Assembly (NCBI GenBank): GCA_016929295.1
Contig: JAFGJB010000008.1
Span: 12,917 to 76,916, forward strand
Length of the DNA stretch: 64,000 nucleotides
Source of the DNA: Candidatus Zhuqueibacterota bacterium
GTDB lineage: Bacteria; Zhuqueibacterota; Zhuqueibacteria; Residuimicrobiales; Krinioviventaceae
Direction of reading: 5' to 3'
This document shows positions 1 through 64,000 of this stretch, piece after piece (position 1 is the first letter of the stretch; every line of letters starts with the position of its first letter). The position numbers were made by a program, and so were the translations under genes. A model generated the notes under the pieces. It saw only the letters and a program-made list of their open reading frames with translations. It ran no database searches and had not been told where the DNA came from.

Positions 1-672
1 TTGGCTCAGGTTGATGGCCGGATTATTGAAAAATATTTCGCCGGTTAATTCCGTGAAAATTTGCACAGATCGAATTGCCAATTTCATGCCAATACCGCCG
101 ATCAACTGGTCGGTTTCGCCGGCAACTATTTTTTTGCCGATGTCATGGCTTCTATATCCCGCATTGAGCGTGATTTTGACCGGGAGTGGCGATGCTGCCC
201 GGCGAAAATCGAGCGTCAACAGGCCCAGGAGTGCATAACCAACAGCGCCCTCACTATAGGGTTCATAGGCAAGCGGATGCATGCGCGCCGTGGGGAAATC
301 TGCAAAAGTGACGATGCCAAACTGCGGCGAACCCGGAATCGTTATTTTAAGACCAATTTTAGTGTCTCCCGGGGGTCCTATGACATGCACCTGATCCGAC
401 TGGTAAGGTACGAGATGGGCAAATGCTTCAAATCGTCTGCTTATTCCAAGCGTCAGACCGAGATTTATCGTATAGTCTTTTGCCAGTATGGCGGTATTGG
501 GAATTTTTGTGACGAAAAATGTGCCAAAGGGATTGAGATAAAAATCTCCCGCCGTTATTGTCTCCGCTTCGTAGAGACGAAGCATGCCTTTTCCACCCGT
601 CATGGTGACCTGGCTCAAAAGGCGTACGCTCAAAAGAATGTATAGTGCGAATATGTAAGGCTGTGATTTCAA
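1..672 (-). CDS. Outer-membrane beta-barrel protein (OMP/porin-like), partial; the C-terminus lies beyond the window start
   Basis: The minus-strand frame is open from about 672 to position 1. With a TTG start at 670-672 (GAGAG SD-like 8 nt upstream) the N-terminus is MKSQPYIFALYILLSVRLLSQV, a signal-peptide-like stretch. It continues with alternating hydrophobic beta-strand-like segments (KIGLKITIPGSPQFGIVTF, VKITLNAGYRSHDIG). It was absent from the ORF track because it is partial. The antisense plus ORF 61..645 is Cys/Arg-rich and judged spurious. Confidence 0.5.
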   Translation of the reverse strand, partial: MKSQPYIFALYILLSVRLLSQVTMTGGKGMLRLYEAETITAGDFYLNPFGTFFVTKIPNTAILAKDYTINLGLTLGISRRFEAFAHLVPYQSDQVHVIGPPGDTKIGLKITIPGSPQFGIVTFADFPTARMHPLAYEPYSEGAVGYALLGLLTLDFRRAASPLPVKITLNAGYRSHDIGKKIVAGETDQLIGGIGMKLAIRSVQIFTELTGEIFFNNPAINLSQ

Positions 673-788
673 TGGCGCTCTCTGTTCAAGATACTGAACA
701 TCTAATGTACAGGTTGGATGGCTAAGAATCAACTTGTTTTTAAAGGGCTATTGCGGCCGAAAGCAGATGGCCCATGGCGCACTAGGGA

Positions 789-1244
789 TCAATCAGCGCT
801 GTCTTGCGGGAGCTTGAGTGCCGGGCGGCCGGCGCGATATCGCAGCCAGTTGATCGATTGATGCACCGGCTCGCGCGTGACAAACCATCGTTCAAAACGG
901 AATTTCCCGGGAAAATCGATCAGCATCAGGCCGATGAACATGGTCAACAGGCCTTGCCCCGGCAGAACGAGCATTATGACGCCGGCAAAAAGCAGGATGG
1001 AACCAAGGATATTTTTGCCCAGGAGCAAAAAAACTCTGAGCGCCGGATGCAGCGTGAGCCAGGGCTTGCGACGACGACCCTGATGAGCGAAATAATTGGC
1101 CGGCAAACGGATGATCAGGATGGGCATCAGAATCAGCGTGCCGGTGAACGTGAGGACAGATGTCACGCCCAAGATCAAGAGTAAAATGTTATTGTTGCGA
1201 ACCCAGTTCAGCAGCGCGTTCAGTAAGCAAGATGGATCACTCAT
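789..1244 (-). CDS. Small multi-pass membrane protein, possibly PGPGW-type
   Basis: 151-154 aa with three or four hydrophobic helices and an LVLPGQGLL...FPGK motif. Start is ATG at 1244 or GTG at 1253. It lies 2 nt downstream of the dehydrogenase stop, so is probably co-transcribed. Confidence 0.45.
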   Translation of the reverse strand: MSDPSCLLNALLNWVRNNNILLLILGVTSVLTFTGTLILMPILIIRLPANYFAHQGRRRKPWLTLHPALRVFLLLGKNILGSILLFAGVIMLVLPGQGLLTMFIGLMLIDFPGKFRFERWFVTREPVHQSINWLRYRAGRPALKLPQDSAD

Positions 1245-1246
1245 CT

Positions 1247-2140
1247 TCACCACCGTTGGCTTTGCTTGCCGGCGAGCCGTTCGATCGATTTAAGCAACGC
1301 CTGCGTACCCTCCTTACCCTCACCATGCGCCTGATTGCTGACGAACAGTTGATGCACGAGGCTCAGCGCCGGCGTGGCGACGAGCAGATCGCGGGCCGCC
1401 TCCAGAGCTAATTTCAGGTCTTTTTGTTGCAGATCGATCATAAAGCCGGGCGCAAAATCACGATTTACCATTTTAGCGCCGAGGTTGGCGAGTTGCCAGG
1501 ATCCGGCAGCGCCGTCCTTTGTTGCTTCGATCATGATGCGCGGATTGACGCCGGATGCTCTGGCGAACGTCACGGCCTCGCATACGGCCATATTTGTCAC
1601 CGAGACAAGAATCTGATTGCATAGCTTGACCGTCTGACCCATGCCGTTCGTCCCCACATGGGTGATGGCTTTCCCCATGGCCTGCAAGATCGGCAGGCAT
1701 CTTTCGAATACTGTATTATCGCCGCCGACCATAATGGCCAGGGTGGCGTTGATCGCGCCGGTGTCGCCGCCGCTGACCGGTGCATCGAGCATATCGACGC
1801 CGTTTTCAGCGAGGGCCAAAGCGATGTCGCGTGTGACAGCAGGTGAGATGGTGCTCATATCAATGACAACGCTGCCCGATTGCGCGCCCCGGATGACGCC
1901 CCGCTCACCCAGAATCACCTCCTGTACATCCGGCGAGTCGGACACCATGATGATGATGACGTCCGACCGGCTCGCCACCTGCTCCGGTGAGGATGCTGCG
2001 TCAGCTCCTGCCGCTGTCACCTCCGCGATCTTGGCGGCCGTGCGGTTCCATGCTGTCACTGCAAAGCCGGCTTTTAACAAGTTGAGACACATGGGCCTGC
2101 CCATGATGCCGAGCCCGATGAATCCAATCCTATCCATCAT
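1247..2140 (-). CDS. NAD(P)-binding 3-hydroxyisobutyrate / 2-hydroxy-3-oxopropionate (tartronate semialdehyde) reductase-family dehydrogenase
   Basis: 297 aa. N-terminal Rossmann motif IGFIGLGIMG and a 6PGDH-like C-terminal domain typical of the MmsB/GarR/GlxR family. GGAGA SD 5 nt upstream. Confidence 0.8.
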   Translation of the reverse strand: MMDRIGFIGLGIMGRPMCLNLLKAGFAVTAWNRTAAKIAEVTAAGADAASSPEQVASRSDVIIIMVSDSPDVQEVILGERGVIRGAQSGSVVIDMSTISPAVTRDIALALAENGVDMLDAPVSGGDTGAINATLAIMVGGDNTVFERCLPILQAMGKAITHVGTNGMGQTVKLCNQILVSVTNMAVCEAVTFARASGVNPRIMIEATKDGAAGSWQLANLGAKMVNRDFAPGFMIDLQQKDLKLALEAARDLLVATPALSLVHQLFVSNQAHGEGKEGTQALLKSIERLAGKQSQRW

Positions 2141-2205
2141 ATCTCCATTATATACAACTGTTATTTCTTTTCTTGTTCTTTGTATGCTCTATTCCGTATC
2201 CCTGT

Positions 2206-3444
2206 CTAGAACAAATCGATGAGCGCAAAATAGGTCGTCAGTAGCGAGAATAACACCACCGCTGCCAATCCACAGTTCAGTTTTGCAGTCGCTTTGTGAT
2301 TCTTCAAGAGTTCTTTGTCATTGATCAATATGAAGATCGGGATGGCCACGGCCGGCAGAATGCACGCCTGAAAGGCTTGCGAAAAAATCATCATCGCCGG
2401 CGGTTGGCGCTGCAGAATCTCCAGGCCAAAGCAGAACAAAAGGCCGATGAATCCGAGAATGCGGTAAAGCGGCGACCGTATATCTCGCGGTCGTCCCGTG
2501 TAATCGGATACCAGCCACGGTGCGATGAGGATGATCGGAAAAATCGTCGACAGTCCGGCAGCAGCAATGCCGAAAATGAGAATGAAGGCGGCGATTTTTC
2601 CGCCGATGGGTTGAAAGAGATGGATCATTTCAACGGTGTTTTCGAGTTCCATTCCCATGACGTGCAATGTCCCCGCACTCACTGCCATGATAATGCCGCT
2701 GAGGAAGAGCATGGACGTCGCCGAGACAAAAGCGTCCTTTTTTTCGGTATCGAGATCCGCGGCGGTCCATCCTTTTTCAGCGACGACGATGCTGCGGATG
2801 ATGAAGACAGCGGCCGAACAGGTTGTCCCCGCCATGGCCGCAACGAGTGCGAAAGCGCCCGGTTCGTCCGGCACGCGCGGCACAAGTCCGGTCAGTAAAG
2901 CGGTGAAACTCGGTCTGACCATAAAAAAGACGACGATGAAACAGAGTCCCATTAAAATGACAAAAAATGTCAGAACTCGCTCAAAATGGTGATAGCGTCC
3001 GTGCCACAAGAGAGCGTACATAGTGACGACGAGAATGACTATGATCCAGAATCTACTCAGACCTGTATAGCCCCACTGCAGTCGCACGCCCTCCTGCAGG
3101 AGATCAGCGACGATGCCGGTGACCCCCATGAGGGCGAGCAGCTCGCCGAGGATGAGAGCAATCATAATATAGAGCGCCAAAATATTGCCATATTTCCATC
3201 GCGTCTTTATGTTAAAGAGGGCGGTTCGGCCGGTCACCAGAGTGACTTTTCCGTATGCCACCATGAGCACATAGGTGAAGATGCAGGATAGCAGAAGCGC
3301 CCAGAACAGGGCCATGCCGTATTTAGCGCCGGATCTGGCCATTGTCGTCACGCTGCCCGTCCCGATGTTGTAGCCAATGAGGAACAAACCGGGTCCTATG
3401 GCGGAGAGTGCAATCAGGAGTTTGTTGCTGGTTTTGGCGGACAT
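2206..3444 (-). CDS. Nramp-related (SLC11-fold) membrane transporter with a non-canonical substrate site
   Basis: 412 aa, about 11 TM. The N-terminal region IGPGLFLIGYNIGTGSVTTMARSGAKYGMALFWALLLS aligns to MntH [38 protein letters not shown], but DPGN is replaced by NIGT, and the TM6 A-x-x-MPH region is not recognisable. Confidence 0.6.
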   Translation of the reverse strand: MSAKTSNKLLIALSAIGPGLFLIGYNIGTGSVTTMARSGAKYGMALFWALLLSCIFTYVLMVAYGKVTLVTGRTALFNIKTRWKYGNILALYIMIALILGELLALMGVTGIVADLLQEGVRLQWGYTGLSRFWIIVILVVTMYALLWHGRYHHFERVLTFFVILMGLCFIVVFFMVRPSFTALLTGLVPRVPDEPGAFALVAAMAGTTCSAAVFIIRSIVVAEKGWTAADLDTEKKDAFVSATSMLFLSGIIMAVSAGTLHVMGMELENTVEMIHLFQPIGGKIAAFILIFGIAAAGLSTIFPIILIAPWLVSDYTGRPRDIRSPLYRILGFIGLLFCFGLEILQRQPPAMMIFSQAFQACILPAVAIPIFILINDKELLKNHKATAKLNCGLAAVVLFSLLTTYFALIDLF

Positions 3445-3872
3445 GAGTTACTCTTCATTTCAATTCTCTCCACTCTAATAACTTGGCGCGGCCTCCGGCT
3501 GCAACCAAAAAGCCAAGACCGCCGAGGGCGCAGAGCCACGCAGAGAAAAATTCCAAGATATTCTTTCATATTCTTTTTAATCGACAAATATCAATGTACT
3601 GAATCCTTCAGAAGAAATCCTGCAGGAAGACACAAGGTATCACAATAAAAAGCAAAATTAGTCCATTGTGTTTTCATGTTTTGATTTTCTCGGCGCTTCT
3701 TTGCGGTCTCTGCGGTTTTCTTTTTCATATGATCTAAAACTTTGTTAATAAAACACGATGTTGTCACCTTGTAGCACAAAGTAGACTTGATTCGGTATTG
3801 TCCTGTCAGATTGGACGCGGTCGAGTTGAAGACGTCACACGATCTGTGAGCACAGCTTGTCTTGCCAAAGAA

Positions 3873-5099
3873 TCAGTCCGCTGAAAACACCTCTGCGCCC
3901 GCTAAAATGGTCCGCATCACTTTCAATTTGCCATCTTGCAGGCTAAATACGACCAGGTCAGCGCGTTTTCCGGGCCGCAATTCCCCGCGATCGTCCAGAC
4001 CAAAATGGCGCGCCTGATTGCGCGTTGCCATGTGAATGGCGTCGGCAAGAGAGCAATGCGTCCAGGCCATGATGTTTTGTACACCATGTCCGATGGGCAG
4101 GGATGCTCCGGCCAGGACGTTTTGCTCCGGATATTTAATGAGACCGTCCGGCGTCATGACCACTTTTTTCCCGCCCGCCAGGTATTCGCCCGGCGGCAAT
4201 CCCGCCAGGTCGAGCGCGTCAGAGATGAGCAATACGCGCTCGGCGCCCTTGACTTTGTAAAAAGTCCGCACTTCTTCAGGACGCAGATGATGTCCGTCCA
4301 CAATGAGAGAAGGGGAGAGGCGATCGTCGCTGAGTTGCGGCCACAAGGGATTGTCATGGCGATGGATCATGTTGGCGCAACCGTTCCCTAAATGCGTCGA
4401 TATCGATGCCCCGGCATCGACGGCTCTTTTGATCTGTTCGGCATTGGCGGCTGTGTGGCCGATCGCGACAACCATGCCGCGGCTGACGGCTGCTTCGATC
4501 AAATCGATGGCGCCCTCGAGCTCGGGAGCGAGGGTGAGGAGAAGAATCTTGCCATCAGCCGCCGCGTCGTATTCCAGGAATTGCGCCACGTCGGCCTGGC
4601 GGACGAATTCTTTCAAGTGAGCGCCACGAAAGCCGTCTTCGGATGATATATATGGCCCTTCAAGATGAAATCCGGGTATGGATAGCCCAATATCCTCCTC
4701 CAGAGCTGCTTTCGCCAATATCACAAAATTGGCCTTTATGCGTTCGTGGCTGTTTGTAATGATGGTGGGAAAGAACGTCGTCACGCCATTTTCCCACAGC
4801 GCCCGCGTTGCTTGACGAATATTCTCTAATGACAAATTTTCACCGCTGAAATCGATCGATGCATAACCGTTGATCTGAATGTCGATAAAGCCGGGAGCAA
4901 TATAATCCAAATGGTCCTTCTGCGACTCTGGCAAGCGAACGATCCTGGAGATGACGCCGTCATCTATTTCGATACGGATTGGCGACTGATCGAGGTAAAA
5001 CAGACCTTCTACGGACTGTACGATATCTCCCATGGCAAGGAGCGCGGAATGGATGATGAAAGTACCAATGATGATGAGCCTCTTCATGTGCAACTCCAT
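3873..5099 (-). CDS. nagA: N-acetylglucosamine-6-phosphate deacetylase-like amidohydrolase (NagA family) with an N-terminal hydrophobic extension
   Basis: NagA hallmarks GFIDIQINGY, HLEGPYIS, AIGHTAAN and DGHH. The probable start is MKRL at 5087. The first roughly 20 aa (MKRLIIIGTFIIHSALLA) look like a signal peptide or anchor. Confidence 0.8.
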   Translation of the reverse strand: MELHMKRLIIIGTFIIHSALLAMGDIVQSVEGLFYLDQSPIRIEIDDGVISRIVRLPESQKDHLDYIAPGFIDIQINGYASIDFSGENLSLENIRQATRALWENGVTTFFPTIITNSHERIKANFVILAKAALEEDIGLSIPGFHLEGPYISSEDGFRGAHLKEFVRQADVAQFLEYDAAADGKILLLTLAPELEGAIDLIEAAVSRGMVVAIGHTAANAEQIKRAVDAGASISTHLGNGCANMIHRHDNPLWPQLSDDRLSPSLIVDGHHLRPEEVRTFYKVKGAERVLLISDALDLAGLPPGEYLAGGKKVVMTPDGLIKYPEQNVLAGASLPIGHGVQNIMAWTHCSLADAIHMATRNQARHFGLDDRGELRPGKRADLVVFSLQDGKLKVMRTILAGAEVFSAD

Positions 5100-5417
5100 A
5101 ATATTTCATAAATCATAATCTTCATGCTCCTATGCTCGGCAGGGACGTTCGCGCTGCAACTCGCCGGACAAAATTGCGGCGATCGATGATCTTTATCACC
5201 AAAAACCTCCGTCGGACAGGTTCGCGAAACCAACCGGCACAAAATGGCATTGTTTTGCGACTTTTGCAAGAATAAAGTTGACGAGAAATTGCCCCTTTGA
5301 ATGCAGGGCTATCTATTAATCATTTGTTTTCAGCAATGCAATTGGTATATTCGCAAAAGTGACCGAGTGGATTGAACATAAAGCACGTGCTGAGCAAATC
5401 AAACGGTTAAGATTTCA

Positions 5418-6464
5418 ATGAAAAATATCTTTGCCAAACTCACGCCGGGCGTGGCCAAAGAGGTTGCGCTCGCCCGAGTTCTGCAGGCCCTGACTTTCAA
5501 AAGGGTGTGGAACGCTCTCGTCAACGTGCTTTCTTTCCTCATCTCGGCTATCAGCAAAAAGCCGGTCGTCTGGGGCTACCCACCCATCGTCAACATCGAA
5601 CCAACGAACATTTGCAATCTAAGGTGTCCCCTCTGCGTCACCGGCAGCCGGGCGATGAAACGCCCGCGCGGTCATATGGATTACCGCCATTTTAAGAAAT
5701 TTATCGATCAGGTGGCGGAAAAGATCATTTATCTCACTTTGTACCATCAGGGCGAGCCCTACCTTCACCGGCAATTCAATGATATGGTGGCCTATGCCAA
5801 ATCCAAAGGTCTCTATGTCGCCACGAGCACAAATGGCCATTTTTTTTCGCCGGAGATGGCCGCGGCAGTTGTGCAGAGCGGACTGGACAGCATGATCATT
5901 TCTCTTGATGGCGTCACCCAGGAGAGCTATGCAAAATATCGCGTGCTCGGTCAGCTTGACACAGTACTGGATGGCATTCGCAATCTGGTGGCTGCAAAAA
6001 AAAAGGCAAAGAGCAAGGTGCCCCGGCTTTTTTTGCAGTTCCTGGTGATGCGGCAGAATGAGCACGAAATTGACGCGGTGAGACGACTGGCCAAAGAACT
6101 CGGTGTGGATCGACTGCTCATCAAGACGGCTCAGGTGACGACGCTGGCAGAAGCAAAAAAATGGCTGCCGGAAAACGATCGCTATCGTCGCTACGAATTG
6201 ACGAACGATGCCTGGCGAGTCAAGCGCGGGCAAGGTGTGTGCCCTCGGCTATGGATGACGACGCTCATCGATTGGGATGGACAGGTCGTACCCTGTTGTT
6301 TTGACAAGAATGGCGACTATGCGATGGGTGATCTGGCAAAAGGCTGTTTTGATGACATCTGGCGAGAGCAAAGATATCGCGATTTTCGTCAGCGAATGCT
6401 GAACGATCGCAATTCAATCGACATATGCAGAAATTGTAATTATGGCATCGGCTTGTTCAAGTAG
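5418..6464 (+). CDS. Radical SAM enzyme with a C-terminal SPASM/twitch-like Cys-rich domain
   Basis: CX3CX2C motif EPTNICNLRCPLC and a GEP motif. The C-terminus has at least 7 Cys (CPRLW...VPCCFD...GCFDD...ICRNCNYG). There is a roughly 60-aa N-terminal extension before the cluster motif. Confidence 0.8.
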   Translation: MKNIFAKLTPGVAKEVALARVLQALTFKRVWNALVNVLSFLISAISKKPVVWGYPPIVNIEPTNICNLRCPLCVTGSRAMKRPRGHMDYRHFKKFIDQVAEKIIYLTLYHQGEPYLHRQFNDMVAYAKSKGLYVATSTNGHFFSPEMAAAVVQSGLDSMIISLDGVTQESYAKYRVLGQLDTVLDGIRNLVAAKKKAKSKVPRLFLQFLVMRQNEHEIDAVRRLAKELGVDRLLIKTAQVTTLAEAKKWLPENDRYRRYELTNDAWRVKRGQGVCPRLWMTTLIDWDGQVVPCCFDKNGDYAMGDLAKGCFDDIWREQRYRDFRQRMLNDRNSIDICRNCNYGIGLFK

Positions 6465-6476
6465 GACGGACCCAAG

Positions 6477-7310
6477 ATGAAGGAAAATTCTGACGATTCT
6501 TTTTATCGAGAGTTTCACAGCAAGCTCACTTATAACAATCCGGAAAAACTAAAGATCGCCCGTGAGATGCTGGAGCGCTACACCGGATCAGCCATTGATG
6601 ATTTTCAGAAATATATTCTGCTGACGAATTTCGATAAATATATCGATGTATTTGCACGACGATATCGGAGTGCAAAGCAAACGGGATCGATGTGGTCTGC
6701 CGTACATAGCCGGGAAAGTCATGTGACGATGATTGATTTCAAAATCGGCGCGCCCACCGCCGCTCTGGTGATAGAGTTGTTGAGCGTCATTGAACCACAG
6801 GCGGTGCTGTTTCTGGGCATGTGCGGCGGATTGCATGAATCTCTGCTGGTGGGCGATTTCATCCTGCCGATGGCCGCCATTCGTGATGAAGGCGTATCGC
6901 ATCATTTCATTCTGCCGCAGGTGCCGTCTTTGCCAACCTTTAAGATTCAAAAGTTTGTCAGCCAGATGCTGGTTGAGGAAGGGCTGGATTATCGCACTGG
7001 TGTCGTCCATACGACTGACTATCGATTTTGGGAATTTGATGAGATTTTTAAGAGAAAGCTGTATGAAGAGCGCGCCATCGCCATAGAAATGGAATCAGCG
7101 GCGCTGTTTTCGGTCGGATTTGTCAGCAAAGTGCCGATCGGCGCCTTGCTGCTGGTGTCGGATTTGCCGCTGCAGAGGGGCGGGATAAAGACAAAAGCCT
7201 CAGCGAAAGCCGTGTTTGCATCCTATACGGAGCTGCACATCAATATTGGCATAAAGGCCATCACTGAAATTCAGAACAAGGGTGAGCATATCAGACACTA
7301 TCGCTGGTAG
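6477..7310 (+). CDS. AMP nucleosidase-family (PNP_UDP_1 fold) protein, short form lacking most of the Amn N-terminal regulatory domain
   Basis: 277 aa. YILLTNFDKYIDVF, AIAIEMESAALFSVGFVSKVPIGALLLVSDLP and HINIGIKAI match E. coli Amn motifs (LLTNFssYV, AIALDMESAT..VPYGTLLCVSD, HLQIGIKA). It starts 13 nt after the radical SAM gene. Confidence 0.7.
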   Translation: MKENSDDSFYREFHSKLTYNNPEKLKIAREMLERYTGSAIDDFQKYILLTNFDKYIDVFARRYRSAKQTGSMWSAVHSRESHVTMIDFKIGAPTAALVIELLSVIEPQAVLFLGMCGGLHESLLVGDFILPMAAIRDEGVSHHFILPQVPSLPTFKIQKFVSQMLVEEGLDYRTGVVHTTDYRFWEFDEIFKRKLYEERAIAIEMESAALFSVGFVSKVPIGALLLVSDLPLQRGGIKTKASAKAVFASYTELHINIGIKAITEIQNKGEHIRHYRW

Positions 7311-8464
7311 TGCGAGAGTCGTTCGATCCCCGTTTTTATGTTATCGAGCGAATTCGCATAGGAAAAGCGTAAAAATCCCTCCGCGTTGCTGCCAAAATCA
7401 ATGCCGGGATCAAGCGCCACATGCACCTTTTCCAGAATATCAAAAGCAAGATTGTATGAATTGCTATCCAGATGTCGAGCGTCTGCGAGGATATAAAATG
7501 CTCCCCTGGGTTCAAAGGCGATATTAAAACCCAGGCCGGGGAGTTGATCCAGCAGATAACGGCGTCTTATGTCATACGTTTTCACCATCTCGTCGAGTTC
7601 GGGGTGATAGTCATTCAACGCCGATACGCCGGCCCATTGCGCGATCGAACTGGCGCATATGAAAAGATTTTGCTGTGATTTTTGTATCGGTCTGATGTAC
7701 GCTGTTGGCGCAATGATATAGCCGAGACGGAATCCGGTCATCGCATAATATTTGGAAAAACCGTTGAGAACAAAAGCACGATCGGTGTATTCCAGGATCG
7801 AATGTTCCTTCTCTCCGTACACCAGGCCGTGATAGATTTCGTCGGAGATGATCAGCTGGCCGAGGTCGGCCAGTTCCTGCATGTTCATCGGTGGCATGAG
7901 TGTGCCGGTCGGATTGGCCGGGCTGTTGATAATGATGGCTTTTGTCTTTGCTGAGATATGTTTTGTCACCAGATTCGCATCGAGAATAAAGCCGTTCGCG
8001 GCATCGACCGGAATCTCAATCACTTTGCCGCCGAGGAAACGGATAAAATTGGGGTAGCACGCGTATGCCGGATTTGACAGTATAATCTCGTCGCCCGGAT
8101 TGAGCAAAGTGGCCAGCACCAGAAGCAGCGCCGGAGATGTGCCCTGAGTGATGATGATTTGATCCGGATCTATTTGCACTCCGTAACGTCTCCTGTAGTG
8201 ATCCGATATCGCGCAACGCAACTGGAGAATACCCAGGCTATGGGTGTAATGCGTCTCCCCGCGTTCGAGCGCGTCAATGGCCGCTCGCTTCACTTTGGCG
8301 GGCGGCGCAAAATCCGGTTCGCCCACTTCCATATGAATGATGTGATGGCCCGCTGCTTCGAGCGCTTTGGCGCGCTCAAGAACATCCATGACAAGAAACG
8401 GCGGAATATCGCGTGACCGTTGAGAGATCATCCTGCTCCTCATGTTGTTTTCCACTGCTGTCAA
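7298..8464 (-). CDS. Pyridoxal-phosphate-dependent aminotransferase, class I/II (AspAT-like)
   Basis: 388 aa with GEPDF, NPTG and the PLP-lysine motif FSKYYAMTGFRLGY. Alternative starts are at 8443 or 8431. It is convergent with the amn-like gene and overlaps it by 13 nt. Confidence 0.85.
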   Translation of the reverse strand: MTAVENNMRSRMISQRSRDIPPFLVMDVLERAKALEAAGHHIIHMEVGEPDFAPPAKVKRAAIDALERGETHYTHSLGILQLRCAISDHYRRRYGVQIDPDQIIITQGTSPALLLVLATLLNPGDEIILSNPAYACYPNFIRFLGGKVIEIPVDAANGFILDANLVTKHISAKTKAIIINSPANPTGTLMPPMNMQELADLGQLIISDEIYHGLVYGEKEHSILEYTDRAFVLNGFSKYYAMTGFRLGYIIAPTAYIRPIQKSQQNLFICASSIAQWAGVSALNDYHPELDEMVKTYDIRRRYLLDQLPGLGFNIAFEPRGAFYILADARHLDSNSYNLAFDILEKVHVALDPGIDFGSNAEGFLRFSYANSLDNIKTGIERLSHYQR

Positions 8465-8509
8465 TATAACTTATCTCTCTTTCGATTGCAAGACCCAATA
8501 TGATCGTCA

Positions 8510-8538
8510 TTGACATTCATTTATATTTTCGATATATT
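8510..8538 (+). promoter_or_regulatory. Sigma70-like promoter (TTGACA-17-TATATT) upstream of hppA, followed by a roughly 150-nt leader
   Basis: TTGACA at 8510-8515, a 17-nt spacer and TATATT at 8533-8538. The leader contains the hairpin GCCATCTT-N6-AAGATGGC and a 29-codon uORF (8589..8678). Confidence 0.5.
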
Positions 8539-8695
8539 CTGCAGTTTTATTCGAAAAAATCCACCATAGCTAGAGTCCGTCACTGGAATGAGGCCATCTT
8601 TTACGCAAAGATGGCAGATGCGCCGTCGAGCATCCATGATGAACATCGACTTGCATCGTGTCAGAACAATGATAAAATAAACAGCTAAAGGAGAA

Positions 8696-10888
8696 GTGAT
8701 GTTCAACGCACTATTTTGGATTGTGCCAGTTGCCTCCGTACTCGCGCTCATATTCGCCTGGTACTTTTTCAAGAAAATGAAAGGAGAGAGCGAAGGGACG
8801 GAACGCATGGCCGAAATCGCACAGCACGTTCGTGTTGGCGCCATGGCCTATTTGCGACAACAATACAAAGTTGTCACTATCATTTTTATCATCTTGACCG
8901 CACTGTTTGCTTTGATGGCAGTAGCCGGCTTTCAGAATGGCTGGGTCTGGTTTGCCTTCCTGACCGGAGGTGTCTTTTCGGGTTTGGCCGGCTTCTTTGG
9001 CATGAAAACCGCTACCTATGCCGGTGCGCGCACAGCCAATGCTGCGCGTGATTCCCTCAACCGCGGGCTGCAGGTGGCGTTTCGCTCCGGCGCGGTCATG
9101 GGACTTGTGGTTGTCGGTCTGGCTCTCCTCGACATTTCTCTCTGGTTCATCGTCTTAAACTTTGCTATTCCCGAAGCCGAGGCGGGTCACAAACTTGTCG
9201 TGATCACAACGACCATGCTGACCTTCGGAATGGGAGCTTCGACGCAGGCGCTGTTCGCGCGCGTGGGCGGCGGCATATACACCAAGGCGGCGGATGTTGG
9301 TGCTGATCTTGTCGGCAAAGTTGAGGCCGGCATCCCGGAAGACGATCCGCGCAATCCCGCCACCATCGCGGATAACGTCGGCGATAACGTCGGTGACGTA
9401 GCCGGTATGGGCGCTGACCTCTATGAATCATATGCCGGCTCCATTCTGGCGACGGCGGCACTTGGCGCTGCTGCCTTTATGCACGAGGGATCGCTGCAGC
9501 TGAAAGCCATCCTGGCGCCCATGTTGATCGCGGCTGTCGGCACCCTGCTCTCCATCGTTGGCATTTTCGCTGTGCGCACCAAAGAAGACGCGTCGCAGAA
9601 GCAACTCCTCAGCGCTCTGGGCAGAGGAGTGAACTTGTCCTCCGTATTGATTGTCATCCTTTCCTGGATCATCCTCAAAGCACTCGGCCTGCCGAATGTC
9701 TGGGGCGTCTGGGGTTCCATCGTAATCGGTTTGATCACCGGCTGGTTTATCGGCAAGGAAACCGAATACTTTACGTCGGCAGCTTATAAACCGACAAGAA
9801 AAATCGCCAACAGCGCCTTGACCGGGCCGGCTACTGTCATCATCACCGGTATCGGCACGGGTATGTATTCTACCGCTTTCCCTGTTTTGACGATCGTTGT
9901 CGGCACCATTTTCGCCTACCTGACATCTGCCGGTTTCGACATGCTGAATTATTCCAATGGCTTGTACGGCATTGGCATCGCGGCTGTCGGCATGCTTTCC
10001 ACGCTTGGCATCACCCTGGCGACAGATGCCTATGGTCCCATTGCGGATAATGCCGGCGGCAACGCCGAAATGTCCGGACTGGGTGCTGAAGTCCGTAAAC
10101 GCACGGATGCGCTCGACTCGCTCGGCAACACCACCGCTGCTACTGGAAAAGGATTTGCGATTGGCTCCGCCGCGTTGACAGCGCTTGCTCTTCTTGCTTC
10201 TTATGTCGAAGAGTTGAAAATCGGCATGCTTCGTTTGCCGGAAAAGGCAGCCGCTTTCACCAACGCCATGGGTATTGACGTGTCTAAAGCGCAGATACCC
10301 GATTTCATGGAATATTTCAACGTCACCTTGATGAATCCCAAAGTCCTGCTCGGCATGTTCATCGGTTCTATGATGGCATTCGTGTTTTGCGGTCTCACCA
10401 TGCAGGCGGTCGGTCGCGCGGCGCAGTCCATGGTTGAAGAGGTCCGCCGCCAGTTCCGCGAAATCAAAGGCATCATGGAAGGTGAGACGACGCCGGATTA
10501 CGCCTCCTGTGTGGCGATCTCGACAAAAGGTGCTCAACGTGAGATGATGGTGCCATCGCTATTGGCTATTGCCGCGCCGATTGTCATCGGTTTGATCTTT
10601 GGAGCGGCCGGCGTCATGGGCCTGCTGACCGGCGGTCTGGCTTCCGGCTTTGTGCTTGCGGTCTTTATGGCCAATGCAGGCGGCTCATGGGACAATGCGA
10701 AGAAATATATCGAAGAGGGCGCCCATGGCGGCAAAGGTTCCGCCGCTCATAAGGCGGCGGTGACCGGTGATACGGTCGGCGATCCTTTTAAAGACACGTC
10801 CGGTCCAAGCTTGAACATCCTCATCAAATTGATGAGCATGGTCGCCATTGTCATGGCCGGCCTGACCGTGGCCTGGTCGCTGCTGTAA
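8696..10888 (+). CDS. hppA: Membrane-bound H+/Na+-translocating pyrophosphatase
   Basis: 730 aa with about 16 TM. Motifs [18 protein letters not shown] and [17 protein letters not shown] are present. AAAGGAG SD upstream. Confidence 0.95.
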
Positions 10889-10910
10889 ATAGAGTATTGG
10901 ATGACGTGAA

Positions 10911-10941
10911 GGGCGATCTGTTTTCCGGTCGCCCTTTTTTG
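10911..10941 (+). terminator. Rho-independent terminator after hppA
   Basis: GGGCGA-tctgttttccgg-TCGCCC followed by TTTTTTG. Confidence 0.75.
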
Positions 10942-11000
10942 TTCATGTCATCTTTTTCGTAAAGATCATGGAAAGAGGCGACACTTTTTGAGGTGATGCA

Positions 11001-12146
11001 ATGGAAATGTTATCAAAAAAAGAGCTCATTCAACTTGTCAAAGTGGTCTTTCCGCCGCTGCCGCAGGATGAAAAATTGGCCATACTTGTCGATGTTCCCC
11101 GTTGCAAGTCCGATGACAATCCGAGCTGGGCAGCCCGTCGAGGGCTGGCGCACCAATGGTTTCGCCTGCTGCGCGGCGGGCTTGACGAGCTTGGACTGTC
11201 GGACGTCCTTCTTTTCGCCTATGCGAGCGTCGATTCGAACAATGCCGATCTTCCTGACGTCGGATATGCGCTCTCGACGCTGGTCCCCGAGGTGAGCTCA
11301 AAGCTGTCCGGGACGAAAATGGCTTTTGCCGAGGTTTTCGCCTCATGCCAGCTTTTTCTCGCGCCGACGCAATACTCCACCACCGCGCCGCTGAAAGTCA
11401 ATGCGCGGAAATACGGTTTTCGCGCCGCCACTATGCCGGGCTTTGCGCCGGATATGATTCCGGCGTTGCGCATCGACTATGATTTGGTGAATGAACGCTG
11501 CGAAAGCATCAAACGTAGACTAGATGCGGCCGTCGGCGCCGATGTTCTCTTTCGCGCTGATGACCAGGACTATAAGGTCTATTTTGACTTGCGCTTCAGG
11601 CAGGGACATGCCAGCGGCGGCCGTTTCCCCGCTCCGGGCACCGCCGGGAATCTTCCGAGCGGAGAAAGCTATATCGTGCCCTACGAGGGGGAAAAAGGCG
11701 AGCCAAGCCAAACGCAGGGTGTGTTGCCGGTGCAGTTTGGTGATGAAATCGTGCTGTTCAAAATTGAGGCGAATCGCGCTGTTGCTGTGCTGACGACCGG
11801 GACACAGAGCCGGCAGCAGGCGGACTATCTCAAGCGCGAACCGGCCTATGGCAATATGGCGGAGCTTGGCTTTGGCGTTTTAGGCGATTTCGGATTGCGG
11901 CCTATAGGCGAAATTTTGCTGGACGAAAAACTCGCCTTTCATATCGCCTTCGGCCGCAGCGATCACTTTGGCGGCGACACCGGTCCCGCGCAATTCTCGT
12001 CGCCGCACGCGGTCGTCCATATTGATTATATCTATTCGCCAATGACGCAGCCCGGAATTAGTCTATTGAAGCTCGATCTGATCAACGGCGATGGCATAAA
12101 AGAGGCGATCATTGAGAACGACACCTATCTCATTTTCCAGGCATAA
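11001..12146 (+). CDS. M29-family (aminopeptidase T/AmpS/PepS-like) metallopeptidase homologue
   Basis: 381 aa. NLPSGESYIVP matches the M29 NLP(T/S)GE motif, and ELGFGVL and LLDEKLAFHIAFGRSD match LFDEKIGGSVHLALG. Confidence 0.6.
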   Translation: MEMLSKKELIQLVKVVFPPLPQDEKLAILVDVPRCKSDDNPSWAARRGLAHQWFRLLRGGLDELGLSDVLLFAYASVDSNNADLPDVGYALSTLVPEVSSKLSGTKMAFAEVFASCQLFLAPTQYSTTAPLKVNARKYGFRAATMPGFAPDMIPALRIDYDLVNERCESIKRRLDAAVGADVLFRADDQDYKVYFDLRFRQGHASGGRFPAPGTAGNLPSGESYIVPYEGEKGEPSQTQGVLPVQFGDEIVLFKIEANRAVAVLTTGTQSRQQADYLKREPAYGNMAELGFGVLGDFGLRPIGEILLDEKLAFHIAFGRSDHFGGDTGPAQFSSPHAVVHIDYIYSPMTQPGISLLKLDLINGDGIKEAIIENDTYLIFQA

Positions 12147-12330
12147 AACAACCTGTGTGCCAGCCAGATTTTTTTGCTTGATTTTTAGACAATATTGCTT
12201 TACTTTACCAAGCTTTGAGTGGTAATAGGATAATCAAAGATAATCTGAAAAGGCGAGGGTGAGCGGTTTATACGACAAGAATTACCATGATGACAAAGGA
12301 CGAGAGCCTTCAGCTACTTTACATCACTTG

Positions 12331-12361
12331 AGTGCATTCAGAATTGAGTGCACTTTTTTTG
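12331..12361 (+). terminator. Terminator-like hairpin plus U-tract in the leader immediately upstream of the Zn-ribbon gene (possible attenuator)
   Basis: AGTGCA-ttcagaattgag-TGCACT followed by TTTTTTTG. Only about 37 nt separate it from the TTG start at 12398. Confidence 0.5.
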
Positions 12362-12397
12362 TCTGCAGATGGGATTCAATCACAAGGAGATGCCCTG

Positions 12398-13129
12398 TTG
12401 CATAAAGTCCTGGAAACTCTGATCGATCTACAAGACGTTGACACCCGACTCCAACGCCTTGAAGCTGCCAAGGGTGACCTGCCACAAAGAGTGCAGAACG
12501 TGAGCGCCCAGGTTGAAGAAACAAAAACAATACTCGAGCAAAAAATGGCCGAGAAGGAAACTATATCATCTGAACAAAAGACCATCCATACGGATGTCGA
12601 GGAACTAAAGCAAAAGCTGAAAAAATATAAAGTCCAGCTGTACGAGGTGAAAACCAATAAAGAATATGATGCCATCACTCTCGAAATCGAGACAAGTGAA
12701 CAAAAGATCGACGAACAGGAGTACCGGAACCTGGAGCTTGAAGAAGCGTCGGCGAAGCTGGATGAAGTGATCGCATCCCTGCAAGAAAAAATTGTCGATC
12801 TGAGCGAGTTGCTCATTGACTATAGAAAAGACCTCGAGGCAAAACTCGCGGCGACGAAAACAGAAGAGGAAGCCTTGCGATCTCGAAGAGCGGAGATGGT
12901 GCAAAATCTGACAAAACCGATACTGTCGGCCTACGAGAGAATTCGGCAGGGTCGAGGGGGCGTCGCAGTGGCTAAATTGATCAATGGAGCGTGCAGTGAG
13001 TGCTCCAGTCGTATTCCACCGCAACGCGCTCTGGAAATACGAATGATGGACAGAATGTATCTCTGTGAAGTATGCGGGCGAATCGTCGTGTGGACACAGG
13101 ACTATCAACCTGTTGAAAATGCAAAATAG
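12398..13129 (+). CDS. Coiled-coil protein with a C-terminal C4 zinc ribbon (DUF164/COG1579 family)
   Basis: Probable TTG start at 12398 with AAGGAGA 7 nt upstream. The N-terminus LHKVLETLIDLQDVDTRLQRLE resembles the family's N-terminal IELQEID...LE pattern. A long heptad coiled coil is followed by CSEC...CEVCGR. The longer ORF-track start at 12332 lacks an SD. Confidence 0.7.
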   Translation: MHKVLETLIDLQDVDTRLQRLEAAKGDLPQRVQNVSAQVEETKTILEQKMAEKETISSEQKTIHTDVEELKQKLKKYKVQLYEVKTNKEYDAITLEIETSEQKIDEQEYRNLELEEASAKLDEVIASLQEKIVDLSELLIDYRKDLEAKLAATKTEEEALRSRRAEMVQNLTKPILSAYERIRQGRGGVAVAKLINGACSECSSRIPPQRALEIRMMDRMYLCEVCGRIVVWTQDYQPVENAK

Positions 13130-13160
13130 GCTCGCATTTTACGCTGTAAATAGTATACCA

Positions 13161-13546
13161 AAGCAGGTCAGGCGATCGCGTTCTGCCTCGTCATACGAGG
13201 CGGGATGAGGAAAGTCCGAACTCCGCAGGGCAAGATGATCCGTAACGCGGATCCCGGGTGACCGGGGGAAAGTGCCACAGAAAATACACAGTCCTTTCCC
13301 GCATGGCGGGAGGGGATAAAGGTGAAATGGCGAGGTAAGAGCTCACCGCTTCAATGGTGACATTGGAGGCAGGGTAAACCCCATCTGGAGCAAGACCAAA
13401 TAGGCGGAAAGAGGCGGCCCGTCTCGACCGATCCGCGGGTAGGTTGCTTGAGGTGCCGGGCAATCGGCATCCTAGATAAATGATCGCCGTTCCGTCACGC
13501 GCTGCGGGATGGGATGACAGAATTCGGCTTATCGACCTGCTTTGGT
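13161..13546 (+). ncRNA. rnpB: RNase P RNA, bacterial type A
   Basis: P1 pairing AAGCAGGTC...GACCTGCTT. Conserved type-A blocks are GAGGAAAGTCCGAACTCC, GGTGAAATGGCGAGGTAAGAGCTCACC, AGCAAGACCAAATAGG, GGTAGGTTGCTTGAGGTGCCGGGCAATCGGCATCCTAGATAAATGATCG and ACAGAATTCGGCTTATCG. The minus-strand ORF 13191..13562 is an artefact of this RNA. Confidence 0.95.
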
Positions 13547-13591
13547 TATTTTTGATATTCAAATTGCCGACAGTCGGGAGCGCACAATAAT

Positions 13592-15292
13592 ATGGATTTG
13601 AAATGGGTCATCGAAGATGACTTTGACAAGGAGGATGTCTATCGACTCGCGGCCGAGCTGAATGTGCCCGCTATCATTGCGCAGATATTGCAGCGGCGTG
13701 GCATCAAAGACAAGGATGCCGCGAGGAAATTTTTTCATCCGGCTTTGGATCAGTTGTACAATCCATTTTTGCTCAGGGATATGGATAAAGCTGTCGACCG
13801 TTTACGTCGCGCCCTGCTCAGTGATGAAAAGATATTAATCTATGGCGACTATGATGTGGATGGCATCACATCCGTTTCATTTTTATATTTATTATTGAAA
13901 GAGCTCGGCGCGCACGTCACCTACTATATCCCAAATCGCCAGGCAGAAGGCTATGGATTGTCCGATCAGGGCATTGAAGAAGCGAAAAAACGCCAGGTTG
14001 ATTTGATTGTGACCGTCGATTGCGGCATCACCGGGCATGCCGAGATCCAGATGGCGCAAACAGCGGGCATCGATGTCATTGTGACCGATCATCACGAGCC
14101 CGGGCCGACCCTCCCCACCGCCGTCGCGGTGGTGGATCCCAAACGTCGAGATTGTGAATATCCTTTCAAGCAACTCGCCGGCGTCGGCGTCGCCTACAAG
14201 CTTGCCCAGGGATTGATGCAGAGGATGGGGATTGACACTTCAATCCTTGAAAATTTCATCGAATTGGTGGCCATCGGCACCTCTGCCGATATCGTACCCA
14301 TCATTGATGAAAATCGAATTTTCGTCAAGACCGGGCTCACAGCGCTGAATAACAGCGAAAACGTCGGCCTCAAGGCGCTCATTCGCGCGGCCGGACAGCA
14401 GGGGCGCGAAATCGGCACCGGGCAGATTGTATTCATCATCGCGCCGCGCATAAATGCCGTGGGACGAATGGGTGATGCGCAGCGGGCTGTCGAATTGCTG
14501 ACGACTAGAGATGAATGTGAAGCGGAACGCATCGCCGGCATCCTGGAACGGGAAAATCAGCACCGAAAAAATGTTGATGAAGAAGCATTCAACGAGGCCA
14601 TTCAACAAACTGAACAACGCTTTGCGGATAACAGCAAGGCAAGTTCTATCATTTTGCATAAAGAGGGCTGGCATACCGGCGTCATCGGGATTGTCGCCTC
14701 TCGCGTCGTTGAAAAATATTACCGGCCCACGATCCTCATCTCTGTTGACGACGGCATTGGCAAGGGATCGGCTCGAAGTGTGCCAGGTTTTGATCTCTAT
14801 GAATCTCTCAAACAGTGCGAAGATCTGTTCATCGGTTTTGGCGGCCACAAATATGCCGCCGGTCTGACAATCGCGGAAGAAAATATCGAGACCTTTAAAC
14901 AACGCTTCGAGGCCATCGCTGAACACGATCTGACGCAAGAGCATCTGGTTCCCAAACTGTATATTGAGGCGCAGATAAGACTCGGAGAAATTGATGAAAA
15001 ATTTATAAAGTTGCTCAAAATGTTCGCGCCATTTGGACCGCAAAATATGCGCCCGGTCTTTGTGTCGCGAAATCTGCAAATCGTCGGCTCTCCGACAGTC
15101 GTGGGCAAGAACCATTTAAAATTCAAAGTGCGACAGGACGATAAGGTCTATGACGTCATTGCTTTCAATATGGGCGAACTTTTATATCGCCTCACACCGG
15201 GAGAGTCCAACCTCGATATGGCGTATGTCATAGAGGAAAATGTTTTCATGGGGCGCCGCTCCATTCAACTGCGAGCGAAGGACATAAGATAG
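13592..15292 (+). CDS. recJ: Single-stranded-DNA-specific exonuclease RecJ
   Basis: 566 aa. DHH motifs GDYDVDGITS and DHHEPGP are present, with a DHHA1 C-terminus. Confidence 0.9.
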   Translation: MDLKWVIEDDFDKEDVYRLAAELNVPAIIAQILQRRGIKDKDAARKFFHPALDQLYNPFLLRDMDKAVDRLRRALLSDEKILIYGDYDVDGITSVSFLYLLLKELGAHVTYYIPNRQAEGYGLSDQGIEEAKKRQVDLIVTVDCGITGHAEIQMAQTAGIDVIVTDHHEPGPTLPTAVAVVDPKRRDCEYPFKQLAGVGVAYKLAQGLMQRMGIDTSILENFIELVAIGTSADIVPIIDENRIFVKTGLTALNNSENVGLKALIRAAGQQGREIGTGQIVFIIAPRINAVGRMGDAQRAVELLTTRDECEAERIAGILERENQHRKNVDEEAFNEAIQQTEQRFADNSKASSIILHKEGWHTGVIGIVASRVVEKYYRPTILISVDDGIGKGSARSVPGFDLYESLKQCEDLFIGFGGHKYAAGLTIAEENIETFKQRFEAIAEHDLTQEHLVPKLYIEAQIRLGEIDEKFIKLLKMFAPFGPQNMRPVFVSRNLQIVGSPTVVGKNHLKFKVRQDDKVYDVIAFNMGELLYRLTPGESNLDMAYVIEENVFMGRRSIQLRAKDIR

Positions 15293-15320
15293 GTAATAGC
15301 TGACCTTTAGAGGAGAAATT

Positions 15321-16247
15321 ATGGATCCACGCGACGAACAAGGTAAAATATGGATGAACGGCCAGTTCATCGAATGGAAGGATGCGACCATCCACGTGAT
15401 GTCTCATGTGGTTCACTACGGAACGAGCGTTTTTGAAGGCATGCGTTGCTACAAGACGCCGCTCGGCCCCAGCATTTTCAGACTGGCTGATCATATAAGA
15501 CGTCTGTTTGATTCGGCCAAAATCTATCGCATGCCGATTCCCTATTCGCAAAGTGAGATCGTGGCCGCATGCAAGGAGACGATAAAGATAAACGGCTTTG
15601 CATCCGCCTATGTGCGCCCAATTGTGTTTCGAGGCTACAATTCTCTGGGCGTTGACCCCTCCAAATGTCCCGTTCAAGTCGTCATCGGCGCCTTAAACTG
15701 GGGTAAATATCTTGGTGATGAAGGTGTAACCAATGGTGTAGATGTTCGAGTCTCTTCGTGGAATCGGATGGCGCCCAATACCATGCCGACACTCGCGAAA
15801 GCGGGCTCAAATTACATGAGTTCTCAACTCATCAAGATGGAAGCTTTGGCGGAAAAGTATGCGGAAGGCATTGGCCTCGATATCGATGGCTTTGTCAGCG
15901 AGGGAAGTGGCGAAAATATATTTCTCGTTCGGGACGGCGTCATTTTTACGCCAACAGTGGATTCCGGCATTTTGCCCGGACTGACGCGCAATTGCGTTCT
16001 GATGATCGCGAAAGAGCTGGGCGTCACCGTCATTGAACAAAAGATTCAGCGCGAGATGCTTTACATTGCCGATGAAATTTTCCTCACCGGCTCGGCAGCG
16101 GAGGTGACTCCCGTGAAAAGTGTTGATCGGATACCGATCGGCGCCGGCTCACGTGGACCACTGACCGAACGAATTCAGAGTCGCTATTTTGAGTACGTCC
16201 ATGGCGAGTGCGAAGATATTTACGGTTGGCATGACTATATAAATTGA
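15321..16247 (+). CDS. ilvE: Branched-chain amino acid aminotransferase
   Basis: 308 aa, PLP fold type IV. N-terminus IWMNGQFIEWKDATIHVMSHVVHYGTSVFEGMRCY. Confidence 0.9.
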   Translation: MDPRDEQGKIWMNGQFIEWKDATIHVMSHVVHYGTSVFEGMRCYKTPLGPSIFRLADHIRRLFDSAKIYRMPIPYSQSEIVAACKETIKINGFASAYVRPIVFRGYNSLGVDPSKCPVQVVIGALNWGKYLGDEGVTNGVDVRVSSWNRMAPNTMPTLAKAGSNYMSSQLIKMEALAEKYAEGIGLDIDGFVSEGSGENIFLVRDGVIFTPTVDSGILPGLTRNCVLMIAKELGVTVIEQKIQREMLYIADEIFLTGSAAEVTPVKSVDRIPIGAGSRGPLTERIQSRYFEYVHGECEDIYGWHDYIN

Positions 16248-16248
16248 C

Positions 16249-16725
16249 ATGTTTAATGAAGACTTGCAGTTCATCCCGCCGCAAACAAGACGCGACGCGC
16301 GGGAGACAGCATTACAGATTCTCTATGCAATTGAACTTTCCAGGAATTCAATGTCCACGGTTTTTCAGGACTTGATGCCAGAAGGTGAATCGGCGACGCC
16401 AGCCCTCCATTTTGCAAAAAGGATTGTCGAAAGAACATACGAAGGGCGAGACGATCTTGATGGCTATATTCGTCGCTATTCAACAAACTGGAAGTTCGAG
16501 AGAATCGCCATGCTTGATTTGATCATCCTGAGAATTGCTATTTGCGAGTTCATGCATTTTGTTGATGTGCCGCCCAAAGTGACCATCGATGAGGCAATTG
16601 AGCTGGCAAAACGTTTTAGTACATACAAGAGCAGCGGCTTCATCAATGGCATCCTGGATGCCGTTCTTTTGGAACTTAAAGAGAAGAATATCGTCGTCAA
16701 AAAGGGACGAGGCATGCAGGACTGA
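16249..16725 (+). CDS. nusB: Transcription antitermination factor NusB
   Basis: 158 aa with ARETALQILYAIEL... and IDEAIELAKRFS. Confidence 0.85.
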   Translation: MFNEDLQFIPPQTRRDARETALQILYAIELSRNSMSTVFQDLMPEGESATPALHFAKRIVERTYEGRDDLDGYIRRYSTNWKFERIAMLDLIILRIAICEFMHFVDVPPKVTIDEAIELAKRFSTYKSSGFINGILDAVLLELKEKNIVVKKGRGMQD

Positions 16726-16744
16726 GATGAAATCGTGATGTGAA

Positions 16745-16776
16745 ATGCCGCTCCTGTATGAGCGGCATCTTTTTTG
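16745..16776 (+). terminator. Rho-independent terminator after nusB
   Basis: ATGCCGCTC-ctgtat-GAGCGGCAT followed by CTTTTTTGG. Confidence 0.75.
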
Positions 16777-16875
16777 GCCATCACAAAACTGCGGATGAGG
16801 GGAAACAATTCAGTTGATAGAGTGTTAAGATTGTTAGAGTTCTGGTGTGCGTAAAGGAATATGAAGGACTGTTAA

Positions 16876-19800
16876 ATGCTGGCAAAAGTTGAAAAAGTCT
16901 TGTCAAAAATAATGGGTGGATCGAGTAATGAACGCGAACTGAAGCGCCTGCAGCCGATCGTCGACGAGATCAACCAAATCGCTGCTGATTACGCGAAACT
17001 GACAGATGACGAGCTGAAAGCCAAAACGAACGAATTCCGCTATCGCCTTCTCATGGGAGAGACGCTGGATGATTTGCTGCCGGAAGCTTTTGCCGCGGTG
17101 AAGGATACGTGTCGGCGTCTGTGCGGCAAAAAATGGCTGGTGCGCGGTCAGGAAACAGACTGGAATATGATTCCATATGACGTTCAGCTGATCGGCGGCG
17201 TAGCGCTGCATGAAGGGAAAATCACGGAAATGGCAACGGGCGAAGGGAAGACGCTCGTCGCAACCATGCCTCTCTATCTGAATGCCCTGGCAGGCAAGGG
17301 CGCACATCTCATCACCGTGAACGATTATCTTGCTCAACGTGACTGCGAATGGATGGGCGAGATCTATAAATTTTTGGGGCTCTCGGTAGCCGCCATTTTT
17401 GGTCAGCAAGAGCCTGAGGAACGCAAGCGCGCCTACCAGGCCGATATTACTTATGGCACCAACAACGAGTTCGGATTTGATTATCTGCGCGATAATATGA
17501 CCGCGGATGTGTGGTCCGTGGTTCAACGTCCCCTGCACTTTGCTATTGTCGATGAGGTCGATAGTGTGCTCATTGATGAAGCCCGGACGCCTCTCATCAT
17601 CTCGGGCTCTGTCGGTGCACCACGGAATATCTATAATGAATTGAAACCCATCGTTGAAAATCTCTACAAAAAGCAGCAAGAGCTGGTCGTCCGCCTGATC
17701 AAAGAGGGTAAGGAACGACTCGAGCAGGACGAGGAGCAAGGGGGCCTGATGATACTGCGCGCACAGCGCGGGGATCCGAAAAATAGCCAGCTGCTGGAAT
17801 TGTTGACCTCTGAATTCTGGGTGAAAAAACTGATTGAAAGAATTCAAGGACAGTACGAGGTCAATAAGGATATGGCCACTGTCGACCAGGAACTCTATTA
17901 CACGATCGATGAAAAAAGCCATGTCGTCGATATAACCGAAAAAGGGCGCATATTTTTATCAGGCGGCCGCGATCAGGATGTCGCATTTAAAATTCAGCAA
18001 CTGGATGATCTGGACGAAATACTGTCGCGTCTCAGCGAGAGCAAGCAAAAATCACTCTACTTCACCCAGGATCCGGTGTCCGGCCGCTGCAACGGCCTCA
18101 GTTTTGCAGGTAAATTGGCGTTGAATAATGTTGCCGGCGACATAAATGAGCGCGACCGGGCTGCACTTGACGAGTTCGATGCCAGACTGCGACAGTTGCC
18201 CGATGTTGTGGAGAGAACCTCGCAGGAAAACAGGAGCGATCGAACATCAGCATGGCGGGCATTTTTCAGGATTGCCAAAAAAATGGAAAAGGCTGTCAAT
18301 GGCCTGACCGAGGAGGGAAAATCCTATCTGGCCAACGGACAAGATGGCGCCATGGCCAAACTGAGCGATTCTTTCGACAGACTTTTATCGACCATTTGCG
18401 CACAGGCGGATGTTGACAGCGGTCTGACGTTCCCGCGGCATCAACAAGAACGCCGGCGACTGCTGCAGGAGACTTTTTTTGAACTGGACAGACAACTGGG
18501 CATTCCTGTTGGTTTGACCGAGCAGGGTCGCATTGCCTTATTGGCCGACATGCTGGGAGGGGATCCATTGCGTGTACCGCTGATCTTTCAGCTTGACAAC
18601 ATGCTGCAGCTCGATGATGTCGATGACAAGATGCAGGATTATTTTGAATATTCCGATGACGGCACAGTGGTCAGACATATCGCGGAGAAAGGACGCATTG
18701 CGCTGCTCGGCGGTAACCCGGATACCTATGTTTTGCCGGATCGCAGCATCGTTGAGGAGCGGGACAGACAAATACAGCAGCTCTTGGACAGAACGATCAA
18801 TCAAACTTCCTACGATTATGCCGCACGAGTCATCGCCGTCGAACGCCTTGATCGCGACATGCGGGCTATTCATGATCTGCATGCGGCGGATGTGGAAAAA
18901 GCATCGCCTTTTTATATCATATCAAAATCAGAAGAGCGCCCGCGCATCCGTTTGACCGAAATGGGCCGCGCCTTTCTGTCCGATTTTGCAGCGCAAACCA
19001 CGGAGCTGGTGCTGCAGTTTGACAAACTTGTCCGCGACAATAAAAATCGCCTCGACGATATTTTCCAGGTGCAGAACAATAAAATTGTCGGCCTCAATTC
19101 GGCAGTGCTCGATCGTCTTCTCGGTCGATCTTTCAATGATCTGCAGCAAGCCATACGCGAATGGCACGCGCTGCATAAGGCGGGTGCTACTGATTCCAGC
19201 ATCAGCCTGCGTCTGGAATTGGACAAGTATCTCGGCAGCGACCAGGATGCCCGCAGCCTGTCGCGCACCTTCGAAGAGATCGAGCGCATTGCCCATGTCT
19301 ACAGTAACATTTTCGCCGTCATGCAGCGGCCAGATGTGAGCGACTCTGAAAAACGCCGCATTCTCGGTCGCTATTTTGAGTTTAACGGTGATCCAAAGGC
19401 TCCTTTCACGCAGGTGGATAATTTGCCGCTTGTCGGTCTGTCGGATGCCGGTATCGAACGCCTGGCAGGTGATGCCACGGCGCGGGCGCGCATATTTGAC
19501 AATCTGCAGGGGCTCGTCGATGATCTTGATGTTGATTCCGACGCAGTGTTTGAACTGTCAGAAGATGGTCATCCCGTGGGACTGAAAAAGTCTTCGTGGT
19601 CGCGACTTGTTGATGGTTTGCCATTTTTTAGCTACAGCGACGGACTGCGAAAATTTCGCGATGAGATCATGCATCTCTCTAATAAAAAGGTCAATTCCAG
19701 TTCTGAACTGGCGAGTCTGCTGCCAAAAGAAAAAACGCATCTACGGGCGAAAAAGCTCATGTTTGATGAACGTGAGCTGAATGAGTTGATTTCCATCGCC

Positions 19801-22800
19801 CATTCTCCATCGCGCGTTCTGACCGCCGAAGAAATCGAGCAGTGGTTCCGCTTGCAGTTTGAGCGTCAGCCCGGCCGTGTCCTGCAAGCCCGCCGGGATC
19901 GATTGTGGGCAAACTATCAGCAGGTTGAAGAGCGCATTCAGAATATATCACAACTGCTGCGGGCGTACACCCTCTATCACCGTGATGTCGAATATGTTGT
20001 CAAGACGCCGGAAGAAGGCGAGCTCCGCCGACACGGAGGAAGCCCGGGACAAAAGGCGGTCATGATTGTCGATAGTTTCACCGGACGTTTGATGCCGGGA
20101 CGACGATTCAGCGATGGCTTGCACGAGGCGCTCGAAGCCAAGGAGGGAGTTCAGGTTCAGGCGGAATCTCAAACATTGGCGACGATTACGCTGCAAAACT
20201 TTTTCAGATTGTATGATAAACTGGCCGGCATGACGGGCACTGCCGAAACCGAGGCGCAAGAGTTTTTCAGCACCTACAAACTCGAAGTGCTTGTCATTCC
20301 GACGAACGAGCCGGTCATTCGGATTGATCACAACGATGTCATATACCGCACACGACAGGAAAAGTTCAATGCCGTCATCGATGAAGCGCTTGAAATGCAC
20401 ACCAATGGCCGGCCGGTGTTGATCGGCACTATCTCCGTTGATGTCTCGCAACATCTCAGCAATCTCTTCGCTGCACGTGGCATTCCACTGGCCAACTGGC
20501 TGAAAAAAGGTGATGTGACCAAAGAACTCGAATCCGGTCGATTCCATACCGTGCTCAATGCCAAACATCACAAGAGCGAGGCCGAAATCGTCGCCAAGGC
20601 CGGATTGCCCGGCAGTATCACCATTGCCACCAATATGGCTGGTCGCGGCACGGACATCAAACTCAAAGAAGAAGTGGTCAAGAGAGGCGGTTTGCACATC
20701 ATCGGCTCTGAAAAGCACGAAGCACGGCGAATTGATCGACAGCTGCGCGGGCGCGCCGGTCGCCAGGGCGATCCGGGTTCATCCCGGTTTTATCTATCTC
20801 TTGAAGATGATCTCATGCGTCTCTTTGGTTCCGATCGCATCACAAATATCATGAGCAGCATGGGCTCGATGGAAGAGGGTGAACGCATCGAGCACAGCCT
20901 CATCACCCGATCCATCGAACGGGCGCAGAAAAAGGTCGAAGAGCGTAACTTTGAAATTCGTAAAAACCTGCTCGAATACGATGATGTGTTGAACGAACAG
21001 CGCAAGATCATCTACAAGCGGCGGCAAAATTTGCTCGGCTTTGCCCGCGCAGCGGACTATATCGAGTCCAAGTTGAAAAAGTTTGTCGAAGATGAGAATG
21101 ATCGCTCGACATGGAAATTGGCCGATTTGCTTGCTGATGTGCAAAAATACTTTGGCCGCTCGCCCGACGTGGCTGTTGATGAACTGGAACGACTCAAGTA
21201 TAGTGAACTTGCCGAGTTGCTGCAGGAGTGGGTCGCCGATCAGATTGAGGAGCGCCGCCATTTCAACCGGTTGCAAGAGCGGCACCGCATTTTTGGCTAT
21301 GCGTCCCCGGACGACGTGATCGAAAATCTCGTCAAATTGAAGATTCGACTCCACAGTGCCGGCACTACCGATACTTCGAAATGGAATGTTAAAGGCATCC
21401 GCTTCGAATTGGAACGAATTTTTAAAAAATCGCCGGATTGGCTGACGGGCGACCTGGGTCAGCACGCTCAGGTTGAAGATAGAATTAAAAAATGGGCGCG
21501 CGATGAATACGCCCAACAGATGTCCGAGGCGCGACAGGCAGTCGATGAAATTTTGCTTTCAGCCATTCCTTTCGACGATTTTCTGAATATTTTTGTCTTT
21601 GGTCTGATCAATTTGCATCTGCCGGCTGATCAGGCGCCGATCCATTGGCGCAGTGAAGAGTTTTTACGTGATCTCGAACGCATTTTCAATGCGCGGCCGA
21701 CCATCGGCCAAAACGAGATCAGATCCATTCGTCTCACAAAACTCGTCGCGATTCTTCGCGACTGGATTCAAACACTCGACCTGCCCCGTGATGAAACCGT
21801 CCTTCGCCATCGAATTGTGGGCTATTTTGGGCCGCTTCGATTGGTCGACGCCGTCATTGCAGAACGATTGTTTGAGCACGAGGCCGGCTCGGCGCAAGAA
21901 TTGACGACGGCCGATGCCGCCTATTTCAAAAGTTTATTCAATCACGATTTTCAGGTAGCGACCACCGGTCAAAATGAACGGCCGATCGTGCAGCTCTTCC
22001 GGCAGGCGCGCGAAGCCTATATGGCGCGCGTTCGCCATTCTCGCCAAGCTTATGACGACGCCATGATCGCCGGCGCGCTGTCAGAAGAGTTGATCGAAGC
22101 GGCGATCCATACCGTCATTGATGATATCTTGACATCCGCAGCAGATCAGACAGCGGCGCAGAAGGAACTGAGCTGGACGTTGGAAAATATGTTTCTGACC
22201 AAACCCATGATCTCCATACCGCAGCAGCGCGATGAGCAGACCATTGCCGTTTTTAAAGAAGATGTCGTCGCATGGGGGCATGCTTTTTATAAAATGTACT
22301 CCGATCGCATGGAGCGATTTCGCCAGGAAGAGTTGAGCAGCGAGATCGTCTCGGACTCGGTCATCGGCATGATCGACGACACGATCTATGCCATGATTGA
22401 CAATGTGCTCGGTGGGGATGATGTTCTTGACGCGGCGCAAATAAGTCGACTTGAGAGTGAATGCCGGCTGATTTTCCGGCAAACGCCCCGAATAGCAGAT
22501 GAGAGCTTGCAAGGTATGGATCCCAACAAAGTCATGGATCTGATCAGCGAATGGGCAAAAAATCTGTACTATCAACGTGTGCGAGAGCTGGGTCGAGAAC
22601 TGGTCACGCGAATGGAACGTTATTATGTCCTCGAAAAGATCGACGAAAATTGGCGTCAGCATCTGCACGGCGTGGACGAGCTCCGCGAAGGCATCGGCCT
22701 GCGAGGCTATGGCCAGAAAGATCCGCTGCTTGAATACAAGCGTGAGGCGTTTGTCATGTTCGAGCGTACCATTGACTCGATAAATCGAGAAACTGTGAGC

Positions 22801-23067
22801 ACATTGTTCAAGGTCTTTGATGTGGGGGGTGAAGTCGAAGAGCAGCAGTTGCGTCGCCTGGAGCCGCAAAGTTTCACAACATCGCACTCCCAGGTCGAGG
22901 TGTTCAGGCAGGTTATGTCCGAAAAGGCGCCGGCACGAAAACCAGCACCCGGCCCCACTGAACAAAGAACCCGCACGGTTGTCAAGACAAAGAGTGTGGG
23001 ACGAAACGAACCGTGTCCTTGTGGCAGCGGCAAAAAATACAAGAACTGCTGTGGCAGACATGTCTGA
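16876..23067 (+). CDS. secA: Preprotein translocase ATPase SecA, giant form (2063 aa) with large insertions
   Basis: Canonical NBD1 ([30 protein letters not shown]), NBD2 ([45 protein letters not shown]), IRA1 ([15 protein letters not shown]) and the C-terminal zinc motif [17 protein letters not shown]. About 660 extra aa lie between the [18 protein letters not shown] and [12 protein letters not shown], and about 400 extra aa lie in the helical wing domain. Confidence 0.9.
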
Positions 23068-23083
23068 TTCCAGGAAAGTACTA

Positions 23084-23112
23084 TTGGCTTTTGCCATTAT
23101 TTATCGTATATT
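23084..23112 (+). promoter_or_regulatory. Sigma70-like promoter (TTGGCT-17-TATATT) upstream of smg/topA
   Basis: TTGGCT at 23084-23089, a 17-nt spacer and TATATT at 23107-23112. AAGGAGAG RBS before the ATG at 23144. Confidence 0.5.
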
Positions 23113-23143
23113 GATTTTCGATGCCCCAAGGAGAGCATAATTC

Positions 23144-23611
23144 ATGGAAAAAAGATTTCTTGACGTTCTCACCTTTGTGCTCAATGAAATCAGCGAAAAC
23201 ACCGACGGTGATTTAGATCTGCAAACCGTCATCGATGTGTTGCAGGATGAAGGTTACTCTGAAGATGAAATCTCTTCCGCCATGTCGTGGATCATGAATC
23301 ACGGGGATCCTTTGGACCGCATCACCACTGAACAAAAAAGCGATATCCCTCGCCCGGTTTGGCGCTCTTTGAATGATATCGAAGAAGAGACAATATCACC
23401 CAATGCCTATAGCTATCTCTTCCATTTACGCGAACTAAATATTTTGACCGATGATAATCTGGAAAAAGTCATCGATCGAGCTGTTGATTTACGGTTAACG
23501 CGCATGAGTGTTGAGGATATGAAAGATTTGGTGACGGCTGTCGTGCTAAATTTTGAGGACAGCGCCTCTAAAGGCTATTTTCAATTTACCGCTACCCGAT
23601 ATCCTCATTAA
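23144..23611 (+). CDS. smg: Smg family protein (DUF494)
   Basis: 155 aa. FLDVLTFVLNE and LQTVIDVLQDEGYSEDEISSAMSWI align to E. coli Smg FDVLMYLFE and [22 protein letters not shown]. It is adjacent to topA as at dprA-smg-topA loci. Confidence 0.7.
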   Translation: MEKRFLDVLTFVLNEISENTDGDLDLQTVIDVLQDEGYSEDEISSAMSWIMNHGDPLDRITTEQKSDIPRPVWRSLNDIEEETISPNAYSYLFHLRELNILTDDNLEKVIDRAVDLRLTRMSVEDMKDLVTAVVLNFEDSASKGYFQFTATRYPH

Positions 23612-23637
23612 ATCCCGTGCGCTCAAAGCCCTTGGAT

Positions 23638-25836
23638 ATGGCCAAATCGATTATATTAGTTGAATCACAACAAAAATTACGTACGCTACAATCGTATGTG
23701 GCCGATGATCATCACATCGTCAACATGAATGGCGCGATCGAGGATGCTGGAACTGAATATCTCCGGCATCTGCTCTTCAACCAGCCCGCCGAATTGGCTT
23801 TCTTGTCCGATAGCAAAATCGCCAGTCTGTCACAAATCATTCGTGACAGCGAAACGGTTCTACTCGCCACCTCACCCGATTACACCGGCGATGCCCTGGC
23901 GCGTCAAATCGTCAACGCCCTGCACCTCAAAGACAAGGACGTTCACCGACTCTTTTTACAGGCGATTTCGAAAAGAGAAGTGATCAAAGCGATTGGCGAG
24001 AAGCGAAACATACCCGCCGGCAGTGGCGCCTTGCTGGAAAAGTCTTTCGGAGTAGACAGCGCCTTCAACGACTATTTTCGCGATCTGATCAATTCGAAAA
24101 AAATAAAAAAACCCATTTTTAGCCTGGCCGCCGCATTGGCGCTTAGAAAAATATATGAAAATGATGCCGCGATGGCGAGCAGAACATCAACTTTGGCAAG
24201 TTCTCTTTGCATCCTTTTTAAGCGGCACGGCCGCTCTTTTACGGCGCGATTGAGCAAAATAAATGGCCAGACGCCGTCGATTGCCAATTCGCATGCGGCG
24301 AAAGCGATCATTTTTGATCTAAAAGAACAAAAGTACAAGATTGATCGGTTGTCGGACAGCACCATCACAACTGCACCGCCGCTGCCGTTCACAACAGCAA
24401 AATTGATCGCTGCAGCTGAAACACACCTTGGTTTTTCGCCTCGACAAACCTGCAGCATCGCCCGTTCTCTCTACAATGGTTGCGATATCGGACAGAAAAA
24501 GCCGGTTGGACTCATCACTTATCCGATAACGGATTCATTGTTCATCCCCGAGCAGGACCTATTGTCTGCCCGGGAGTTCATTATGGTGAATTATGGCAAA
24601 GCATACGTGCCGGAAAAGCCCCGCCTCTATTCAGATGCGTCATATTCTGCGTTCAGCGTTATTCGTCCCACCGCGCCATCGCGAACGCCTAAAAAATTGA
24701 AAAAGCATCTCGCCGACGGACCCTTTCAACTTTATGATCTCATTTGGAAACGCTTCCTGGCATCGCAAATGACAGATTCGACCATGGCGCATCGAAAAGT
24801 GTACATCACCGCAGGACCGCAAAAGGCCTATGTTTTTCGACTTGAACAAATCCAAACGATGGGCCGGGGATATCTGCAGCTCTTTCCGCAGACAGAGAAC
24901 CAAACGTCATTTTTATTTTCACAAGAATGGCAAAAGAATGGCGAAATCATCCCTTGTGATTATAAATATGTTGTCGAACAGCACAAGTCAGATTTTTATT
25001 ATACTGAAGGCAGATTGTTGGAAGCATTGGGCGATTTGGATGTGTGCATGATCGAGACGCTCGAGTACATACCCGATATTTTGCGCGAGTGGAAATTTGT
25101 CCGCCAAACTGCTGACGGCAAATTATATCCGACGCGACCGGGAAAGACTGCCTGCGAGTTGCTGCAACGGCGCTATCCGGATATTCTGAATGAACGGTTC
25201 ATACGCCAGCAAAAAGCAAAGTTATTTATGCTGGAGAACGGAAAAAAGAATATCGATCCTGTGGCTGAAATCACAAAATTATTACAACATCCGGCACGAC
25301 CGACAATGGAGGACCAGGCAGCAGATGGCGCCGTGAAAAAAACCAACAGCAAATGTCCTGTTTGTGGTGGCTCGATGCTGCAAAAAAGCAGCTCATCCGG
25401 TGACTATATGGTCTGTGAATTTTATCCCGATAACTGCCAGTACAGCAAATCGATTCATCCTCACCTGCATCGCTATTATGGGCGCTGCGATGACTGCCAT
25501 GCTGAACTGACTGTTAAAATCGGCCGTTATGGTCGATTCCTGGCGTGTTCTGCTTTTCCAAAATGCAAGTTCACCAGGCCATTTCCGACTGGCGCCAAAT
25601 GTCCCAGAGAAGGCTGCGAGGGAGATGTGATAGAACGGATCACAAAAACGGGTCGACTTTTTTACGGATGCAGCTTATTCCCGCACTGCAAATTTTCATC
25701 CTGGCAAATGCCGGTGAACATTGCCTGTCCAAAGTGCGGCAATCTCTATTTGACATTAAAAAACAGCGATGCTTTTGACGTTTATCAATGTCCCAAGTGC
25801 AAGACTGAATTTGACGCCAATCTGGCGGAAAAATGA
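23638..25836 (+). CDS. topA: Type IA DNA topoisomerase I homologue with four C-terminal C4 zinc ribbons; several catalytic-site residues diverge
   Basis: Toprim [14 protein letters not shown] and [11 protein letters not shown] versus E. coli IYLATDLDREGE. Active-site [10 protein letters not shown] versus GYITYMRTDS. IRP and [14 protein letters not shown] are conserved. An alternative GTG start is at 23617. Confidence 0.75.
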
Positions 25837-26771
25837 TCATGCCCGTCACAGCATTTAATATCGCGACGTGGATTCCGAGATTTGTGCGATTTTTACAAGT
25901 CGAACGGCACGACTCGGAAAATACATGTGCGGCCTATGAAACTGACCTGTTTCAATTTAATGATTATTTGGCGCAACGATTTAAAACAGAGCAACCGGAA
26001 TTTGCCCACTTTACCAAAGAATCGGTGCGGGGATATCTCGGCTATTTGACCGGATTGAAATACTCCGCCCGCAGTCTCGCGCGCAAATTGGCCTGCTTGC
26101 GCGCATTCTCCAAATACTTGATTCGTGAAGATGTCCTTGCCGTGAATCCAACGCTCAACATTGCCACCCCAAAGATAAAAAAGAAACTGCCCGGCTTTCT
26201 CAGCGCGCAACAGGTGAAAGCATTACTGCAATTGCCAAACGTCGCAAGACCGCAGGGATTGCGCGACTATATGATCCTCGAGCTTTTTTACGCCACCGGC
26301 ATGCGCGTCAGTGAACTCGCTTCCCTAAAGCTGGAGAATATTCGCCATGACGAAGGCGTCTTTCGTATTCGGGGCAAGGGGAATAAAACGCGGCTGGTGC
26401 CAATGGGGCATCGTGTTGCCCGAGATCTGCAAGTCTATTTGAAAATGCGCCAAGAAGAAGAAAAAGCTGCGCTGGAATTTAAGGATTTTATCTTTGTTAA
26501 TAGTAATAAGGAGCCATTCACGAGAGGGCAAATTGCCGCAATCGTTCATGGCTATATAAAACGCATAGCCGGCAAAGAAATGGCACATCCACACACGTTG
26601 CGTCATACATTTGCCACGCATCTGCTCAATGAGGGCGCAGATTTGATGTCCGTAAAAGAACTTTTAGGGCACTCCAGTTTGAGTACAACACAGATCTACA
26701 CGCATGTTTCTGCCGAGCATCTCAAAAAAATATATAAAAAAGCTCATCCGCGAGCGAACAGCGAAGGGTGA
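25833..26771 (+). CDS. xerC: Tyrosine site-specific recombinase XerC/XerD
   Basis: 312 aa. The N-terminal core-binding domain contains [20 protein letters not shown]. Catalytic motifs are [20 protein letters not shown] and [12 protein letters not shown]...[17 protein letters not shown] 4-nt overlap with topA in a chromosomal context suggests it is not a phage integrase. Confidence 0.85.
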
Positions 26772-26860
26772 TCGGAGAATTCACACTAAAAGAGGAGGTG
26801 ACGGGCAATAGGACACACTATTTAATTGCGGGCAACTTGAATATTTACAAGGAGGTTCCT

Positions 26861-27196
26861 ATGAGGATTTCATTCACTGCGAGACATTTTAAATCATCGG
26901 ACCGACTCAAAGATTTCGCAATAACTGAGGTGCAACGCTTGAAGAAATACTATGATGATATCCTTGATGTCGAGATCATTCTGGATTATATCAAACAGGA
27001 GCAGGTTGCCGAGATTGTTGTCAAGGTCTTTGGGCAGAGATTGACTGTGGTTGAAAAGAGTGAAGATATGTACAAATCTATTACTCTCGCTGTGGATAAA
27101 TTGGAACGCAAATTAGTGAAATATAAGCAAAAACTGCGACATTTTAACAAAGAGCGCATCGCCGAGAACATAGAACCAGAACTCGAACTTGATTAG
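26861..27196 (+). CDS. hpf: Ribosome hibernation-promoting factor / sigma-54 modulation protein (HPF/RaiA)
   Basis: 111 aa from the ATG at 26861, with AAGGAGG 6 nt upstream. N-terminus MRISFTARHFKSSDRLKDFAITEVQRLKKYYDDILDVEI. The longer ORF-track start at 26768 is unlikely. Confidence 0.85.
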   Translation: MRISFTARHFKSSDRLKDFAITEVQRLKKYYDDILDVEIILDYIKQEQVAEIVVKVFGQRLTVVEKSEDMYKSITLAVDKLERKLVKYKQKLRHFNKERIAENIEPELELD

Positions 27197-28300
27197 ATGG
27201 AGCAGAGAGAGCGGGGAGCGTTATCGCGCTCCCTGCTCTTCATTGCGTATAAACTTATGTCAATAGAAACGAAAAGGGTCTACAAGACAATTCTCGATGC
27301 CAAGCAGCCCAAAGCTATTGGTTACCTTAAGGTTAGCGATTTGTATGAACAAACCCAAGATCGGCTCCATTTGCGCATCGTCAATGATCAATATTCTTTT
27401 GACCGCCGAATTGAGCAAAAGGAATTGAATCGACCAGGTCTGGCGCTCAGTGGTTTCGTGGAAGTTTTTACCTACTGGCGTGTGCAGCTCATGGGGAATA
27501 CCGAGATCGGTTACCTGAATACGCTGCACGGTGATGAACGGATCAGGGCCATTTCCAATGTTCTTGATTTTGATTTGCCCTGCATCATTGTCACAAATGA
27601 TAATTTGATCCCGGTGGAGCTGGTTGAAATTGCCAACCAGCGCAAGATCACGCTATTTGCAACACCCGATAATACGACGTTTGTGCATCGGCACTTGAGT
27701 GAGCACCTGGAGCGCGCTTTTGCTCCGCATACAGTTGTCCATGGTTCACTGGTGGATGTGTTCAGCGTCGGTGTGCTCTTTGTCGGTCCGGCTGCAATCG
27801 GCAAGAGTGAGTTGGCGCTTGACTTGATCGAGCGGGGACACCAATTGGTCGCTGATGATGCTGTTCAAATTAAAAAGACCGGGGTCAACACGCTGCAGGG
27901 CGCTCCCAGGGGGAGTATCGGCCATCATATGGAAATCAGGGGCCTTGGAATCATCGACGTTTTTAAAATGTTCGGCGTGCGCGGAATTCGTGGAAGCAAG
28001 GATATTCATGTTATTGTCAAACTGGAAAAGTTTGGTGAAAATGCCAATTACGAACGAACCGGCCTGGACGAAATCTACACCCAAATTCTGGGAGTTGATA
28101 TTCCACTCGTCGAATTGCCGGTCATGGAAGGAAAGAATTTGACAATCGTCGCAGAGGCGATTGCCCTTGATCAAAAATTGAAACAGATCGGCATAAAGCA
28201 AGCACACCAGTTCAACCAACATTTGATGCTAAAGAACATCTCAACTCAAAAGGCAGCGGAACAGGCGCCGGAAATAATGCTCGATATAGAGGATATTTGA
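27197..28300 (+). CDS. hprK: HPr kinase/phosphorylase
   Basis: Walker A GPAAIGKSELALDLIERGHQLVADD and MEIRGLGIIDV. An alternative start MSIETK lies 21 codons downstream. Confidence 0.9.
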   Translation: MEQRERGALSRSLLFIAYKLMSIETKRVYKTILDAKQPKAIGYLKVSDLYEQTQDRLHLRIVNDQYSFDRRIEQKELNRPGLALSGFVEVFTYWRVQLMGNTEIGYLNTLHGDERIRAISNVLDFDLPCIIVTNDNLIPVELVEIANQRKITLFATPDNTTFVHRHLSEHLERAFAPHTVVHGSLVDVFSVGVLFVGPAAIGKSELALDLIERGHQLVADDAVQIKKTGVNTLQGAPRGSIGHHMEIRGLGIIDVFKMFGVRGIRGSKDIHVIVKLEKFGENANYERTGLDEIYTQILGVDIPLVELPVMEGKNLTIVAEAIALDQKLKQIGIKQAHQFNQHLMLKNISTQKAAEQAPEIMLDIEDI

Positions 28301-28695
28301 TGAAATACGGTGTAGTAATCGCACATGGACCATTAGGTGCGGCATTCATAGAGGCCGCCGCGTCGATCATGGGAAAAACCGAAGGGCTTTTTCCGCTCTC
28401 TGTCACGGATATGTCGATACAGGAGATCGAAGCACGCCTAAGGGCCATTGTCAACGAGCCATGCGAAAATGTTGACGCCATCATCATCATGGCCTGTTTG
28501 CGTGGCGGAAGTTCCTGGAATGTGAGCGCCGCCGTCACAAAAGGCCTGGATCGTGTTCGACTTGTCTCGGGCTTGAACCTTGCCATGTTGCTGACTTTTC
28601 TGCTCAAACGGGAGATGCTTTCTCTCGACGATCTGGTGGATGAAATGAAAAAAGAGGCTGCAAAAGGGATTACATCCTTGGACTTTAATCGCTAG
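28300..28695 (+). CDS. PTS EIIA component, mannose/fructose/sorbose family
   Basis: GVVIAHGPLGAAFIEAAASIMG with the phospho-His near position 9. The ATG overlaps the hprK stop (TGATG). Confidence 0.75.
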   Translation: MKYGVVIAHGPLGAAFIEAAASIMGKTEGLFPLSVTDMSIQEIEARLRAIVNEPCENVDAIIIMACLRGGSSWNVSAAVTKGLDRVRLVSGLNLAMLLTFLLKREMLSLDDLVDEMKKEAAKGITSLDFNR

Positions 28696-28714
28696 AATGC
28701 GGGAGACAGATGAG

Positions 28715-29200
28715 ATGCCGTTGGTGATGATACGAATTGATGACCGCCTCATTCATGGTCAGGTTGTCGTCGGCTGGGGGAGTGTTCTGAAACCAGATCG
28801 AATATTGTTGTCGAGTGACGACGTGGCAACTGTTGAGTGGCAACGAACCATTTATTTATCAGCGGTGCCGGAATCATTACATGCCTCTGTTCTCACCCTG
28901 GAAGATTCGATTAAAGCTCTGACATCCGCCGATTTTGGCGACGAAAAAGTGTTGCTGCTCGTAGATTCACCTAAAAGCATCATTTTTTTCGTCGAGAACG
29001 GAGTTGACATCAAGGAAGTGAATGTCGGGGGTATGCATTTCAAACCAGGCAAGAATCAAATTGCGCCTTTCATTTTTGTGGATAAAGAGGATGTAGCCAA
29101 TTTCAAAATATTGTGCGAGAAGGGCATCAAACTCGAAGGACGCGACGTGCCAACGCGCTCACCCGTCGACATCTGCGCCGTATTGGGCTTCAAGGAATGA
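28715..29200 (+). CDS. PTS EIIB component, mannose/sorbose family
   Basis: EIIB-Man signature MIRIDDRLIHGQVVVGW. GGGAG SD 9 nt upstream of the ATG at 28715. No IIC/IID follows. Confidence 0.75.
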   Translation: MPLVMIRIDDRLIHGQVVVGWGSVLKPDRILLSSDDVATVEWQRTIYLSAVPESLHASVLTLEDSIKALTSADFGDEKVLLLVDSPKSIIFFVENGVDIKEVNVGGMHFKPGKNQIAPFIFVDKEDVANFKILCEKGIKLEGRDVPTRSPVDICAVLGFKE

Positions 29201-29263
29201 CAAAAGGGCTATTGTGATCGGTTGATGCAACGCTTTCAATTCCCCACCGGACATACACTTTCA

Positions 29264-30841
29264 CTAAATGTGGTCATGCCGAAACAGCTTCACCTTCATG
29301 AATTGACTGGAGAGATTTCCCAGTATCAACATCAAGCTCGTCCCAACAGGCACATACCAGGGCCATGCAATTTGAGGCGAATCGAGGACGATGAAGAGGA
29401 CAACGGCAAGAAATGAAAGGACAAGTTGATAAAGTCGAGCTCTTCTATTGATCGTGGTGAAAATCCACCCGCCGACAATGCCGGCGAGTGAAAGGAGAAT
29501 CAGCAGCACGCCGGACGATGGACCGATGAACCATGTCATATAGACGATCGTCGCCCACAACGAAACCAGAATATCCGCTTCATGCAAATTCGATTTCATT
29601 GTCGCCAGGAAAAATGCGCCCAAGACGCCGCCATAGGTGAAGGAAGCGATGGCCAGTCCCAACTCTACCACCGGATTCTCTTTGTTACGAAAGAGCATGG
29701 CGCCACCGGTGAAAATGATTCCCCACAGGATGGTGAATAACCGCGCCAATATGAGTTGCTTTTTCGCTGTCATTTTTCTGTGCGGCAAGAGCAGGTCGAA
29801 CATGGTCGAGGAGGCCATGGAATTGAGAGAACTGCTCAATGTTGACATGGCAGCGGCGAAGACCGCGGCGATGATCAATCCGGAGAGGCCGCGAGGCAGT
29901 TGTTCTATGATAAATCGAGGCAGGATTTCATCGGGCGGCATTGCGGCGCCGTGATAAAATGCATAGAGCAAAAGCCCGAGAAAAAGAAAAATGCCAAATT
30001 GCACTAGGACAATGACGCCGCTGCTGATGAGGGCCTTCTGTGCATCCTTGGTCACTTTGCACGCCAACAGCCTCTGCACAATAATTTGATCCGTCCCATG
30101 CGACGCCATCGATAAAAAGGCGCCGCCAATGAGGCTGGCGGCAAGTGAATAATTCATCTGCATGAACTCTGATAAAGATTTGGTTAAAGTCAGATTAAAA
30201 ATTTGCAGCTTGTCGGCATCGATGGCAGATGGCCAACCATGGGGCAACATGGTCAAAATGTAGAATCCGGCGATGACCGCTCCCCCCACATAGATAAAGG
30301 TCTGCACAACATCGATCCAGACGACGGAGCGTAAACCGCCAATGCTGGTGTAGAGCATTGTCACCATCGCCAAGATGACGATGCATACTGGCAGACTCAA
30401 CCTCGTCATGATGGAGAGCGGAATTGCTGTGGCATAGAGCCGCACGCCGTCGGCGAGGAGTCGCGTGACGATGAAAATAAGCGATGATAATGTGCGCACG
30501 TTCGCTCCGAATCGATTGGCCAGCAGCTCGTATGAAGTGGACATGTCCCCGCGTATATAGGCGGGCAGAAATATGAAAGCGACAATTATTCTGCCAATGA
30601 TATATCCCAGGCCGAGCTGCAAAAAATTCAAATTTGAAATATAGGCGAGACCCGGCAAGCTGATAAAAGTTAACGTACTGGTTTCCGTCGCCACTACGGA
30701 TAAGCATACAGCCCACCAGGGTAAGCCGGCGCCGGCAAGGAAATAATCGCGACTGGTATAAATGCGACCGCCAAAACGCACTCCCAGAACAGTGATGATG
30801 GCCAAATATATCAGGATGATCGCATAATCGATTGGCTGCAT
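29264..30841 (-). CDS. Sodium:solute symporter family (SSF) transporter
   Basis: About 525 aa from MQPIDYAIILIYLAIITVLG, with about 13 TM and an SSF-type layout. The ORF-track start at 30910 is probably too long. Confidence 0.8.
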   Translation of the reverse strand: MQPIDYAIILIYLAIITVLGVRFGGRIYTSRDYFLAGAGLPWWAVCLSVVATETSTLTFISLPGLAYISNLNFLQLGLGYIIGRIIVAFIFLPAYIRGDMSTSYELLANRFGANVRTLSSLIFIVTRLLADGVRLYATAIPLSIMTRLSLPVCIVILAMVTMLYTSIGGLRSVVWIDVVQTFIYVGGAVIAGFYILTMLPHGWPSAIDADKLQIFNLTLTKSLSEFMQMNYSLAASLIGGAFLSMASHGTDQIIVQRLLACKVTKDAQKALISSGVIVLVQFGIFLFLGLLLYAFYHGAAMPPDEILPRFIIEQLPRGLSGLIIAAVFAAAMSTLSSSLNSMASSTMFDLLLPHRKMTAKKQLILARLFTILWGIIFTGGAMLFRNKENPVVELGLAIASFTYGGVLGAFFLATMKSNLHEADILVSLWATIVYMTWFIGPSSGVLLILLSLAGIVGGWIFTTINRRARLYQLVLSFLAVVLFIVLDSPQIAWPWYVPVGTSLMLILGNLSSQFMKVKLFRHDHI

Positions 30842-30917
30842 GGGAAAAAGAATCCTGTCTTTTTTTATCAAGATAACAGAATTTGAGCAAATTCCCAAGA
30901 ATGATTGCAAATATTAA

Positions 30918-30946
30918 TTGACACTGCCGCAAAAACTAGCTATAAT
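30918..30946 (+). promoter_or_regulatory. Perfect-consensus sigma70 promoter (TTGACA-17-TATAAT)
   Basis: TTGACA at 30918-30923, a 17-nt spacer and TATAAT at 30941-30946. It precedes the small ORF at 31015. Confidence 0.6.
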
Positions 30947-31014
30947 GAAGCAGTTGCGAAAAAGTTGGGCGATGCAAATCCGATACGGTGATCCTCATTC
31001 ATTTGAGATGGGCG

Positions 31015-31290
31015 ATGAAAAATAAATATGCCATCCGCGTTGCTTTGTGGATGATGGGGCTGGCACTGTCGGTCACGCCACGTACGGCAGGTTTAATGCT
31101 GAACGAAGAAATTGGCGATCTCATTGATGCGATGGAAGCGGAAGCTTTTGCGCTCGTCTCAGGCGGCGTTCGCTTTTTCGGCGATCGTATCGCCGTGGAT
31201 CTGGCTATCGTGACATCAGATCAATTCAGGAGCGAGGATGGTTTTCCATTTTTGCCCTGGGTTGATTTCCCTGTGTTGTTCGGGAAATAG
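31015..31290 (+). CDS. Hypothetical small secreted protein (91 aa)
   Basis: Signal-peptide-like MKNKYAIRVALWMMGLALSVTP. It lies downstream of the consensus promoter and ends 11 nt before the 18-bp palindrome. There is no strong SD, so the call is tentative. Confidence 0.3.
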   Translation: MKNKYAIRVALWMMGLALSVTPRTAGLMLNEEIGDLIDAMEAEAFALVSGGVRFFGDRIAVDLAIVTSDQFRSEDGFPFLPWVDFPVLFGK

Positions 31291-31301
31291 CCCCATGCAC
31301 C

Positions 31302-31319
31302 GCTGAAAATATTTTCAGC
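31302..31319. promoter_or_regulatory. Perfect 18-bp palindrome GCTGAAAATATTTTCAGC
   Basis: The sequence is exactly self-complementary. It is followed by an A-rich tract on plus, not U-rich, so it may be a protein-binding site or a weak or bidirectional terminator. Confidence 0.4.
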
Positions 31320-31547
31320 AAAAAATAATTTCTGTTTGCAAAGCAAATAAATTTTGCTATCTTTTTAATACCACTTTGAGCCACCCGAAGGCTGTCAATA
31401 CAGCCGGGTGTGCTCGACTCGTCCGGATTGAAAAACTTCTTTCATTTACTTTCTACAATAGAAAATTCCACATGGATGGTGCAAGCGCACGCTTGCGGAA
31501 ATGACTTGATAGAATTTATGTGATTAATTTATAGCATTGGAGCGATC

Positions 31548-32120
31548 ATGAGTATTAAATCTTTTTCCAAGGTCATTCCGGGGATTGGACCGGTGATGTT
31601 TGAACGAAGTAAAAAGGCAAAACATTTGAACATTACGGTGAAACCCATCGAGGGTATCCGCGTCGCAGTGCCGTTCGGCTTATCCTACCAGCAAGCCGAG
31701 GATATTGTCAAGAGTAAACGAAAATGGCTGGAGGAGCAGACCGTAAAAATCAAAGCGGTGCAGGAAGAGCACGAGGCGCGCGTGCATGAAAAGCCGCAGT
31801 TTGATCGGCGCCAGGCGCGCGACAAGATCGTCAAGCGTCTGGAAGAGCTGGCAGCGCAATTTGATTTTACCTATCATCGTGTTTTTATACGATCGCAAAA
31901 GACCAAATGGGGGAGCTGCTCGGGCAGCCAAAATATAAACCTGAATGCCAGATTGGTCGAGCTGCCGGATGAGTTGATGGATTATGTCATATTGCACGAA
32001 CTGGTTCATTTGCACACAAAAAACCATGGCGCTCAATTCTGGGCAGAACTGGACAAATATGTCGGGGGGGATGCAAAAAAAGTTGCGAAAGAATTAAAAA
32101 AGTACCGGCTCGATGTATGA
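31548..32120 (+). CDS. YgjP-like metal-dependent hydrolase (DUF45/WLM-like, HExxH)
   Basis: 190 aa with WGSCS...ILHELVHLHTKNH. Confidence 0.7.
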   Translation: MSIKSFSKVIPGIGPVMFERSKKAKHLNITVKPIEGIRVAVPFGLSYQQAEDIVKSKRKWLEEQTVKIKAVQEEHEARVHEKPQFDRRQARDKIVKRLEELAAQFDFTYHRVFIRSQKTKWGSCSGSQNINLNARLVELPDELMDYVILHELVHLHTKNHGAQFWAELDKYVGGDAKKVAKELKKYRLDV

Positions 32121-32156
32121 TATTCAGTTGCAGTTCTCAAGCATCTGAATCTGCAT

Positions 32157-33500
32157 TTACCATCCCGTTCTATAATCCTTGTGCAAAAACGCATTTGCTT
32201 CAGGTGCGTTGGCAAAGGTCATTGTTTGCGGATCCCACTGCAGTTTATCGTTAACTCGAAGTGCTACATTGCCCAATAGCACCATTTCCGTCAATGGACC
32301 TGCCTTTTCAAAATGAATGCCGGCCGGCTCCCCGCCTTTACATGCTGCAATCCATTCCTGGCGATGACCAATCGAACGAGGCAATGTCTTTGGTGGTCGC
32401 GTATACGATCTCATCGCCGACTCGGGAATGATGCGCAGTGCGCGGGCGCCGTGAGAACCGGTCAAGATTTTCCCCTTTGATCCAATGTATAACACGCCGC
32501 CGTAGGTGTCACCCATCTTTCGACCTTGCTCCAGTTCTGCGGGCGTTTCCGGCATCAATCCACCATCATACCAGTGCAATGTCACCGGCGGCATCTGCTC
32601 CCGCGCCGGAAACTGATAATGAACCAGGCAGGCGCGTGGAAAACAATCGGTATCTTTTTGTTTATCCCAGTTCAATCCTTTGGGGACAAAATAGGAATGG
32701 CTGGCTTCGATGGTCACAGGGTGTCCGAGTTTCATTGCCCAGAGGATCGGATCAAAAATATGGCACCCCATATCACCCAATCCGCCGGTGCCAAAATCCC
32801 ACCACGCACGCCATTGGCCAGGGTGGTAGACGGGGTGATAAGGTCGAACCGGCGCCACGCCGAGCCACAAATCCCAGTCCAGTTCTTCGGGAACAGGCGG
32901 CGTTTCTGTCGGGCGCGGAATACCTTGTGGCCACACCGGATGCGGCGTCCAGGCGTGGATCTCACGAATGTCGCCAATGGCGCCGTCCCATATCCATTCG
33001 CACAGGAGGCGCGCCTCTTCCATGGCGTGACCTTGGGTGCCCATTTGCGTGGCGACGCCCGCTTTTTTGGCAGCTGCTGCCAAGAGTCGTGCTTCCATAA
33101 CCGTATGCGTCAACGGCTTTTCGGTATAAACATGCTTGCCCGCTTCGATCGCTGCCATGCTGATGGGTGCGTGCATATGATCCGGTGTGGCGACAACGAC
33201 CGCGTCGATATCCTTTTGCTTTTCCAGCATGATGCGATAATCCTTGTAGCGCCTGGCGTTGGGATAGCGCTCAAATGTCGAGGCGGCAACTTGCCAATCC
33301 ACATCGCAAAGAGCTGTTATGTTTTCTGATTCCATATCTTGCAAGTCAGCGGCGCCCATTCCGCCGACGCCAATGCCGGCAATATTCAACGTGTCGCTGG
33401 GCGCCTTATAGCCTCGCCCGAGGACATGTCGAGGGACAATGAAAAAAGCCGATGATGCGGCCACTGTTTTTATAAAGCGACGACGATTTGTCCGCTTCAT
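32157..33500 (-). CDS. Gfo/Idh/MocA-family NAD-dependent oxidoreductase with a twin-arginine signal
   Basis: MKRTNRRRFIKTVAASSAFF is a TAT motif, with an AGGAACTCC RBS. A Rossmann region (GIGVGGMG) and a GFO_IDH_MocA C-terminus follow. Confidence 0.8.
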   Translation of the reverse strand: MKRTNRRRFIKTVAASSAFFIVPRHVLGRGYKAPSDTLNIAGIGVGGMGAADLQDMESENITALCDVDWQVAASTFERYPNARRYKDYRIMLEKQKDIDAVVVATPDHMHAPISMAAIEAGKHVYTEKPLTHTVMEARLLAAAAKKAGVATQMGTQGHAMEEARLLCEWIWDGAIGDIREIHAWTPHPVWPQGIPRPTETPPVPEELDWDLWLGVAPVRPYHPVYHPGQWRAWWDFGTGGLGDMGCHIFDPILWAMKLGHPVTIEASHSYFVPKGLNWDKQKDTDCFPRACLVHYQFPAREQMPPVTLHWYDGGLMPETPAELEQGRKMGDTYGGVLYIGSKGKILTGSHGARALRIIPESAMRSYTRPPKTLPRSIGHRQEWIAACKGGEPAGIHFEKAGPLTEMVLLGNVALRVNDKLQWDPQTMTFANAPEANAFLHKDYRTGW

Positions 33501-33681
33501 TGGAGTTCCTTTCGTCTGATCGATTTCAGCCTGGTCATGAAAAAGCATAGTAAAAAGAAATGACTAAAACAAGCAAGAAATAAGTTCGCTTGTATTTTAA
33601 TCTTTGGTTTACGGCAGATTTTTTTTATTTTGCCTGGTATTGTAAGAATGAAATAGAATAGATAAACGAAGGAGTAATGAT

Positions 33682-35190
33682 ATGAACATGAACCTGAAGA
33701 GCCTGGACGTCTGGTTTGTTACCGGCAGCCAGCACCTCTACGGCGATGAAACATTGCGCCAGGTTGCTGAACACTCGCAAACAATTGCCGCAGCACTGTC
33801 AGCATCCGCCGACATTCCGGTCAACGTTGTATGCAAGCCGGTGTTGACGACGCCGGATGCAATCTCTCGACTATGTATCGACGCAAATTCGGACCCTGCA
33901 TGTATCGGTCTCATTACCTGGATGCACACGTTTTCGCCGGCGAAAATGTGGATTGCCGGATTGAATACGCTACAAAAGCCGTTCGTGCATTTGCATACCC
34001 AATATAACCGCGATATTCCCTGGGATAAAATCGACATGGATTTTATGAATCTGAACCAATCGGCGCATGGCGGCCGCGAGTTCGGATTTATCGGCACTCG
34101 TCTGCGCATCAATCGCAAGGTTGTCGTGGGATTCTGGCAGGAAAAAGCGGTGCAGGAAAAGCTTGCCATCTGGATGCGCGCGGCCGTTGCCTGGCACGAT
34201 TGGCAGAGCGGCAAGGTGGCTCGCTTTGGCGATAATATGCGTCAGGTGGCAGTGACTGAAGGCGATAAAGTTGAAGCGCAAATCAGATTCGGCTATTCGG
34301 TGAATGGTTATGGGGTTGGCGATTTGGTCGCTGCGGTGAAAAAGGTGAGCGATGCCCAAGTCGATAAATTGATCCATGACTATCGTCAGCTTTACAAAAT
34401 GCCGGCTCGCCTCGAATCCGATACAGCCCTTATGCGCAGTCTGAAAGAAGCCGCAAAAATTGAAGTGGGCTTGCGCAGCTTTTTGCAGGAGGGCGGTTAC
34501 ACAGCATTCACTACAACATTCGAGGATTTGCACGGTCTGACGCAATTGCCGGGATTGGCGGTGCAGCGTCTCATGGCAGATGGTTATGGATTTGGCGCTG
34601 AAGGGGACTGGAAAACGGCTGCTCTTGTGCGTGCGATCAAGGTGATGGCCCTCGGACTCGCGGGCGGCACATCGTTTATGGAAGACTATACCTATCACCT
34701 CGACCCGGCTGGCCCCATGGTGCTTGGCGCCCATATGCTGGAAGTCTGTTCATCCATAGCCGATGGTCAGGCCTCTCTCGAAGTCCATCCCCTGGGTATT
34801 GGCGGCAAAGCCGATCCCGCGCGCCTGGTGTTCAACGTGAGGGGAGGTTCTGGTTTGAATGCATCCATCATCGATCTGGGCAACCGTTTTCGCCTGTTGG
34901 TGAATGAGGTGGATGTTGTCAATCCGAAAGAGGCGTTGCCCAAATTGCCGGTCGCGCGCGTGGTGTGGATGCCAAAGCCAAACCTGGAAACAGCTGCCGG
35001 CGCCTGGATCCTCGCCGGCGGTGCACACCACACCGCATTCACGATGGCCCTGACGTCAGAATATCTACAGGATTTTGCCGATATAGCTGATGTGGAAATG
35101 GTCGTGATTGGCGAGAATACCAGAATTTCTGAATTCAAAAAGGAATTGCGCTGGAACAGCGTCTATTATTCTATGAACAGGGGATTCTAG
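33682..35190 (+). CDS. araA: L-arabinose isomerase
   Basis: 502 aa. N-terminus [21 protein letters not shown], with AraA-family length and motifs. GAAGGAG SD upstream. Confidence 0.85.
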
Positions 35191-35265
35191 GATCAAGGAC
35201 AGAAAAGCAAAAATGGCGAATGCTCCATTCAGTTTTTTGCAGCCATCAGGAAGCGAGGTGCATCG

Positions 35266-36159
35266 ATGAAACCAACGAGAAGAGATTTTCTGAAAACCGC
35301 GGCCGGCGGACTCGCGGCCGTCGCACTGCCGATCTCTCTGCCGGGGGAAAGGCAGGACTTTTTTTCGCCGATTACACTTGGCAAAAGCGGTATCCAAAGC
35401 AGTCTTCTCTCCTTCGGAACCGGCACTCACGGCAGCAACAAAGCGTCAAAACAGACGCGTTTGGGCATGGAGGCTTTTGTCGATTTGGGCGGTCACGCCT
35501 ACGAAGCCGGCGTGAGGTTTTACGATGCGGCCGATTCTTATGGCTCGCATCCCTATCTGCGCGAGCTGTTCCGCCACATTCCGCGCGAGAATGTCACCGT
35601 GCTGAGCAAGCTCTGGAATCGTCCCAGCGATTGGGCACATTTCACCACCGCCCAAAATGCTGTTGACAGATTTCGCCAGGAGCTGGATCAGGATTATATT
35701 GATATTGTTCTCATGCACTGCATGGTGGAACCAGACTGGACGACGCTGTATCGAAAGGTGATGGATGAACTCTCTGAATTGAAGGTCAAGGGTGTGATCG
35801 GCTCTTATGGTGCATCATTCCATTCCATTTATGCTCTCAAAGCAGCCCTGGAGTCCGATTGGCCGGAAATCCTGTTTGTCCGCTTCAACGACAGCGGCAC
35901 ACAGATGGATCATTATCCCCGTGTCGTAGCGCCCATGCTCAGAAAAGCGAGATCGGACGGCAAAGGCGTCATCGCTATGAAAGTTTTTGGCGGCGGCAAG
36001 GCGGTGCAGGAGGAGCAGCGCGAGAGCTCACTCAAGTTTGTGCTGGGTTCGAATGCAATTGACATGATGACCATCGGTTTTGGCAGTCGGGAAGAATTTG
36101 ATGATACAGTTGAGCGCATCAAGCGACTTGCAGCTGGTGAGCACGCGCCAGCTCGGTGA
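35266..36159 (+). CDS. Aldo/keto reductase with a twin-arginine signal
   Basis: MKPTRRDFLKTAAGGLAAVALP is a TAT motif. AKR motifs FYDAADSYG and IDIVLMH are present. Confidence 0.75.
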   Translation: MKPTRRDFLKTAAGGLAAVALPISLPGERQDFFSPITLGKSGIQSSLLSFGTGTHGSNKASKQTRLGMEAFVDLGGHAYEAGVRFYDAADSYGSHPYLRELFRHIPRENVTVLSKLWNRPSDWAHFTTAQNAVDRFRQELDQDYIDIVLMHCMVEPDWTTLYRKVMDELSELKVKGVIGSYGASFHSIYALKAALESDWPEILFVRFNDSGTQMDHYPRVVAPMLRKARSDGKGVIAMKVFGGGKAVQEEQRESSLKFVLGSNAIDMMTIGFGSREEFDDTVERIKRLAAGEHAPAR

Positions 36160-36179
36160 TGTCGTTGACAGCGCTGGAG

Positions 36180-38447
36180 TCAGGGCATGTTTTTCAGGAC
36201 GTCGAGGTTTTCCTGCGCTTTGCTTTTATAATCCAAAGCGCCTTTGTGATATGGATTGATCCGCAGAACATTGTTCCACATATTGATCGCCTGTTGATAT
36301 TTTTCTTCGGTGTAAAGTTGAATACCCAGATTGAAGAATTCATCAACCCGAGCGTTCAATTCGATTTGGCAACGTTGCCGCAGTTGTTGAGCTTCAGCGT
36401 GGTCTGCGTCTTTTATCAGCACCGAATCGAATAGCTCCAGAGCTTCCAGATACCTGCCCGCGATATATTCAGCGCGTGCCTGACGCATGAGGCTTTCAAT
36501 GTCGAGCTTTGTGAGGGCATTCCGTTTTATGGTGGTCGCTTCCGCATGAGAGGGATTCATATTCAGCGCCGAATCCGCCCAGGTGATGGCCTCCCGCCAC
36601 TCTCTGTTTTCAAAATGCTCTCTTGCGAGCTCGAGGTATTTGCGGGATTGTCCTGTTCGCGAATCCGCAATCAAATTTTTATAGCGGCGTGCTCCTGAAT
36701 GCGACGGATCGATGGCCAGCGCGGCGTTAAAGAGTTCGAGAGCAGTGCGATAGTCTTTGTTGTCGTAAGCGGTTTTGCCTCTGTCGTAATACCTTTCTGC
36801 ACTTGAGGTGATCGTCGCCAAAAGCTCCTTTTGCCGCTGCAGTGCGAAAGAATGATCCGGTTGAATCTTGAGGATTTCCTGGTACATCCTCAGCGCATCG
36901 TTCCACGATTTGTTTGCATCCAATCTTTGCGCCTGGTCGAGCATGTCGGAAATCTCGAGCGAAATTTCCTTGCGCTCGTTTTTGATTCGTCGCAGATAAT
37001 TCGCAGCATCTTCAAGATTCGGATCAATGGCAAGAGCTTTGTCAAATTCTGTTTCCGCCAGATCGAGTTTGCGCTGGCTATAATATCCCAGGCCGGCAAA
37101 ATAGTGTTGCTCCGCGATTTTTGAATGATAGGATTGAATTTTGACCAGATAATTCTTTGAACCAAAGTGATCAGGTCGCACCAGAATGATCGCCTCGAAC
37201 AACTCTTTCGCCCGCTGAATGTCGGCATCATTGTACGCCTGAACCGCCTGCTGGTACCATCGCTCAACGTCAATGTTCACCTTGGGACGAATCATCGCAA
37301 TGGCTTGCTGCGCCTCACGATTTTTGGGATCAATTTTGAGAACCAGAAGATATTGCGCCGCTGCTGCAAGATAGTTGCTCTGATTTTGAAAGGTTTGACC
37401 CTCGACGAGCAGGGAGTCGATTTTGACATTCTCTTTTGCCAGAACGGGGAGGAGCAATTTTTCAAGATTGTTGGCTTTGGTATGATTTTCATCGTATATG
37501 AGTACATACTCACATCGTTGAAGAGCTGCCTTGATATCTCGTCGTTTTAGTGCTTCCATGGCATCGTTGTAATAACGATCTGCAATCTGTTTGGGATGCG
37601 CGCCAATCCGTGCCGATGTGGTCAGCGCCAGTCTTTTTGTCAAGGCGTCAAAGGTCAGATCCAAGCTGAGGTTATCCCGTTCAAATCCGCCGCCGAACGA
37701 ATACTTGCTTGAATCAAAGTCTTTTATGCCGGCGAAAACGCGAACGTGTGGCGTCGGATTGAATAGCAGCCCGAGGTGATTCGAGTCATCGCCCGACATA
37801 AAATGACGCGCGTAGTGCAGTGTTGGCCCGGTCGCGGTGAACTGGTATGAAAGACCAAGGCGAATTTGATGATTGCCATGCTGCTGTCCTAACGGGATGT
37901 TGTGCAATGAGAATCCAACTGCCAATCTATCAGCAATGTACGGTGAGCGTTGCTGCAAAATCGAATTCGTCGGTCTGAAGAGCATACCCACTCCGAAGGT
38001 CATCCAGCTGTGCTCTGACTGCTGCAATCCATTCATATTGAGTCCGACGAACAAGCCCGGGATCAATTGATAACCCCACCCGGCTGTGGCAAATTGAATC
38101 GGATCGTTCTCCCAGGTGGAGGCAATCGAGGCGGCGAACGAACCAAATTTGGGGACAAAATGAGAGTATGCTAAATAGTTCGCCGTAAAGGGTTCATGAA
38201 TGCTCAACAGTCCCTGTGGGCAGCGCATGACGGCGAGCGATGCCGGATTCCAATAGAGTGCAGAAGCATCATATAGCCCCACGACAGCGGAATAGCCGAT
38301 GCCGATAGCTTTGGCGCCGGGAGAAAAGGAATCCAGTTCATCCTGCGCCCGGCATGGTCGCAGTAGATGAAACAACATGAAGAGAAAGCAGAGAAAAACT
38401 CGTACAGGAGAGAATGTCTTCCTGCTACATAGTAATGGCATGGTCAT
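36180..38447 (-). CDS. Fusion protein: N-terminal FadL/TodX-like outer-membrane beta-barrel domain plus C-terminal TPR repeats (about 480 aa)
   Basis: Signal peptide MTMPLLCSRKTFSPVRVFLCFLFMLFHLLRPCRA. GIGYSAVVGLYDASALYWNPASLA matches the FadL-family N-terminal NPAGL motif. At least 9 TPR-like repeats run to the C-terminus. Confidence 0.6.
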   Translation of the reverse strand: MTMPLLCSRKTFSPVRVFLCFLFMLFHLLRPCRAQDELDSFSPGAKAIGIGYSAVVGLYDASALYWNPASLAVMRCPQGLLSIHEPFTANYLAYSHFVPKFGSFAASIASTWENDPIQFATAGWGYQLIPGLFVGLNMNGLQQSEHSWMTFGVGMLFRPTNSILQQRSPYIADRLAVGFSLHNIPLGQQHGNHQIRLGLSYQFTATGPTLHYARHFMSGDDSNHLGLLFNPTPHVRVFAGIKDFDSSKYSFGGGFERDNLSLDLTFDALTKRLALTTSARIGAHPKQIADRYYNDAMEALKRRDIKAALQRCEYVLIYDENHTKANNLEKLLLPVLAKENVKIDSLLVEGQTFQNQSNYLAAAAQYLLVLKIDPKNREAQQAIAMIRPKVNIDVERWYQQAVQAYNDADIQRAKELFEAIILVRPDHFGSKNYLVKIQSYHSKIAEQHYFAGLGYYSQRKLDLAETEFDKALAIDPNLEDAANYLRRIKNERKEISLEISDMLDQAQRLDANKSWNDALRMYQEILKIQPDHSFALQRQKELLATITSSAERYYDRGKTAYDNKDYRTALELFNAALAIDPSHSGARRYKNLIADSRTGQSRKYLELAREHFENREWREAITWADSALNMNPSHAEATTIKRNALTKLDIESLMRQARAEYIAGRYLEALELFDSVLIKDADHAEAQQLRQRCQIELNARVDEFFNLGIQLYTEEKYQQAINMWNNVLRINPYHKGALDYKSKAQENLDVLKNMP

Positions 38448-39768
38448 AATCCACTTCAAATGTAGCGACAGGTTTGCTGCGTCCTTTGACCAATACTGGA
38501 TCAAGTTGTGTCGTCGTATAATGGCCCTTGAGTCGACGAGCGACTTCAATCGGCGCGATGATTTGTCCCGGCTTTGCGATCGAGCACAATCTGGCGGAGA
38601 GGTTCACCACATCGCCAATGACCGTATAGTCCATGCGATTTTTTGAGCCCATATTGCCAAGCACCGCCGGTCCGACATTGATGCCAATGCCGACCTTCAA
38701 TGTCAGCACGCCGAGCTCAGCCCGTCTGACATTGAGTTGGTGTATTGCCCGCTGGATTTCGACGGCCGTTTTAACGGCGTTATCAGCCTGATTTTCACCA
38801 TCGAAAATGGCCATGACCTGGTCGCCCATAAATTTATCGACAACGCCGTGGTTGTTTTCGATTATTTGCGATTGGACATCCAGATAGATATTCACCAGCT
38901 TGACGATTTCTTTTGGGCTGAGGCGTTCGGTGAGATTGGAAAAATTGCGAATATCAGAAAACAAAAGTGTGACATTGCGGCTCTCGCCTTCCGACGGCAA
39001 GCCGTTCGCATAGCGGTCACGAATCATCTTGATGGTGTACTTTGATACAAATTTTTGCATATACAATTTTTCATGCAAATGCTTTATCATTTTATTGAAT
39101 TCGCTCGCCAGCTGGCCCAACTCATCATTTGACAATATCGGGATCTCTTTTTTCAGATCGCCTTCGCTGATGCGATGAACACCCTTGCCGAGCTCTTCAA
39201 TTTGTCTTGTCATACGGTGGGCGACGAAAAAGATCAGCAGAACTGAAACAATCAGGACAATTAATGTGGCGGAAATCGTCGTTTCAGTCGCATGTTTCAT
39301 CGGCGCCATGACCGTTTTCTTGGAAAATCCCAGTGCTGCAACACCCAGAAAAACCCTCTCTGTCTCACTTCGGCGAACGTACAGCGGGTGAATGTGCTCG
39401 ATAATTTCAGCATTTTCCCGCACAAAATTTTCCTGTAACTGACTAAAAAGCAGACTATCCTCGGTGACAACGAGCGTGTTGATGAGCGAGATATCAGTGT
39501 GAGCTATGATCATGCCGTTCCGGTCAATGACCTTTGCGTACGACAGTCCGTCAATCCCTTCCGTGAAGACGGGCTGTATTTGCTCGAGGATGTGCCCCAG
39601 CCATTGACTGCGCTCATTTACGTCGGCGCCTTCTTTATAATAGAGGAGAAGATCGTTCTTTATTGCTGTCGAGACGTGCCGCAGGGAGAGCTCGCAGTAT
39701 TGCGCCAGGCTGTCGCGCAGCACTTTGCGGCCATTCTGAAAAAAAGTGAATGACAATATGGACAACAT
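38425..39768 (-). CDS. Class III adenylate/guanylate cyclase with a sensor domain, a TM segment and a HAMP domain
   Basis: TM ATLIVLIVSVLLIFFVA and HAMP RMTRQIEELGKGVHRISEGDL. Cyclase motifs LLFSDIRNFSNLTERL, DKFMGDQVMAIF and TVIGDVVNLSARL are present. The in-frame upstream region encodes a further TM-like segment without an ATG/GTG/TTG. Confidence 0.8.
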   Translation of the reverse strand: MLSILSFTFFQNGRKVLRDSLAQYCELSLRHVSTAIKNDLLLYYKEGADVNERSQWLGHILEQIQPVFTEGIDGLSYAKVIDRNGMIIAHTDISLINTLVVTEDSLLFSQLQENFVRENAEIIEHIHPLYVRRSETERVFLGVAALGFSKKTVMAPMKHATETTISATLIVLIVSVLLIFFVAHRMTRQIEELGKGVHRISEGDLKKEIPILSNDELGQLASEFNKMIKHLHEKLYMQKFVSKYTIKMIRDRYANGLPSEGESRNVTLLFSDIRNFSNLTERLSPKEIVKLVNIYLDVQSQIIENNHGVVDKFMGDQVMAIFDGENQADNAVKTAVEIQRAIHQLNVRRAELGVLTLKVGIGINVGPAVLGNMGSKNRMDYTVIGDVVNLSARLCSIAKPGQIIAPIEVARRLKGHYTTTQLDPVLVKGRSKPVATFEVDYDHAITM

Positions 39769-40118
39769 GCTGATGACAATGATGCCAATGATGATGATGA
39801 GCTTGTCCCGAATGGGTAACGACGCAAATCGCCATTTGAGCTGGTTTTTTATGCTTTGAAAACTGTTTTTTAGAGTTTGAATAAACGTGCGAAAAAAAGT
39901 GTGCGTCGTCTCATGGGCTCGCTCGGGAAATTTTGTCTCTTGGTTGCTTATTTTACCATCCTTGAAAATTAGAACAGTGGCTAAACAAAGTACTCATTCA
40001 CCAGCGAATCTACGGCTATCGAACAAAAATAATTTAATGATAAAATGAATATATTCAAAGCCTAATCTTGATACAGAGACGCACGCCGGTCGTTGGTCAG
40101 TGAAGCCGCGTAATAATG

Positions 40119-40388
40119 TTAATCGACAATTATGATTTCTTCCACTCTGATTTTGCCTGTTTCTGCAGGATCTTGCAGAACATCTGTTTTTTTGTGCAGG
40201 TAATAGATGGCAAAGAGCAACAGCAGGATGGCAAACAGCAGTTGCACCGGGTTTACTCTGGCAACTCTTTGCGAATGTCGAAGTCGTCTGAAATGAATCC
40301 GGTGTTCTTGATCAGCTGCAGCATCCTGGTTGTAGTAATACGTCTCTATTTTGAATTCACGTGGCCGTGCCAATTTCATCAACGGCAT
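40119..40388 (-). CDS. Hypothetical small single-pass membrane protein (89 aa)
   Basis: GAGAGG SD 7 nt upstream of the ATG. One TM helix, LLFAILLLLFAIYYL. It lies upstream of the cyclase and barrel-TPR genes on the same strand. Confidence 0.3.
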   Translation of the reverse strand: MPLMKLARPREFKIETYYYNQDAAADQEHRIHFRRLRHSQRVARVNPVQLLFAILLLLFAIYYLHKKTDVLQDPAETGKIRVEEIIIVD

Positions 40389-40718
40389 AACGCACCTCTC
40401 GTAAGTTGTTCATCGTCATGTATCTATTTAAAAATAGACAATTTTTTTCAATTCAGCAAGATGGCGCGTGATAGATCAAGCCAGGCTTAGCTCTTGCTGG
40501 GATTTAACCTCTTTATAACATGATTATATCTTTGACAAGTTCCCGTGTAAATGTGGATTTTCATCATTTGCAAAAAGGCTCTTGTTTTGCGCTGCGATGG
40601 CCAGCAAGCGCCTGCATGTCGCCTTGAGTTATTTTCTGAAATCGAGTATGATTGTGTTGCTATTCAATCCGAGTTTATCTAATTTTGCAGGTTGCGGGCA
40701 ACAGGAAAGGAGATTATA

Positions 40719-41507
40719 GTGTCCATTACAGGAGAGAAATTTCAGCAGCTTGTTGATATAATGGCCAGGCTTCGCGGTGAAGAAGGGTGTCCGTGGGATA
40801 TTGAGCAGACACACACATCGCTCAGCCGGCATGCGCTGGAAGAAGTCTATGAGGTCATCGAGTCGATCGATGAGGGGAGATTTAATGACTTGCCGGGTGA
40901 ACTGGGAGATCTGCTGCTGCAGGTTGTATTTCACGCCCAAATTGCTGCAGACGATGACCGGTTTACGATCAATGATGTGTTGGATGAGATCAATGAGAAG
41001 CTCATCCGTCGTCATCCGCATGTGTTTGGTGATGATGTCATCGAGACGGCAGAGGAACAGACGCAGGCGTGGGAGCAATCCAAGTTGAATCACGAGGGAA
41101 AACATTCTGCCGTTGATGGCGTGCCGAAACAGCTGCCGGCGCTGCTGCGCGCCCACCGCCTGCAAGGCAAGGCTGCGGCCGTAGGTTTTGACTGGGATGT
41201 GATTGAGCCCGTTTGGGGAAAAATCCAAGAAGAGATGGCGGAGTTGCAGCACGCCTGGCAATCCGGGCATATCGCCCACACTCAAGAGGAGCTGGGCGAT
41301 GTTTTATTCGCCGTTGTCAATTTGTCACGTTTTTTGCAAGTTGAACCCGAGCAGGCATTGCGAAATGCCTGCGAGAAATTCACCCGTCGTTTCAAGAAGG
41401 TTGAGGAGGAGTTTAAAAATCGCGGTCAGAAAATGAGCCAGTTGCCGCTCGAAGAATTGGACAGGGTGTGGGATGATGTCAAGGCCCAGGAGAGGAAAAG
41501 CGGCTAG
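40719..41507 (+). CDS. mazG: Nucleoside triphosphate pyrophosphohydrolase MazG
   Basis: GTG start with AGGAAAGGAG SD. Two MazG EExxE-type motifs: CPWDIEQTHTSLSRHALEEVYEVIESI and a second repeat. Confidence 0.85.
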   Translation: MSITGEKFQQLVDIMARLRGEEGCPWDIEQTHTSLSRHALEEVYEVIESIDEGRFNDLPGELGDLLLQVVFHAQIAADDDRFTINDVLDEINEKLIRRHPHVFGDDVIETAEEQTQAWEQSKLNHEGKHSAVDGVPKQLPALLRAHRLQGKAAAVGFDWDVIEPVWGKIQEEMAELQHAWQSGHIAHTQEELGDVLFAVVNLSRFLQVEPEQALRNACEKFTRRFKKVEEEFKNRGQKMSQLPLEELDRVWDDVKAQERKSG

Positions 41508-41994
41508 GCAATTTTTTGAAATGCTGCTCTAGCATGTCCCACGTCTCATACAAGGCTTGCGAGATCACTTTTGTATGTCCCGAGACCGGCATAAAATTCG
41601 TATCGCCATGCCAGCGCGGCACGATATGAAAGTGCAGGTGATCATCAATGCCGGCGCCGGCCACTTTTCCTAAATTCATGCCGATATTCAATCCATCCGC
41701 CCGCATGTATTTTTTGATGATCTCGCTGCTTGCGGTGAGGAGCGACATCATGTCGGTTTGCTCTGGCAAAGTTAACTGCTCGAGGTCGGAAATATGCCGA
41801 TAGGGGACGATCATCAAGTGCCCATTGTTGTAAGGATAAAAATTCATAATAACGAAACATGTTTGCCCGCGATGGAGAATGAGATTATCACGATCGCGTT
41901 GCTGTTTGGGTTTATCACAAAAAATGCAGCTCTCCGGCTTTGGTGACATGATATAGTCCATTCTCCAGGGCGCCCACATATTGTCCATATACAT
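41479..41994 (-). CDS. HIT-family hydrolase
   Basis: CIFC zinc motif and histidine triad DHLHFHIVPR. It is convergent with mazG and overlaps it. Confidence 0.75.
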   Translation of the reverse strand: MYMDNMWAPWRMDYIMSPKPESCIFCDKPKQQRDRDNLILHRGQTCFVIMNFYPYNNGHLMIVPYRHISDLEQLTLPEQTDMMSLLTASSEIIKKYMRADGLNIGMNLGKVAGAGIDDHLHFHIVPRWHGDTNFMPVSGHTKVISQALYETWDMLEQHFKKLPSRFSSPGP

Positions 41995-42063
41995 CTCCTC
42001 GGTTGAGGGATAAAAAAAGGGTACGAGGGATCCTCGTACCCATAGTTGTCTGCCAGAATGTCT

Positions 42064-44139
42064 TCATTCTTGCGCTGTTTTGCTCTCGGCAATGATTTTT
42101 GCTTCGACGTCTTTTGGCGCCGGATCATAGTGCGAAAATGACCGTATGTAGGAGGCCCGTCCGCTCGTCATCGAGCGCAGTTTGGTGGCATAGTCATGCA
42201 GCTCTCCCAGTGGCACTTTGGCCTTGACGAGCTGGAATCGTCCATGAGCTTCAATGCCCGAGATTTTACCGCGTCGAGTGGACAGATCGCCCATGACATC
42301 GCCCATATTTTCCTCTGGGCATTTCACAGTGACTTCATAGATGGGTTCGAGCAAGATGGGTTTTGCTTTCTGCATCATGGCCTTGAAACATTGGCGACCG
42401 GCGATCTGGAAAGCAATGTCTTTGGAATCAACCGGGTGTTCTTTGCCATCATAGAGAATGGCTTTGACATCGACGATTTTATAGCCGGCAATGGCGCCTT
42501 CATCAAGGACTTGCTTGACGCCTTTTTCCACCGAGGGAATGTACACTTGCGAGACGGCGCCGCCGACGACTTCGCTGGCAAATTCAAAGCCGGAGCCGCG
42601 CGGCAGTGGCTCAAGTCGCATCCAGACTTCACCGAACTGGCCGGCGCCGCCCGATTGTTTCTTGTGACGATATTTTTCATCTGCTTTAGCGGTGATCGTT
42701 TCGCGATAGGGAATTTTCGGCTTTTTCGTCATAACGTCAACGCCAAAACGCTCTTTCAGGCGTTTCAGTACAATGTTGAGATGCAACTCGCCATAGCCGG
42801 AGACAACGGTCTGCTTGAGTTCAGGATCGACGAAAATGGTGAAACTTGGATCGATTTCGTGCAGCGTATGCAAACCGGCGCCGATTTTTTCTTCATCTCC
42901 TTTACTTTTGGGGATAACGGCGAGTTGAAAAACGGGTTCCGCAAACTGAATCTCGCGAAATTTAATCGGCGCCTTTTTCGACGCCAGGGTATTGCCCGTG
43001 TGAGTGTCTCTGAGCTTCACCAAGGCGCCAATATCGCCGGCGCGCAGGCCATTCATTTCGGTTCTGCTTTTTCCCAACATCGTGTAAATCTGCCCGATCT
43101 TTTCGTTATTTCCGCGAGAGACATTGAGCACTTCATCGCCCGATTTGATGGCGCCGGAATAAGCTCGAATGAGCGAGAGTTCGCCGACGTGCTGTTCGGA
43201 GATCGTCTTGAAAACGAGCCCGGAAAAATCGCCGCTCTCGGAACAGACCACTTTAATGTCATTGCCCGAGGCATCTTGAGTGCTGTAGGGCGAGAGTGCA
43301 AGGGGCGAGGGCCCGTAGTCATTAATAAAGTCAAGCAAGGTTGTCACGCCAACATTTCGTGACGCCGCACCGCAAAGCACCGGCAATATTTCCTTTTTTA
43401 GAATGCCGGCGCGCAATCCGGTCAGCAGATCTTCTTGACTCAATTCCATTGTCTCAAGATATTTTTCCATGATCACGTCGTCGCACTCGGCGACTTTTTC
43501 TATCAATAGCATGCGCAGCTCGTTCGCACGATCAGTCAAATCGCCGGGAATCTCCTCCTCTTTGAAGGATCCTTTGGCATCGGTAAATGTGATTTTTTTC
43601 ATGCGCAGGAGGTCAATCACAGCATTAAAGCCTTCACCCTGATTCAGTGGAAACTGAAAGACGGTGGCATTATGGCCGTACGATTCCCTGATCGATGCGA
43701 GCGCCTCATCAAATTTTGCATGTTCACGATCGAGCAAATTGACAAAAAACAGGCGAGGTGTTTTGAATTCATCAAGCACTTCAGTGACCATATCGGTGCC
43801 AACTTCAACGCCGGCAATGCCATTCACCAGAACGACCGCTAAATCGGCAACGCGGAGTCCACATCGAACTTCACCAAAAAAGTCAGCATATCCCGGAAGA
43901 TCTATGAGATTGATTTTGCTACTCTTCCATTCAAATTGCATCAACGTGGCGCCGATGGATATTTTACGTTCTATCTCGTCAGGGCTATAATCGGATATCG
44001 TCGTACCATCGTCGATGGCGCCAAAACGATTTGTCACTCCTGCCGCATGAAGCATTGCTTCTGCGAGGGTCGTCTTGCCAACAGATTGATGCGATACCAG
44101 ACTGATATTTCTGATATCTCGAGGCGCATATTCTTTCAC
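42064..44139 (-). CDS. Elongation factor G paralog (EF-G-like translational GTPase) with atypical G3/G4 motifs
   Basis: 691 aa. P-loop SHQSVGKTT. Switch II IDLPGYADF versus canonical DTPGHVDF. G4 NLLD versus NKxD. EF-G domains II-V are recognisable (GAGQFGEVWMRLEP, VYIPSVEKG). Confidence 0.75.
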   Translation of the reverse strand: MKEYAPRDIRNISLVSHQSVGKTTLAEAMLHAAGVTNRFGAIDDGTTISDYSPDEIERKISIGATLMQFEWKSSKINLIDLPGYADFFGEVRCGLRVADLAVVLVNGIAGVEVGTDMVTEVLDEFKTPRLFFVNLLDREHAKFDEALASIRESYGHNATVFQFPLNQGEGFNAVIDLLRMKKITFTDAKGSFKEEEIPGDLTDRANELRMLLIEKVAECDDVIMEKYLETMELSQEDLLTGLRAGILKKEILPVLCGAASRNVGVTTLLDFINDYGPSPLALSPYSTQDASGNDIKVVCSESGDFSGLVFKTISEQHVGELSLIRAYSGAIKSGDEVLNVSRGNNEKIGQIYTMLGKSRTEMNGLRAGDIGALVKLRDTHTGNTLASKKAPIKFREIQFAEPVFQLAVIPKSKGDEEKIGAGLHTLHEIDPSFTIFVDPELKQTVVSGYGELHLNIVLKRLKERFGVDVMTKKPKIPYRETITAKADEKYRHKKQSGGAGQFGEVWMRLEPLPRGSGFEFASEVVGGAVSQVYIPSVEKGVKQVLDEGAIAGYKIVDVKAILYDGKEHPVDSKDIAFQIAGRQCFKAMMQKAKPILLEPIYEVTVKCPEENMGDVMGDLSTRRGKISGIEAHGRFQLVKAKVPLGELHDYATKLRSMTSGRASYIRSFSHYDPAPKDVEAKIIAESKTAQE

Positions 44140-44200
44140 TGTTCTCCTCCTGTGCCGACAAGCGGCTTGGCTTTGTCAGTACAATTTAATCATGTTTTGT

Positions 44201-45760
44201 CTATTTGACAGGTTCATGCGATGATTTTGCCGTCTTTTGGCGTAAAAAGCGCTTGAGGACACGGCCAGTGGGGCTTTTCGGCAAAGCAGCAACTGTTTCG
44301 ACAAACCTGGGACATTTATATACTGGCAGAAAATTTTGACAATAGGTGAAGAGTTCGTCATTTGCTAAACTGGCGCCTTTGGCGAGAACGACAAAAGCTT
44401 TCACTTCAGCGCCGTGTACGGGATCCGGCATTCCAACGACCGCCACCTCATCAACAGCCGGGTGGTCGAGGATGATGTTTTCCACCTCACGCGAATGAAT
44501 CGCAAAACCGCCCTTTGTGATGATATCATCTTTGCGCTCTTGAATGAAGAGGTAATGATCTAGATCCAGATAGCCGATGTCACCCGTTGCCAACCACCCG
44601 TCTTTGAGACGCCGCTCTGTCTCTTTGGGTTGATCCCAATATCCTTTCATGAGACTCGGGCTCTTTACAAAAATCTCGCCACTCTGATTTGGAAAGAGGA
44701 TGCGACCGGCACTGTCACGCACCTGCAATTCCACACCCATGAGCGGCAATCCTGTGGACTCGGATTTTCTGTCGCGACTGATGCGGGTGGCGCTCACCAA
44801 AGGGCCGGCCTCGGTCAGGCCATACGCTTTCAATATTGTCACATTGAATTTATTTTCAAACTCGTATAAAACATCATCGGCAAGGTGACCTCCATAGCAC
44901 ATGCAGTACTTTAAAGAGGGCATGGCGAGGTTGTTCCCGTGAACATTCAAGAGCGCCCGAAACATGCCGGGAACTGCGGGCATGAATGTGACGCCGTTTT
45001 TTTGAATTGTCTCGATGACTTCAGCTGGCTTGAAGCGCGGTAAAATGACAAGTGTGGCGCCTGCTGCCAGCGATGCATGCATCACCACTGTCTGCCCTAA
45101 CGGATGAAAGAGCGGAAGAACGGCAATCACTTTATCTTGTGGGCCGATTTTCAACATTTCTATGCACGTATTCGCATTGAAGAGGATGGCTTCGTGGGTG
45201 AGTTCAGCGCCCATCGCCTCATCAGCGATGCCGGAGGTGTAGTTGATGACGGCAACATCCGATTCTGAAATTGAAAGCTCAGACGCTAGTGGCATGGAGT
45301 GCGTGATAATGTGCGTGAGCGATTTGCTCTCTTTGAAGGCGCGGTCACCCAGGACAAGTAGTTCAACGCATGTCGATGCCGTCTGATAAGCGGAGAGAAC
45401 CTGGGGGAGAAAGGCTTGCCACACGATCAGGATTTTTGCGCCCGAATCTTTCAATTGATGCTCCAGCTCTTTTGCATTGTGCATGAAATTGAGCGGAACA
45501 GCGATGCCGTTGGCAGCCAGGATGGCGTAATAGCTTATGCAGAAATGGGGTACATTGGGAAGCAAAATGGCCACCCGATCTCCTTTCTCAATTCCCAACT
45601 CGACGAGCCCGCCGGCGAGTTTCTTCACGGCATTGATGAAAGAATGATAGGTGATTTCAGTATCTTCAATGACCAGAGCGCGCTGCGAAGGAGCCGACTG
45701 CGCTGAATGATATAATTGTGAGACGAGTGTTGGCACTCTTGATCCGGTTCTAGATTTCAA
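44201..45760 (-). CDS. AMP-dependent synthetase/ligase (long-chain acyl-CoA synthetase-like)
   Basis: 519 aa with AMP-binding motifs INYTSGIADEAMGAELTHEA, YGLTEAG and GWLATGDIGYLD. Confidence 0.8.
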   Translation of the reverse strand: MKSRTGSRVPTLVSQLYHSAQSAPSQRALVIEDTEITYHSFINAVKKLAGGLVELGIEKGDRVAILLPNVPHFCISYYAILAANGIAVPLNFMHNAKELEHQLKDSGAKILIVWQAFLPQVLSAYQTASTCVELLVLGDRAFKESKSLTHIITHSMPLASELSISESDVAVINYTSGIADEAMGAELTHEAILFNANTCIEMLKIGPQDKVIAVLPLFHPLGQTVVMHASLAAGATLVILPRFKPAEVIETIQKNGVTFMPAVPGMFRALLNVHGNNLAMPSLKYCMCYGGHLADDVLYEFENKFNVTILKAYGLTEAGPLVSATRISRDRKSESTGLPLMGVELQVRDSAGRILFPNQSGEIFVKSPSLMKGYWDQPKETERRLKDGWLATGDIGYLDLDHYLFIQERKDDIITKGGFAIHSREVENIILDHPAVDEVAVVGMPDPVHGAEVKAFVVLAKGASLANDELFTYCQNFLPVYKCPRFVETVAALPKSPTGRVLKRFLRQKTAKSSHEPVK

Positions 45761-45904
45761 TTCAGGTGAAATTTACAGACTGCAAAGATACTTTTAATGA
45801 GACAAAATGTCAAGAATTATTTGTGCTGTTCACTCCACCAGAGTGAAGGGATGAATGAGCCATAATCCTGGCAAAGCGATCGAACTTCACTTTTGAAATT
45901 CATT

Positions 45905-45923
45905 TTGTCCCAGCCTGGGACAA
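45905..45923. promoter_or_regulatory. 19-bp near-perfect palindrome TTGTCCCAGCCTGGGACAA in the divergent promoter region
   Basis: 8-bp arms flank a 3-nt centre. It sits between the divergently transcribed ligase (-) and S41 protease (+) genes and is a candidate operator. Confidence 0.35.
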
Positions 45924-46088
45924 TCCTCTCCAGTGCTCGCTATTTCTTTTTTATTTTGGCCATTTGACGGAAAATGCTGAACTAATTCCTTGTATTTCAA
46001 AGGTTAAAATGCTTAAATTTATAGCGCACTCATTCATATGGCAGGGTGCGTTTTGTCTGAGTAACAGTCGGCATTTATATTTATTGGC

Positions 46089-47693
46089 GTGATATTTGAT
46101 GCGGAGCTGCATGATGCACACTTACATTCAACCGCCGAAAACAGAGCAGTGAAAAGAATTCATAAAATGATTTGTGCCGCCGTCCTGATCTTTTTGGGAC
46201 TAGTTGTCGTGTGGCAGCCGGAAAGAGTCTGGTCAAACGCGCAGCAGCTGTATAATAAATGGATGATTCTGACCATGATTCTCGAAAAGATAGAGCGGTT
46301 TTACGTTGATGAAAAGCATCCGGATGAGCTGCTCAAGGACGCAATTGACGGGATGCTGTTCGGGCTGGATCCTCATTCTGTTTATCTGACGGCCGGGCAG
46401 TACAAAGACTATTCGAAAAAATATGATGGCTATTACGGATTTGGACTGAAATATTGCAGAATCGACAGCGTTCTGGTGGTCACATCACTTGTCGAAAATG
46501 GCCCGGCTGACCTTGCGGGCATCCGCATTGGCGACCGCATCCTTAAAATTGCCGGCATGCGTATTTCCGACATCGCCGGAGGCTCGGTTGAGAATTATTT
46601 ATCCGCGCGCTCGGAAAAGCTTATCTCCATGGCCATTCAACGTCCGCCACAAGGAGAACGGATTTCTCTCGAGCTGGCAAAACGGCAGATCGTCGATAAA
46701 AGCATTCCCGTCAGCTTTATGATCCGGGATGCTGTTGGCTATATAAAACTGTCCTATTTCACCGACGCTACGCCGCAGGAGCTGGATGCTGCGCTGACAA
46801 AGTTGACAGGCGCCGGCATGACTCGGCTGATAGTGGACTTGCGCGATAATGGCGGCGGCGCCTTTGATTCCGGGATTGCTGTCGCGGATCGTTTCATTCC
46901 TCGCGGCAGGTTGATTGTCTACACCAAAGGACGCGCTCCCCATTCTTCAGAACAATTTGTTTCAACTTTGCCGGAAAAGACAATGCCACTTGTCGTGCTG
47001 GTCAATGAATCGACGGCGAGTGATGCCGAGATCGTGTCGGGAGCGCTGCAGGATTGGGATAGAGGTCTCATCGTCGGACGCCGTACCTATGGCAAAGCGC
47101 TCGTCCAGACAGAATATACTTTTCAGGATGAGTCGGTGCTCATGCTCACAACTGCTCGCTATTATACCCCACTCGGGCGTCTCATTCAAAAAGAGTACCA
47201 GGAGAACAATGCCGGCAAAGTCAACCATAAAAGCGTCGAGCCACAAAAATACAAGACGCCCAAAGGTCGCATCGTTTATGGCGGTGGCGGAATTCAGCCG
47301 GATGTGGTGCTGAAAAAAGCCGATAAAATTGTTCCAAAAGGATTGCAGCCCTTGTACTCTAACGACGTAAATATCTTTTTTAATTTTGCTGATAAATACG
47401 TAATATCACATGCCGATATAATGTTTACGCATGATGTCGAGTTGTTTGTACGTGAATTCAGAGTCAGTGAAAATATGTGGCAACAATTCAAACAATACGT
47501 TCATCAAACTCCGGTCAGCTTGGCAGAATCGATCATGGAGGCGAACTCGATATTTCTCAAAGATGAACTCAAAGTTGAAATCGCCGGGCGGCTCTGGGGT
47601 GATAGAGGCAGGTTTATGGCAGTCAGTGAGAATGATTCCGAAGTTCAAGCGTGTTTAAAATATTTTGAACAGGCGAGTGCGCTCATTAAGTAA
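46089..47693 (+). CDS. ctpA: Carboxy-terminal processing (tail-specific) protease, S41 family, with a PDZ domain
   Basis: S41 motifs LIVDLRDNGGGAFDSGIAVADRFIP and GRRTYGKALVQ, with a PDZ region LVENGPADLAGIRIGDRILKIAG. GTG at 46089, or an ATG at 46167 that gives an N-terminal TM. Confidence 0.8.
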   Translation: MIFDAELHDAHLHSTAENRAVKRIHKMICAAVLIFLGLVVVWQPERVWSNAQQLYNKWMILTMILEKIERFYVDEKHPDELLKDAIDGMLFGLDPHSVYLTAGQYKDYSKKYDGYYGFGLKYCRIDSVLVVTSLVENGPADLAGIRIGDRILKIAGMRISDIAGGSVENYLSARSEKLISMAIQRPPQGERISLELAKRQIVDKSIPVSFMIRDAVGYIKLSYFTDATPQELDAALTKLTGAGMTRLIVDLRDNGGGAFDSGIAVADRFIPRGRLIVYTKGRAPHSSEQFVSTLPEKTMPLVVLVNESTASDAEIVSGALQDWDRGLIVGRRTYGKALVQTEYTFQDESVLMLTTARYYTPLGRLIQKEYQENNAGKVNHKSVEPQKYKTPKGRIVYGGGGIQPDVVLKKADKIVPKGLQPLYSNDVNIFFNFADKYVISHADIMFTHDVELFVREFRVSENMWQQFKQYVHQTPVSLAESIMEANSIFLKDELKVEIAGRLWGDRGRFMAVSENDSEVQACLKYFEQASALIK

Positions 47694-47701
47694 TTTATCA
47701 G

Positions 47702-48664
47702 ATGAAATACGAAAATTCAAACCATCATCCAAAAATACTGGTCGTTGATGATATTCCTGTCAATATTCAACTCTTGCAGGCTTTCCTGGCAACGGAAAAG
47801 TACAAAACTTATATTGCACGAAATGGCGTCGAGGCGCTCAAACAGGCGGAAGCTGTCGAGCCAGACCTCATATTGCTGGATGTCATGATGCCAAAAATGA
47901 ATGGTTTCGAGACGTGCAAGTTGCTGAAAAAATCTGAAAAAGCCCGCTATACGCCTATCATTATGGTGACGGCGCTGAACGAGATCGAGAGCAAAATTCA
48001 GGGCATCGAGGCCGGGGCAGATGATTTTATCAGCAAACCATTCAACAAGCTGGAATTGTTGGCGCGCGTCAAGTCACTGCTTCGAGTGAAAACCCTGCAT
48101 GATCAGCTTCAGGATAAAATCGTTCAACTGGAGAGAGCAAAGGAGCGTTTGCGAGAATTGGCGGTGACGGATGGCCTGACCGGTTTAAAAAATTATCGTC
48201 ATTTCAAAGATGTGTTCAGTTTGGAAATAAAACGCGCCGAGCGCCACAAGAGTCCGCTTTCCTTGATAATGTTCGACATCGATTATTTTAAAAATTACAA
48301 TGATACTCACGGACATCTTGCCGGAGATCGCGTTTTGCAGGATATAGCTATCCTGGTGTTGAAAAATATTCGCAAAATTGACCTGGCCGCTCGTTACGGC
48401 GGTGAAGAATTTGCCCTCATTTTGCCAAATACCGATATAAAAAATTCGCGAATAGTCGCCGAAAAGATACGCAAGCTCGTGGAGGATTATCATTTCCCGT
48501 TTCAGGAATCACAGCCGGATGGCAGCATTACGATCAGTGTTGGTGTCTCGTCATATCCGTCCTGCGGGAAATCTTTTGAAGAGCTTGTCGCCTGCGCTGA
48601 TAAGCGATTGTATCTGGCAAAAGCGCGAGGAAAAAATATTGTCGTCGATGCAGGGGAGTGCTGA
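47702..48664 (+). CDS. Response regulator with GGDEF diguanylate cyclase output (PleD/WspR-like)
   Basis: REC domain with the phospho-acceptor in LILLDVMMP. GGDEF domain with RYGGEEFALIL. Confidence 0.85.
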   Translation: MKYENSNHHPKILVVDDIPVNIQLLQAFLATEKYKTYIARNGVEALKQAEAVEPDLILLDVMMPKMNGFETCKLLKKSEKARYTPIIMVTALNEIESKIQGIEAGADDFISKPFNKLELLARVKSLLRVKTLHDQLQDKIVQLERAKERLRELAVTDGLTGLKNYRHFKDVFSLEIKRAERHKSPLSLIMFDIDYFKNYNDTHGHLAGDRVLQDIAILVLKNIRKIDLAARYGGEEFALILPNTDIKNSRIVAEKIRKLVEDYHFPFQESQPDGSITISVGVSSYPSCGKSFEELVACADKRLYLAKARGKNIVVDAGEC

Positions 48665-50166
48665 ATATGACAGATTGGGTAAAGCAACAGTTGAATAGCA
48701 AGATATTTCGGCGTCTGTTTTTTGCCATCCTGGCAGCGGCAGAGGTGCCGATGATCCTGGTTATTCTCCTCAATCCGCATAGCTGGTTCTCCGATAGCCG
48801 CAGCTTTGTCGCAAATGCTGTCAATGTTTTGCTTTTTCTGTTGCTGGCCGCAGTTGTATCAGGTGTAATCGCTTTTTTTCTCTCTCGCTATCTCACAATG
48901 CCGATCTCTGAATTTGAAAAGAGTGCGACAAAAATTGCCCGCGGTGATTTTTCTCACGAGATCACTGTTCAAAGCGATAACGAGATCGGAAGATTGGCAA
49001 AGCTTTTTAATTACATGACGCTCGAACTCCGCCGCCTTGATCGGATGAATCTGGCGAAAATAATTGAAGAAAAACGTAAACTTGAGACGATAATTAAAAA
49101 TATTGCCGATGGCGTCATCGTCACGGATCCGCGATTGAATGTCTCGGTTTTGAATGACTCCATCCGCAAATGGTATAATCTGCAGGATGAGGTCATCGAT
49201 TCAAAACCGTTGACCGATTATATTGAAGAACCGAAACTCGTTCAGTTGATCGAGGATGCTTCAAACCGAAAGCGTAAAATACTGCCCGGCGTCGAGATGG
49301 CGGTCAAGCCGGAAGGGGAATGGAAGACCCGCATCCTGCAGGGGCGAGCGGCGCGCGTGCTGCAAGATGACGGCGTTCTCATCGGTGTTGTGACAATTTT
49401 ACGTGACGTGACCCAGCAAAAAGAAATAGATCGCATGAAGACCGAGCTCGTCTCCATGGTGGCGCATGAGCTGCGCTCCCCGCTCACCAGTATTTCCGGT
49501 TTTAGTGAGCTGCTGCTGGATGATGATATCACACGTGAACAGTCGGAAGAATATGCTCGTATCATCCTGACCGAAGCATCGCGCTTGAGTGACCTGATCA
49601 ACAAGTTTCTCGATATTTCACGGATTGAATCAGGTCGCATTCAACCAAAAAAAGCAGAAATCGATCTGAACGAAACTGTGCAAATGGTCGTTGGCAACAA
49701 CTCTTACCTTGCCGGAAAGAAGAATATTGAAGTTGAGGTCCATGAGTCGCCGGATATGGCGCTTGTTTATGCGGACAGCGGCATGATGGAACAGGTTTTT
49801 TTGAATCTGTTCTCGAATGCGATCAAGTACAGTCATGAAAACACGCGCATTGACATTGTTGTCAAAAATACGGAACGAAATGTCATTGTCGAGGTGCATG
49901 ATCAGGGCTTTGGCATTCCGCGGGAAGCGCTGCCCAAAATATTTGACAAGTTTTATCGCGTGACAGATGACCAAAAAGTTCGCGAAGTCACCGGGTCGGG
50001 ACTAGGGCTGTCCCTCGTCAAGCAGATCGTTGATATGCACAATGGCCATATGGAAGTGGACAGCGAGATTGGTAAGGGCTCTGTTTTCACCGTGTTGTTG
50101 CCAAAGATGAACGGCAAGCGGATTGAAAATATTGTCGTCGAAGATTCCGAAGATATCATCCACTAG
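48658..50166 (+). CDS. Sensor histidine kinase (TM, HAMP, PAS, HisKA, HATPase)
   Basis: H-box MVAHELRSPLTSISGF, N-box LFSNAIKYS and G-boxes HDQGFGIP and GSGLGLSL. It overlaps the response regulator stop by 7 nt. Confidence 0.85.
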   Translation: MLNMTDWVKQQLNSKIFRRLFFAILAAAEVPMILVILLNPHSWFSDSRSFVANAVNVLLFLLLAAVVSGVIAFFLSRYLTMPISEFEKSATKIARGDFSHEITVQSDNEIGRLAKLFNYMTLELRRLDRMNLAKIIEEKRKLETIIKNIADGVIVTDPRLNVSVLNDSIRKWYNLQDEVIDSKPLTDYIEEPKLVQLIEDASNRKRKILPGVEMAVKPEGEWKTRILQGRAARVLQDDGVLIGVVTILRDVTQQKEIDRMKTELVSMVAHELRSPLTSISGFSELLLDDDITREQSEEYARIILTEASRLSDLINKFLDISRIESGRIQPKKAEIDLNETVQMVVGNNSYLAGKKNIEVEVHESPDMALVYADSGMMEQVFLNLFSNAIKYSHENTRIDIVVKNTERNVIVEVHDQGFGIPREALPKIFDKFYRVTDDQKVREVTGSGLGLSLVKQIVDMHNGHMEVDSEIGKGSVFTVLLPKMNGKRIENIVVEDSEDIIH

Positions 50167-50174
50167 GGCGTTTT

Positions 50175-51128
50175 TCACTCGATGGCGAGCTTGCCTTGAT
50201 GCAAAATTATCTTGCTGTCGATTTCGACCGTTGATTTGTAAATAACTGCATCGAGATGCAGTGGAACATCATTCGTACCGCCGAATGATATGTTGTTGCC
50301 CAACGCTACATGCGTTGTCCCCAATACTTTCTCATCTTCCAGGGCGTACCCGGAAATGTGCGCTGTGTCGTTTGTCCCTATGCCGAATTCGGCCACCAGA
50401 CGATTGTCGCTGCCATATTTTGATAAATACTGACTCAATTTGCGCGCCGTCGCTCCTCCACTGATCCGCACAGCGCGACCGTCTTTAATGACGATGGTCA
50501 GCCGCTCCTGATCACTTGGATTGACACCCATACCGCTATCCACCACCAGTTGGCCGTGGCAGAGTCCATCATCCGGCGCTATGCTCGCCTTGCCGGCCGG
50601 CAGGTCGGAGAAAGCCCCGGGAGTGTCCGCGATGCCGGTGTCAGAATAGCCTTGACGATTTTTTATCGGGATGATCATATCCGTACCGTTGGGGGCTGTC
50701 AGATGAACCTCTTTTGCCATCGACAGGATATCCGCCATTTTTTTGCTGCGACTCACTATCCTTTCAACGTTCATGGAGGCAATGCGAGAAAATGTGTTCA
50801 GGTTAATATCCGGCATGCTGATGATTCTTGCGCCGGCGCGACACGCCTGTCTGCGGGCATGGGTGTGGGAGATGGATGGAGATGTCACAGCAAATATGAC
50901 ATTCATGGCCTGTAACAATTTGGCGACTGCCGCGGGAAGAGACTCCTGTGGCGTCAGATGGGAAAGCTGCAACAGAAGCGCTTTATTGGTCCTCTTTGCG
51001 CAGGCTTGAAAAAGAATGTTCGCAACATCAAGCAACGGCTCGGTGACGAGAATCAGCACAGCTTCGTCCCGTTTCAAATCAACGCATCTGTTCACGATCG
51101 TCTGCGCGGCTTTTTCGTACCTCGTCAT
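50175..51128 (-). CDS. M29-family (aminopeptidase T-like) metallopeptidase homologue, second paralog
   Basis: 317 aa with SDLPAGKASIAP, AEFGIGTND, LEDEKVLGTTHVALGNN and VPLHLDAVI. Confidence 0.6.
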   Translation of the reverse strand: MTRYEKAAQTIVNRCVDLKRDEAVLILVTEPLLDVANILFQACAKRTNKALLLQLSHLTPQESLPAAVAKLLQAMNVIFAVTSPSISHTHARRQACRAGARIISMPDINLNTFSRIASMNVERIVSRSKKMADILSMAKEVHLTAPNGTDMIIPIKNRQGYSDTGIADTPGAFSDLPAGKASIAPDDGLCHGQLVVDSGMGVNPSDQERLTIVIKDGRAVRISGGATARKLSQYLSKYGSDNRLVAEFGIGTNDTAHISGYALEDEKVLGTTHVALGNNISFGGTNDVPLHLDAVIYKSTVEIDSKIILHQGKLAIE

Positions 51129-51464
51129 TATTTCTCCTGCTGGAATTAATTTGATATCAGTGCCAACGGCACAGTTGATAATTTACTCGCTGCAAAATCA
51201 ACGTGCTCTTAACCCCAGACGTTCGTCTTCCGCTTCGCTGCCGACGACCCTGAGCCCCCTTGGCGTCAACCGCTCCGTGTCGCGACCGCTTCATCTGTCC
51301 CAAGTACTCGTCCCACATGTGACAAAATCGCCAGATAAAATAAGAAATGCGCAACTGAATGGCAAGCAGATTTAATGAAAAATGCAGAGTTATCTGCGCT
51401 CAAGCTCTTTGCCAATGAACCCTTTGATTTTATCTCTTTTTTTTGTATATTTACAGGTTTTAAT

Positions 51465-52265
51465 ATGGCGCTTTTAACTGACATCAGTCTCGGTCAATAT
51501 TATCCGGGTGATTCTTTTATTCATCGTCTGGATCCACGGACTAAATTGATATGCGTCCTGTGCTGTATGACGGCGTTGCTCATCACCGTAGCGCCAGTGA
51601 TATTGCTTGGCTTTGCCGTACTGACCATACTTGTCATCACGACGGCGCAGCTTCCTGTGTCGCTCGTGTTGAAAAATGTTCGGCCGTTCATCTGGCTTTT
51701 TTTTCTCACTATTCTCGTGCATCTTTTTTGGACGCCCGGGCGAGTTGTTGTGACCATTCCGCTAGTGGATCTGGGTATCACCTACCAGGGTCTCACGCTT
51801 GGACTCGTCTATTCGCTCCGCCTGATGATGCTGCTCATTTTAGCGGCGCTTTTGACTCTCACAACATCTCCGATCGAGTTAACCGATGCGCTGGAAAAGA
51901 TGATCGGGCCGCTCAAGCGGTTCAAAGTGCCAACGCATGAGATCGTCATGATGTTGACCCTGTCGCTTCGGTTCATACCAACGCTCATCGAAGAGGCGCA
52001 ACGCTTGAAGAACGCGCAGGTGTCACGCGGTGCATCTTTTGACGGCCATTTGGTTCAGCGCATGAAAAGTATCGTGCCGCTCATTTTGCCGCTGTTCATA
52101 TCGGCATTTCGTCGCGCCGATGAGCTGGCACTAGCGATGGATTCGCGCTGCTATACAGGTGGAGAAGGTCGCACGAGTTTTCGCAAACTGGCTTTTAAAA
52201 CGGCCGACTATGCTGTTTTGATTGTTGTGATGACATTGCTGCTGCTTTTGTTTACCTTTTTCTGA
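51465..52265 (+). CDS. ecfT: Energy-coupling factor transporter transmembrane component EcfT (CbiQ family)
   Basis: MALLTDISLGQYYPGDSFIHRLDPRTKL is a typical EcfT N-terminus, with 5 or more TM. ecfT-truA adjacency is conserved. Confidence 0.8.
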   Translation: MALLTDISLGQYYPGDSFIHRLDPRTKLICVLCCMTALLITVAPVILLGFAVLTILVITTAQLPVSLVLKNVRPFIWLFFLTILVHLFWTPGRVVVTIPLVDLGITYQGLTLGLVYSLRLMMLLILAALLTLTTSPIELTDALEKMIGPLKRFKVPTHEIVMMLTLSLRFIPTLIEEAQRLKNAQVSRGASFDGHLVQRMKSIVPLILPLFISAFRRADELALAMDSRCYTGGEGRTSFRKLAFKTADYAVLIVVMTLLLLLFTFF

Positions 52266-52305
52266 TGATATAAAGTGTCGATCTGAACGGATATTTGAAC
52301 CGCTT

Positions 52306-53037
52306 ATGCGGAATATAAAGTTAATCATCGAATACGATGGCACCGATTTTTGCGGTTATCAGATCCAGGACAATGATCGAACGGTGCAAGCAGAATTACA
52401 GCGTTCTTTGTCAATGTTGACCAATGAAACGATTCGATTGACTGCCGCCGGTCGGACAGATGCGGGTGTGCATGCTCTCGGTCAGGTTGTTAATTTTACC
52501 ACCGAAAGCACTTTGCCACTGGAAGCTTTTCTTCGAGGTGGAAATACCCGACTGCCCAAAGATATTCTCATTCTGCACGCGGAAGATGTGCCCCAAGCTT
52601 TTCACGCCCGCTATTCGGCAAAGCGGCGCATCTATCGCTACCTGATTTCGACCAGGAGGAAAGCTGTCGGTCGTCAATACGCCTGGTATTACTGGAGCCT
52701 CCTTGATTTGGAAAAAATGAATGCAGCGTGTGCTCAAATATTGGGAGTTCACGATTTTCAAAGTTTTTGCCAGGCAAAGGCAGATGTCAACCATTATGAT
52801 TGTGATGTTCGCTACGCTTTCTGGCATCAAGCCAGGGAGTATCTTGTGTTTGAGATTTGTGCCAATCGTTTTCTTCACAATATGGTGCGAACACTCGTTG
52901 GCACGATGGTTGAAATCGGTGATGTGAGACTGAATCAATCAGTGAACATGATTGATATATTGCAGGCTAAAAGTCGAGATGCGGCCGGACCGACGGCGCC
53001 GGCTCTGGGTCTCTATTTGGTCAAAGTGGACTATTAA
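52306..53037 (+). CDS. truA: tRNA pseudouridine(38-40) synthase TruA
   Basis: LIIEYDGTDFCGYQIQ and RLTAAGRTDAGVHALGQVVNF, including the catalytic Asp. Confidence 0.9.
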   Translation: MRNIKLIIEYDGTDFCGYQIQDNDRTVQAELQRSLSMLTNETIRLTAAGRTDAGVHALGQVVNFTTESTLPLEAFLRGGNTRLPKDILILHAEDVPQAFHARYSAKRRIYRYLISTRRKAVGRQYAWYYWSLLDLEKMNAACAQILGVHDFQSFCQAKADVNHYDCDVRYAFWHQAREYLVFEICANRFLHNMVRTLVGTMVEIGDVRLNQSVNMIDILQAKSRDAAGPTAPALGLYLVKVDY

Positions 53038-53156
53038 ACTTTTTGCAGGATTATTTGTCTTGTCTCGTAAAGTGATAATTCAAATGAGCGCATCGCGATT
53101 GAAATGAACGCTCGCATCCCTTTTTCCTCTTGTGATTTGATAGAGGAGATGAATGC

Positions 53157-54365
53157 ATGAAAACCGGAATGAAAATTATTTTTGCATTTTGCTTCGGCGC
53201 CCTCCTGACGATTTTTCTTGTGCTGTTTTGCACGAATCGCTCGAGTGAGCAAACGGCCAATCTCTTGCAAAGCACTGCCGCTAAGGCGCATCCAGCATCC
53301 GCTAACCTGGATCGTATTCTACAGCAGGATGCCGTTGCAAACTCGCGTCAGAACGCCATCACAAATGCCATCGCACGCGTTAGCCCGGCCGTCGTCAGCA
53401 TCAATACGCGCAAGATTGAAGAGTACTATCAACAAAATCCATTGGCCATTGATCCGTTCTGGCAATATTTTTTCCCGCGCTACAACCGCGTCATGCAGGA
53501 GGTTCACGCCCTGGGCTCTGGATTTCTTTTTTCCCCGAACGGTCATATTTTGACGAACCAGCATGTCATCAACGCCGCGCGGGAAATTATCGTGACATTG
53601 CCGGGCGGAGAGGAGTACAAAGCCGAATTGGCCGGCGAAGATTTCAAATCGGACGTCGCCGTATTGAAGATCGACGGAAAAAATTTTCCCTACATACCAA
53701 TGGGCAATTCGGATGATATCATCATCGGCGAATGGGCCATCGCCATCGGTAATCCTTTTGGCCTTTTCGATGTTTTCGCCAAACCGACCGTCACTGTCGG
53801 CGTCATCAGTGCTACGGATCAGGATTTTGGCCGCCAAAGCAATCAGCGAGTGTACGAAGATATGATACAGACCGATGCCGCCATCAACTCCGGCAATAGC
53901 GGCGGCCCGCTGGTGAACAGCGAGGGAAACGTCATCGGGATGAACGCATTCATCTTTACCGGCAGCCAGGACATCGGCACCAGCATCGGCCTGGGTTTTG
54001 CATTGCCCATCAACCGGGTGAAAGAGGTTGCGCAAGAATTGCTGACGCACGGCTCAATACCAAAGGATTTGTGGTCGGGACTGCAATATCAGGATATCAC
54101 CAACTCAATGGCCCTTTTGCTGCGCTTGAATTCTACGCAAGGCGTCATTGTCACCGATGTCGAGCGAAACAGTCCATGGGATGACGCAGGACTGCAAGCA
54201 GAAGATGTGATTCTGGAAATAAACGGCAACCGACTGCGTTCAAGCGCCGAATTTGATGGGCTGAAGGAGAGCCTCAAACTGAAGGTGGGCGATGAACTGG
54301 AGCTGACTGTCTACCGCAATCGCCGCATCTATAGCGCACGGGTGAAATTCAAGGGTCAAGGATGA
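53157..54365 (+). CDS. htrA: HtrA/DegP-family periplasmic serine endoprotease (S1C) with one PDZ domain
   Basis: Signal/TM N-terminus. Catalytic triad regions LTNQHVI, DVAVLKI and GNSGGPLVN. PDZ domain at the C-terminus. Confidence 0.85.
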   Translation: MKTGMKIIFAFCFGALLTIFLVLFCTNRSSEQTANLLQSTAAKAHPASANLDRILQQDAVANSRQNAITNAIARVSPAVVSINTRKIEEYYQQNPLAIDPFWQYFFPRYNRVMQEVHALGSGFLFSPNGHILTNQHVINAAREIIVTLPGGEEYKAELAGEDFKSDVAVLKIDGKNFPYIPMGNSDDIIIGEWAIAIGNPFGLFDVFAKPTVTVGVISATDQDFGRQSNQRVYEDMIQTDAAINSGNSGGPLVNSEGNVIGMNAFIFTGSQDIGTSIGLGFALPINRVKEVAQELLTHGSIPKDLWSGLQYQDITNSMALLLRLNSTQGVIVTDVERNSPWDDAGLQAEDVILEINGNRLRSSAEFDGLKESLKLKVGDELELTVYRNRRIYSARVKFKGQG

Positions 54366-55657
54366 TCGCTCGATACACACGGCCGGAAATGGGCTCCATC
54401 TGGAGCGACGATAACAAGTTTCGCACCTGGCTGCAGGTTGAAATCGCTGTCTGTGAAGCTCAGGCAGAGCTGGGCCGTATCCCCTATGATGCACTGCAAG
54501 TCATTCGTGAAAAGGCGAATTTCAATGTCGATAGAATATTGGAGATCGAAGCCGGCGTTCATCATGATGTCATCGCGTTTCTGACGAACGTGGCCGAATA
54601 CGTCGGGCCGGAATCGAGGTACATCCATCTGGGATTGACATCATCCGATCTGCTCGATACGGCCCTGGCTGTCCAACTCGAGCAGGCTTCCGAGATCATT
54701 TTACAGGATTTGCACAACTTGATAAGCGCTCTCCGGGAGGGTGCCTTGAACTATAAGAATACGGTGTGCATTGGCCGAAGCCATGGAATCCATGCGGAAC
54801 CGACCACTTTCGGCCTCAAAATGGCTTTGTGGTATGATGAAATGAAGAGAAATCTTGCTCGCTTTGAGCGCGCGCGCCGCGCCGTCGCGCGAGGAATGGT
54901 GTCCGGCGCTGTCGGAACATATGCGTTTGTTGATCCGCAGGTTCAGGAGATCGTCTGCAGCAAGCTTGGTCTGGGCTCGACACCCATTTCAACCCAGGTC
55001 ATCCAGCGCGACATTCATGCTGACTATATGACTGTGCTGGCACTCATTGGCGCGACAATGGAAAAAATTGCCATTGAAATCCGCCATCTTCAGCGCACCG
55101 AAGTGCAGGAGGTCGAGGAGCCCTTTGCGCACGGTCAAAAAGGTTCTTCCGCCATGCCGCATAAACGCAATCCCGTTGCCAGCGAAAATCTGACCGGCAT
55201 CGCTCGATTGCTGCGCGCTAACGCCATTGCGGCGTTGGAAAATGTGGCCTTGTGGCATGAACGTGATATCAGTCATTCCTCGGTAGAACGCGTTATCATG
55301 CCGGACAGCACGATTCTCGTCGATTATGGATTGGCCAGAATAACTCGTCTTTTGCGCAATCTTGTCGTTCATGCCGACACGATGCGGAAAAATCTGTGGC
55401 TGACCAAAGGGCTGATTTTTTCTCAGGCTGTGCTGCTAGCGCTGACCGAGCACGGCATGAGTCGCGAAACAGCCTATGAGATCGTGCAGAATGATGCAAT
55501 GCACTGTTGGCGAAGCGATGAAGACTTTAGGACAATCCTCAGCAGAGATGCTGCAGTCGCAAACATTCTCACAGCACAACAAATCGACGCCTGTTTTGAT
55601 GAACAACGCGCTCTGCGACATGTTGACTATATTTTCACTAAAGTTGGCCTGCAATAA
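54362..55657 (+). CDS. purB: Adenylosuccinate lyase
   Basis: 431 aa. N-terminus YTRPEMGSIWSDDNKFRTWLQVEIAVCEAQ, plus fumarate-lyase signature regions. A 4-nt ATGA overlap with htrA. Confidence 0.9.
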   Translation: MIARYTRPEMGSIWSDDNKFRTWLQVEIAVCEAQAELGRIPYDALQVIREKANFNVDRILEIEAGVHHDVIAFLTNVAEYVGPESRYIHLGLTSSDLLDTALAVQLEQASEIILQDLHNLISALREGALNYKNTVCIGRSHGIHAEPTTFGLKMALWYDEMKRNLARFERARRAVARGMVSGAVGTYAFVDPQVQEIVCSKLGLGSTPISTQVIQRDIHADYMTVLALIGATMEKIAIEIRHLQRTEVQEVEEPFAHGQKGSSAMPHKRNPVASENLTGIARLLRANAIAALENVALWHERDISHSSVERVIMPDSTILVDYGLARITRLLRNLVVHADTMRKNLWLTKGLIFSQAVLLALTEHGMSRETAYEIVQNDAMHCWRSDEDFRTILSRDAAVANILTAQQIDACFDEQRALRHVDYIFTKVGLQ

Positions 55658-55690
55658 TACTTTTTTCACAACTTTCATCGAAAGGAGCGA

Positions 55691-56350
55691 GTGTTGAAAA
55701 AAATAATTTTACAGGATGGCAAAGCTCTGTACGAAACCGACAATGAAGATGAAATATTGTTAAAATATACGGATGACCTGGTCGACAATAAAGGCAACGT
55801 AAAAGGATCCGTTAAGAACAAGGCCGCCATCAATGCTGCTATCGCCGCGCATATTTTCAAGCTGCTCTCAAGCTATCACATCCCCACATTCTACAAAAGC
55901 CAAAAATCGGCCAAAGAATTACTGCTCAAAAAAGCGCAGCTGTTTCCATTGCGCCTGCTGATAAGCCAGGAAAAGACGGACGATGAGCCGACGCCGGTGG
56001 CGAAATACGAGTCGTTGACAAACGATACGGCGACTCCAATGACTGCTGATCAGATCATAGCCGCCACAATTTTATCGGTGCAACAGCTGGCTGATATACA
56101 TCGATATGCACTGAAAATCAATGTCTTGTTGCGTAATTTTTTTGCGCGTCGGGGGCTCGAACTGCTCGATTTCTCGATTCAGTTTGGTCTTGTCAACGGC
56201 AAGGTCGCTGTATGCAGTGATTTCACCCCGGATACTTGTGAGTTGAAGGACAATGAGTCAAAAATCAAATTGAAAAAATCCTATCTTGTTTCGCACATCG
56301 ATGATGCCTCTGGTCTGTATGAACTTTTGCATCAGAAAATCATGTTTTAG
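55691..56350 (+). CDS. purC: SAICAR synthetase (PurC) homologue, divergent
   Basis: DGKALYETDNEDEILLKYTDD aligns to B. subtilis YEGKAKKIYKTDDENTLYVVYKD. LELLDFSIQFGL aligns to RLIDFKLEFGL, and TPDTCELKDNES to SPDTCRLWDKET. Substitutions fall in the GKAK, RN and RLWD motifs. The start is GTG at 55691 or TTG at 55694. Confidence 0.55.
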   Translation: MLKKIILQDGKALYETDNEDEILLKYTDDLVDNKGNVKGSVKNKAAINAAIAAHIFKLLSSYHIPTFYKSQKSAKELLLKKAQLFPLRLLISQEKTDDEPTPVAKYESLTNDTATPMTADQIIAATILSVQQLADIHRYALKINVLLRNFFARRGLELLDFSIQFGLVNGKVAVCSDFTPDTCELKDNESKIKLKKSYLVSHIDDASGLYELLHQKIMF

Positions 56351-56365
56351 TGGGATGGGGGCGTT

Positions 56366-57016
56366 TTGAGTCGAGAAGGATTACCAATAATTCTGGGCCT
56401 GGGGACCTTTTGCGTCCTGGTCGGCTGGTTTGGACTGCACAGTCAGACGATATATTTGCTAGTGGTGGCGTCTATCGCTGCGCTGCTTCTCCTGTTTGTG
56501 CTCTATTTTTTTCGCGATCCAAGACGAACACCGCCGAACATGGTGAGGGGTGTTGTCTCTCCGGCAGATGGTCAAGTCATCGCCATTGATCAGGTTCACG
56601 AGAAAGAATTCATCGAGGGAAAAGCGACGCGAATCGCTATCTTTATGTCACTGTTCAACGTGCATGTGAATTATGTGCCGTTCAAGGGAAGGGTCGACTA
56701 TATTCGCTATAACCATGGCGCTTTTTTAAGGGCAAATCTGCCGGAGGCTTCGACGCAGAATGCGCATATTTTGACCGGCCTCGAGACTTTATATGGGAAA
56801 ATTGCTTTCAAACAGGCCACCGGCATGGTGGCACGTCGAATTGTGAATCATTTAAAACTGGATGCTAAAGTCGAGACCGGCGACAAGTTTGGCATGATCA
56901 AGTTTGGTTCGCGAATGGAGGTCTATTTGACCACCAGTGCGGAAATTAAGGTGAAAGTCGGCGATCGTGTACGCGCCTGTGAATCTATTATCGCGGAATT
57001 TTATGAAGCCCACTAG
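56366..57016 (+). CDS. psd: Phosphatidylserine decarboxylase proenzyme (short, archaetidylserine-type)
   Basis: TTG start. N-terminal TM. FGSR self-cleavage site near the C-terminus (GDKFGMIKFGSRMEVYL). Confidence 0.8.
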   Translation: MSREGLPIILGLGTFCVLVGWFGLHSQTIYLLVVASIAALLLLFVLYFFRDPRRTPPNMVRGVVSPADGQVIAIDQVHEKEFIEGKATRIAIFMSLFNVHVNYVPFKGRVDYIRYNHGAFLRANLPEASTQNAHILTGLETLYGKIAFKQATGMVARRIVNHLKLDAKVETGDKFGMIKFGSRMEVYLTTSAEIKVKVGDRVRACESIIAEFYEAH

Positions 57017-57776
57017 ACCATATATAACTGTTGCGAACGTGCTGACAACGATCAATCTTTTTTGCGGCTTTTTAGCTGTGACCATGGTCGTTTCCGGCAA
57101 CTATGTCGCTGCCGCCTGGATAATTTTACTGGCCGGCGTATTTGATGCTTTGGACGGACCGATTGCTCGCGCCGCAGGCCAGGATTCCGATTTTGGTTTG
57201 CAAATGGACTCGTTGTCCGATGTTGTCTCTGCGGGGATTGCGCCATCGCTGCTGATATACGAGTACGCTTTAAAATATATCAGCGCCCGCATGGCCGTTG
57301 GACTGATGGTGGGATTCTTGCCGCTTTTTTTTGCCGCCTTCCGGCTGGCAAGGTATAATGTGATGACGCAACGGGAAGGTCATAAAACCTATTACACTGG
57401 CCTGCCGGCGCCAATGGCGGCGGCCTCGCTCGCCAGTTTGGTGATTTTGCATCACAATGTCGGATGGCCATTCCTGCTGCGCTTTATGGTCATCATGACC
57501 ATCGCCGTTTCGTTGGCAATGGGCAGTCACTTGAAATATGAGGGATTTCCCCGTTTTTCCGTCAAGACCGGGGGTGGCAATCGTTTCAAGTTGATCATAT
57601 TTTTTTGTGCCTTGTTGAGCCTTTTTATATTCCCCGAAATAACCCCGTTTATTTTTATGATGCTCTACTTTTTATCTGGCCTGGTGAAATTCTTTTATAA
57701 TCTGTTCGCGGAGCGCGGCGTTGCAGATGAGCTGCTCGAACCGGAGGAACTCATCGTCGACCAGCAACTCCAATGA
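57003..57776 (+). CDS. pssA: CDP-diacylglycerol--serine O-phosphatidyltransferase
   Basis: CDP-alcohol phosphatidyltransferase motif DALDGPIARAAGQDSDFGLQMDSLSD. Start at MKPTRPYITVANV. It overlaps the psd end by 14 nt. Confidence 0.85.
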   Translation: MKPTRPYITVANVLTTINLFCGFLAVTMVVSGNYVAAAWIILLAGVFDALDGPIARAAGQDSDFGLQMDSLSDVVSAGIAPSLLIYEYALKYISARMAVGLMVGFLPLFFAAFRLARYNVMTQREGHKTYYTGLPAPMAAASLASLVILHHNVGWPFLLRFMVIMTIAVSLAMGSHLKYEGFPRFSVKTGGGNRFKLIIFFCALLSLFIFPEITPFIFMMLYFLSGLVKFFYNLFAERGVADELLEPEELIVDQQLQ

Positions 57777-57870
57777 ACATATTGCTTGCAATTGTGTGAA
57801 ATCTACTATATATTTATCAATTGTATTGGCCAGTGATGGAGACATTGGGCTATCAGACGGAGGAGTGACT

Positions 57871-58044
57871 ATGTTTCCTGCAGTAGGTATGCCGGAAATG
57901 CTCGTTATCATGGTCGTGATTCTGCTGCTATTCGGATCAAAACGATTGCCTGAATTGGCACGCGGCATCGGCAAGAGTATTCGCGAGTTCAAAAAAGCTG
58001 CCGAGGATGTCCGACGTGAGATCGACGTTACCGATGATAAATAA
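57871..58044 (+). CDS. tatA: Twin-arginine translocase protein TatA/E
   Basis: 58 aa with an N-terminal TM then an amphipathic helix (MLVIMVVILLLFGSKRLPELARGIGKSIREFKK). GGAGG SD. A TTGCTT-16-TACTAT promoter lies at about 57783-57810. Confidence 0.85.
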   Translation: MFPAVGMPEMLVIMVVILLLFGSKRLPELARGIGKSIREFKKAAEDVRREIDVTDDK

Positions 58045-58080
58045 ATTACTTTGTCAGAGTAGTCAACGAGGAGAATTTTT

Positions 58081-58263
58081 ATGTTTGGTGGATTAGGCCC
58101 CCCTGAAATCATCATCATCTTTTTGGTGATTGTCTTGCTGTTCGGCGGCAAAAAATTGCCCGAACTGGCGAAAGGTCTTGGCAAAGGCATCAGAGAATTT
58201 AAAAAAGCACAGACGGAGGAAGAGTCAAAAGAGGAAGAGAAGAAGAAAATTATCAACGAATAA
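58081..58263 (+). CDS. tatA: Twin-arginine translocase protein TatA/E, second tandem paralog
   Basis: 60 aa ([33 protein letters not shown]) with an acidic/Lys-rich tail. Confidence 0.85.
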
Positions 58264-58288
58264 TACATTTTTTTTCTCTAAAAACATC

Positions 58289-58327
58289 AAACGGCGTCGC
58301 GGATTTTATTCTGCGTACGCCGTTTTG
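58289..58327 (+). terminator. Probable Rho-independent terminator after the second tatA
   Basis: AACGGCGT-N19-ACGCCGTT followed by TTGCAC. The U-tract is short. Confidence 0.45.
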
Positions 58328-58350
58328 CACTGATAGAGCAAAGCTCAGGC

Positions 58351-59796
58351 GTGAGGATCAGGAGTGTGGATATAACGACGCTGGATTTTTTTCAAACTCA
58401 AAATATAATTAAAAGCCGTGCAGTGTCGTGCGTCGAGATCACGCAAAAATATCTCACAAACATCGCTGCAAAGAAATCATTGAACAGCTTTATCTCCGTC
58501 TTTCACGACGCCGCCCTGGAACGCGCGGAGCAGATTGATCGTAAAATCGACGCGGGCGCCGCTGGAAAATTGGCCGGTTGTACGCTTGGCATCAAAGACT
58601 TGCTGACGCTGAAAGGTGCGCCCACAACCTGCGGCTCCAGGATTTTGGCAAATTTTCGATCGCCCTATAACGCCACGGCGATTGAAAAGCTGGCATCGCA
58701 CGATGCGATATTTCTTGGCAAAACCAATATGGACGAGTTCGCTATGGGCTCTTCCACAGAATCCTCCTGTTTTGGCGCAGTCAAAAATCCGCACGACCTG
58801 GAACGCGTCCCTGGCGGATCTTCGGGAGGATCGGCCGCTGCCGTCGCCGGCAATCTTTGTACGGCTGCGTTGGGAAGCGACACCGGCGGCTCCATTCGTC
58901 AACCGGCATCCTTTTGCGGCATCGTCGGTCTGAAGCCAACCTACGGACGCGTTTCTCGTTTCGGACTCGTCGCCTACGCCTCTTCACTCGATCAGATCGG
59001 ACCGATGAGCAAATCTGTGCACGATGCCGCCCTCCTGCTGAGTTGTATCGCAGGACACGATCCGCTCGATTCCACATCCGCGCGTCTGCCGGTCGATGAC
59101 TATCTCTCTTTCCTGGACAAAGACGTCCACGGCGTGCGCATCGGCCTGCCCAAAGAGTATTTTGCCAAAGGTCTGGATCCGGAAGTCGAAAAACCCATAC
59201 GTGAGAAAGCGGAGTTGCTGCGCAAAGCCGGGGCAGAGATCGTCGAGGTCTCATTGCCCCACACAGAGTACGCCATTGCAGCCTACTATATCATCGCCAT
59301 GGCGGAAGCGTCCTCCAATCTGGCGCGATTCGATGGCGCACGCTATGGCTTCAGGGCTGCGAATGTGAAAGATATTGAAGAGATGTATGTGAAAAGCCGG
59401 ACACAAGGATTTGGCGAGGAGGTGAAACGGCGGATCATGCTCGGCACATATGCCTTGTCCTCTGGCTATTATGATGCCTATTACCGCAAGGCGCAAAAAG
59501 TACGCACCCTGGTCAAGAAAGATTTTGAGGACGCCTTGGCGCGCGTGGATTGTCTGTTGACGCCGGTCGCTCCGACGACTGCATTCAAATTGAATGAAAA
59601 ATTGGCTGACCCTTTGATAATGTACCTGTCCGATGTCTATACCGTTTCGCTCAACCTGGCCGGATTGCCAGGCATCTCCGTTCCGTGCGGCGTAGATTCA
59701 AAAGACCTGCCTGTTGGTTTGCAACTCATAGGGAAACCCTTCGCTGAAGGGACGATCATTCAGGTGGCAGATTACATCGAAAAGAATAGTTGGTGA
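58351..59796 (+). CDS. gatA: Glutamyl-tRNA(Gln)/aspartyl-tRNA(Asn) amidotransferase subunit A
   Basis: Amidase signature GGSSGGSAAAVA...GSDTGGSIRQPA and Ser-cisSer-Lys triad regions. GTG start. Confidence 0.9.
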   Translation: MRIRSVDITTLDFFQTQNIIKSRAVSCVEITQKYLTNIAAKKSLNSFISVFHDAALERAEQIDRKIDAGAAGKLAGCTLGIKDLLTLKGAPTTCGSRILANFRSPYNATAIEKLASHDAIFLGKTNMDEFAMGSSTESSCFGAVKNPHDLERVPGGSSGGSAAAVAGNLCTAALGSDTGGSIRQPASFCGIVGLKPTYGRVSRFGLVAYASSLDQIGPMSKSVHDAALLLSCIAGHDPLDSTSARLPVDDYLSFLDKDVHGVRIGLPKEYFAKGLDPEVEKPIREKAELLRKAGAEIVEVSLPHTEYAIAAYYIIAMAEASSNLARFDGARYGFRAANVKDIEEMYVKSRTQGFGEEVKRRIMLGTYALSSGYYDAYYRKAQKVRTLVKKDFEDALARVDCLLTPVAPTTAFKLNEKLADPLIMYLSDVYTVSLNLAGLPGISVPCGVDSKDLPVGLQLIGKPFAEGTIIQVADYIEKNSW

Positions 59797-59801
59797 CGAG
59801 C

Positions 59802-61250
59802 ATGCACTACGAGCCGATCATTGGCCTGGAAGTTCACGTTCAGCTGAAAACAAACACAAAGATATTTTGCGGATGCTCCACCGCGTTCGGCGCTCCGCCC
59901 AATAGTCAGGTTTGCCCGGTCTGCCTAGGCATGCCCGGGGTGCTTCCGGTCTTGAATGAGCGCGTCATTGAATTTGCGACCCGTCTGGCGCTGGTCACGC
60001 GTTCGCACATCAACAGCTTTTCTCTGCTCGCGCGCAAGAATTATTTTTACCCTGATTTGCCCAAGGCTTACCAGATATCACAATTTGAACAACCCTTCTG
60101 TGAACACGGCAGGCTTGATATCTTCCTTGACGGTGCAAAAAAGACGATTGGCATCACACGAATTCATATGGAGGAAGATGCGGGGAAATCTCTGCATGCC
60201 GAATCGTTCGTTCGCAAAAATGAGACCTTGATTGATTTAAACCGCTGCGGCACGCCGCTTTTGGAGATCGTCAGCGAACCCGATTTTCGCTCTGCCAGAG
60301 AGGCCTATGAATACCTCGTAGAACTACGCCAAATCGTCGTCTATCTCGGCATCTGTGACGGGATTATGGAAGAAGGCAGCCTTCGCTGCGATGCCAATGT
60401 CTCAATTCGACCGGTGAATGAGACCAGGTTCGGCACCAAGACCGAGTTAAAAAATATGAACTCTTTCCATGCCGTCGAAAAAGCAATTGACTTTGAAATC
60501 CGTCGGCAAGAGATGCTGATCGAGCACCATGGCCGCGTCGAGCAGCAAACATTGCTGTGGGATGCCAGTCGCAATATCGCCGTGCCGATGCGCAGCAAAG
60601 AATATTCGCATGATTATCGCTATTTTCCCGATCCTGATTTGGTGCCGATCACGATAACTCGGGAATTTATCGAAAAAATAGCACAAAATCTTCCCGAGTT
60701 GCCGGAAGCAAAACGACAGCGTTTTCAATCAGAATTCAATCTGTCCGACTATGATGCTGGCGTTCTCACCGCGACGCCGGAATTGGCCGCCTATTTTGAA
60801 GCTGTGACTGCTCTGGTGAAGAATAAAAAAAATGCCGCTTACTGGACTATGGGCCATGTTTTGCGGGCTCTCAAAGAACATGATGTTTCCATCAGCACCA
60901 TTCCGGTCACGCCGACCTTTCTGGCCGAGATTCTTCATCTTTTGGAAGAGGGCACGATAAATGCCAGTTCGGCGAAAATCGTTTTCGATGACTGTCTCAA
61001 GACCGGCCGACGCCCGCGGGCGATTGTTCAGGAAAAGGGGCTTTTGCAGATTACTGAAAAAAGCGAGATCGAAGCGGTGGTCGATAAGATTATCGCCGAA
61101 AATCCGAATGACGTTCAAGATTATTTCAATGGCAATGACAAGGTGTTGGGATTTCTCATGGGAAAGGTCATGCGGGCGATGGGCGGCAAAGCTCATCCGC
61201 AGACAGTCAATGCACTTTTGCGTTCAAAGCTTGAAAAGTTCAGAGTATAA
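59802..61250 (+). CDS. gatB: Glutamyl-tRNA(Gln)/aspartyl-tRNA(Asn) amidotransferase subunit B
   Basis: MHYEPIIGLEVHVQL and GatB/YqeY C-terminus. ATG at 59802, 5 nt after the gatA stop. Confidence 0.9.
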   Translation: MHYEPIIGLEVHVQLKTNTKIFCGCSTAFGAPPNSQVCPVCLGMPGVLPVLNERVIEFATRLALVTRSHINSFSLLARKNYFYPDLPKAYQISQFEQPFCEHGRLDIFLDGAKKTIGITRIHMEEDAGKSLHAESFVRKNETLIDLNRCGTPLLEIVSEPDFRSAREAYEYLVELRQIVVYLGICDGIMEEGSLRCDANVSIRPVNETRFGTKTELKNMNSFHAVEKAIDFEIRRQEMLIEHHGRVEQQTLLWDASRNIAVPMRSKEYSHDYRYFPDPDLVPITITREFIEKIAQNLPELPEAKRQRFQSEFNLSDYDAGVLTATPELAAYFEAVTALVKNKKNAAYWTMGHVLRALKEHDVSISTIPVTPTFLAEILHLLEEGTINASSAKIVFDDCLKTGRRPRAIVQEKGLLQITEKSEIEAVVDKIIAENPNDVQDYFNGNDKVLGFLMGKVMRAMGGKAHPQTVNALLRSKLEKFRV

Positions 61251-61267
61251 CGAAGGGATATCATTTT

Positions 61268-61831
61268 ATGGTCACGACATCAGATTTTCGCACCGGCCTG
61301 GTAGTAAAAATTGATGGAGAATTGTTTTCGATCGTCGAATTTCAGCACGTGAAAATGGGTCGCGGCGCCGCATTCACTCGCACCAAGCTGAAGAGTATGA
61401 GCAATGGCCGTATTCTTGAACGAACCTACCGCGGCAGTGACAAGCTCGAGGACGTGCGCGTTGAAAGACGCAATATGCAGTATTTATATCGCGAAGGCGA
61501 TAGTCTTGTCTGCATGGATAACGAGACCTACGAGCAGTTATCCCTCGACAGCAATTTAATGACCCCGGGCACAGATTTTCTCAAAGAGGGTGAGGCGATC
61601 AGCATCTTGATGGAAGGTGAGACGCCTATTGCCGCGGAAATGCCGATATTTGTTGAGCTTGAAATTGTGCATACCGAGCCGGGATTCAAAGGCGATACAG
61701 TTTCCGGCGCGACCAAGTCCGCCACAGTTGAAACCGGCGGCAAAGTGCAAGTGCCGCTTTTTGTTGAAAAAGGCGATATCATAAAAATAGATACGCGCAA
61801 CTCTGAATATCTGGAGCGCGTCAACAAATAG
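61268..61831 (+). CDS. efp: Elongation factor P
   Basis: 187 aa with three OB-like domains. The beta3-beta4 tip is VKMGRGAAF, with Arg where E. coli has K34. Confidence 0.9.
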   Translation: MVTTSDFRTGLVVKIDGELFSIVEFQHVKMGRGAAFTRTKLKSMSNGRILERTYRGSDKLEDVRVERRNMQYLYREGDSLVCMDNETYEQLSLDSNLMTPGTDFLKEGEAISILMEGETPIAAEMPIFVELEIVHTEPGFKGDTVSGATKSATVETGGKVQVPLFVEKGDIIKIDTRNSEYLERVNK

Positions 61832-61849
61832 TCAATGACGGGGAGTGTC

Positions 61850-62329
61850 ATGAGAGCGAAACTAATACAAGAACTTGTGGGAATCGTCGAAAAGAGTAAT
61901 ATTGATGAGATTGAAGTGACGCGATGGTGGGGCCAAAAAGTTCGAATTCGAAAAAGCACGACTGCGGCAGCGGATCGTCAGGCTGCGCAGCCGGTCCCGT
62001 CGGCGTCAGCACCAGCGATATCTCCGGCAATTACCGTGAATCAGCCAACCATGCCGGAGCCCGCTCTCACTCCGATCGAAAACAGCAATTATGTCGAAAT
62101 CAAAGCCCCGATGGTCGGCACTTTTTATCGTGCATCTTCTCCCGATGTGGCCCCATATGTCAATGAGGGGGATATCGTCTCCAAAGGTCAGACTCTTTGC
62201 ATCATTGAGGCGATGAAGTTGATGAATGAACTCGAGGCAGATGTGAATGGACGAATCGTCAAAGTGCTGGTTGATAATTCCCAGCCAATCGAGTATAATC
62301 AACCACTGTTTCTCATCGATCCAGCCTAG
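61850..62329 (+). CDS. accB: Acetyl-CoA carboxylase biotin carboxyl carrier protein
   Basis: Biotinyl-lysine motif IIEAMKLMNELEA. GGGGAG SD before the ATG at 61850. Confidence 0.85.
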   Translation: MRAKLIQELVGIVEKSNIDEIEVTRWWGQKVRIRKSTTAAADRQAAQPVPSASAPAISPAITVNQPTMPEPALTPIENSNYVEIKAPMVGTFYRASSPDVAPYVNEGDIVSKGQTLCIIEAMKLMNELEADVNGRIVKVLVDNSQPIEYNQPLFLIDPA

Positions 62330-62344
62330 CAAAGGTGCTGACTC

Positions 62345-63691
62345 TTGTTTGATAAAATTCTCATAGCGAACCGTGGAGAGATAGCGCTGCGCATCATTCG
62401 TGCCTGCAAAGAATTGGGCATTGCAACAGTGGCCGTTTTCAGTGAACCGGATCGCGACAGTCTGCATGTTCGATTCGCCGATGAGGCGGTCTGCGTTGGT
62501 CCTGGGCCAAGCGCGCAAAGCTATCTCAAGATCACCAATCTCATCAGCGCCGCAGAAATCACCAATGCCGAGGCGATTCATCCGGGCTATGGTTTTTTGG
62601 CAGAAAATGCGCGCTTTGCGGAGATTTGTGAATCTTCCGACATCAAATTCATCGGCCCCTCTCCCAAAGTGATTGCGCAAATGGGAGACAAAGCTTTTGC
62701 CAAGGAGACGATGAAGAGAGCGCATGTTCCGACAATACCGGGATCAGACAGTGTGATCAAGTCGGCGAAAAATGCCGACAAGATCGTCAAGGAGGTCGGG
62801 CTGCCGGTCATCATCAAGGCTGTGGCCGGTGGCGGCGGGCGGGGCATGCGAGTTGTGCGTACGCTGGACGAATTGGATAAAAATTTCAATTCGGCGCAAC
62901 TGGAAGCCGGCGCTGCATTTGGCAATCCGGATCTTTACATTGAAAAATATTTTGAAAATCCACGCCACATTGAGGTGCAGCTTTTGGGTGATGATCACGG
63001 CAATGCGGTATCGCTGGGTGAACGCGAGTGTTCGATTCAACGTAAACACCAGAAATTGCTCGAAGAATCACCCTCGCCGGCTGTCGATCAGAAAATGCGC
63101 GAGCAAATAAGCGATGCCGCCATTCGCGGCGCGAAAGAGGTGAACTATAATAATGTCGGCACAATTGAATTCCTCATGGATGAAGATGGGCAATACTACT
63201 TTATGGAAATGAACACGCGAATTCAGGTGGAACATCCCGTCACCGAGGAAGTGCTTGATATCGATCTCATCAAAGAGCAGATAGAAATCGCCGCCGGAAA
63301 GCCTATTGACCAAAATCTGAAAAAGTACAAACTGCGTGGCCATGCAATCGAATGCCGGATTAATGCCGAAGATCCCGCGCAAGGCTTTCGTCCATCTCCC
63401 GGCATCATCACCAGCTTGCACACGCCGGGTGGAGTCGGTGTTCGCGTTGATACACATGCGTATGCCCAATATATGATTCCGGCCTATTACGATTCGCTCA
63501 TCGCCAAACTCATCACCCACGGGAAGAATCGCGCGGAAGCCATAGAACGTATGCTGCGCGCCCTGGATGAATTTGTCATCGAAGGCGTCGCGACGACGAT
63601 TCCGCTGCACAAGGCCATTCTAGCCAATGAAAGATTTCGAAATGGCAATTTTAATACAAAATTTTTAGAGACTGAGAATCTTTTCATTTAA
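62345..63691 (+). CDS. accC: Acetyl-CoA carboxylase biotin carboxylase subunit
   Basis: [28 protein letters not shown]-grasp motifs and [11 protein letters not shown] start. Confidence 0.9.
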
Positions 63692-63702
63692 GGAGGCTGA
63701 CC

Positions 63703-64000
63703 ATGCTATTCCCTGAAAAACTGAAATACTCGAATGATCATGAATGGGTGTCTGTGGATGGCGATGTGGCAACTGTCGGCATAACAGATTACGCCCAGGG
63801 TGAGTTGGGAGATCTGGTGTTTGTTGAACTGCCGGCTCCTGGATCAACCGTGGCGCAAGGAGAATCTTTTGGCACCATCGAGGCTGTTAAAGCAGTGTCC
63901 GATCTCTTCGCTCCGGTCAGCGGCGAAGTCATCGAAATCAACGACGCACTGGCAGATGATCCGGAAATTGTGAACAAGGATCCTTATGGAGATGGCTGGA
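63703..64000 (+). CDS. gcvH: Glycine cleavage system H protein (partial; continues beyond the window end)
   Basis: Lipoyl-lysine region [32 protein letters not shown] 6 nt upstream. No stop in the window. Confidence 0.85.

Follow-up and report, generated by a model that had tools for sequence, protein, structure and literature searches.

The canonical SecA proteins of E. coli (901 aa) and B. subtilis (841 aa, PDB 1tf2 and 1m6n) and the long SecA proteins of the FCB group (PRK12901 type, approximately 1050–1195 aa, with 1136 aa in Rhodothermus marinus and 1050–1142 aa in KSB1) are the closest described systems to the protein analyzed here, a giant SecA of 2063 aa encoded in a 64,000-nucleotide stretch of DNA (the window). 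All domains and motifs of canonical SecA are also present in the giant SecA, which differs by approximately 1066 aa of repeat arrays, a helical insertion of FCB type (approximately 73 aa) and small insertions in NBD1 (13 aa), PPXD (12 aa) and NBD2 (19 aa). It shares its motor with the long FCB-group SecA (44–58% identity across the core segments that align), and both also have the helical insertion at the PPXD start, a zinc finger and, behind the hairpin, the ‘FVLPD’ element, but the FCB-group proteins carry a single hairpin module in the PPXD and a single wing unit compared to nine and six in the giant SecA. In the KSB1 relatives the long SecA is located at the same chromosomal locus.

Conserved inserts in the ATPase domain have been described for SecA from thermophiles, with 50 aa in Thermotogales/Aquificales and 76 aa in Thermales (Khadka, Persaud & Gupta 2019, PMC7023208). 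They resemble the giant arrays in being clade-specific, vertically inherited and surface-exposed in an otherwise conserved SecA. They differ in size (50–76 aa versus 636 and 430 aa) and location (ATPase domain versus PPXD and wing), and the abstract makes no mention of repeats, whereas the giant SecA contains duplicated native modules. Like the giant SecA, the accessory SecA2 proteins, for example those of C. difficile (6sxh) and M. tuberculosis (4uaq), belong to the SecA-family motors whose domains on the substrate side have been remodelled. SecA2 proteins are shorter than the giant SecA and some of them lack the wing domain. They are paralogues encoded at a separate locus, whereas the giant SecA fails all SecA2 cut-offs and occupies the housekeeping locus.

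The gene belongs to an uncultured bacterium of KSB1 (Candidatus Zhuqueibacterota, FCB group) and very likely codes for its housekeeping motor of protein export, SecA, present at a single locus and with arrays formed by serial in-place duplication. The protein has double the length of a usual SecA, as two small native building blocks have been multiplied serially to nine and six copies, respectively.

One open reading frame with all SecA domains

The secA gene covers positions 16876..23067 of the window (plus strand, as all features below, stop codon included) and is a single ORF of 2063 aa with an ATG start and no internal stop. The initial annotation had described a giant SecA in an unbroken frame whose motor motifs and zinc finger are intact, and indeed all SecA domains and motifs are found within this one ORF, with Pfam matches to SecA_DEAD (best stretch aa 15–287), SecA_PP_bind (aa 1015–1087 only, corresponding to profile positions 52–110), P-loop_SecA (beginning at aa 1146), SecA_SW (aa 1816–1980) and SEC-C (aa 2043–2061). 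The protein passes the NCBIfam SecA equivalog model PRK12904 (977.6 bits, cut-off 814) as well as the SecA equivalog TIGR00963 (908.4 bits, cut-off 800). For PRK12901 it scores 1089.9 bits at a cut-off of 1493, and all SecA2 models stay below their own cut-offs.

The ATPase motor (NBD1, NBD2), the scaffold helix, the two-helix finger and the zinc finger are canonical. NBD1 (16876..17667, aa 1–264) is a DEAD-like motor domain (Walker A, ‘MATGEGKT’; Walker B, ‘VDEVDS’) and shows the 13-aa insertion relative to B. subtilis SecA. It is followed by the helical insertion at the PPXD start (17668..17886, aa 265–337), which also occurs in mid-size SecAs (1050–1195 aa) of related FCB-group lineages and is therefore not specific to the giant form. 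Pfam and the alignment to B. subtilis SecA locate the canonical C-terminal PPXD half, NBD2 with its motifs and the long scaffold helix at 19891..21048 (aa 1006–1391) and IRA1 with the two-helix finger at 22600..22845 (aa 1909–1990), and Pfam places the C-terminal linker and SEC-C zinc finger at 22846..23064 (aa 1991–2063).

In the alignment to 1tf2, aa 18–265, 1023–1405 and 1877–2061 correspond to B. subtilis residues 15–249, 292–639 and 678–842, and therefore the PPXD site holds approximately 715 aa compared to 43 and the wing site approximately 470 aa compared to 39. The two long spacings noted in the initial annotation could be confirmed with approximately 670 aa between ITEKGR (aa 353–358) and the downstream strand (aa 1031) and 528 aa between the motif at aa 1378–1387 and the IRA1 motif (aa 1915). 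In-silico removal of aa 370–1005 and 1392–1821 resulted in a 997-aa protein showing a single contiguous alignment to B. subtilis SecA 241–842, and the bit score increased from 711.6 to 726.6.

Repeat arrays in the PPXD and the helical wing domain

The excess in the PPXD, approximately 636 aa, arose by serial duplication, as initially proposed: an element native to the PPXD is present as nine β-hairpin+helix modules (U1–U9), diverged internal repeats of each other. Module U1 (17887..18048, aa 338–391, AF2 strands at aa 342–345 and 350–353) represents the canonical hairpin found in the PPXD bulb (‘YxxDEKxxxVxLTExG’) and aligns to B. subtilis ‘DYTYDIKTKAVQLTEEG’, the first β-hairpin and helix of the bulb. 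The initial annotation had counted five copies, all of which are real (U1, U4, U5, U6 and U8), and U2, U3, U7 and U9 complete the total of nine. It had also likened the repeat to the PPXD stem and proposed serial duplication of the clamp element. The native origin and the serial duplication hold, but the repeat is the bulb hairpin+helix and lies outside the substrate-binding stem and clamp strand, so that a duplicated clamp element is unsupported. In the structure prediction, nine hairpin+helix modules are seen with good confidence (AF2 model of aa 225–1110, pLDDT 80.8, most 10-residue blocks of the insert above 85).

Using hhalign with sub-alignments of the 45-sequence family, 13 of the 36 PPXD pairs reached a probability of at least 50% and eight of at least 90%, the best with 96.5% and in register. 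U2 (18049..18252, aa 392–459) matches U1 (96.5%), U3 (94.7%) and U4 (94.7%), while U3 (18253..18465, aa 460–530) also matches U1 (92.7%), U8 (94.6%) and U6 (89.9%). Further matches connect U4 (18466..18630, aa 531–585) with U5 (95.0%), U6 (18901..19050, aa 676–725) with U1 (92.7%) and U8 (19363..19536, aa 830–887) with U2 (67.7%), and U2, U3, U4, U6 and U8 are all modelled as hairpin+helix by AF2. U5 (18631..18900, aa 586–675), also identified by hhalign, harbours the most conserved island of the insert (aa 601–650, 78% identity to the query), and its tail resembles the sequence directly after the single hairpin of mid-size orthologs (‘NDPEMFVLPD’). U7 (19051..19362, aa 726–829, strands at aa 730–733 and 736–740) and U9 (19537..19875, aa 888–1000, a hairpin followed by helices) were assigned mainly from the AF2 model because their hhalign probabilities are weak and do not exceed 60% (U7–U9 60%, U4–U9 40%, U4–U7 31%).

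HMMs built from single-module motifs also match other modules at the correct positions. None of the reversed-alignment controls reached 50% (0/72 for the PPXD and 0/30 for the wing, 0/102 in total), and no PPXD module matched any wing unit with an hhalign probability above 13%. From the 76 matches of non-giant length among those listed (P0045–P0120), 73 contain one site for the U1 HMM and three contain two. For the PPXD insert itself no relative was detectable outside the giant SecA family among 1.84 billion representative proteins.

The helical wing domain had been recognized as greatly expanded, and this expansion is a regular tandem array, overlooked in the initial annotation, of six units (A–F) of approximately 86 aa each, the last one being the canonical unit. 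The increase from one to six units adds approximately 430 aa. Nine of the 15 pairs showed an hhalign probability of at least 50% and five of at least 90%, with a top value of 98.8%, in register. This is the match between unit A (21049..21300, aa 1392–1475) and unit C (21565..21828, aa 1564–1651; E 9e-17), and A also matches unit B (21301..21564, aa 1476–1563) with 96.8%. Unit B in turn matches D (21829..22077, aa 1652–1734; 96.0%), F (95.5%) and C (92.8%), followed by D–F (78.1%) and, for unit E (22078..22338, aa 1735–1821), C–E (71.7%) and E–F (59.7%). In the protein shortened in silico, unit F (22339..22599, aa 1822–1908) is aligned with the wing domain of B. subtilis SecA. The likeness of A, C and E on the one hand and of B, D and F on the other suggests that a two-unit block may have been duplicated within the array. 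The single wing unit of mid-size orthologs is matched by each of the HMMs for A, B, C and F, and the AF2 model of the wing region is all-helical and confident (pLDDT 86.3, pTM 0.79).

Distribution and origin of the giant form

Relatives of the giant SecA form 44 protein clusters (90% identity) of 2049–2111 aa covering 100% of the query, and any 50-aa window of their alignment has at most 7% gaps. The synteny RecJ–aminotransferase (AT4)–NusB–SecA–Smg–(TopA)–Xer was found in 31 species-level MAGs, and this order is kept at every locus long enough to show it. In these species-representative genomes every ORF uncut by a contig end has approximately 2060–2110 aa between stops, apart from one of 2166 aa, which is probably counted with upstream codons. 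One of the giant genes lies on a 6.5-Mb chromosome and another on a contig of 2.45 Mb.

SecAs of 1142, 1050 and 1056 aa, from an outgroup contig without label and from two MAGs listed at NCBI as KSB1/Zhuqueibacterota, are embedded in this gene order as well. Each of them has one hairpin and one wing unit, and the genes on either side show a greater distance to the window than those of any giant-clade genome. As the locus is shared, the giant form is therefore a positional ortholog that was expanded in place in a subclade. The expansion took place in the ancestral gene at its own locus, from one to nine modules in the PPXD and from one to six units in the wing, after the split from the KSB1-labelled lineages with a SecA of 1050–1142 aa and before the radiation of at least 31 species, and copy number and length have remained fixed ever since.

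A literature search revealed no paper on a giant repeat-array SecA, and the double repeat-array architecture appears to be new to the literature. The novelty claimed in the initial annotation is nevertheless weakened because giant SecAs are universal in the lineage (44 clusters, 31 genomes), and several of these proteins are already named ‘preprotein translocase subunit SecA’ at JGI. Annotation pipelines often split or misname the gene: NCBI names are ‘SEC-C domain-containing protein’, ‘DEAD/DEAH box helicase, partial’ or ‘hypothetical protein’, and some NCBI records give only a C-terminal piece as protein. The only piece of this genome's gene in the protein collection is MBN1558663.1, the C-terminal 515 aa identical to aa 1549–2063. 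C-terminal-only records also exist for two other MAGs, and the internal start varies from record to record (pieces of 515, 537 and 348 aa), in line with genes being called by homology to reference SecAs of 800–1100 aa.

Selection, alternative explanations and possible role

Eleven pairs with dS below 2 gave dN/dS values of 0.02–0.08 for the core, 0.05–0.26 for the PPXD array and 0.06–0.30 for the wing array. Both arrays are under purifying selection, which makes a functional protein very probable, in agreement with the functional translocase proposed initially.

Extreme length and a metagenome-assembled source genome are what one would expect from a tandem-duplication mis-assembly or a chimeric contig inflating a normal secA. 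However, direct repeats in the DNA of the gene are limited to three chance matches of 20–34 nt, TRF found nothing relevant, and the self-BLAST of the protein shows no repeat, so the copies must be ancient. As the colinear architecture recurs in 44 protein clusters and in the genomes of 31 species, each assembled independently, and dN/dS is far below 1 in both arrays, this explanation, already considered in the initial annotation, can be rejected for practical purposes. Inteins are a frequent cause of large in-frame insertions in essential ATPases, but insertion of an intein, a mobile element or a foreign domain has a negligible probability: as initially stated there is no intein among the Pfam matches, nor a Hint or endonuclease match (E ≤ 0.01 for the whole protein, E ≤ 1 for the insert), the inserted sequence is homologous to the hairpin and wing units of SecA itself, and the GC content is flat across the gene (approximately 0.50–0.54 in its interior). 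The C-terminal-only NCBI records (MBN1558663.1 here and those of two other MAGs) might reflect two or more polypeptides, for example a product starting at Met1549. This is highly improbable given the inconsistent internal starts, the open frame over aa 1–2063 here and approximately 2060–2110 aa in 26 other loci, and the full-length gene called by other pipelines. Moreover, two chains divided at aa 1549 would leave the scaffold helix on one and IRA1 plus the two-helix finger on the other, although canonical SecA requires these elements within a single polypeptide.

That the protein is a specialised, SecA2-like paralogue exporting a special set of substrates beside a normal SecA appears very unlikely. 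Accessory SecAs with altered PPXD or wing are known from other phyla, the SecA2 structures 6sxh and 4uaq are among the PDB matches, and KSB1-labelled SecAs of approximately 1050 aa exist. However, those examined (1050–1056 aa) sit at the same RecJ–AT4–NusB–SecA–Smg–TopA–Xer locus in more distant genomes and are therefore orthologs of other lineages and not co-resident paralogues. None of the 120 best matches listed is a normal-size SecA with a KSB1 label, the SecA equivalogs are passed and the SecA2 models are not, and the neighbourhood consists of housekeeping genes with no accessory-Sec genes at the locus. The arrays could also be tolerated structural bloat, fixed by drift and constrained only for folding without any added activity. 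They evolve 3–5 times faster than the core, lack conserved motifs of catalytic appearance and are without homologs elsewhere, and the wing domain is missing from some SecA2 proteins and so seems to tolerate change. We regard this as unlikely, since dN/dS is 0.05–0.30 across more than 1000 residues, approximately 3.2 kb of extra coding sequence is costly in an essential and abundant protein, and no clade member has lost any unit: RecJ identity drops to 63% across the giant clade, yet copy number and length of the arrays are invariant.

As a housekeeping SecA with arrays formed by in-place duplication, the protein would use its motor as any SecA for the ATP-driven passage of preproteins through SecYEG, and the two arrays would extend both mobile domains flanking the preprotein-binding region into large folded surfaces. 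Most plausibly, unfolded preproteins or partner proteins would bind to these surfaces, which would serve SecA as integral docking or holdase platforms. SecA has doubled in size by means of its native modules, and selection has retained the result throughout a sub-lineage.

A SecA with two clean insertions

The giant secA is located at positions 16876–23067 of the window (+ strand), starts with ATG and comprises 2063 codons without an internal stop. A Pfam search, as proposed in the initial annotation, recovered all SecA domains in the product: the N-terminal DEAD-like motor domain NBD1 (SecA_DEAD, E 1.8e-122), in which the Walker A motif ‘MATGEGKT’ and the Walker B motif ‘VDEVDS’ can be read in the translation, NBD2/IRA2 (P-loop_SecA, E 6.4e-70) with helicase motifs V and VI (arginine finger), the scaffold, wing and IRA1 two-helix finger region (SecA_SW, aa 1816–1980, E 2.3e-60) and the zinc-binding SEC-C motif (PF02810, aa 2043–2061, E 4.1e-09). 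The preprotein cross-linking domain (PPXD), which is inserted into NBD1, was matched by SecA_PP_bind only at aa 1015–1087, corresponding to the C-terminal half of the profile (E 4.8e-20). The NCBIfam equivalog cut-offs for SecA are cleared (PRK12904 977.6 vs 814, TIGR00963 908.4 vs 800), and the top-scoring model is PRK12901 for the long FCB-type SecA with 1089.9 bits over four stretches, which is below its cut-off of 1493. By every sequence criterion tested the giant protein is a SecA family member and, judged from its motifs and domains, its motor is intact. A second secA copy is not present within the 64-kb window.

Aligned to SecA from Bacillus subtilis, the protein shows three matching blocks (query 18–265, 1023–1405 and 1877–2061), with ~715 aa in the first gap vs 43 in B. 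subtilis and ~470 vs 39 in the second. Removing aa 370–1005 and 1392–1821 in silico gave a 997-aa protein with one single unbroken alignment to B. subtilis SecA 241–842, the score rising from 711.6 to 726.6 bits. At the level of sequence the excess is thus two clean insertions, and compared to all described SecAs the giant SecA carries ~1066 aa of internal repeat arrays in addition. The coordinates and distances given in the initial annotation were all correct, as were the five motif copies listed there. Its interpretation of the repeats as a duplicated ‘clamp’ element is not supported: in the array-deleted protein the hairpin of U1, the canonical PPXD module, pairs with B. subtilis ‘DYTYDIKTKAVQLTEEG’ (residues in the 250s–260s), which we take to be the first β-hairpin of the PPXD bulb and not the two-stranded stem at the back of the clamp. 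Extra ‘clamp’ elements are unsupported because the duplicated unit is this bulb hairpin and not the substrate-binding stem. In the same alignment aa 1822–1908 pair with the canonical wing domain of B. subtilis.

The PPXD array was modelled with AlphaFold2 (aa 225–1110, with a 45-sequence family alignment as input), resulting in a mean pLDDT of 80.8 and values >85 in most 10-residue blocks of the insert. The model contains nine copies of one element (U1–U9), each a β-hairpin followed by a short helix and one to two longer helices, with the hairpins starting near aa 342, 396, 464, 535, 590, 680, 730, 834 and 892, so that the PPXD repeats themselves stand and number nine, where the initial annotation had listed at least five. 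An alignment of the hairpins gives the common pattern aromatic-aromatic-x-hydrophobic ... hydrophobic-x-[GL]-[LI]-[TS]-[ED]-x-G-[RK]-x-x-L. Profile–profile comparison of the modules, using sub-alignments of the giant SecA family, gave in-register links for U1–U2 (96.5%), U1–U3 (92.7%), U1–U5 (93.3%), U1–U6 (92.7%), U2–U3 (94.7%), U2–U4 (94.7%), U3–U8 (94.6%) and U4–U5 (95.0%), and a probability of ≥50% was reached by 13 of the 36 real pairs vs none of 72 in a reversed-alignment control. U7 and U9 are weakly linked to the other modules (U7–U9 60%) and are predicted as modules mainly from the structural model. Pfam searches for relatives of the PPXD insert and of the single modules gave sub-threshold noise only, and Foldseek found nothing below E = 0.2 for the array model in the PDB.

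In the wing region, six units of ~86 aa follow one another in a regular tandem array, namely A (aa 1392–1475), B (1476–1563), C (1564–1651), D (1652–1734), E (1735–1821) and the canonical F (1822–1908). Here 9 of 15 real pairs vs 0 of 30 reversed-alignment controls reached ≥50% probability, the pairs being A–C (98.8%, E 9e-17), A–B (96.8%), B–D (96.0%), B–F (95.5%), D–F (78%) and C–E (72%) among others. Similarity follows an A/C/E vs B/D/F pattern, which suggests duplication of a two-unit block. The AlphaFold2 model of aa 1320–2010 is all-helical with good confidence (pLDDT 86.3, pTM 0.79), and its significant fold matches in the PDB are SecA structures only, covering about one third of the model. 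Between the two arrays, the best match of a PPXD module to any wing unit is ≤13%.

Reality, distribution and annotation of the giant SecA

An assembly artefact in the form of a tandem-duplication mis-assembly had been raised as a possibility in the initial annotation. We found no tandem DNA repeats in the gene and, beyond three chance matches of 20–34 nt, no DNA repeats at all, and the GC content is flat along it. Even protein self-BLAST did not detect the repeats, which became visible only with profile methods and the AlphaFold2 model; therefore, the copies must be old. Searching 5.8 billion proteins revealed 44 clusters (90% identity) of 2049–2111 aa that cover 100% of the query at 54–74% identity, and the inserts are colinear across the family alignment with gaps of ≤7% per 50-aa window. 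Per window, identity to the query is 22–58% in the inserts (one conserved island excepted) and ~70–90% in the motor domains. When species-representative genomes were scanned with two peptide patterns specific to the inserts, 31 giant secA loci were identified, a count that is a lower bound. In the eleven pairs with dS <2, dN/dS is 0.02–0.08 for the core, 0.05–0.26 for the PPXD array and 0.06–0.30 for the wing array. Taken together, the lack of DNA repeats, the 44 colinear clusters, the ≥31 loci and the low dN/dS led us to reject the artefact. An intein was rejected as well, as no Pfam match to Hint/intein splicing or homing endonuclease domains was obtained in the whole protein (E ≤ 0.01) or in the insert and the nine units (E ≤ 1). 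A SecA2-type paralogue would likewise belong to the family, and it was rejected since all SecA2 models stay under their cut-offs (TIGR03714 645 of 930, TIGR04221 526.5 of 725, TIGR04397 776.5 of 1085, NF012136 548.9 of 1100) and the gene shares its housekeeping locus with normal-length SecAs. A gene fusion as origin was also considered and rejected.

Giant-clade ORFs not cut by contig ends have a length of ~2060–2110 aa between stops, with one of 2166 that probably includes upstream codons. The 2070-aa ORF in L003 (JAACEJ010000028.1) ends with ‘...SQSGTNQGGRRA’, while all other full-length orthologs end in the SEC-C zinc finger; the finger may truly have been lost in L003, or a terminal frameshift may be responsible. 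Using the PPXD insert as query for phmmer against 1.84 billion proteins (one representative per 50%-identity cluster), we obtained five proteins, of which one is a full-length giant SecA and the others are fragments. On this basis the insert is confined to the giant SecA family and does not occur in other types of protein. The wing array as query returned five C-terminal fragment records only and no full-length family members, which are probably missing through candidate selection, making this search uninformative on intermediate forms, although it brought the split annotations to light. Among the SecA matches no intermediate copy numbers were seen: matches of 1310 and 1429 aa are both partial genes, and one of 1422 aa, with a GIDA-family Pfam match, probably represents a fused gene call.

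The sequences of giant SecAs are already public. From the gene in the window, the only piece found in the protein collection is MBN1558663.1 (NCBI, 515 aa), which is 100% identical to aa 1549–2063 (window 21520–23067), starts at the internal Met1549 and is labelled ‘SEC-C domain-containing protein [candidate division KSB1 bacterium]’. Neither the 2063-aa product nor this fragment led to a gene on record in an exact-protein look-up. Two other MAGs (L004 and L002) have C-terminal-only records of 537 and 348 aa despite continuous ORFs, so that at least three MAGs are represented by such a piece, a probable artefact of gene calling guided by homology to normal-length SecAs. Several giant SecAs are labelled SecA by JGI; the names at NCBI are ‘SEC-C domain-containing protein’, ‘DEAD/DEAH box helicase, partial’ or ‘hypothetical protein’. 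Because these names omit SecA and some records are C-terminal only, pathway and completeness surveys of these genomes can wrongly score SecA as missing or fragmented. The genomes of L001, L002, L003, L008, L016–L019, L026–L028 and L030 are labelled ‘uncultured Cytophagia’, ‘Calditrichaeota/Calditrichota’ or ‘Actinomycetota’, taxon labels that look unreliable.

Possible role of the arrays

Few bacterial machines are as conserved and as well studied as SecA, yet what its PPXD bulb and helical wing domain do is still debated. We could show that both arrays are folded, selected, fixed in copy number and made from SecA's own PPXD-bulb and wing modules. The giant SecA would be the cell's SecA, using ATP to drive preproteins through SecYEG, and the arrays would lengthen two mobile domains flanking the preprotein-binding region. 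Most plausibly, they would give unfolded substrates or partners additional surface on which to dock or be held. Both arrays are mildly acidic, as is the remainder of the protein. A far-reaching idea, which we regard as rather unlikely, is that the arrays are functional additions turning SecA into a motor with a built-in multivalent preprotein-handling platform. In that case an elongated surface or channel toward the clamp would be lined by the nine PPXD-bulb modules together with the six wing units, where long unfolded substrates might be held by a built-in holdase in place of a SecB-type chaperone, or the arrays might reach the ribosome exit for co-translational capture. If true, such a platform would represent a hitherto unknown design of export motor and would serve as a natural experiment on the contributions of bulb and wing domain.

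An essential motor has here reached twice its size through copies of two of its own sub-domain modules, with every copy kept under selection by a whole uncultured sub-lineage. This makes the giant SecA a clean example of domain growth via internal module duplication in an essential gene and offers a natural way to approach what the PPXD bulb and the wing domain do, and its architecture would surprise a Sec specialist. Lineage-specific inserts of 50 and 76 aa have been described in the ATPase domain of SecA, in an abstract that does not present them as repeats (PMC7023208), and the paper naming the phylum Zhuqueibacterota mentions neither SecA nor secretion (PMC11683472). Literature searches on giant or long SecA, SecA insertions and SecA in KSB1/Zhuqueibacterota yielded nothing on a double-array architecture.

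The secA locus and the origin of the arrays

In the window the giant secA of this KSB1 (Candidatus Zhuqueibacterota) genome, a lineage within the FCB group, follows the housekeeping genes for RNase P RNA, RecJ, a class IV aminotransferase and NusB, and precedes those for Smg/DUF494, TopA and a XerC/D-type recombinase. This gene order is kept in all 31 loci as far as the contigs reach, and the identical order flanks SecAs of normal FCB length in three loci: P0051 (1142 aa, unlabelled ENA contig), P0241 (1050 aa, GCA_034506335.1) and P0239 (1056 aa, GCA_049322915.1), the latter two with the NCBI taxon label KSB1/Zhuqueibacterota and the product name ‘preprotein translocase subunit SecA’. Each of the three has a single PPXD hairpin followed directly by ‘NDPEMFVLPD’ or ‘NPELFILPD’, the element found directly after U5 in the giant SecA, and a single wing unit, where several unit HMMs of the giant array match at the same position. 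Their flanking genes resemble those of the window less than the flanks in any giant-clade genome do, with identities of 57–60% vs 63–85% for RecJ, 42–52% vs 50–72% for NusB and 25–31% vs 43–75% for Smg. The shared locus, the single hairpin and wing unit and the more distant flanks therefore identify the giant secA as a positional ortholog of the ordinary long FCB-type secA. The arrays arose in place, in the ancestor of a KSB1 subclade. The ancestral single PPXD module is split, one half being the N-terminal flank of U1 and the other the C-terminal tail of U5.

The class A RNase P RNA lies directly upstream of recJ at window 13160–13547 (+) and is full length (RF00010, 306.6 bits). Between nusB (end 16725) and secA (start 16876) a GC-rich hairpin ‘GCCGCTC...GAGCGGC’ followed by ‘TTTTTT’ (window ~16745–16781, +) looks like an intrinsic terminator, and because of this putative terminator 3' of nusB an own promoter for secA would be suggested. 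TopA of the window (23617–25836, +) shares only 24–36% identity with its positional counterpart in most giant-clade loci (L006–L027 compared), its neighbours in these loci showing 50–75%, and several loci have no TopA match between Smg and Xer; some members of the giant clade may have lost or replaced topA. Downstream of xer, three loci with normal-size SecA (L032, L034 and L036) encode a ribosome hibernation factor (Ribosomal_S30AE) and HPr kinase, and in L034 and L036 only the block also continues into mannose-type PTS IIA/IIB components.

Follow-up and report, generated by a model that had tools for sequence, protein, structure and literature searches.

To our knowledge, type IA topoisomerases are considered to occur universally and to have active sites whose residues are strictly conserved. 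For bacterial topoisomerase I (TopA), we took the structures 4RUL, 1ECL and 6OZW and the family model TIGR01051 to be the relevant references. In E. coli, the gene order is smf-smg-yrdD and the real topA is located elsewhere in the genome. YrdD shows Zn-dependent binding of single-stranded DNA (ssDNA), which is also bound by the C-terminal domains of TopA (PMC4678816). Single laboratory mutants of the catalytic residues of topoisomerase I are inactive or dominant-lethal, and substitution of Arg321 or Asp111 in an otherwise active enzyme leads to a lethal build-up of cleavage complexes (PMC7587558). A search of the literature found no described pseudoenzyme of the type IA topoisomerases.

The gene described here lies in a 64,000-nucleotide stretch of DNA from a Candidatus Zhuqueibacterota bacterium, referred to below as the window. 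It is probably the positional orthologue of topA in a sublineage of KSB1, a candidate phylum of uncultured bacteria, having lost the chemistry of cleavage and religation and persisting as a pseudoenzyme. The features of the locus are as follows.

Positions 23144 to 23611, + strand: smg (DUF494; Pfam DUF494, E 2.4e-16), the putative upstream operon partner of the topA-like gene.
Positions 23638 to 25836, + strand: the topA-like gene, encoding a candidate pseudo-topoisomerase of 732 aa (ATG start at 23638; NCBI MBN1558665.1).
Positions 23638 to 24012, + strand: degenerate Toprim-like domain D1 (aa 1-125), with E9 and K13 kept and His33 replaced by Ala; match to Pfam Toprim below threshold.
Positions 23872 to 23886, + strand: S79-P-D81-Y-T83, what is left of the DxDxE acidic cluster, aligned to E. 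coli D111-L-D113-R-E115.
Positions 24013 to 25332, + strand: D2-D4 scaffold (aa 126-565), with the fold signature kept as judged by Topoisom_bac, alignment, AF2 and Foldseek.
Positions 24508 to 24537, + strand: former active-site motif of ten residues, aligned to E. coli GYITYMRTDS.
Positions 24649 to 24669, + strand: AFSVIRP, aligned to E. coli AHEAIRP (His365 to Phe, Glu366 to Ser).
Positions 25354 to 25800, + strand: four C4 zinc ribbons, recognized by Pfam Zn_ribbon_Top1, invariant Cys and alignment to E. coli YrdD.
Positions 25833 to 26771, + strand: xerC/xerD-type tyrosine recombinase (TIGR02224, 321.8 bits; TIGR02225, 319.5 bits).

The mechanical open reading frame of the topA-like gene opens at GTG 23617 (739 aa). 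As all orthologues open with MAKS(L/I)I(L/I)VES, ATG 23638 was taken as the real start. In the window, the start of xerC overlaps the stop of the topA-like gene (ATGA); at three other loci (L003, L122 and L123) this overlap is missing, and the topA-like gene is intact there as well. Gene spacing suggests that the locus is organized as an operon. Scans for promoters and terminators at the locus gave no enrichment relative to shuffled sequences.

In every KSB1 locus examined, smg adjoins either topA or the topA-like gene, and in E. coli it adjoins yrdD. Canonical KSB1 TopAs are encoded in the order nusB-secA-smg-topA-xerC-hpf-hprK, the same slot as that of the degenerate gene, and this order was observed for P0196, P0349 and approximately 25 further loci. 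As the slot is identical, we regard the window gene as a positional orthologue rather than an extra paralogue. A first-pass annotation of this DNA had placed the gene between smg and xerC, which holds, and had likened the position after smg to dprA-smg-topA loci; dprA is not adjacent here, and secA precedes smg. A neighbour-joining tree of HprK, HPF and XerC (midpoint-rooted and without support values) was built from nine degenerate-bearing and 26 canonical-bearing loci. All nine degenerate-bearing loci formed one clade in this tree, separate from the canonical-bearing loci, and P0386 branched first. HprK is only about 57% identical between the extremes of the degenerate-bearing clade. At one locus, L126, the neighbouring genes are fragmented.

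The type IA signature and the four C4 zinc ribbons reported in the first-pass annotation were recovered by Pfam searches, with matches to Topoisom_bac (E 2e-42) and Zn_ribbon_Top1 (E 4e-27). Pfam Toprim reached 21.8 bits, under its cut-off of 23.1, and the topA_bact equivalog model TIGR01051 scored 251 bits versus a cut-off of 456.4, so that a whole-protein match was not reached. The ribbon ligands are Cys573/576/593/600, 617/620/637/643, 655/660/678/684 and 697/700/718/721, and all 16 zinc-ligand cysteines are invariant across the clade. When the alignment was scored for retention of canonical-invariant cells, the ribbons were the best-preserved part of the protein relative to canonical TopA (98%, versus 43% in the Toprim-like D1 and 39% in D2-D4). 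These proportions suggest that constraint has shifted from the catalytic domains to the zinc ribbons. The AF2 model of the protein, for which the alignment was dominated by canonical TopAs, had a pLDDT of 88 and a pTM of 0.73; with the same canonical-dominated input, Foldseek matched it to 4rul_A (E 8.5e-45), and TM scores against the E. coli and S. mutans 67-kDa cores (1CY0, 6OZW) were 0.82-0.85. Prediction from a clade-only alignment was uninformative (pLDDT 54, pTM 0.33). Neither the TopA-like protein nor Smg matched the PADLOC library of defence systems.

Residue correspondences were established in three ways: by phmmer against PDB 6ozw, by MAFFT L-INS-i alignment with E. coli TopA (NC_000913.3), and in a 66-sequence alignment. 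Most of the replacements originally read by eye were reproduced by these alignments. ATDLDREGE reads ATSPDYTGD, with D111S and E115T and with D113 kept; the segment corresponding to GYITYMRTDS keeps the Tyr and carries M320P and R321I; and AHEAIRP reads AFSVIRP, with H365F and E366S. The proposed change of GHIRDL to HHIVNM resulted from a shifted alignment, as the corresponding segment is GAIEDA, seven residues downstream, and His33 is lost either way. Further losses had gone unremarked: R168/R169 are replaced by S/F, G194/R195/Q197 of SAGRVQS fall in SLAA (R195L, Q197A), and GIGRPSTY reads DVCMIETL.

Grouped by role, the G-strand-binding set (Arg168, Asp172, Gly194, Arg195, Gln197 and GIGRPSTY) retains only Asp172 and Thr496 in the window protein, the remaining positions reading S, S, L, A and DVCMIETL. 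At the Mg2+ site, Glu9 is kept and DxDxE reads SPDYT, which departs from the canonical Toprim pattern. Around the nucleophile, Y-M-R-T-D-S reads Y-P-I-T-D-S: the Tyr is present (Tyr295, codon TAT at 24520-24522) and the Arg is replaced by Ile. Within this ten-residue motif, all members of the clade have L, I, T, P, D and S, and the Tyr position varies (Y/N/S/C). The His365/Glu366 proton-relay pair is absent, and the His position is occupied by F, L or S in the clade. Residues still present are Tyr295, Glu9, Lys13, D81 (equivalent to Asp113), Asp323, Ser324 and the acidic D85. Overall, the window protein has 7 of 20 hallmark residues, versus 19-20 of 20 in approximately 110 diverse cluster representatives of canonical TopA; because the canonical representatives keep so many, the degeneration is not attributable to chance. 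The earlier statement that residues for Mg2+ binding and for DNA cleavage and religation appear to be lost holds, and the losses extend beyond those it listed.

The degenerate family comprises approximately 32 clusters at 50% identity. In five of the ten closest orthologues, the Tyr position (E. coli 319) is Asn, Ser or Cys, each of these replacements being one base away from TAT, and across the approximately 32 cluster representatives the position is Y, H, F, N, C, S or L. The Toprim domain is deleted or replaced in three of the same ten orthologues (P0002, P0008 and P0009). The nucleophilic Tyr, and even the whole Toprim domain, is thus dispensable in sister species. P0386 is intermediate, with 12 of 20 hallmarks; it carries Y319F, R321L and H365S on an otherwise canonical Toprim and D4, which suggests that the D3 active site degenerated before the Toprim domain. 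Clade-specific replacements have been fixed (Q276R, G468D, G470C, S473E and E526K). The only new members that came out of a metagenome scan were partial (L014, L027, L032 and L045). P0003 and P0004 carry the JGI label 'DNA topoisomerase-1', which is misleading for such genes.

Open reading frames are intact in every member of the degenerate clade. For the topA-like gene, pN was 0.12-0.14 versus a pS of 0.63-0.66 with two Tyr-to-Asn members included, the same as for smg and xerC, and dN/dS was about 0.09-0.10, an approximate value as dS is near saturation (~1.4). By these measures the gene is under purifying selection and is not decaying. It is nevertheless the fastest-evolving gene of its neighbourhood, with within-lineage identity of 55-60% versus 67-85% for the neighbouring genes. 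Between degenerate and canonical lineages, SecA is 50% identical and TopA only 32%, and canonical TopAs are 65% identical to one another; the acceleration is specific to the topA-like gene. The rank of domain conservation is D3 > D1 > Zn in canonical KSB1 TopAs and D3 > Zn > D1 in the degenerate family, and members of the crown group share 75% identity in D3. A homologous fold, lost catalytic motifs and purifying selection together correspond to the operational definition of a pseudoenzyme. Two further features were dropped. The 'new basic patch' TPKKxKKYL after IRP, at first sight a gain of function, is also present in canonical KSB1 TopAs, and the higher net positive charge of D2-D4 (+12 vs +4.5) departs from that of canonical TopAs by no more than about one standard deviation.

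It is very unlikely that the protein is an unusual yet active type IA enzyme in which, for example, E9, D81 and D85 bind Mg2+ and Tyr295 is the nucleophile. The retention of Tyr295, Glu9, Lys13, D81, D85 and Asp323/Ser324 makes residual or altered chemistry, for example on RNA, conceivable for the window member; the predicted structure is a complete toroid, and partial scans found no other topA for the carrier genomes. Against this, orthologues under the same purifying selection have Asn, Ser or Cys in place of the Tyr, three lack Toprim altogether, and R321, H365, R168/R169, R195 and Q197, strictly conserved in the approximately 110 canonical representatives, are all gone. Substitutions at R321 and D111 are, moreover, dominant-lethal in a still-cleaving enzyme (PMC7587558); as a protein with R321I and D111S is tolerated, the window protein presumably does not cleave. 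The varying Tyr, the Toprim-less orthologues and the relatively tight constraint on the ribbons leave the 'unusual but active enzyme' of the first-pass annotation unsupported and favour another of its three proposals, a catalytically impaired, topoisomerase-derived DNA-binding protein. We consider it just as improbable that the gene is a decaying relic, a slow pseudogene kept only by its operon position, for example through translational coupling to xerC. Its rapid evolution, the loss of domains in some lineages and a stop/start overlap that could favour retention of the upstream frame are what such a relic might show. However, full-length intact frames persist in every lineage of a clade as deep as its HprK divergence indicates, pN is as far below pS as in smg and xerC, the zinc-ligand cysteines and ribbon hallmarks are kept almost without exception, D3 is well conserved within the crown group, and the gene is intact at the three loci that lack the overlap.

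A divergent paralogue or xenologue may instead have taken the place of topA, so that the gene would not be an in-situ descendant. Identity to canonical KSB1 TopAs is only about 30%, which does not exceed the identity to TopAs from other phyla, and any tree built from the protein's own sequence is unreliable because of long branches. We nonetheless regard replacement as quite unlikely, as the slot and neighbours are exactly the same in every case, the C-terminal peptide motifs VK[IV]GRYGRF, FP[KR]C[KT]FT[KR]P and GCxG[DE]VIER are shared between the degenerate protein and KSB1-type canonical TopAs (motif scans retrieved those TopAs), and the first-branching P0386 is an intermediate with a fully canonical Toprim. 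An assembly or binning artefact, or sequencing error in a metagenome-assembled genome (MAG), deserves almost no weight: all members do come from metagenomes or MAGs, with fragmented neighbours at L126, but the same substitutions recur across assemblies and sources that are independent of one another (RQOH01 and JAFGKD01 at NCBI, Logan, ENA and JGI).

Under the preferred reading, that of a topA orthologue turned pseudoenzyme, the protein, which has lost most of the residues needed to bind Mg2+ and the G-strand, to activate the nucleophile and to religate, would no longer relax DNA. By analogy with YrdD and the TopA C-terminal domains, it may retain nucleic-acid binding, principally to ssDNA via the zinc ribbons and probably also through the conserved surface of domain 3. 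It could act at unwound DNA, either together with Smg and XerC, whose genes are presumably transcribed with its own, or together with RNA polymerase, roles to which gene adjacency points. The catalytic job may have passed to another topoisomerase elsewhere in the genome.

Partial scans found no second type IA topoisomerase for the carrier genomes. When contigs of CAYSNA01 and JAFGKD01, both incomplete MAGs, were scanned with two C-terminal peptide patterns, only the degenerate copy was returned. Named canonical KSB1 TopAs from protein searches were in accession blocks unrelated to MBN1558665, MBN1482677 and RQW02692. Every KSB1-type canonical TopA retrieved was in the smg-xerC slot, and therefore none represents a relocated copy. 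That the deep KSB1 sublineage, with a presumably dead topA orthologue in the ancestral slot and no relocated or foreign topA in the partial scans, possesses no functional topoisomerase I at all is unlikely. If this were the case, negative supercoiling would have to be controlled by topoisomerase III, a type IB enzyme, an altered gyrase or something else, and the rule of a working TopA in every bacterium would be broken.

The degenerate family breaks the conservation pattern expected of type IA enzymes, as an orthologue in the ancestral operon has apparently been retained for a long time without its chemistry and with ribbons and domain 3 under selection. It offers a natural series of separation-of-function alleles for the non-cutting roles of TopA, such as ssDNA sensing, interaction with RNA polymerase or a partnership with Xer and Smg. 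Together with YrdD, itself poorly understood and likewise encoded beside smg, it forms a pair of independent cases suggesting that evolution takes this route repeatedly, and it raises the question of which enzyme relaxes negative supercoils in KSB1 bacteria with a degenerate topA.

Compared with bacterial TopA, the window gene occupies the same smg-topA-xerC slot and its product has the same domain order (Toprim-like D1, D2-D4 and four C4 ribbons). It differs in lacking D111, E115, H33, R168, R169, R195, Q197, M320, R321, H365, E366 and GIGRPSTY, and in that the nucleophilic Tyr is not conserved and Toprim is dispensable among its orthologues. Positions altered in engineered E. coli and Y. pestis topoisomerase I mutants (Y319F, R321 substitutions, D111N and E9A/Q) have been hit naturally, with Y319F, R321L and H365S in P0386 and D111S, R321I and H365F in the window protein. 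Unlike the engineered mutants, the natural proteins combine many changes, which are tolerated and under purifying selection. As with pseudokinases and pseudophosphatases, a conserved fold, lost motifs and purifying selection fit the definition of a pseudoenzyme (PMC5106787, PMC10211241), except that here the pseudoenzyme would be the ancestral-slot orthologue itself and not a spare paralogue.

A close parallel is the 180-aa YrdD of E. coli, labelled 'putative DNA topoisomerase', which is likewise a smg-adjacent, non-catalytic topA derivative with TopA-type C4 ribbons. YrdD aligned by BLASTP to window residues 568-700 (E 2e-19). D1-D4 are wholly lost in YrdD, whereas the 732-aa window protein retains the full-length scaffold with a well-conserved D3; a functional topA coexists with yrdD in E. 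coli, whereas partial scans in KSB1 found none. The first-pass annotation had suggested an intermediate on the way to a YrdD-like remnant. This is a good analogy, given the smf-smg-yrdD order and the ribbon alignment, but the two proteins arose independently, as parallel events in different phyla. The Toprim-less orthologues represent, as far as their sequences indicate, a partial step in the direction of YrdD. The best reading by this analogy is that the window protein is a full-length counterpart of YrdD that would still bind DNA.

The TopA-like gene is the middle one of three plus-strand genes at short spacing, its stop codon overlapping the xerC start as ATGA. A 2063-aa SecA lies upstream, and hpf, hprK and a PTS EIIA/EIIB pair lie downstream.

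16876-23067, + strand, SecA, 2063 aa
23144-23611, + strand, smg/DUF494 (Pfam E 2.4e-16)
23638-25836, + strand, TopA-like gene, 732 aa from ATG 23638, set by orthologue N-termini (mechanical ORF from GTG 23617, 739 aa)
25833-26771, + strand, xerC/xerD-type recombinase (TIGR02224, 322 bits)
26768-27196, + strand, hpf (Ribosomal_S30AE), 142 aa as listed from GTG 26768, overlapping the xerC stop
28297-29200, + strand, PTS EIIA-man/EIIB-sorb pair, directly after hprK

ATG 23638 is taken as the real start of the TopA-like gene because all orthologues open with MAKS(L/I)I(L/I)VES. As hpf orthologues are only 110-115 aa, the true hpf start is probably ATG 26858. The TopA-like protein is NCBI MBN1558665.1, from a candidate division KSB1 MAG, annotated as 'topoisomerase DNA-binding C4 zinc finger domain-containing protein'.

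Pfam matched the topoisomerase core (Topoisom_bac, E 2e-42) and the zinc ribbons (Zn_ribbon_Top1, E 4e-27), whereas Toprim scored 21.8 bits, below the 23.1-bit threshold, and the NCBIfam equivalog model for bacterial TopA gave 251 bits against a 456-bit cut-off. Residue correspondences, in E. coli TopA numbering, were assessed by phmmer against solved TopA structures, by MAFFT L-INS-i alignment to E. coli TopA (NC_000913.3), and in a 66-sequence alignment. The first-pass annotation had read several active-site replacements by eye, and the three-way check bore out ATDLDREGE to ATSPDYTGD (D111S, E115T), GYITYMRTDS to [10 protein letters not shown] (M320P, R321I) and AHEAIRP to AFSVIRP (H365F, E366S). 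Its pairing of GHIRDL with HHIVNM was shifted, the aligned segment being GAIEDA, but His33 is lost either way. Losses it had not listed are R168/R169 to S/F, G194/R195/Q197 to S/L/A and GIGRPSTY to DVCMIETL. Hallmark residues comprise the nucleophile, the transition-state arginine, Mg2+ ligands, the proton relay and G-strand contacts (PMC7587558), and seven of 20 survive in the window protein (E9, K13, D113, D172, Y319, D323 and T496). The protein falls outside TopA by model cut-off, acidic cluster, Tyr-x-Arg, His365 and G-strand contacts, and its family is a pseudoenzyme by the operational definition.

An AF2 model of the window protein (pLDDT 88, pTM 0.73) retrieved full-length E. coli TopA (4rul_A, E 8.5e-45) with Foldseek and matched 67-kDa cores at TM 0.82-0.85. 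The topoisomerase fold is thus likely kept, though not proven, because the 66-sequence alignment behind the model is dominated by canonical TopAs and a model from ten clade sequences alone was poor (pLDDT 54), with a similar secondary-structure pattern.

A word-indexed protein search returned nine close relatives (P0002-P0010, 38-68% identical), all without a Pfam Toprim match, followed by canonical TopAs at about 30% identity. Tyr319 is variable among these proteins: it is kept in the window protein (P0001), P0003 and P0005, which share [10 protein letters not shown], and in P0007 and P0010 (GLITYPV(S/T)DS), and is Asn in P0004 and P0006 (GLITNPVSDS), Ser in P0008 and P0009 ((G/L)LITSP(V/I)TDS) and Cys in P0002 (ELITCPITDS). 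The neighbouring residues (L, I, T, P, D, S, L) are invariant among close clade members. One base change from TAT yields each of the Asn and Ser codons, which were seen again in independent assemblies. The Toprim domain is wholly absent from P0002, P0008 and P0009.

In an exhaustive profile search over 1.84 billion cluster representatives, tabulating the hallmarks divided the matches sharply into about 110 canonical TopA representatives keeping 19-20 of 20 hallmarks and about 32 keeping 0-12, in which position 319 is Y, H, F, N, C, S or L. The degenerate family is therefore far larger and more diverse than its first ten members. Eight distant members (P0381, P0383, P0384, P0387, P0388, P0392, P0396 and P0402) carry a Tyr one position past the canonical site (e.g. 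ISFYKT, ISNYLT, ITFYLT, ITYYKS), where the window clade has Pro; this could be coincidence or a migrated residue. Four otherwise canonical cluster representatives, P0450 (Y319F, H365S), P0488 (Y319N), P0459 (14/20 hallmarks) and P0512 (11/20), may represent additional, independent losses of activity in other lineages, or else sequencing errors.

The gene order (recJ-ilvE-nusB-)secA-smg-X-xerC-hpf-hprK-PTS surrounds every degenerate member with a readable contig (the window, L001/L002, L003, L004 and L122-L126). Canonical KSB1 TopAs fill the identical slot (P0196, P0349 and about 25 further loci from two collection scans), and none of these lay outside it. The degenerate TopA is the orthologue at the topA slot, not a spare paralogue. 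The PTS pair follows hprK in every degenerate-TopA locus (the window, L001, L003, L004, L123-L126), is absent there from canonical loci L007 and L009/L010, and is a lineage marker. Public labels of 'uncultured Cytophagia bacterium' (L061, CAYSNA010000032.1; L069; L092) and 'uncultured Deferribacteres' (L063/L064) are probably wrong, since gene order and sequence group these loci with KSB1/Zhuqueibacterota.

In a neighbour-joining tree of concatenated HprK, HPF and XerC (689 columns, no support values), all nine degenerate-bearing loci included grouped in one clade, separate from the 26 canonical-bearing loci, with L126 branching first. Its protein, P0386, is intermediate: the Toprim DxDxE, His33, R168/R169 and R195 are intact, with Y319F, R321L and H365S. 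This state and branching position suggest a single origin in which the D3 active site failed first and Toprim and G-strand contacts decayed later, Toprim deletion being a last step in some branches only. The order is tentative because the tree lacks support values and the L126 contig is of poor quality. At L126 5777-6836 three short ORFs stand in place of an intact xerC, and secA is followed by small ORFs; this pattern reflects either a low-quality assembly or genuine decay of genes in the L126 lineage.

Canonical KSB1 SecA measures roughly 1060 aa, half the length of the neighbouring SecA, which carries one insertion close to the preprotein cross-linking domain (about aa 363-1005) and a second within the scaffold/wing region (about aa 1427-1814). 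Pfam detected no domain in either insert. The long form is real and conserved, as L003, L124 and L125 carry collinear versions at 69-74% identity. SecA of L126 appears to be of normal size, and the expansion is therefore later than TopA inactivation.

Within the lineage identity is 55-60% for the TopA-like protein and 67-85% for its neighbours; against P0010 the figures are 37% and 67-82%. Across to canonical lineages TopA is 32% identical, compared with 50% for SecA and 52% for HprK; canonical KSB1 TopAs share 65% among themselves. These differences show an acceleration specific to the TopA-like gene. The gene is nevertheless under purifying selection and not decaying: among P0004, P0006 and P0007, of which the first two carry Tyr to Asn, pN was 0.12-0.14 versus pS of 0.63-0.66, and dN/dS, about 0.09-0.10 but approximate because dS is near saturation, equalled that of smg and xerC. 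The degenerate clade retained 98% of conserved cells in the zinc ribbons, 43% in Toprim and 39% in D2-D4, counted over 140 alignment columns with conservation of at least 93% across 56 canonical TopAs. Many replacements are fixed in the clade (Q276R, G468D, G470C, S473E, E526K). Domain conservation ranks D3 > D1 > D2/D4 > Zn among canonical KSB1 TopAs, but in the degenerate crown group the zinc ribbons move up to second place (D3 > Zn > D1 and the rest).

Catalytic residues are thus lost, the Tyr and Toprim are dispensable, and the ribbons and smg/xerC operon are conserved. Substitutions of R321 or D111 are dominant-lethal in an enzyme that still cleaves (PMC7587558); as they are tolerated here, cleavage would be off even in Tyr-bearing members, and we infer that the TopA-like protein does not cleave DNA. 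Single-stranded DNA binding was shown for the C-terminal domains of E. coli TopA and reported for YrdD (PMC4678816), and by analogy the remaining activity is probably ssDNA binding by the zinc ribbons. The conserved D3 surface probably also matters, and the protein probably works on unwound DNA, partnered by Smg, XerC or RNA polymerase.

Carrier genomes very probably encode a replacement topoisomerase; without one, these bacteria would form a clade that lacks topoisomerase I activity. Named KSB1 TopAs fell in accession blocks different from those of the carrier MAGs, and two peptide patterns found only the degenerate copy in two carrier representatives, both incomplete MAGs.

No defence-system match was obtained with PADLOC, and no description of a type IA pseudo-topoisomerase was found in the literature searched. 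In E. coli the order is smf-smg-yrdD, with topA elsewhere, and YrdD aligns to the ribbons of the window protein (E 2e-19). Therefore, at the same locus the KSB1 TopA-like family forms an analogue of YrdD that is full-length and evolved independently.

Follow-up and report, generated by a model that had tools for sequence, protein, structure and literature searches.

The window, i.e. the whole 64,000-nt stretch of DNA that was analysed, carries an EF-G2 / EFG II gene (fusA2-like) of the phylum KSB1 (Zhuqueibacterota) at 42064–44139 on the minus strand. Open reading frame and translation give a protein of 691 aa with a GTG start codon that is a 100% match to a protein on record. An EF-G-like reading frame of this length and position had been noted before without a strand, and it proved to be real. 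The gene and its surroundings are organised as follows:

40692–41507, plus strand: MazG nucleoside triphosphate pyrophosphohydrolase (Pfam PF03819), convergent with the HIT gene
41479–41994, minus strand: HIT-family protein (Pfam PF01230), co-directional with EF-G2 and downstream of its terminator
42019–42041, minus strand: hairpin resembling an intrinsic terminator (10-bp stem, 7 of its pairs G-C, then T7), 23 nt past the EF-G2 stop
42064–44139, minus strand: EF-G2 gene
44144–44151, minus strand: Shine-Dalgarno box AGGAGGAG, 4 nt 5' of the GTG, read directly from the sequence
44201–45760, minus strand: AMP-binding acyl-CoA ligase (Pfam PF00501/PF13193), co-directional and directly upstream of EF-G2 with a 61-nt gap

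The preliminary description had the gene standing alone by HIT and mazG genes and outside a str operon. While the gene is indeed outside a str operon and HIT and MazG do lie downstream, the gene is not alone: the ligase is found 61 nt upstream, and the arrangement is conserved across the phylum. The ligase accompanies EF-G2 in 18 of 20 phylum loci, HIT in 16 and MazG in 12, and both ligase (with a 4-nt overlap) and HIT are also present at a Calditrichota/Cloacimonadota locus (L029). MazG scored 324.7 bits against NF007113, above its cut-off. A similarity of the HIT protein to ATP adenylyltransferase / Ap4A phosphorylase was seen with NF052622, where its 171.9 bits stay under the cut-off of 290, and the ligase fell below the cut-offs of all NCBIfam long-chain-fatty-acid--CoA ligase models.

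A scan for sigma-70-type promoters found a TTGACA-17-TATCTT site at 45813–45785, 5' of the ligase gene, and no convincing site immediately 5' of EF-G2. Promoters of the FCB superphylum may differ, so we read this as no more than a hint of co-transcription of ligase and EF-G2. Transcription of EF-G2 would probably start in the promoter region of the ligase gene and end at its own terminator. Among metatranscriptome contigs of the same study, one of 151 nt matches 42435–42585 with 2 mismatches; the remaining pieces are short and fall within the domain IV loop that is conserved universally, and these matches do not suffice to infer transcription. A 19-bp palindrome at 45905–45923, 5' of the ligase, might be an operator that would also control EF-G2, but the corresponding regions of 17 related loci, one of them from the same genus (L009), contain no comparable palindrome.

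Domain architecture and GTPase motifs

The following domains and motifs, all on the minus strand, were assigned to the protein (Tth, T. thermophilus EF-G):

43309–44118, minus strand: G domain with G' insert, residues 8–277 (Pfam PF00009, E 3.4e-36)
44065–44094, minus strand: G1 / P-loop SHQSVGKTTL, residues 16–25 (Tth AHIDAGKTT to SHQSVGKTT)
43954–43968, minus strand: G2 / switch I RKISI, residues 58–62, replacing RGITI
43888–43902, minus strand: G3 / switch II DLPGY, residues 80–84 (Tth DTPGH to DLPGY)
43729–43740, minus strand: G4 NLLD, residues 134–137 (Tth NKMD to NLLD), Lys lost, Asn and Asp kept
43360–43371, minus strand: G5 GAAS, residues 257–260 (Tth GSAL to GAAS)
42979–43227, minus strand: domain II, residues 305–387 (PF22042), with EFG II markers Thr312, Gly356 and Lys375
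42721–42945, minus strand: domain III, residues 399–473 (Pfam PF14492)
42361–42720, minus strand: domain IV, residues 474–593 (Pfam PF03764), no Bacteroides-type insertion after Pro511
42631–42669, minus strand: domain IV loop I RHKKQSGGAGQFG, residues 491–503, which include the positively charged loop motif of EFG II (RHKK)
42424–42450, minus strand: domain IV loop II DGKEHPVDS, residues 564–572, tip His conserved (Tth His573)
42103–42354, minus strand: domain V, residues 596–679 (Pfam PF00679)

All five EF-G domains occur in order and above gathering scores (Pfam GTP_EFTU, EF-G_D2, EFG_III, EFG_IV and EFG_C), which bears out the EF-G organisation and length attributed to the protein earlier. 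Conservation within the clade peaks in domain IV (mean column conservation 0.887), where residues 491–495 and 497–502 of loop I are invariant and loop II is near-invariant. The AF2 model (pLDDT 91, pTM 0.85) adopts the extended conformation of ribosome-bound EF-G. It superposes on ribosome-bound EF-G, with a TM of 0.90 for 8DMF and 0.85–0.93 for EF-G structures overall, although a fold search of this kind cannot separate EF-G subfamilies and played no part in the classification.

To map the motifs, the protein was aligned with T. thermophilus EF-G (1DAR and others) by phmmer; the alignment is gap-free before residue 190 and therefore makes the motif positions in KSB1 EF-G2 unambiguous. This alignment confirmed both losses reported earlier, namely that of the switch-II His (DLPGY instead of DTPGH) and that of the G4 Lys (NLLD instead of NKxD), and likewise the intact P-loop (SVGKTT). 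Tyr84, encoded by TAT at 43888–43890, occupies the position of the catalytic His (Tth His87). An indel moving a His into switch II was looked for and rejected, as the alignment is continuous up to residue 190 and a His is found there in none of the clade members, and the motif loss stands. Switch I has also changed, from RGITI to RKISI, which the preliminary description did not mention; Ser61 replaces the Mg-binding Thr, a hallmark of EFG II.

Conservation was tallied across a clade of 120 homologues with 60–100% identity. The catalytic-His position holds Y in 109, R in 9 and F in 2 members, and position 135 of G4 is occupied by R (52), L (31), H (19) and others. Since neither the His nor the G4 Lys is found in any of the 120 homologues, the motif changes are not sequencing noise. 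At the same time, the residues for phosphate/Mg binding and guanine recognition are strictly conserved: P-loop GK[TS] (Gly21, Lys22 and Thr/Ser23 invariant, followed by the EFG II marker Leu25), Arg58 and Ser61 of switch I (120/120), DxPG, Asn134 (120/120) and Asp137 (112/120). The proposal of an altered specificity finds no support, since the last of these, the specificity-determining Asp of G4, is retained along with P-loop Lys/Thr, switch-I Ser and DxPG.

Placement in EFG II and distribution in the phylum

The gene is a well-conserved second EF-G copy from the already described EFG II subfamily (also 'EF-G2' or 'EF-G-like') that was defined by Margus, Remm & Tenson 2011 (PMC3150367). None of the features of canonical EF-G (EFG I), i.e. 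DxPGH, RGITI, NKxD and a location in the str operon, is present. The best NCBIfam model was NF009381 with 898.8 bits, while the canonical EF-G model TIGR00484 reached 694 bits, barely above its cut-off of 659. Five of the six residues diagnostic for EFG II type I are exact (Leu25, Ser61, Thr312, Gly356 and Lys375, against Gly16, Leu25, Ser61, Thr291, Gly333 and Lys/Arg352 in 1WDT numbering; Margus 2011). At position 16 the usual EFG II Gly is a Ser in KSB1 EF-G2, as in 23 of 145 EFG II-type representatives. The type II residues are complete with seven of seven (Asp220, Val254, Leu268, Lys493, Lys494, Glu538 and Gly628, equivalent to Asp216, Val250, Leu264, Lys471, Lys472, Glu513 and Gly603 of 1WDT), mapped via Tth EF-G-1 numbering (Margus 2011, Tables 1-2). 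All markers were located on the alignment to Tth EF-G; further alignments were used as well for G2, Thr312, Gly356, Lys375 and RHKK. Other shared traits are the relaxation of RGITI to xxxSx, where Ser is the fourth residue, and the positively charged loop I (RHKK).

In a FastTree phylogeny of 171 sequences, with no named spdEFG2 reference among them, 6 EFG I-like rows, among them the other two EF-G paralogs of the same genome, were split from 165 EFG II-like rows with an SH-like support of 100. The KSB1 clade (support 99) lies within EFG II, in a 31-row subclade (support 99) together with the Bacteroides EF-G2 representative P0221 (925 bits to 7UVP) and proteins from Chlorobiota and Calditrichota/Cloacimonadota. 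KSB1 EF-G2 is thus placed by its sequence in an FCB-superphylum subclade that contains Bacteroides EF-G2. Domains, tree and gene context all agree with the earlier view that this paralog derives from EF-G and lies apart from the str operon.

The motif losses had been presented as a peculiarity of one gene, whereas they are the rule in EFG II. In 142 of 145 EFG II-type cluster representatives another residue takes the place of the His (Y74, F33, D10, A6 and others; H in only 3), and 62 have lost the G4 Lys. The His is also missing from all three solved EFG II structures (motifs of 1WDT were read from an alignment of the EFG II G-domain profile to PDB chains). As nearly all family members lack the catalytic His, the odd motifs are normal and do not define a new kind of factor. 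NKxD was described as conserved in EFG II (Margus et al. 2011, PMC3150367), from a sample that did not include KSB1; in the wider sample used here the G4 Lys is lost from the 62 representatives above, and it is also lost from KSB1 EF-G2.

A ribosomal protection protein like Tet(M)/Tet(Q) might be suspected from the score of 320.7 bits against the tet_protect HMM (NF012153) and from the closest PDB chain, 7UVP, being labelled 'TetQ'. That score is far below the cut-off of 775, Tet(O) (4V6V) keeps DTPGH in place of DLPGY, the title of 8DMF calls the chain B. thetaiotaomicron EF-G2, and the residues that mark EFG II, like the position in the tree, speak against such a function. We rejected this very improbable reading on the score, switch II, the markers and the tree.

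A search for a canonical fusA elsewhere in the genome, as proposed earlier, was successful: it lies on contig C18 in an rpsL-rpsG-fusA operon, i.e. the str operon, and scores 996.5 bits against TIGR00484. A third EF-G paralog with a KDG insert is encoded on contig C356, the two spanning 997–1011 bits. As in EFG II generally, the KSB1 EF-G2 gene is thus found outside the str operon in a genome that also has an EFG I gene. EF-G2 is present in ~112 of 121 sampled phylum genomes, and the FCB-type EF-G2, from which His and G4 Lys are both gone, has been kept by vertical descent almost throughout this uncultured sediment phylum. The degeneration of several canonical motifs could also be expected from a functionless fusA duplicate in decay. 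However, intact orthologues at 46–90% identity in those genomes, conserved synteny, many invariant positions, a strong Shine-Dalgarno box and a terminator leave hardly any probability to a pseudogene, a reading that the conservation data contradict.

Function and comparison with characterised EF-G2 proteins

Judged from sequence comparison, the KSB1 gene probably encodes an EFG II paralog of the FCB subclade that acts as a nucleotide-binding, ribosome-docking, hydrolysis-poor alternative translocase or ribosome-bound factor. It would still bind guanine nucleotide, although binding is probably weaker or faster-exchanging because the G4 Lys is missing, and it would dock on the ribosome like EF-G with domain IV inserted into the decoding centre. 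Catalysis by a His positioned by the sarcin-ricin loop would be out of its reach. It would therefore serve as an alternative but slow translocase, or as a factor bound to the ribosome, and ribosomes would stimulate its GTP hydrolysis little or not at all. By analogy with Bacteroides EF-G2, it may work alongside EF-G1, most likely in nutrient or energy limitation.

Among solved structures, the closest in the G domain is EF-G2 of B. thetaiotaomicron (fusA2, BT2167; 7UVP/8DMF), which belongs to the same FCB subclade and shares ~40% identity with KSB1 EF-G2. Both are without the switch-II His (Ser vs Tyr), the G4 Lys (NQLD vs NLLD) and RGITI (the motifs of 7UVP/8DMF being GSSGSGKTT, YGYSV, DCPGS and NQLD), and each occurs alongside a canonical EF-G1. 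Bacteroides EF-G2 translocates without GTP hydrolysis (Han et al. 2023, EMBO J, cited through PMC12775393) and is induced upon carbon limitation (PMC6989115). There are also clear differences. Against the NCBIfam model EFG2_Bacteroid (NF058620), KSB1 EF-G2 scored 707.2 bits in two stretches, below the cut-off of 1000, and the gene context in Alistipes is without ligase or HIT, unlike the KSB1 locus. Moreover, the only large insertion of 7UVP relative to EF-G, ~26–29 residues in domain IV after an EPY motif (~29 aa in 7UVP, ~511–540), is present in P0221 and absent from KSB1 EF-G2 (P0001) and 19 of 20 phylum orthologues; a shorter one occurs in a Chlorobiota protein (P0132) and one KSB1 lineage (L024). 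Han and colleagues reportedly found in 2023 that a 26-residue region unique to Bacteroides EF-G2 accounts for its missing GTPase activity, and we infer that the 7UVP insertion is this region. Since KSB1 EF-G2 does not have it, the Bacteroides mechanism may not transfer.

T. thermophilus EF-G-2 (1WDT/2DY1), another EFG II member, resembles KSB1 EF-G2 in that DAPGY has a Tyr in place of the catalytic His and switch I differs from RGITI, and the AF2 model superposes on it at a TM of 0.85. It has been reported with ribosome-dependent and intrinsic GTPase as well as poly(Phe)/translocation activity (bioRxiv 10.64898/2026.05.25.727771; PMC3150367), and a missing His is therefore no proof of GTPase loss. 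The earlier label 'GTPase-deficient' holds in part: it is plausible, as the same is reported for Bacteroides and mycobacterial EF-G2, but the Tyr alone is insufficient for it. KSB1 EF-G2 might thus be an active GTPase-translocase with His-independent hydrolysis (intrinsic or ribosome-stimulated), i.e. a fully GTP-consuming alternative EF-G, which would also fit the missing Bacteroides insertion and the strict conservation of nucleotide-binding residues. We regard this as possible but unlikely. The Thermus protein keeps the G4 Lys (TKLD) that is lost here, has 665 aa, shares ~34% identity and belongs to a different sub-subgroup, while both the tree and the similarity of the G domain make Bacteroides EF-G2, reported without GTPase, the closest relative that has been characterised. 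In addition, the exchange H88Y in mycobacterial EF-G1 nearly abolishes its GTPase.

Mycobacterium smegmatis EF-G2 (9K0Z/9K10) likewise belongs to EFG II, reads DTPGY and has a degenerate switch I, but it keeps the G4 Lys (TKLD), has a P-loop starting with GPSGGGKT and belongs to an actinobacterial sub-subgroup. In mycobacterial EF-G2, Tyr98 replaces the His and ribosome-dependent GTPase is reportedly minimal; the factor is also reported not to recycle ribosomes, to bind non-rotated ribosomes and to have a role in stress. A similar non-translocating, stress-specific regulator on the factor site of the non-rotated 70S or the 50S, with neither translocation nor recycling, would be consistent with the shared Tyr and non-RGITI switch I. 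It is nonetheless quite unlikely for KSB1, given only ~34–40% identity to the actinobacterial/Thermus type, placement in a different subclade, and a domain IV that is the most conserved domain with both tip loops near-invariant, including the loop II His, which fits a retained role in the decoding centre or in translocation.

The preferred reading, a hydrolysis-poor alternative translocase or ribosome-bound factor, might be extended to the neighbourhood. Ligase, EF-G2, HIT and MazG of KSB1 and Calditrichota/Cloacimonadota could form a functional module in which a translocase that has no insertion and hydrolyses poorly is coupled to the metabolism of fatty acids or of adenylates/alarmones in starvation, with ribosome release unlike the insertion-dependent mechanism of Bacteroides. 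We consider this distinctly improbable; if true, the module would represent a connection, regulatory or mechanistic, that has been described for no EF-G2 so far.

Mildly new aspects of the KSB1 orthologue are its phylum-wide presence, the conserved ligase, EF-G2, HIT (and MazG) neighbourhood and the lack of the Bacteroides domain IV insertion, while it adds no new principle. Genes of this type should be annotated as EF-G2 / EFG II rather than 'elongation factor G'. EF-G2-type factors bear on the question of what GTP hydrolysis really contributes to translocation, and to our knowledge just three have been studied so far, with three different answers. As an FCB-type EF-G2 exists without the domain IV insertion linked to missing GTPase in Bacteroides, the KSB1 protein offers a useful natural comparison for the mechanism of EF-G2.

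The altered motifs as a family signature

The candidate (protein P0001) has the full series of EF-G domains in Pfam and lies among the following features.

42064-44139, minus strand: candidate EF-G2 open reading frame, 691 aa, GTG start
4 bases upstream of the EF-G2 start, minus strand: AGGAGGAG box, from sequence reading
42041-42019, minus strand: strong hairpin with a perfect, G+C-rich 10-bp stem and a T7 run after it, 23 nt past the EF-G2 stop and before the HIT start
40692-45760: ligase, EF-G2 and HIT genes in this order with a convergent MazG gene, conserved across KSB1 families (compared loci L009-L029)

Its motif register was fixed by a phmmer alignment to Thermus thermophilus EF-G that is gap-free before residue 190, and the preliminary description of an EF-G paralog with DLPGY and NLLD is correct. 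Unmentioned there were the RGITI change, the minus strand and a co-directional acyl-CoA ligase gene 61 nt upstream. A 388-aa antisense ORF (42196-43362, plus strand) lying wholly within the conserved EF-G2 coding region is most likely a shadow ORF.

GTPase motifs of the candidate versus T. thermophilus EF-G in the phmmer alignment
P-loop: SHQSVGKTT versus AHIDAGKTT
Switch I: RKISI versus RGITI
Switch II: DLPGY versus DTPGH, Tyr84 corresponding to T. thermophilus His87
G4: NLLD versus NKMD
G5: GAAS versus GSAL

Four EF-G subfamilies were defined by Margus et al. 2011 (PMC3150367). Mapped through phmmer alignment to T. thermophilus EF-G, the diagnostic EFG II residues of type I are found at Leu25, Ser61, Thr312, Gly356 and Lys375 (position 16 is Ser, not Gly) and those of type II at Asp220, Val254, Leu268, Lys493-Lys494, Glu538 and Gly628. 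An exhaustive search covered 1.84 billion cluster representatives, and 145 of the best 150 matches, which were examined, carry EFG II markers. Among these 145 proteins the catalytic-His column reads Y74 F33 D10 A6 L4 S4 N4 H3 G3 T2 E1 V1, the G4 Lys is retained in 83 and absent from 62, and 130 still have the G4 Asp; the His and Lys tallies thus make His loss a family rule and Lys loss common. The catalytic His is also absent from all three solved EFG II proteins, namely those of Bacteroides thetaiotaomicron (7UVP/8DMF; DCPGS, NQLD), Mycobacterium smegmatis (9K0Z; DTPGY, TKLD) and T. thermophilus (EF-G-2, 1WDT; DAPGY, TKLD). Close homologues, which come from KSB1 (a candidate division) and Calditrichota, carry the name "elongation factor G". 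The earlier interpretation of a GTPase-deficient or altered-specificity paralog is right in part, but the changed motifs are not special to this gene, being the known EFG II/EF-G2 signature.

Conservation, fold and phylogenetic placement

Across 120 homologues with 60-100% identity to the candidate, Gly21, Lys22, Thr/Ser23, Arg58, Ser61, Asp80, Pro82, Gly83 and Asn134 are invariant and Asp137 is retained in 112. Position 84, the catalytic-His site, is Y109/R9/F2, and position 135 is R52/L31/H19 plus others, with Lys in none. Among the domains, conservation is highest in domain IV (mean column conservation 0.887), whose two tip loops are essentially invariant, including the His of loop II. This pattern argues for a clade that would retain nucleotide binding and decoding-centre function without sarcin-ricin-loop/His catalysis. 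In eight of the 120 (P0075, L019 and further homologues) the G4 Asp is Asn, as in NHLN or NRMN; the equivalent change in EF-Tu and Ras makes these proteins specific for xanthine instead of guanine nucleotides. Nine other members read DLPGR, with Arg replacing Tyr.

A confident AlphaFold2 model, computed from 48 aligned sequences (pLDDT 91, pTM 0.85), confirms the EF-G fold, with TM scores of up to 0.93 to ribosome-bound EF-G structures, 0.90 to 8DMF and 0.85 to 1WDT, a match that does not separate EF-G subfamilies. A FastTree phylogeny of 171 sequences splits EFG I-like proteins, including both other EF-G paralogs of the source genome, from EFG II-like proteins with support 100. The KSB1 clade (support 99) is united with P0221, a homologue that scores 925 bits against 7UVP and represents a sequence cluster with Alistipes members, in a 31-row subclade (support 99) that also holds Chlorobiota and Calditrichota/Cloacimonadota representatives and is an FCB-superphylum EF-G2 lineage. 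Here the G4 Lys is mostly lost (NQLD, NMLD, NALE; N[LRHF]xD in KSB1).

Bacteroides EF-G2 has a domain IV insertion of ~29 residues, whereas the candidate and 19/20 phylum orthologues have none; Chlorobiota and one KSB1 family have a shorter version. Since the insertion is absent and the candidate falls below the NCBIfam EFG2_Bacteroid cut-off, it is a relative of Bacteroides EF-G2 outside that narrow group. An FCB-type EF-G2 without this insertion is a modest new detail. Family f8 of the phylum contains a longer EF-G2 (L024:5001-7118, genome G074; about 706 aa, 46-48% identity) with a ~20-residue domain IV insertion resembling that of Chlorobiota proteins, and with the candidate as query no EF-G2-type match was found in 7/11 f8 genomes.

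EF-G complement and gene neighbourhood

The source assembly, a 4.3-Mb MAG of 367 contigs (96% complete), contains three EF-G-class genes. A canonical fusA, for which the preliminary description had suggested searching the genome, is present on contig C18, as judged from its position 3' of rpsL and rpsG and its motifs (AHIDAGKTT, RGITI, DTPGH, NKMD). The paralog on contig C356 (L001:1426-3579, outside the window) keeps DTPGH, RGITI and NKCD and has a KDG insertion within switch I. On TIGR00484 (NCBIfam) these two score 997-1011 bits and the candidate 694, its best NCBIfam score being 899 bits (NF009381). Margus et al. 2011 (PMC3150367) define spdEFG1 by the KDG insertion; this type resembles mitochondrial EF-G1 and has been described solely in Spirochaetes, Planctomycetes and delta-proteobacteria. 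Here the KDG paralog occurs alongside a str-operon EF-G and an EFG II. Its orthologues (at least 69% identity) are confined to certain families (49/121 phylum genomes), and a three-paralog complement in part of the phylum is a modest new detail. So is the near-universal retention of EF-G2, a P0001-type gene with 46-90% identity being present in about 112 of 121 sampled phylum genomes (tallied by hand); canonical EF-G has about 40-43% identity to the candidate in the same table.

Across 20 loci, each drawn from the phylum's various families, a co-directional AMP-binding acyl-CoA ligase gene precedes EF-G2 in 18, a co-directional HIT gene follows it in 16 and a convergent MazG gene is found in 12, and this conserved neighbourhood likewise adds modestly to what is known. 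The ligase-EF-G2-HIT order recurs in one Calditrichota/Cloacimonadota contig (with a 4-nt ligase/EF-G2 overlap) and was not found in the Chlorobiaceae or Alistipes loci examined; in one Chlorobi bacterium the HIT gene lies two genes away from EF-G2. The MazG protein scores above its model's cut-off, and the HIT protein resembles ATP adenylyltransferase with a score under the cut-off. Co-regulation under starvation is our guess. Given the hairpin and T7 between the EF-G2 stop and the HIT start, HIT is probably transcribed separately or by read-through, even though its position next to EF-G2 is conserved. Upstream of the ligase lies a 19-bp palindrome (45905-45923), for which the matching regions of 17 related loci, one of them from a same-genus genome, showed no counterpart.

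Comparison with characterised EF-G2 proteins

Bacteroides EF-G2, in the account of Han et al. 2023 cited in PMC12775393, translocates slowly without GTP hydrolysis, and it is induced on carbon starvation (PMC6989115). Mycobacterial EF-G2 is described in the literature as having minimal GTPase activity and a role in stress, and H88Y in mycobacterial EF-G1 nearly abolishes GTPase activity. Thermus EF-G-2, with Tyr at the His position, is reported as an active GTPase and translocase (bioRxiv 10.64898/2026.05.25.727771; PMC3150367). The GTPase state of the candidate is less certain because the Bacteroides insertion is missing. We favour the reading that the candidate may act as a hydrolysis-poor alternative translocase, on account of the conservation within its clade and the Bacteroides, mycobacterial and Thermus precedents.
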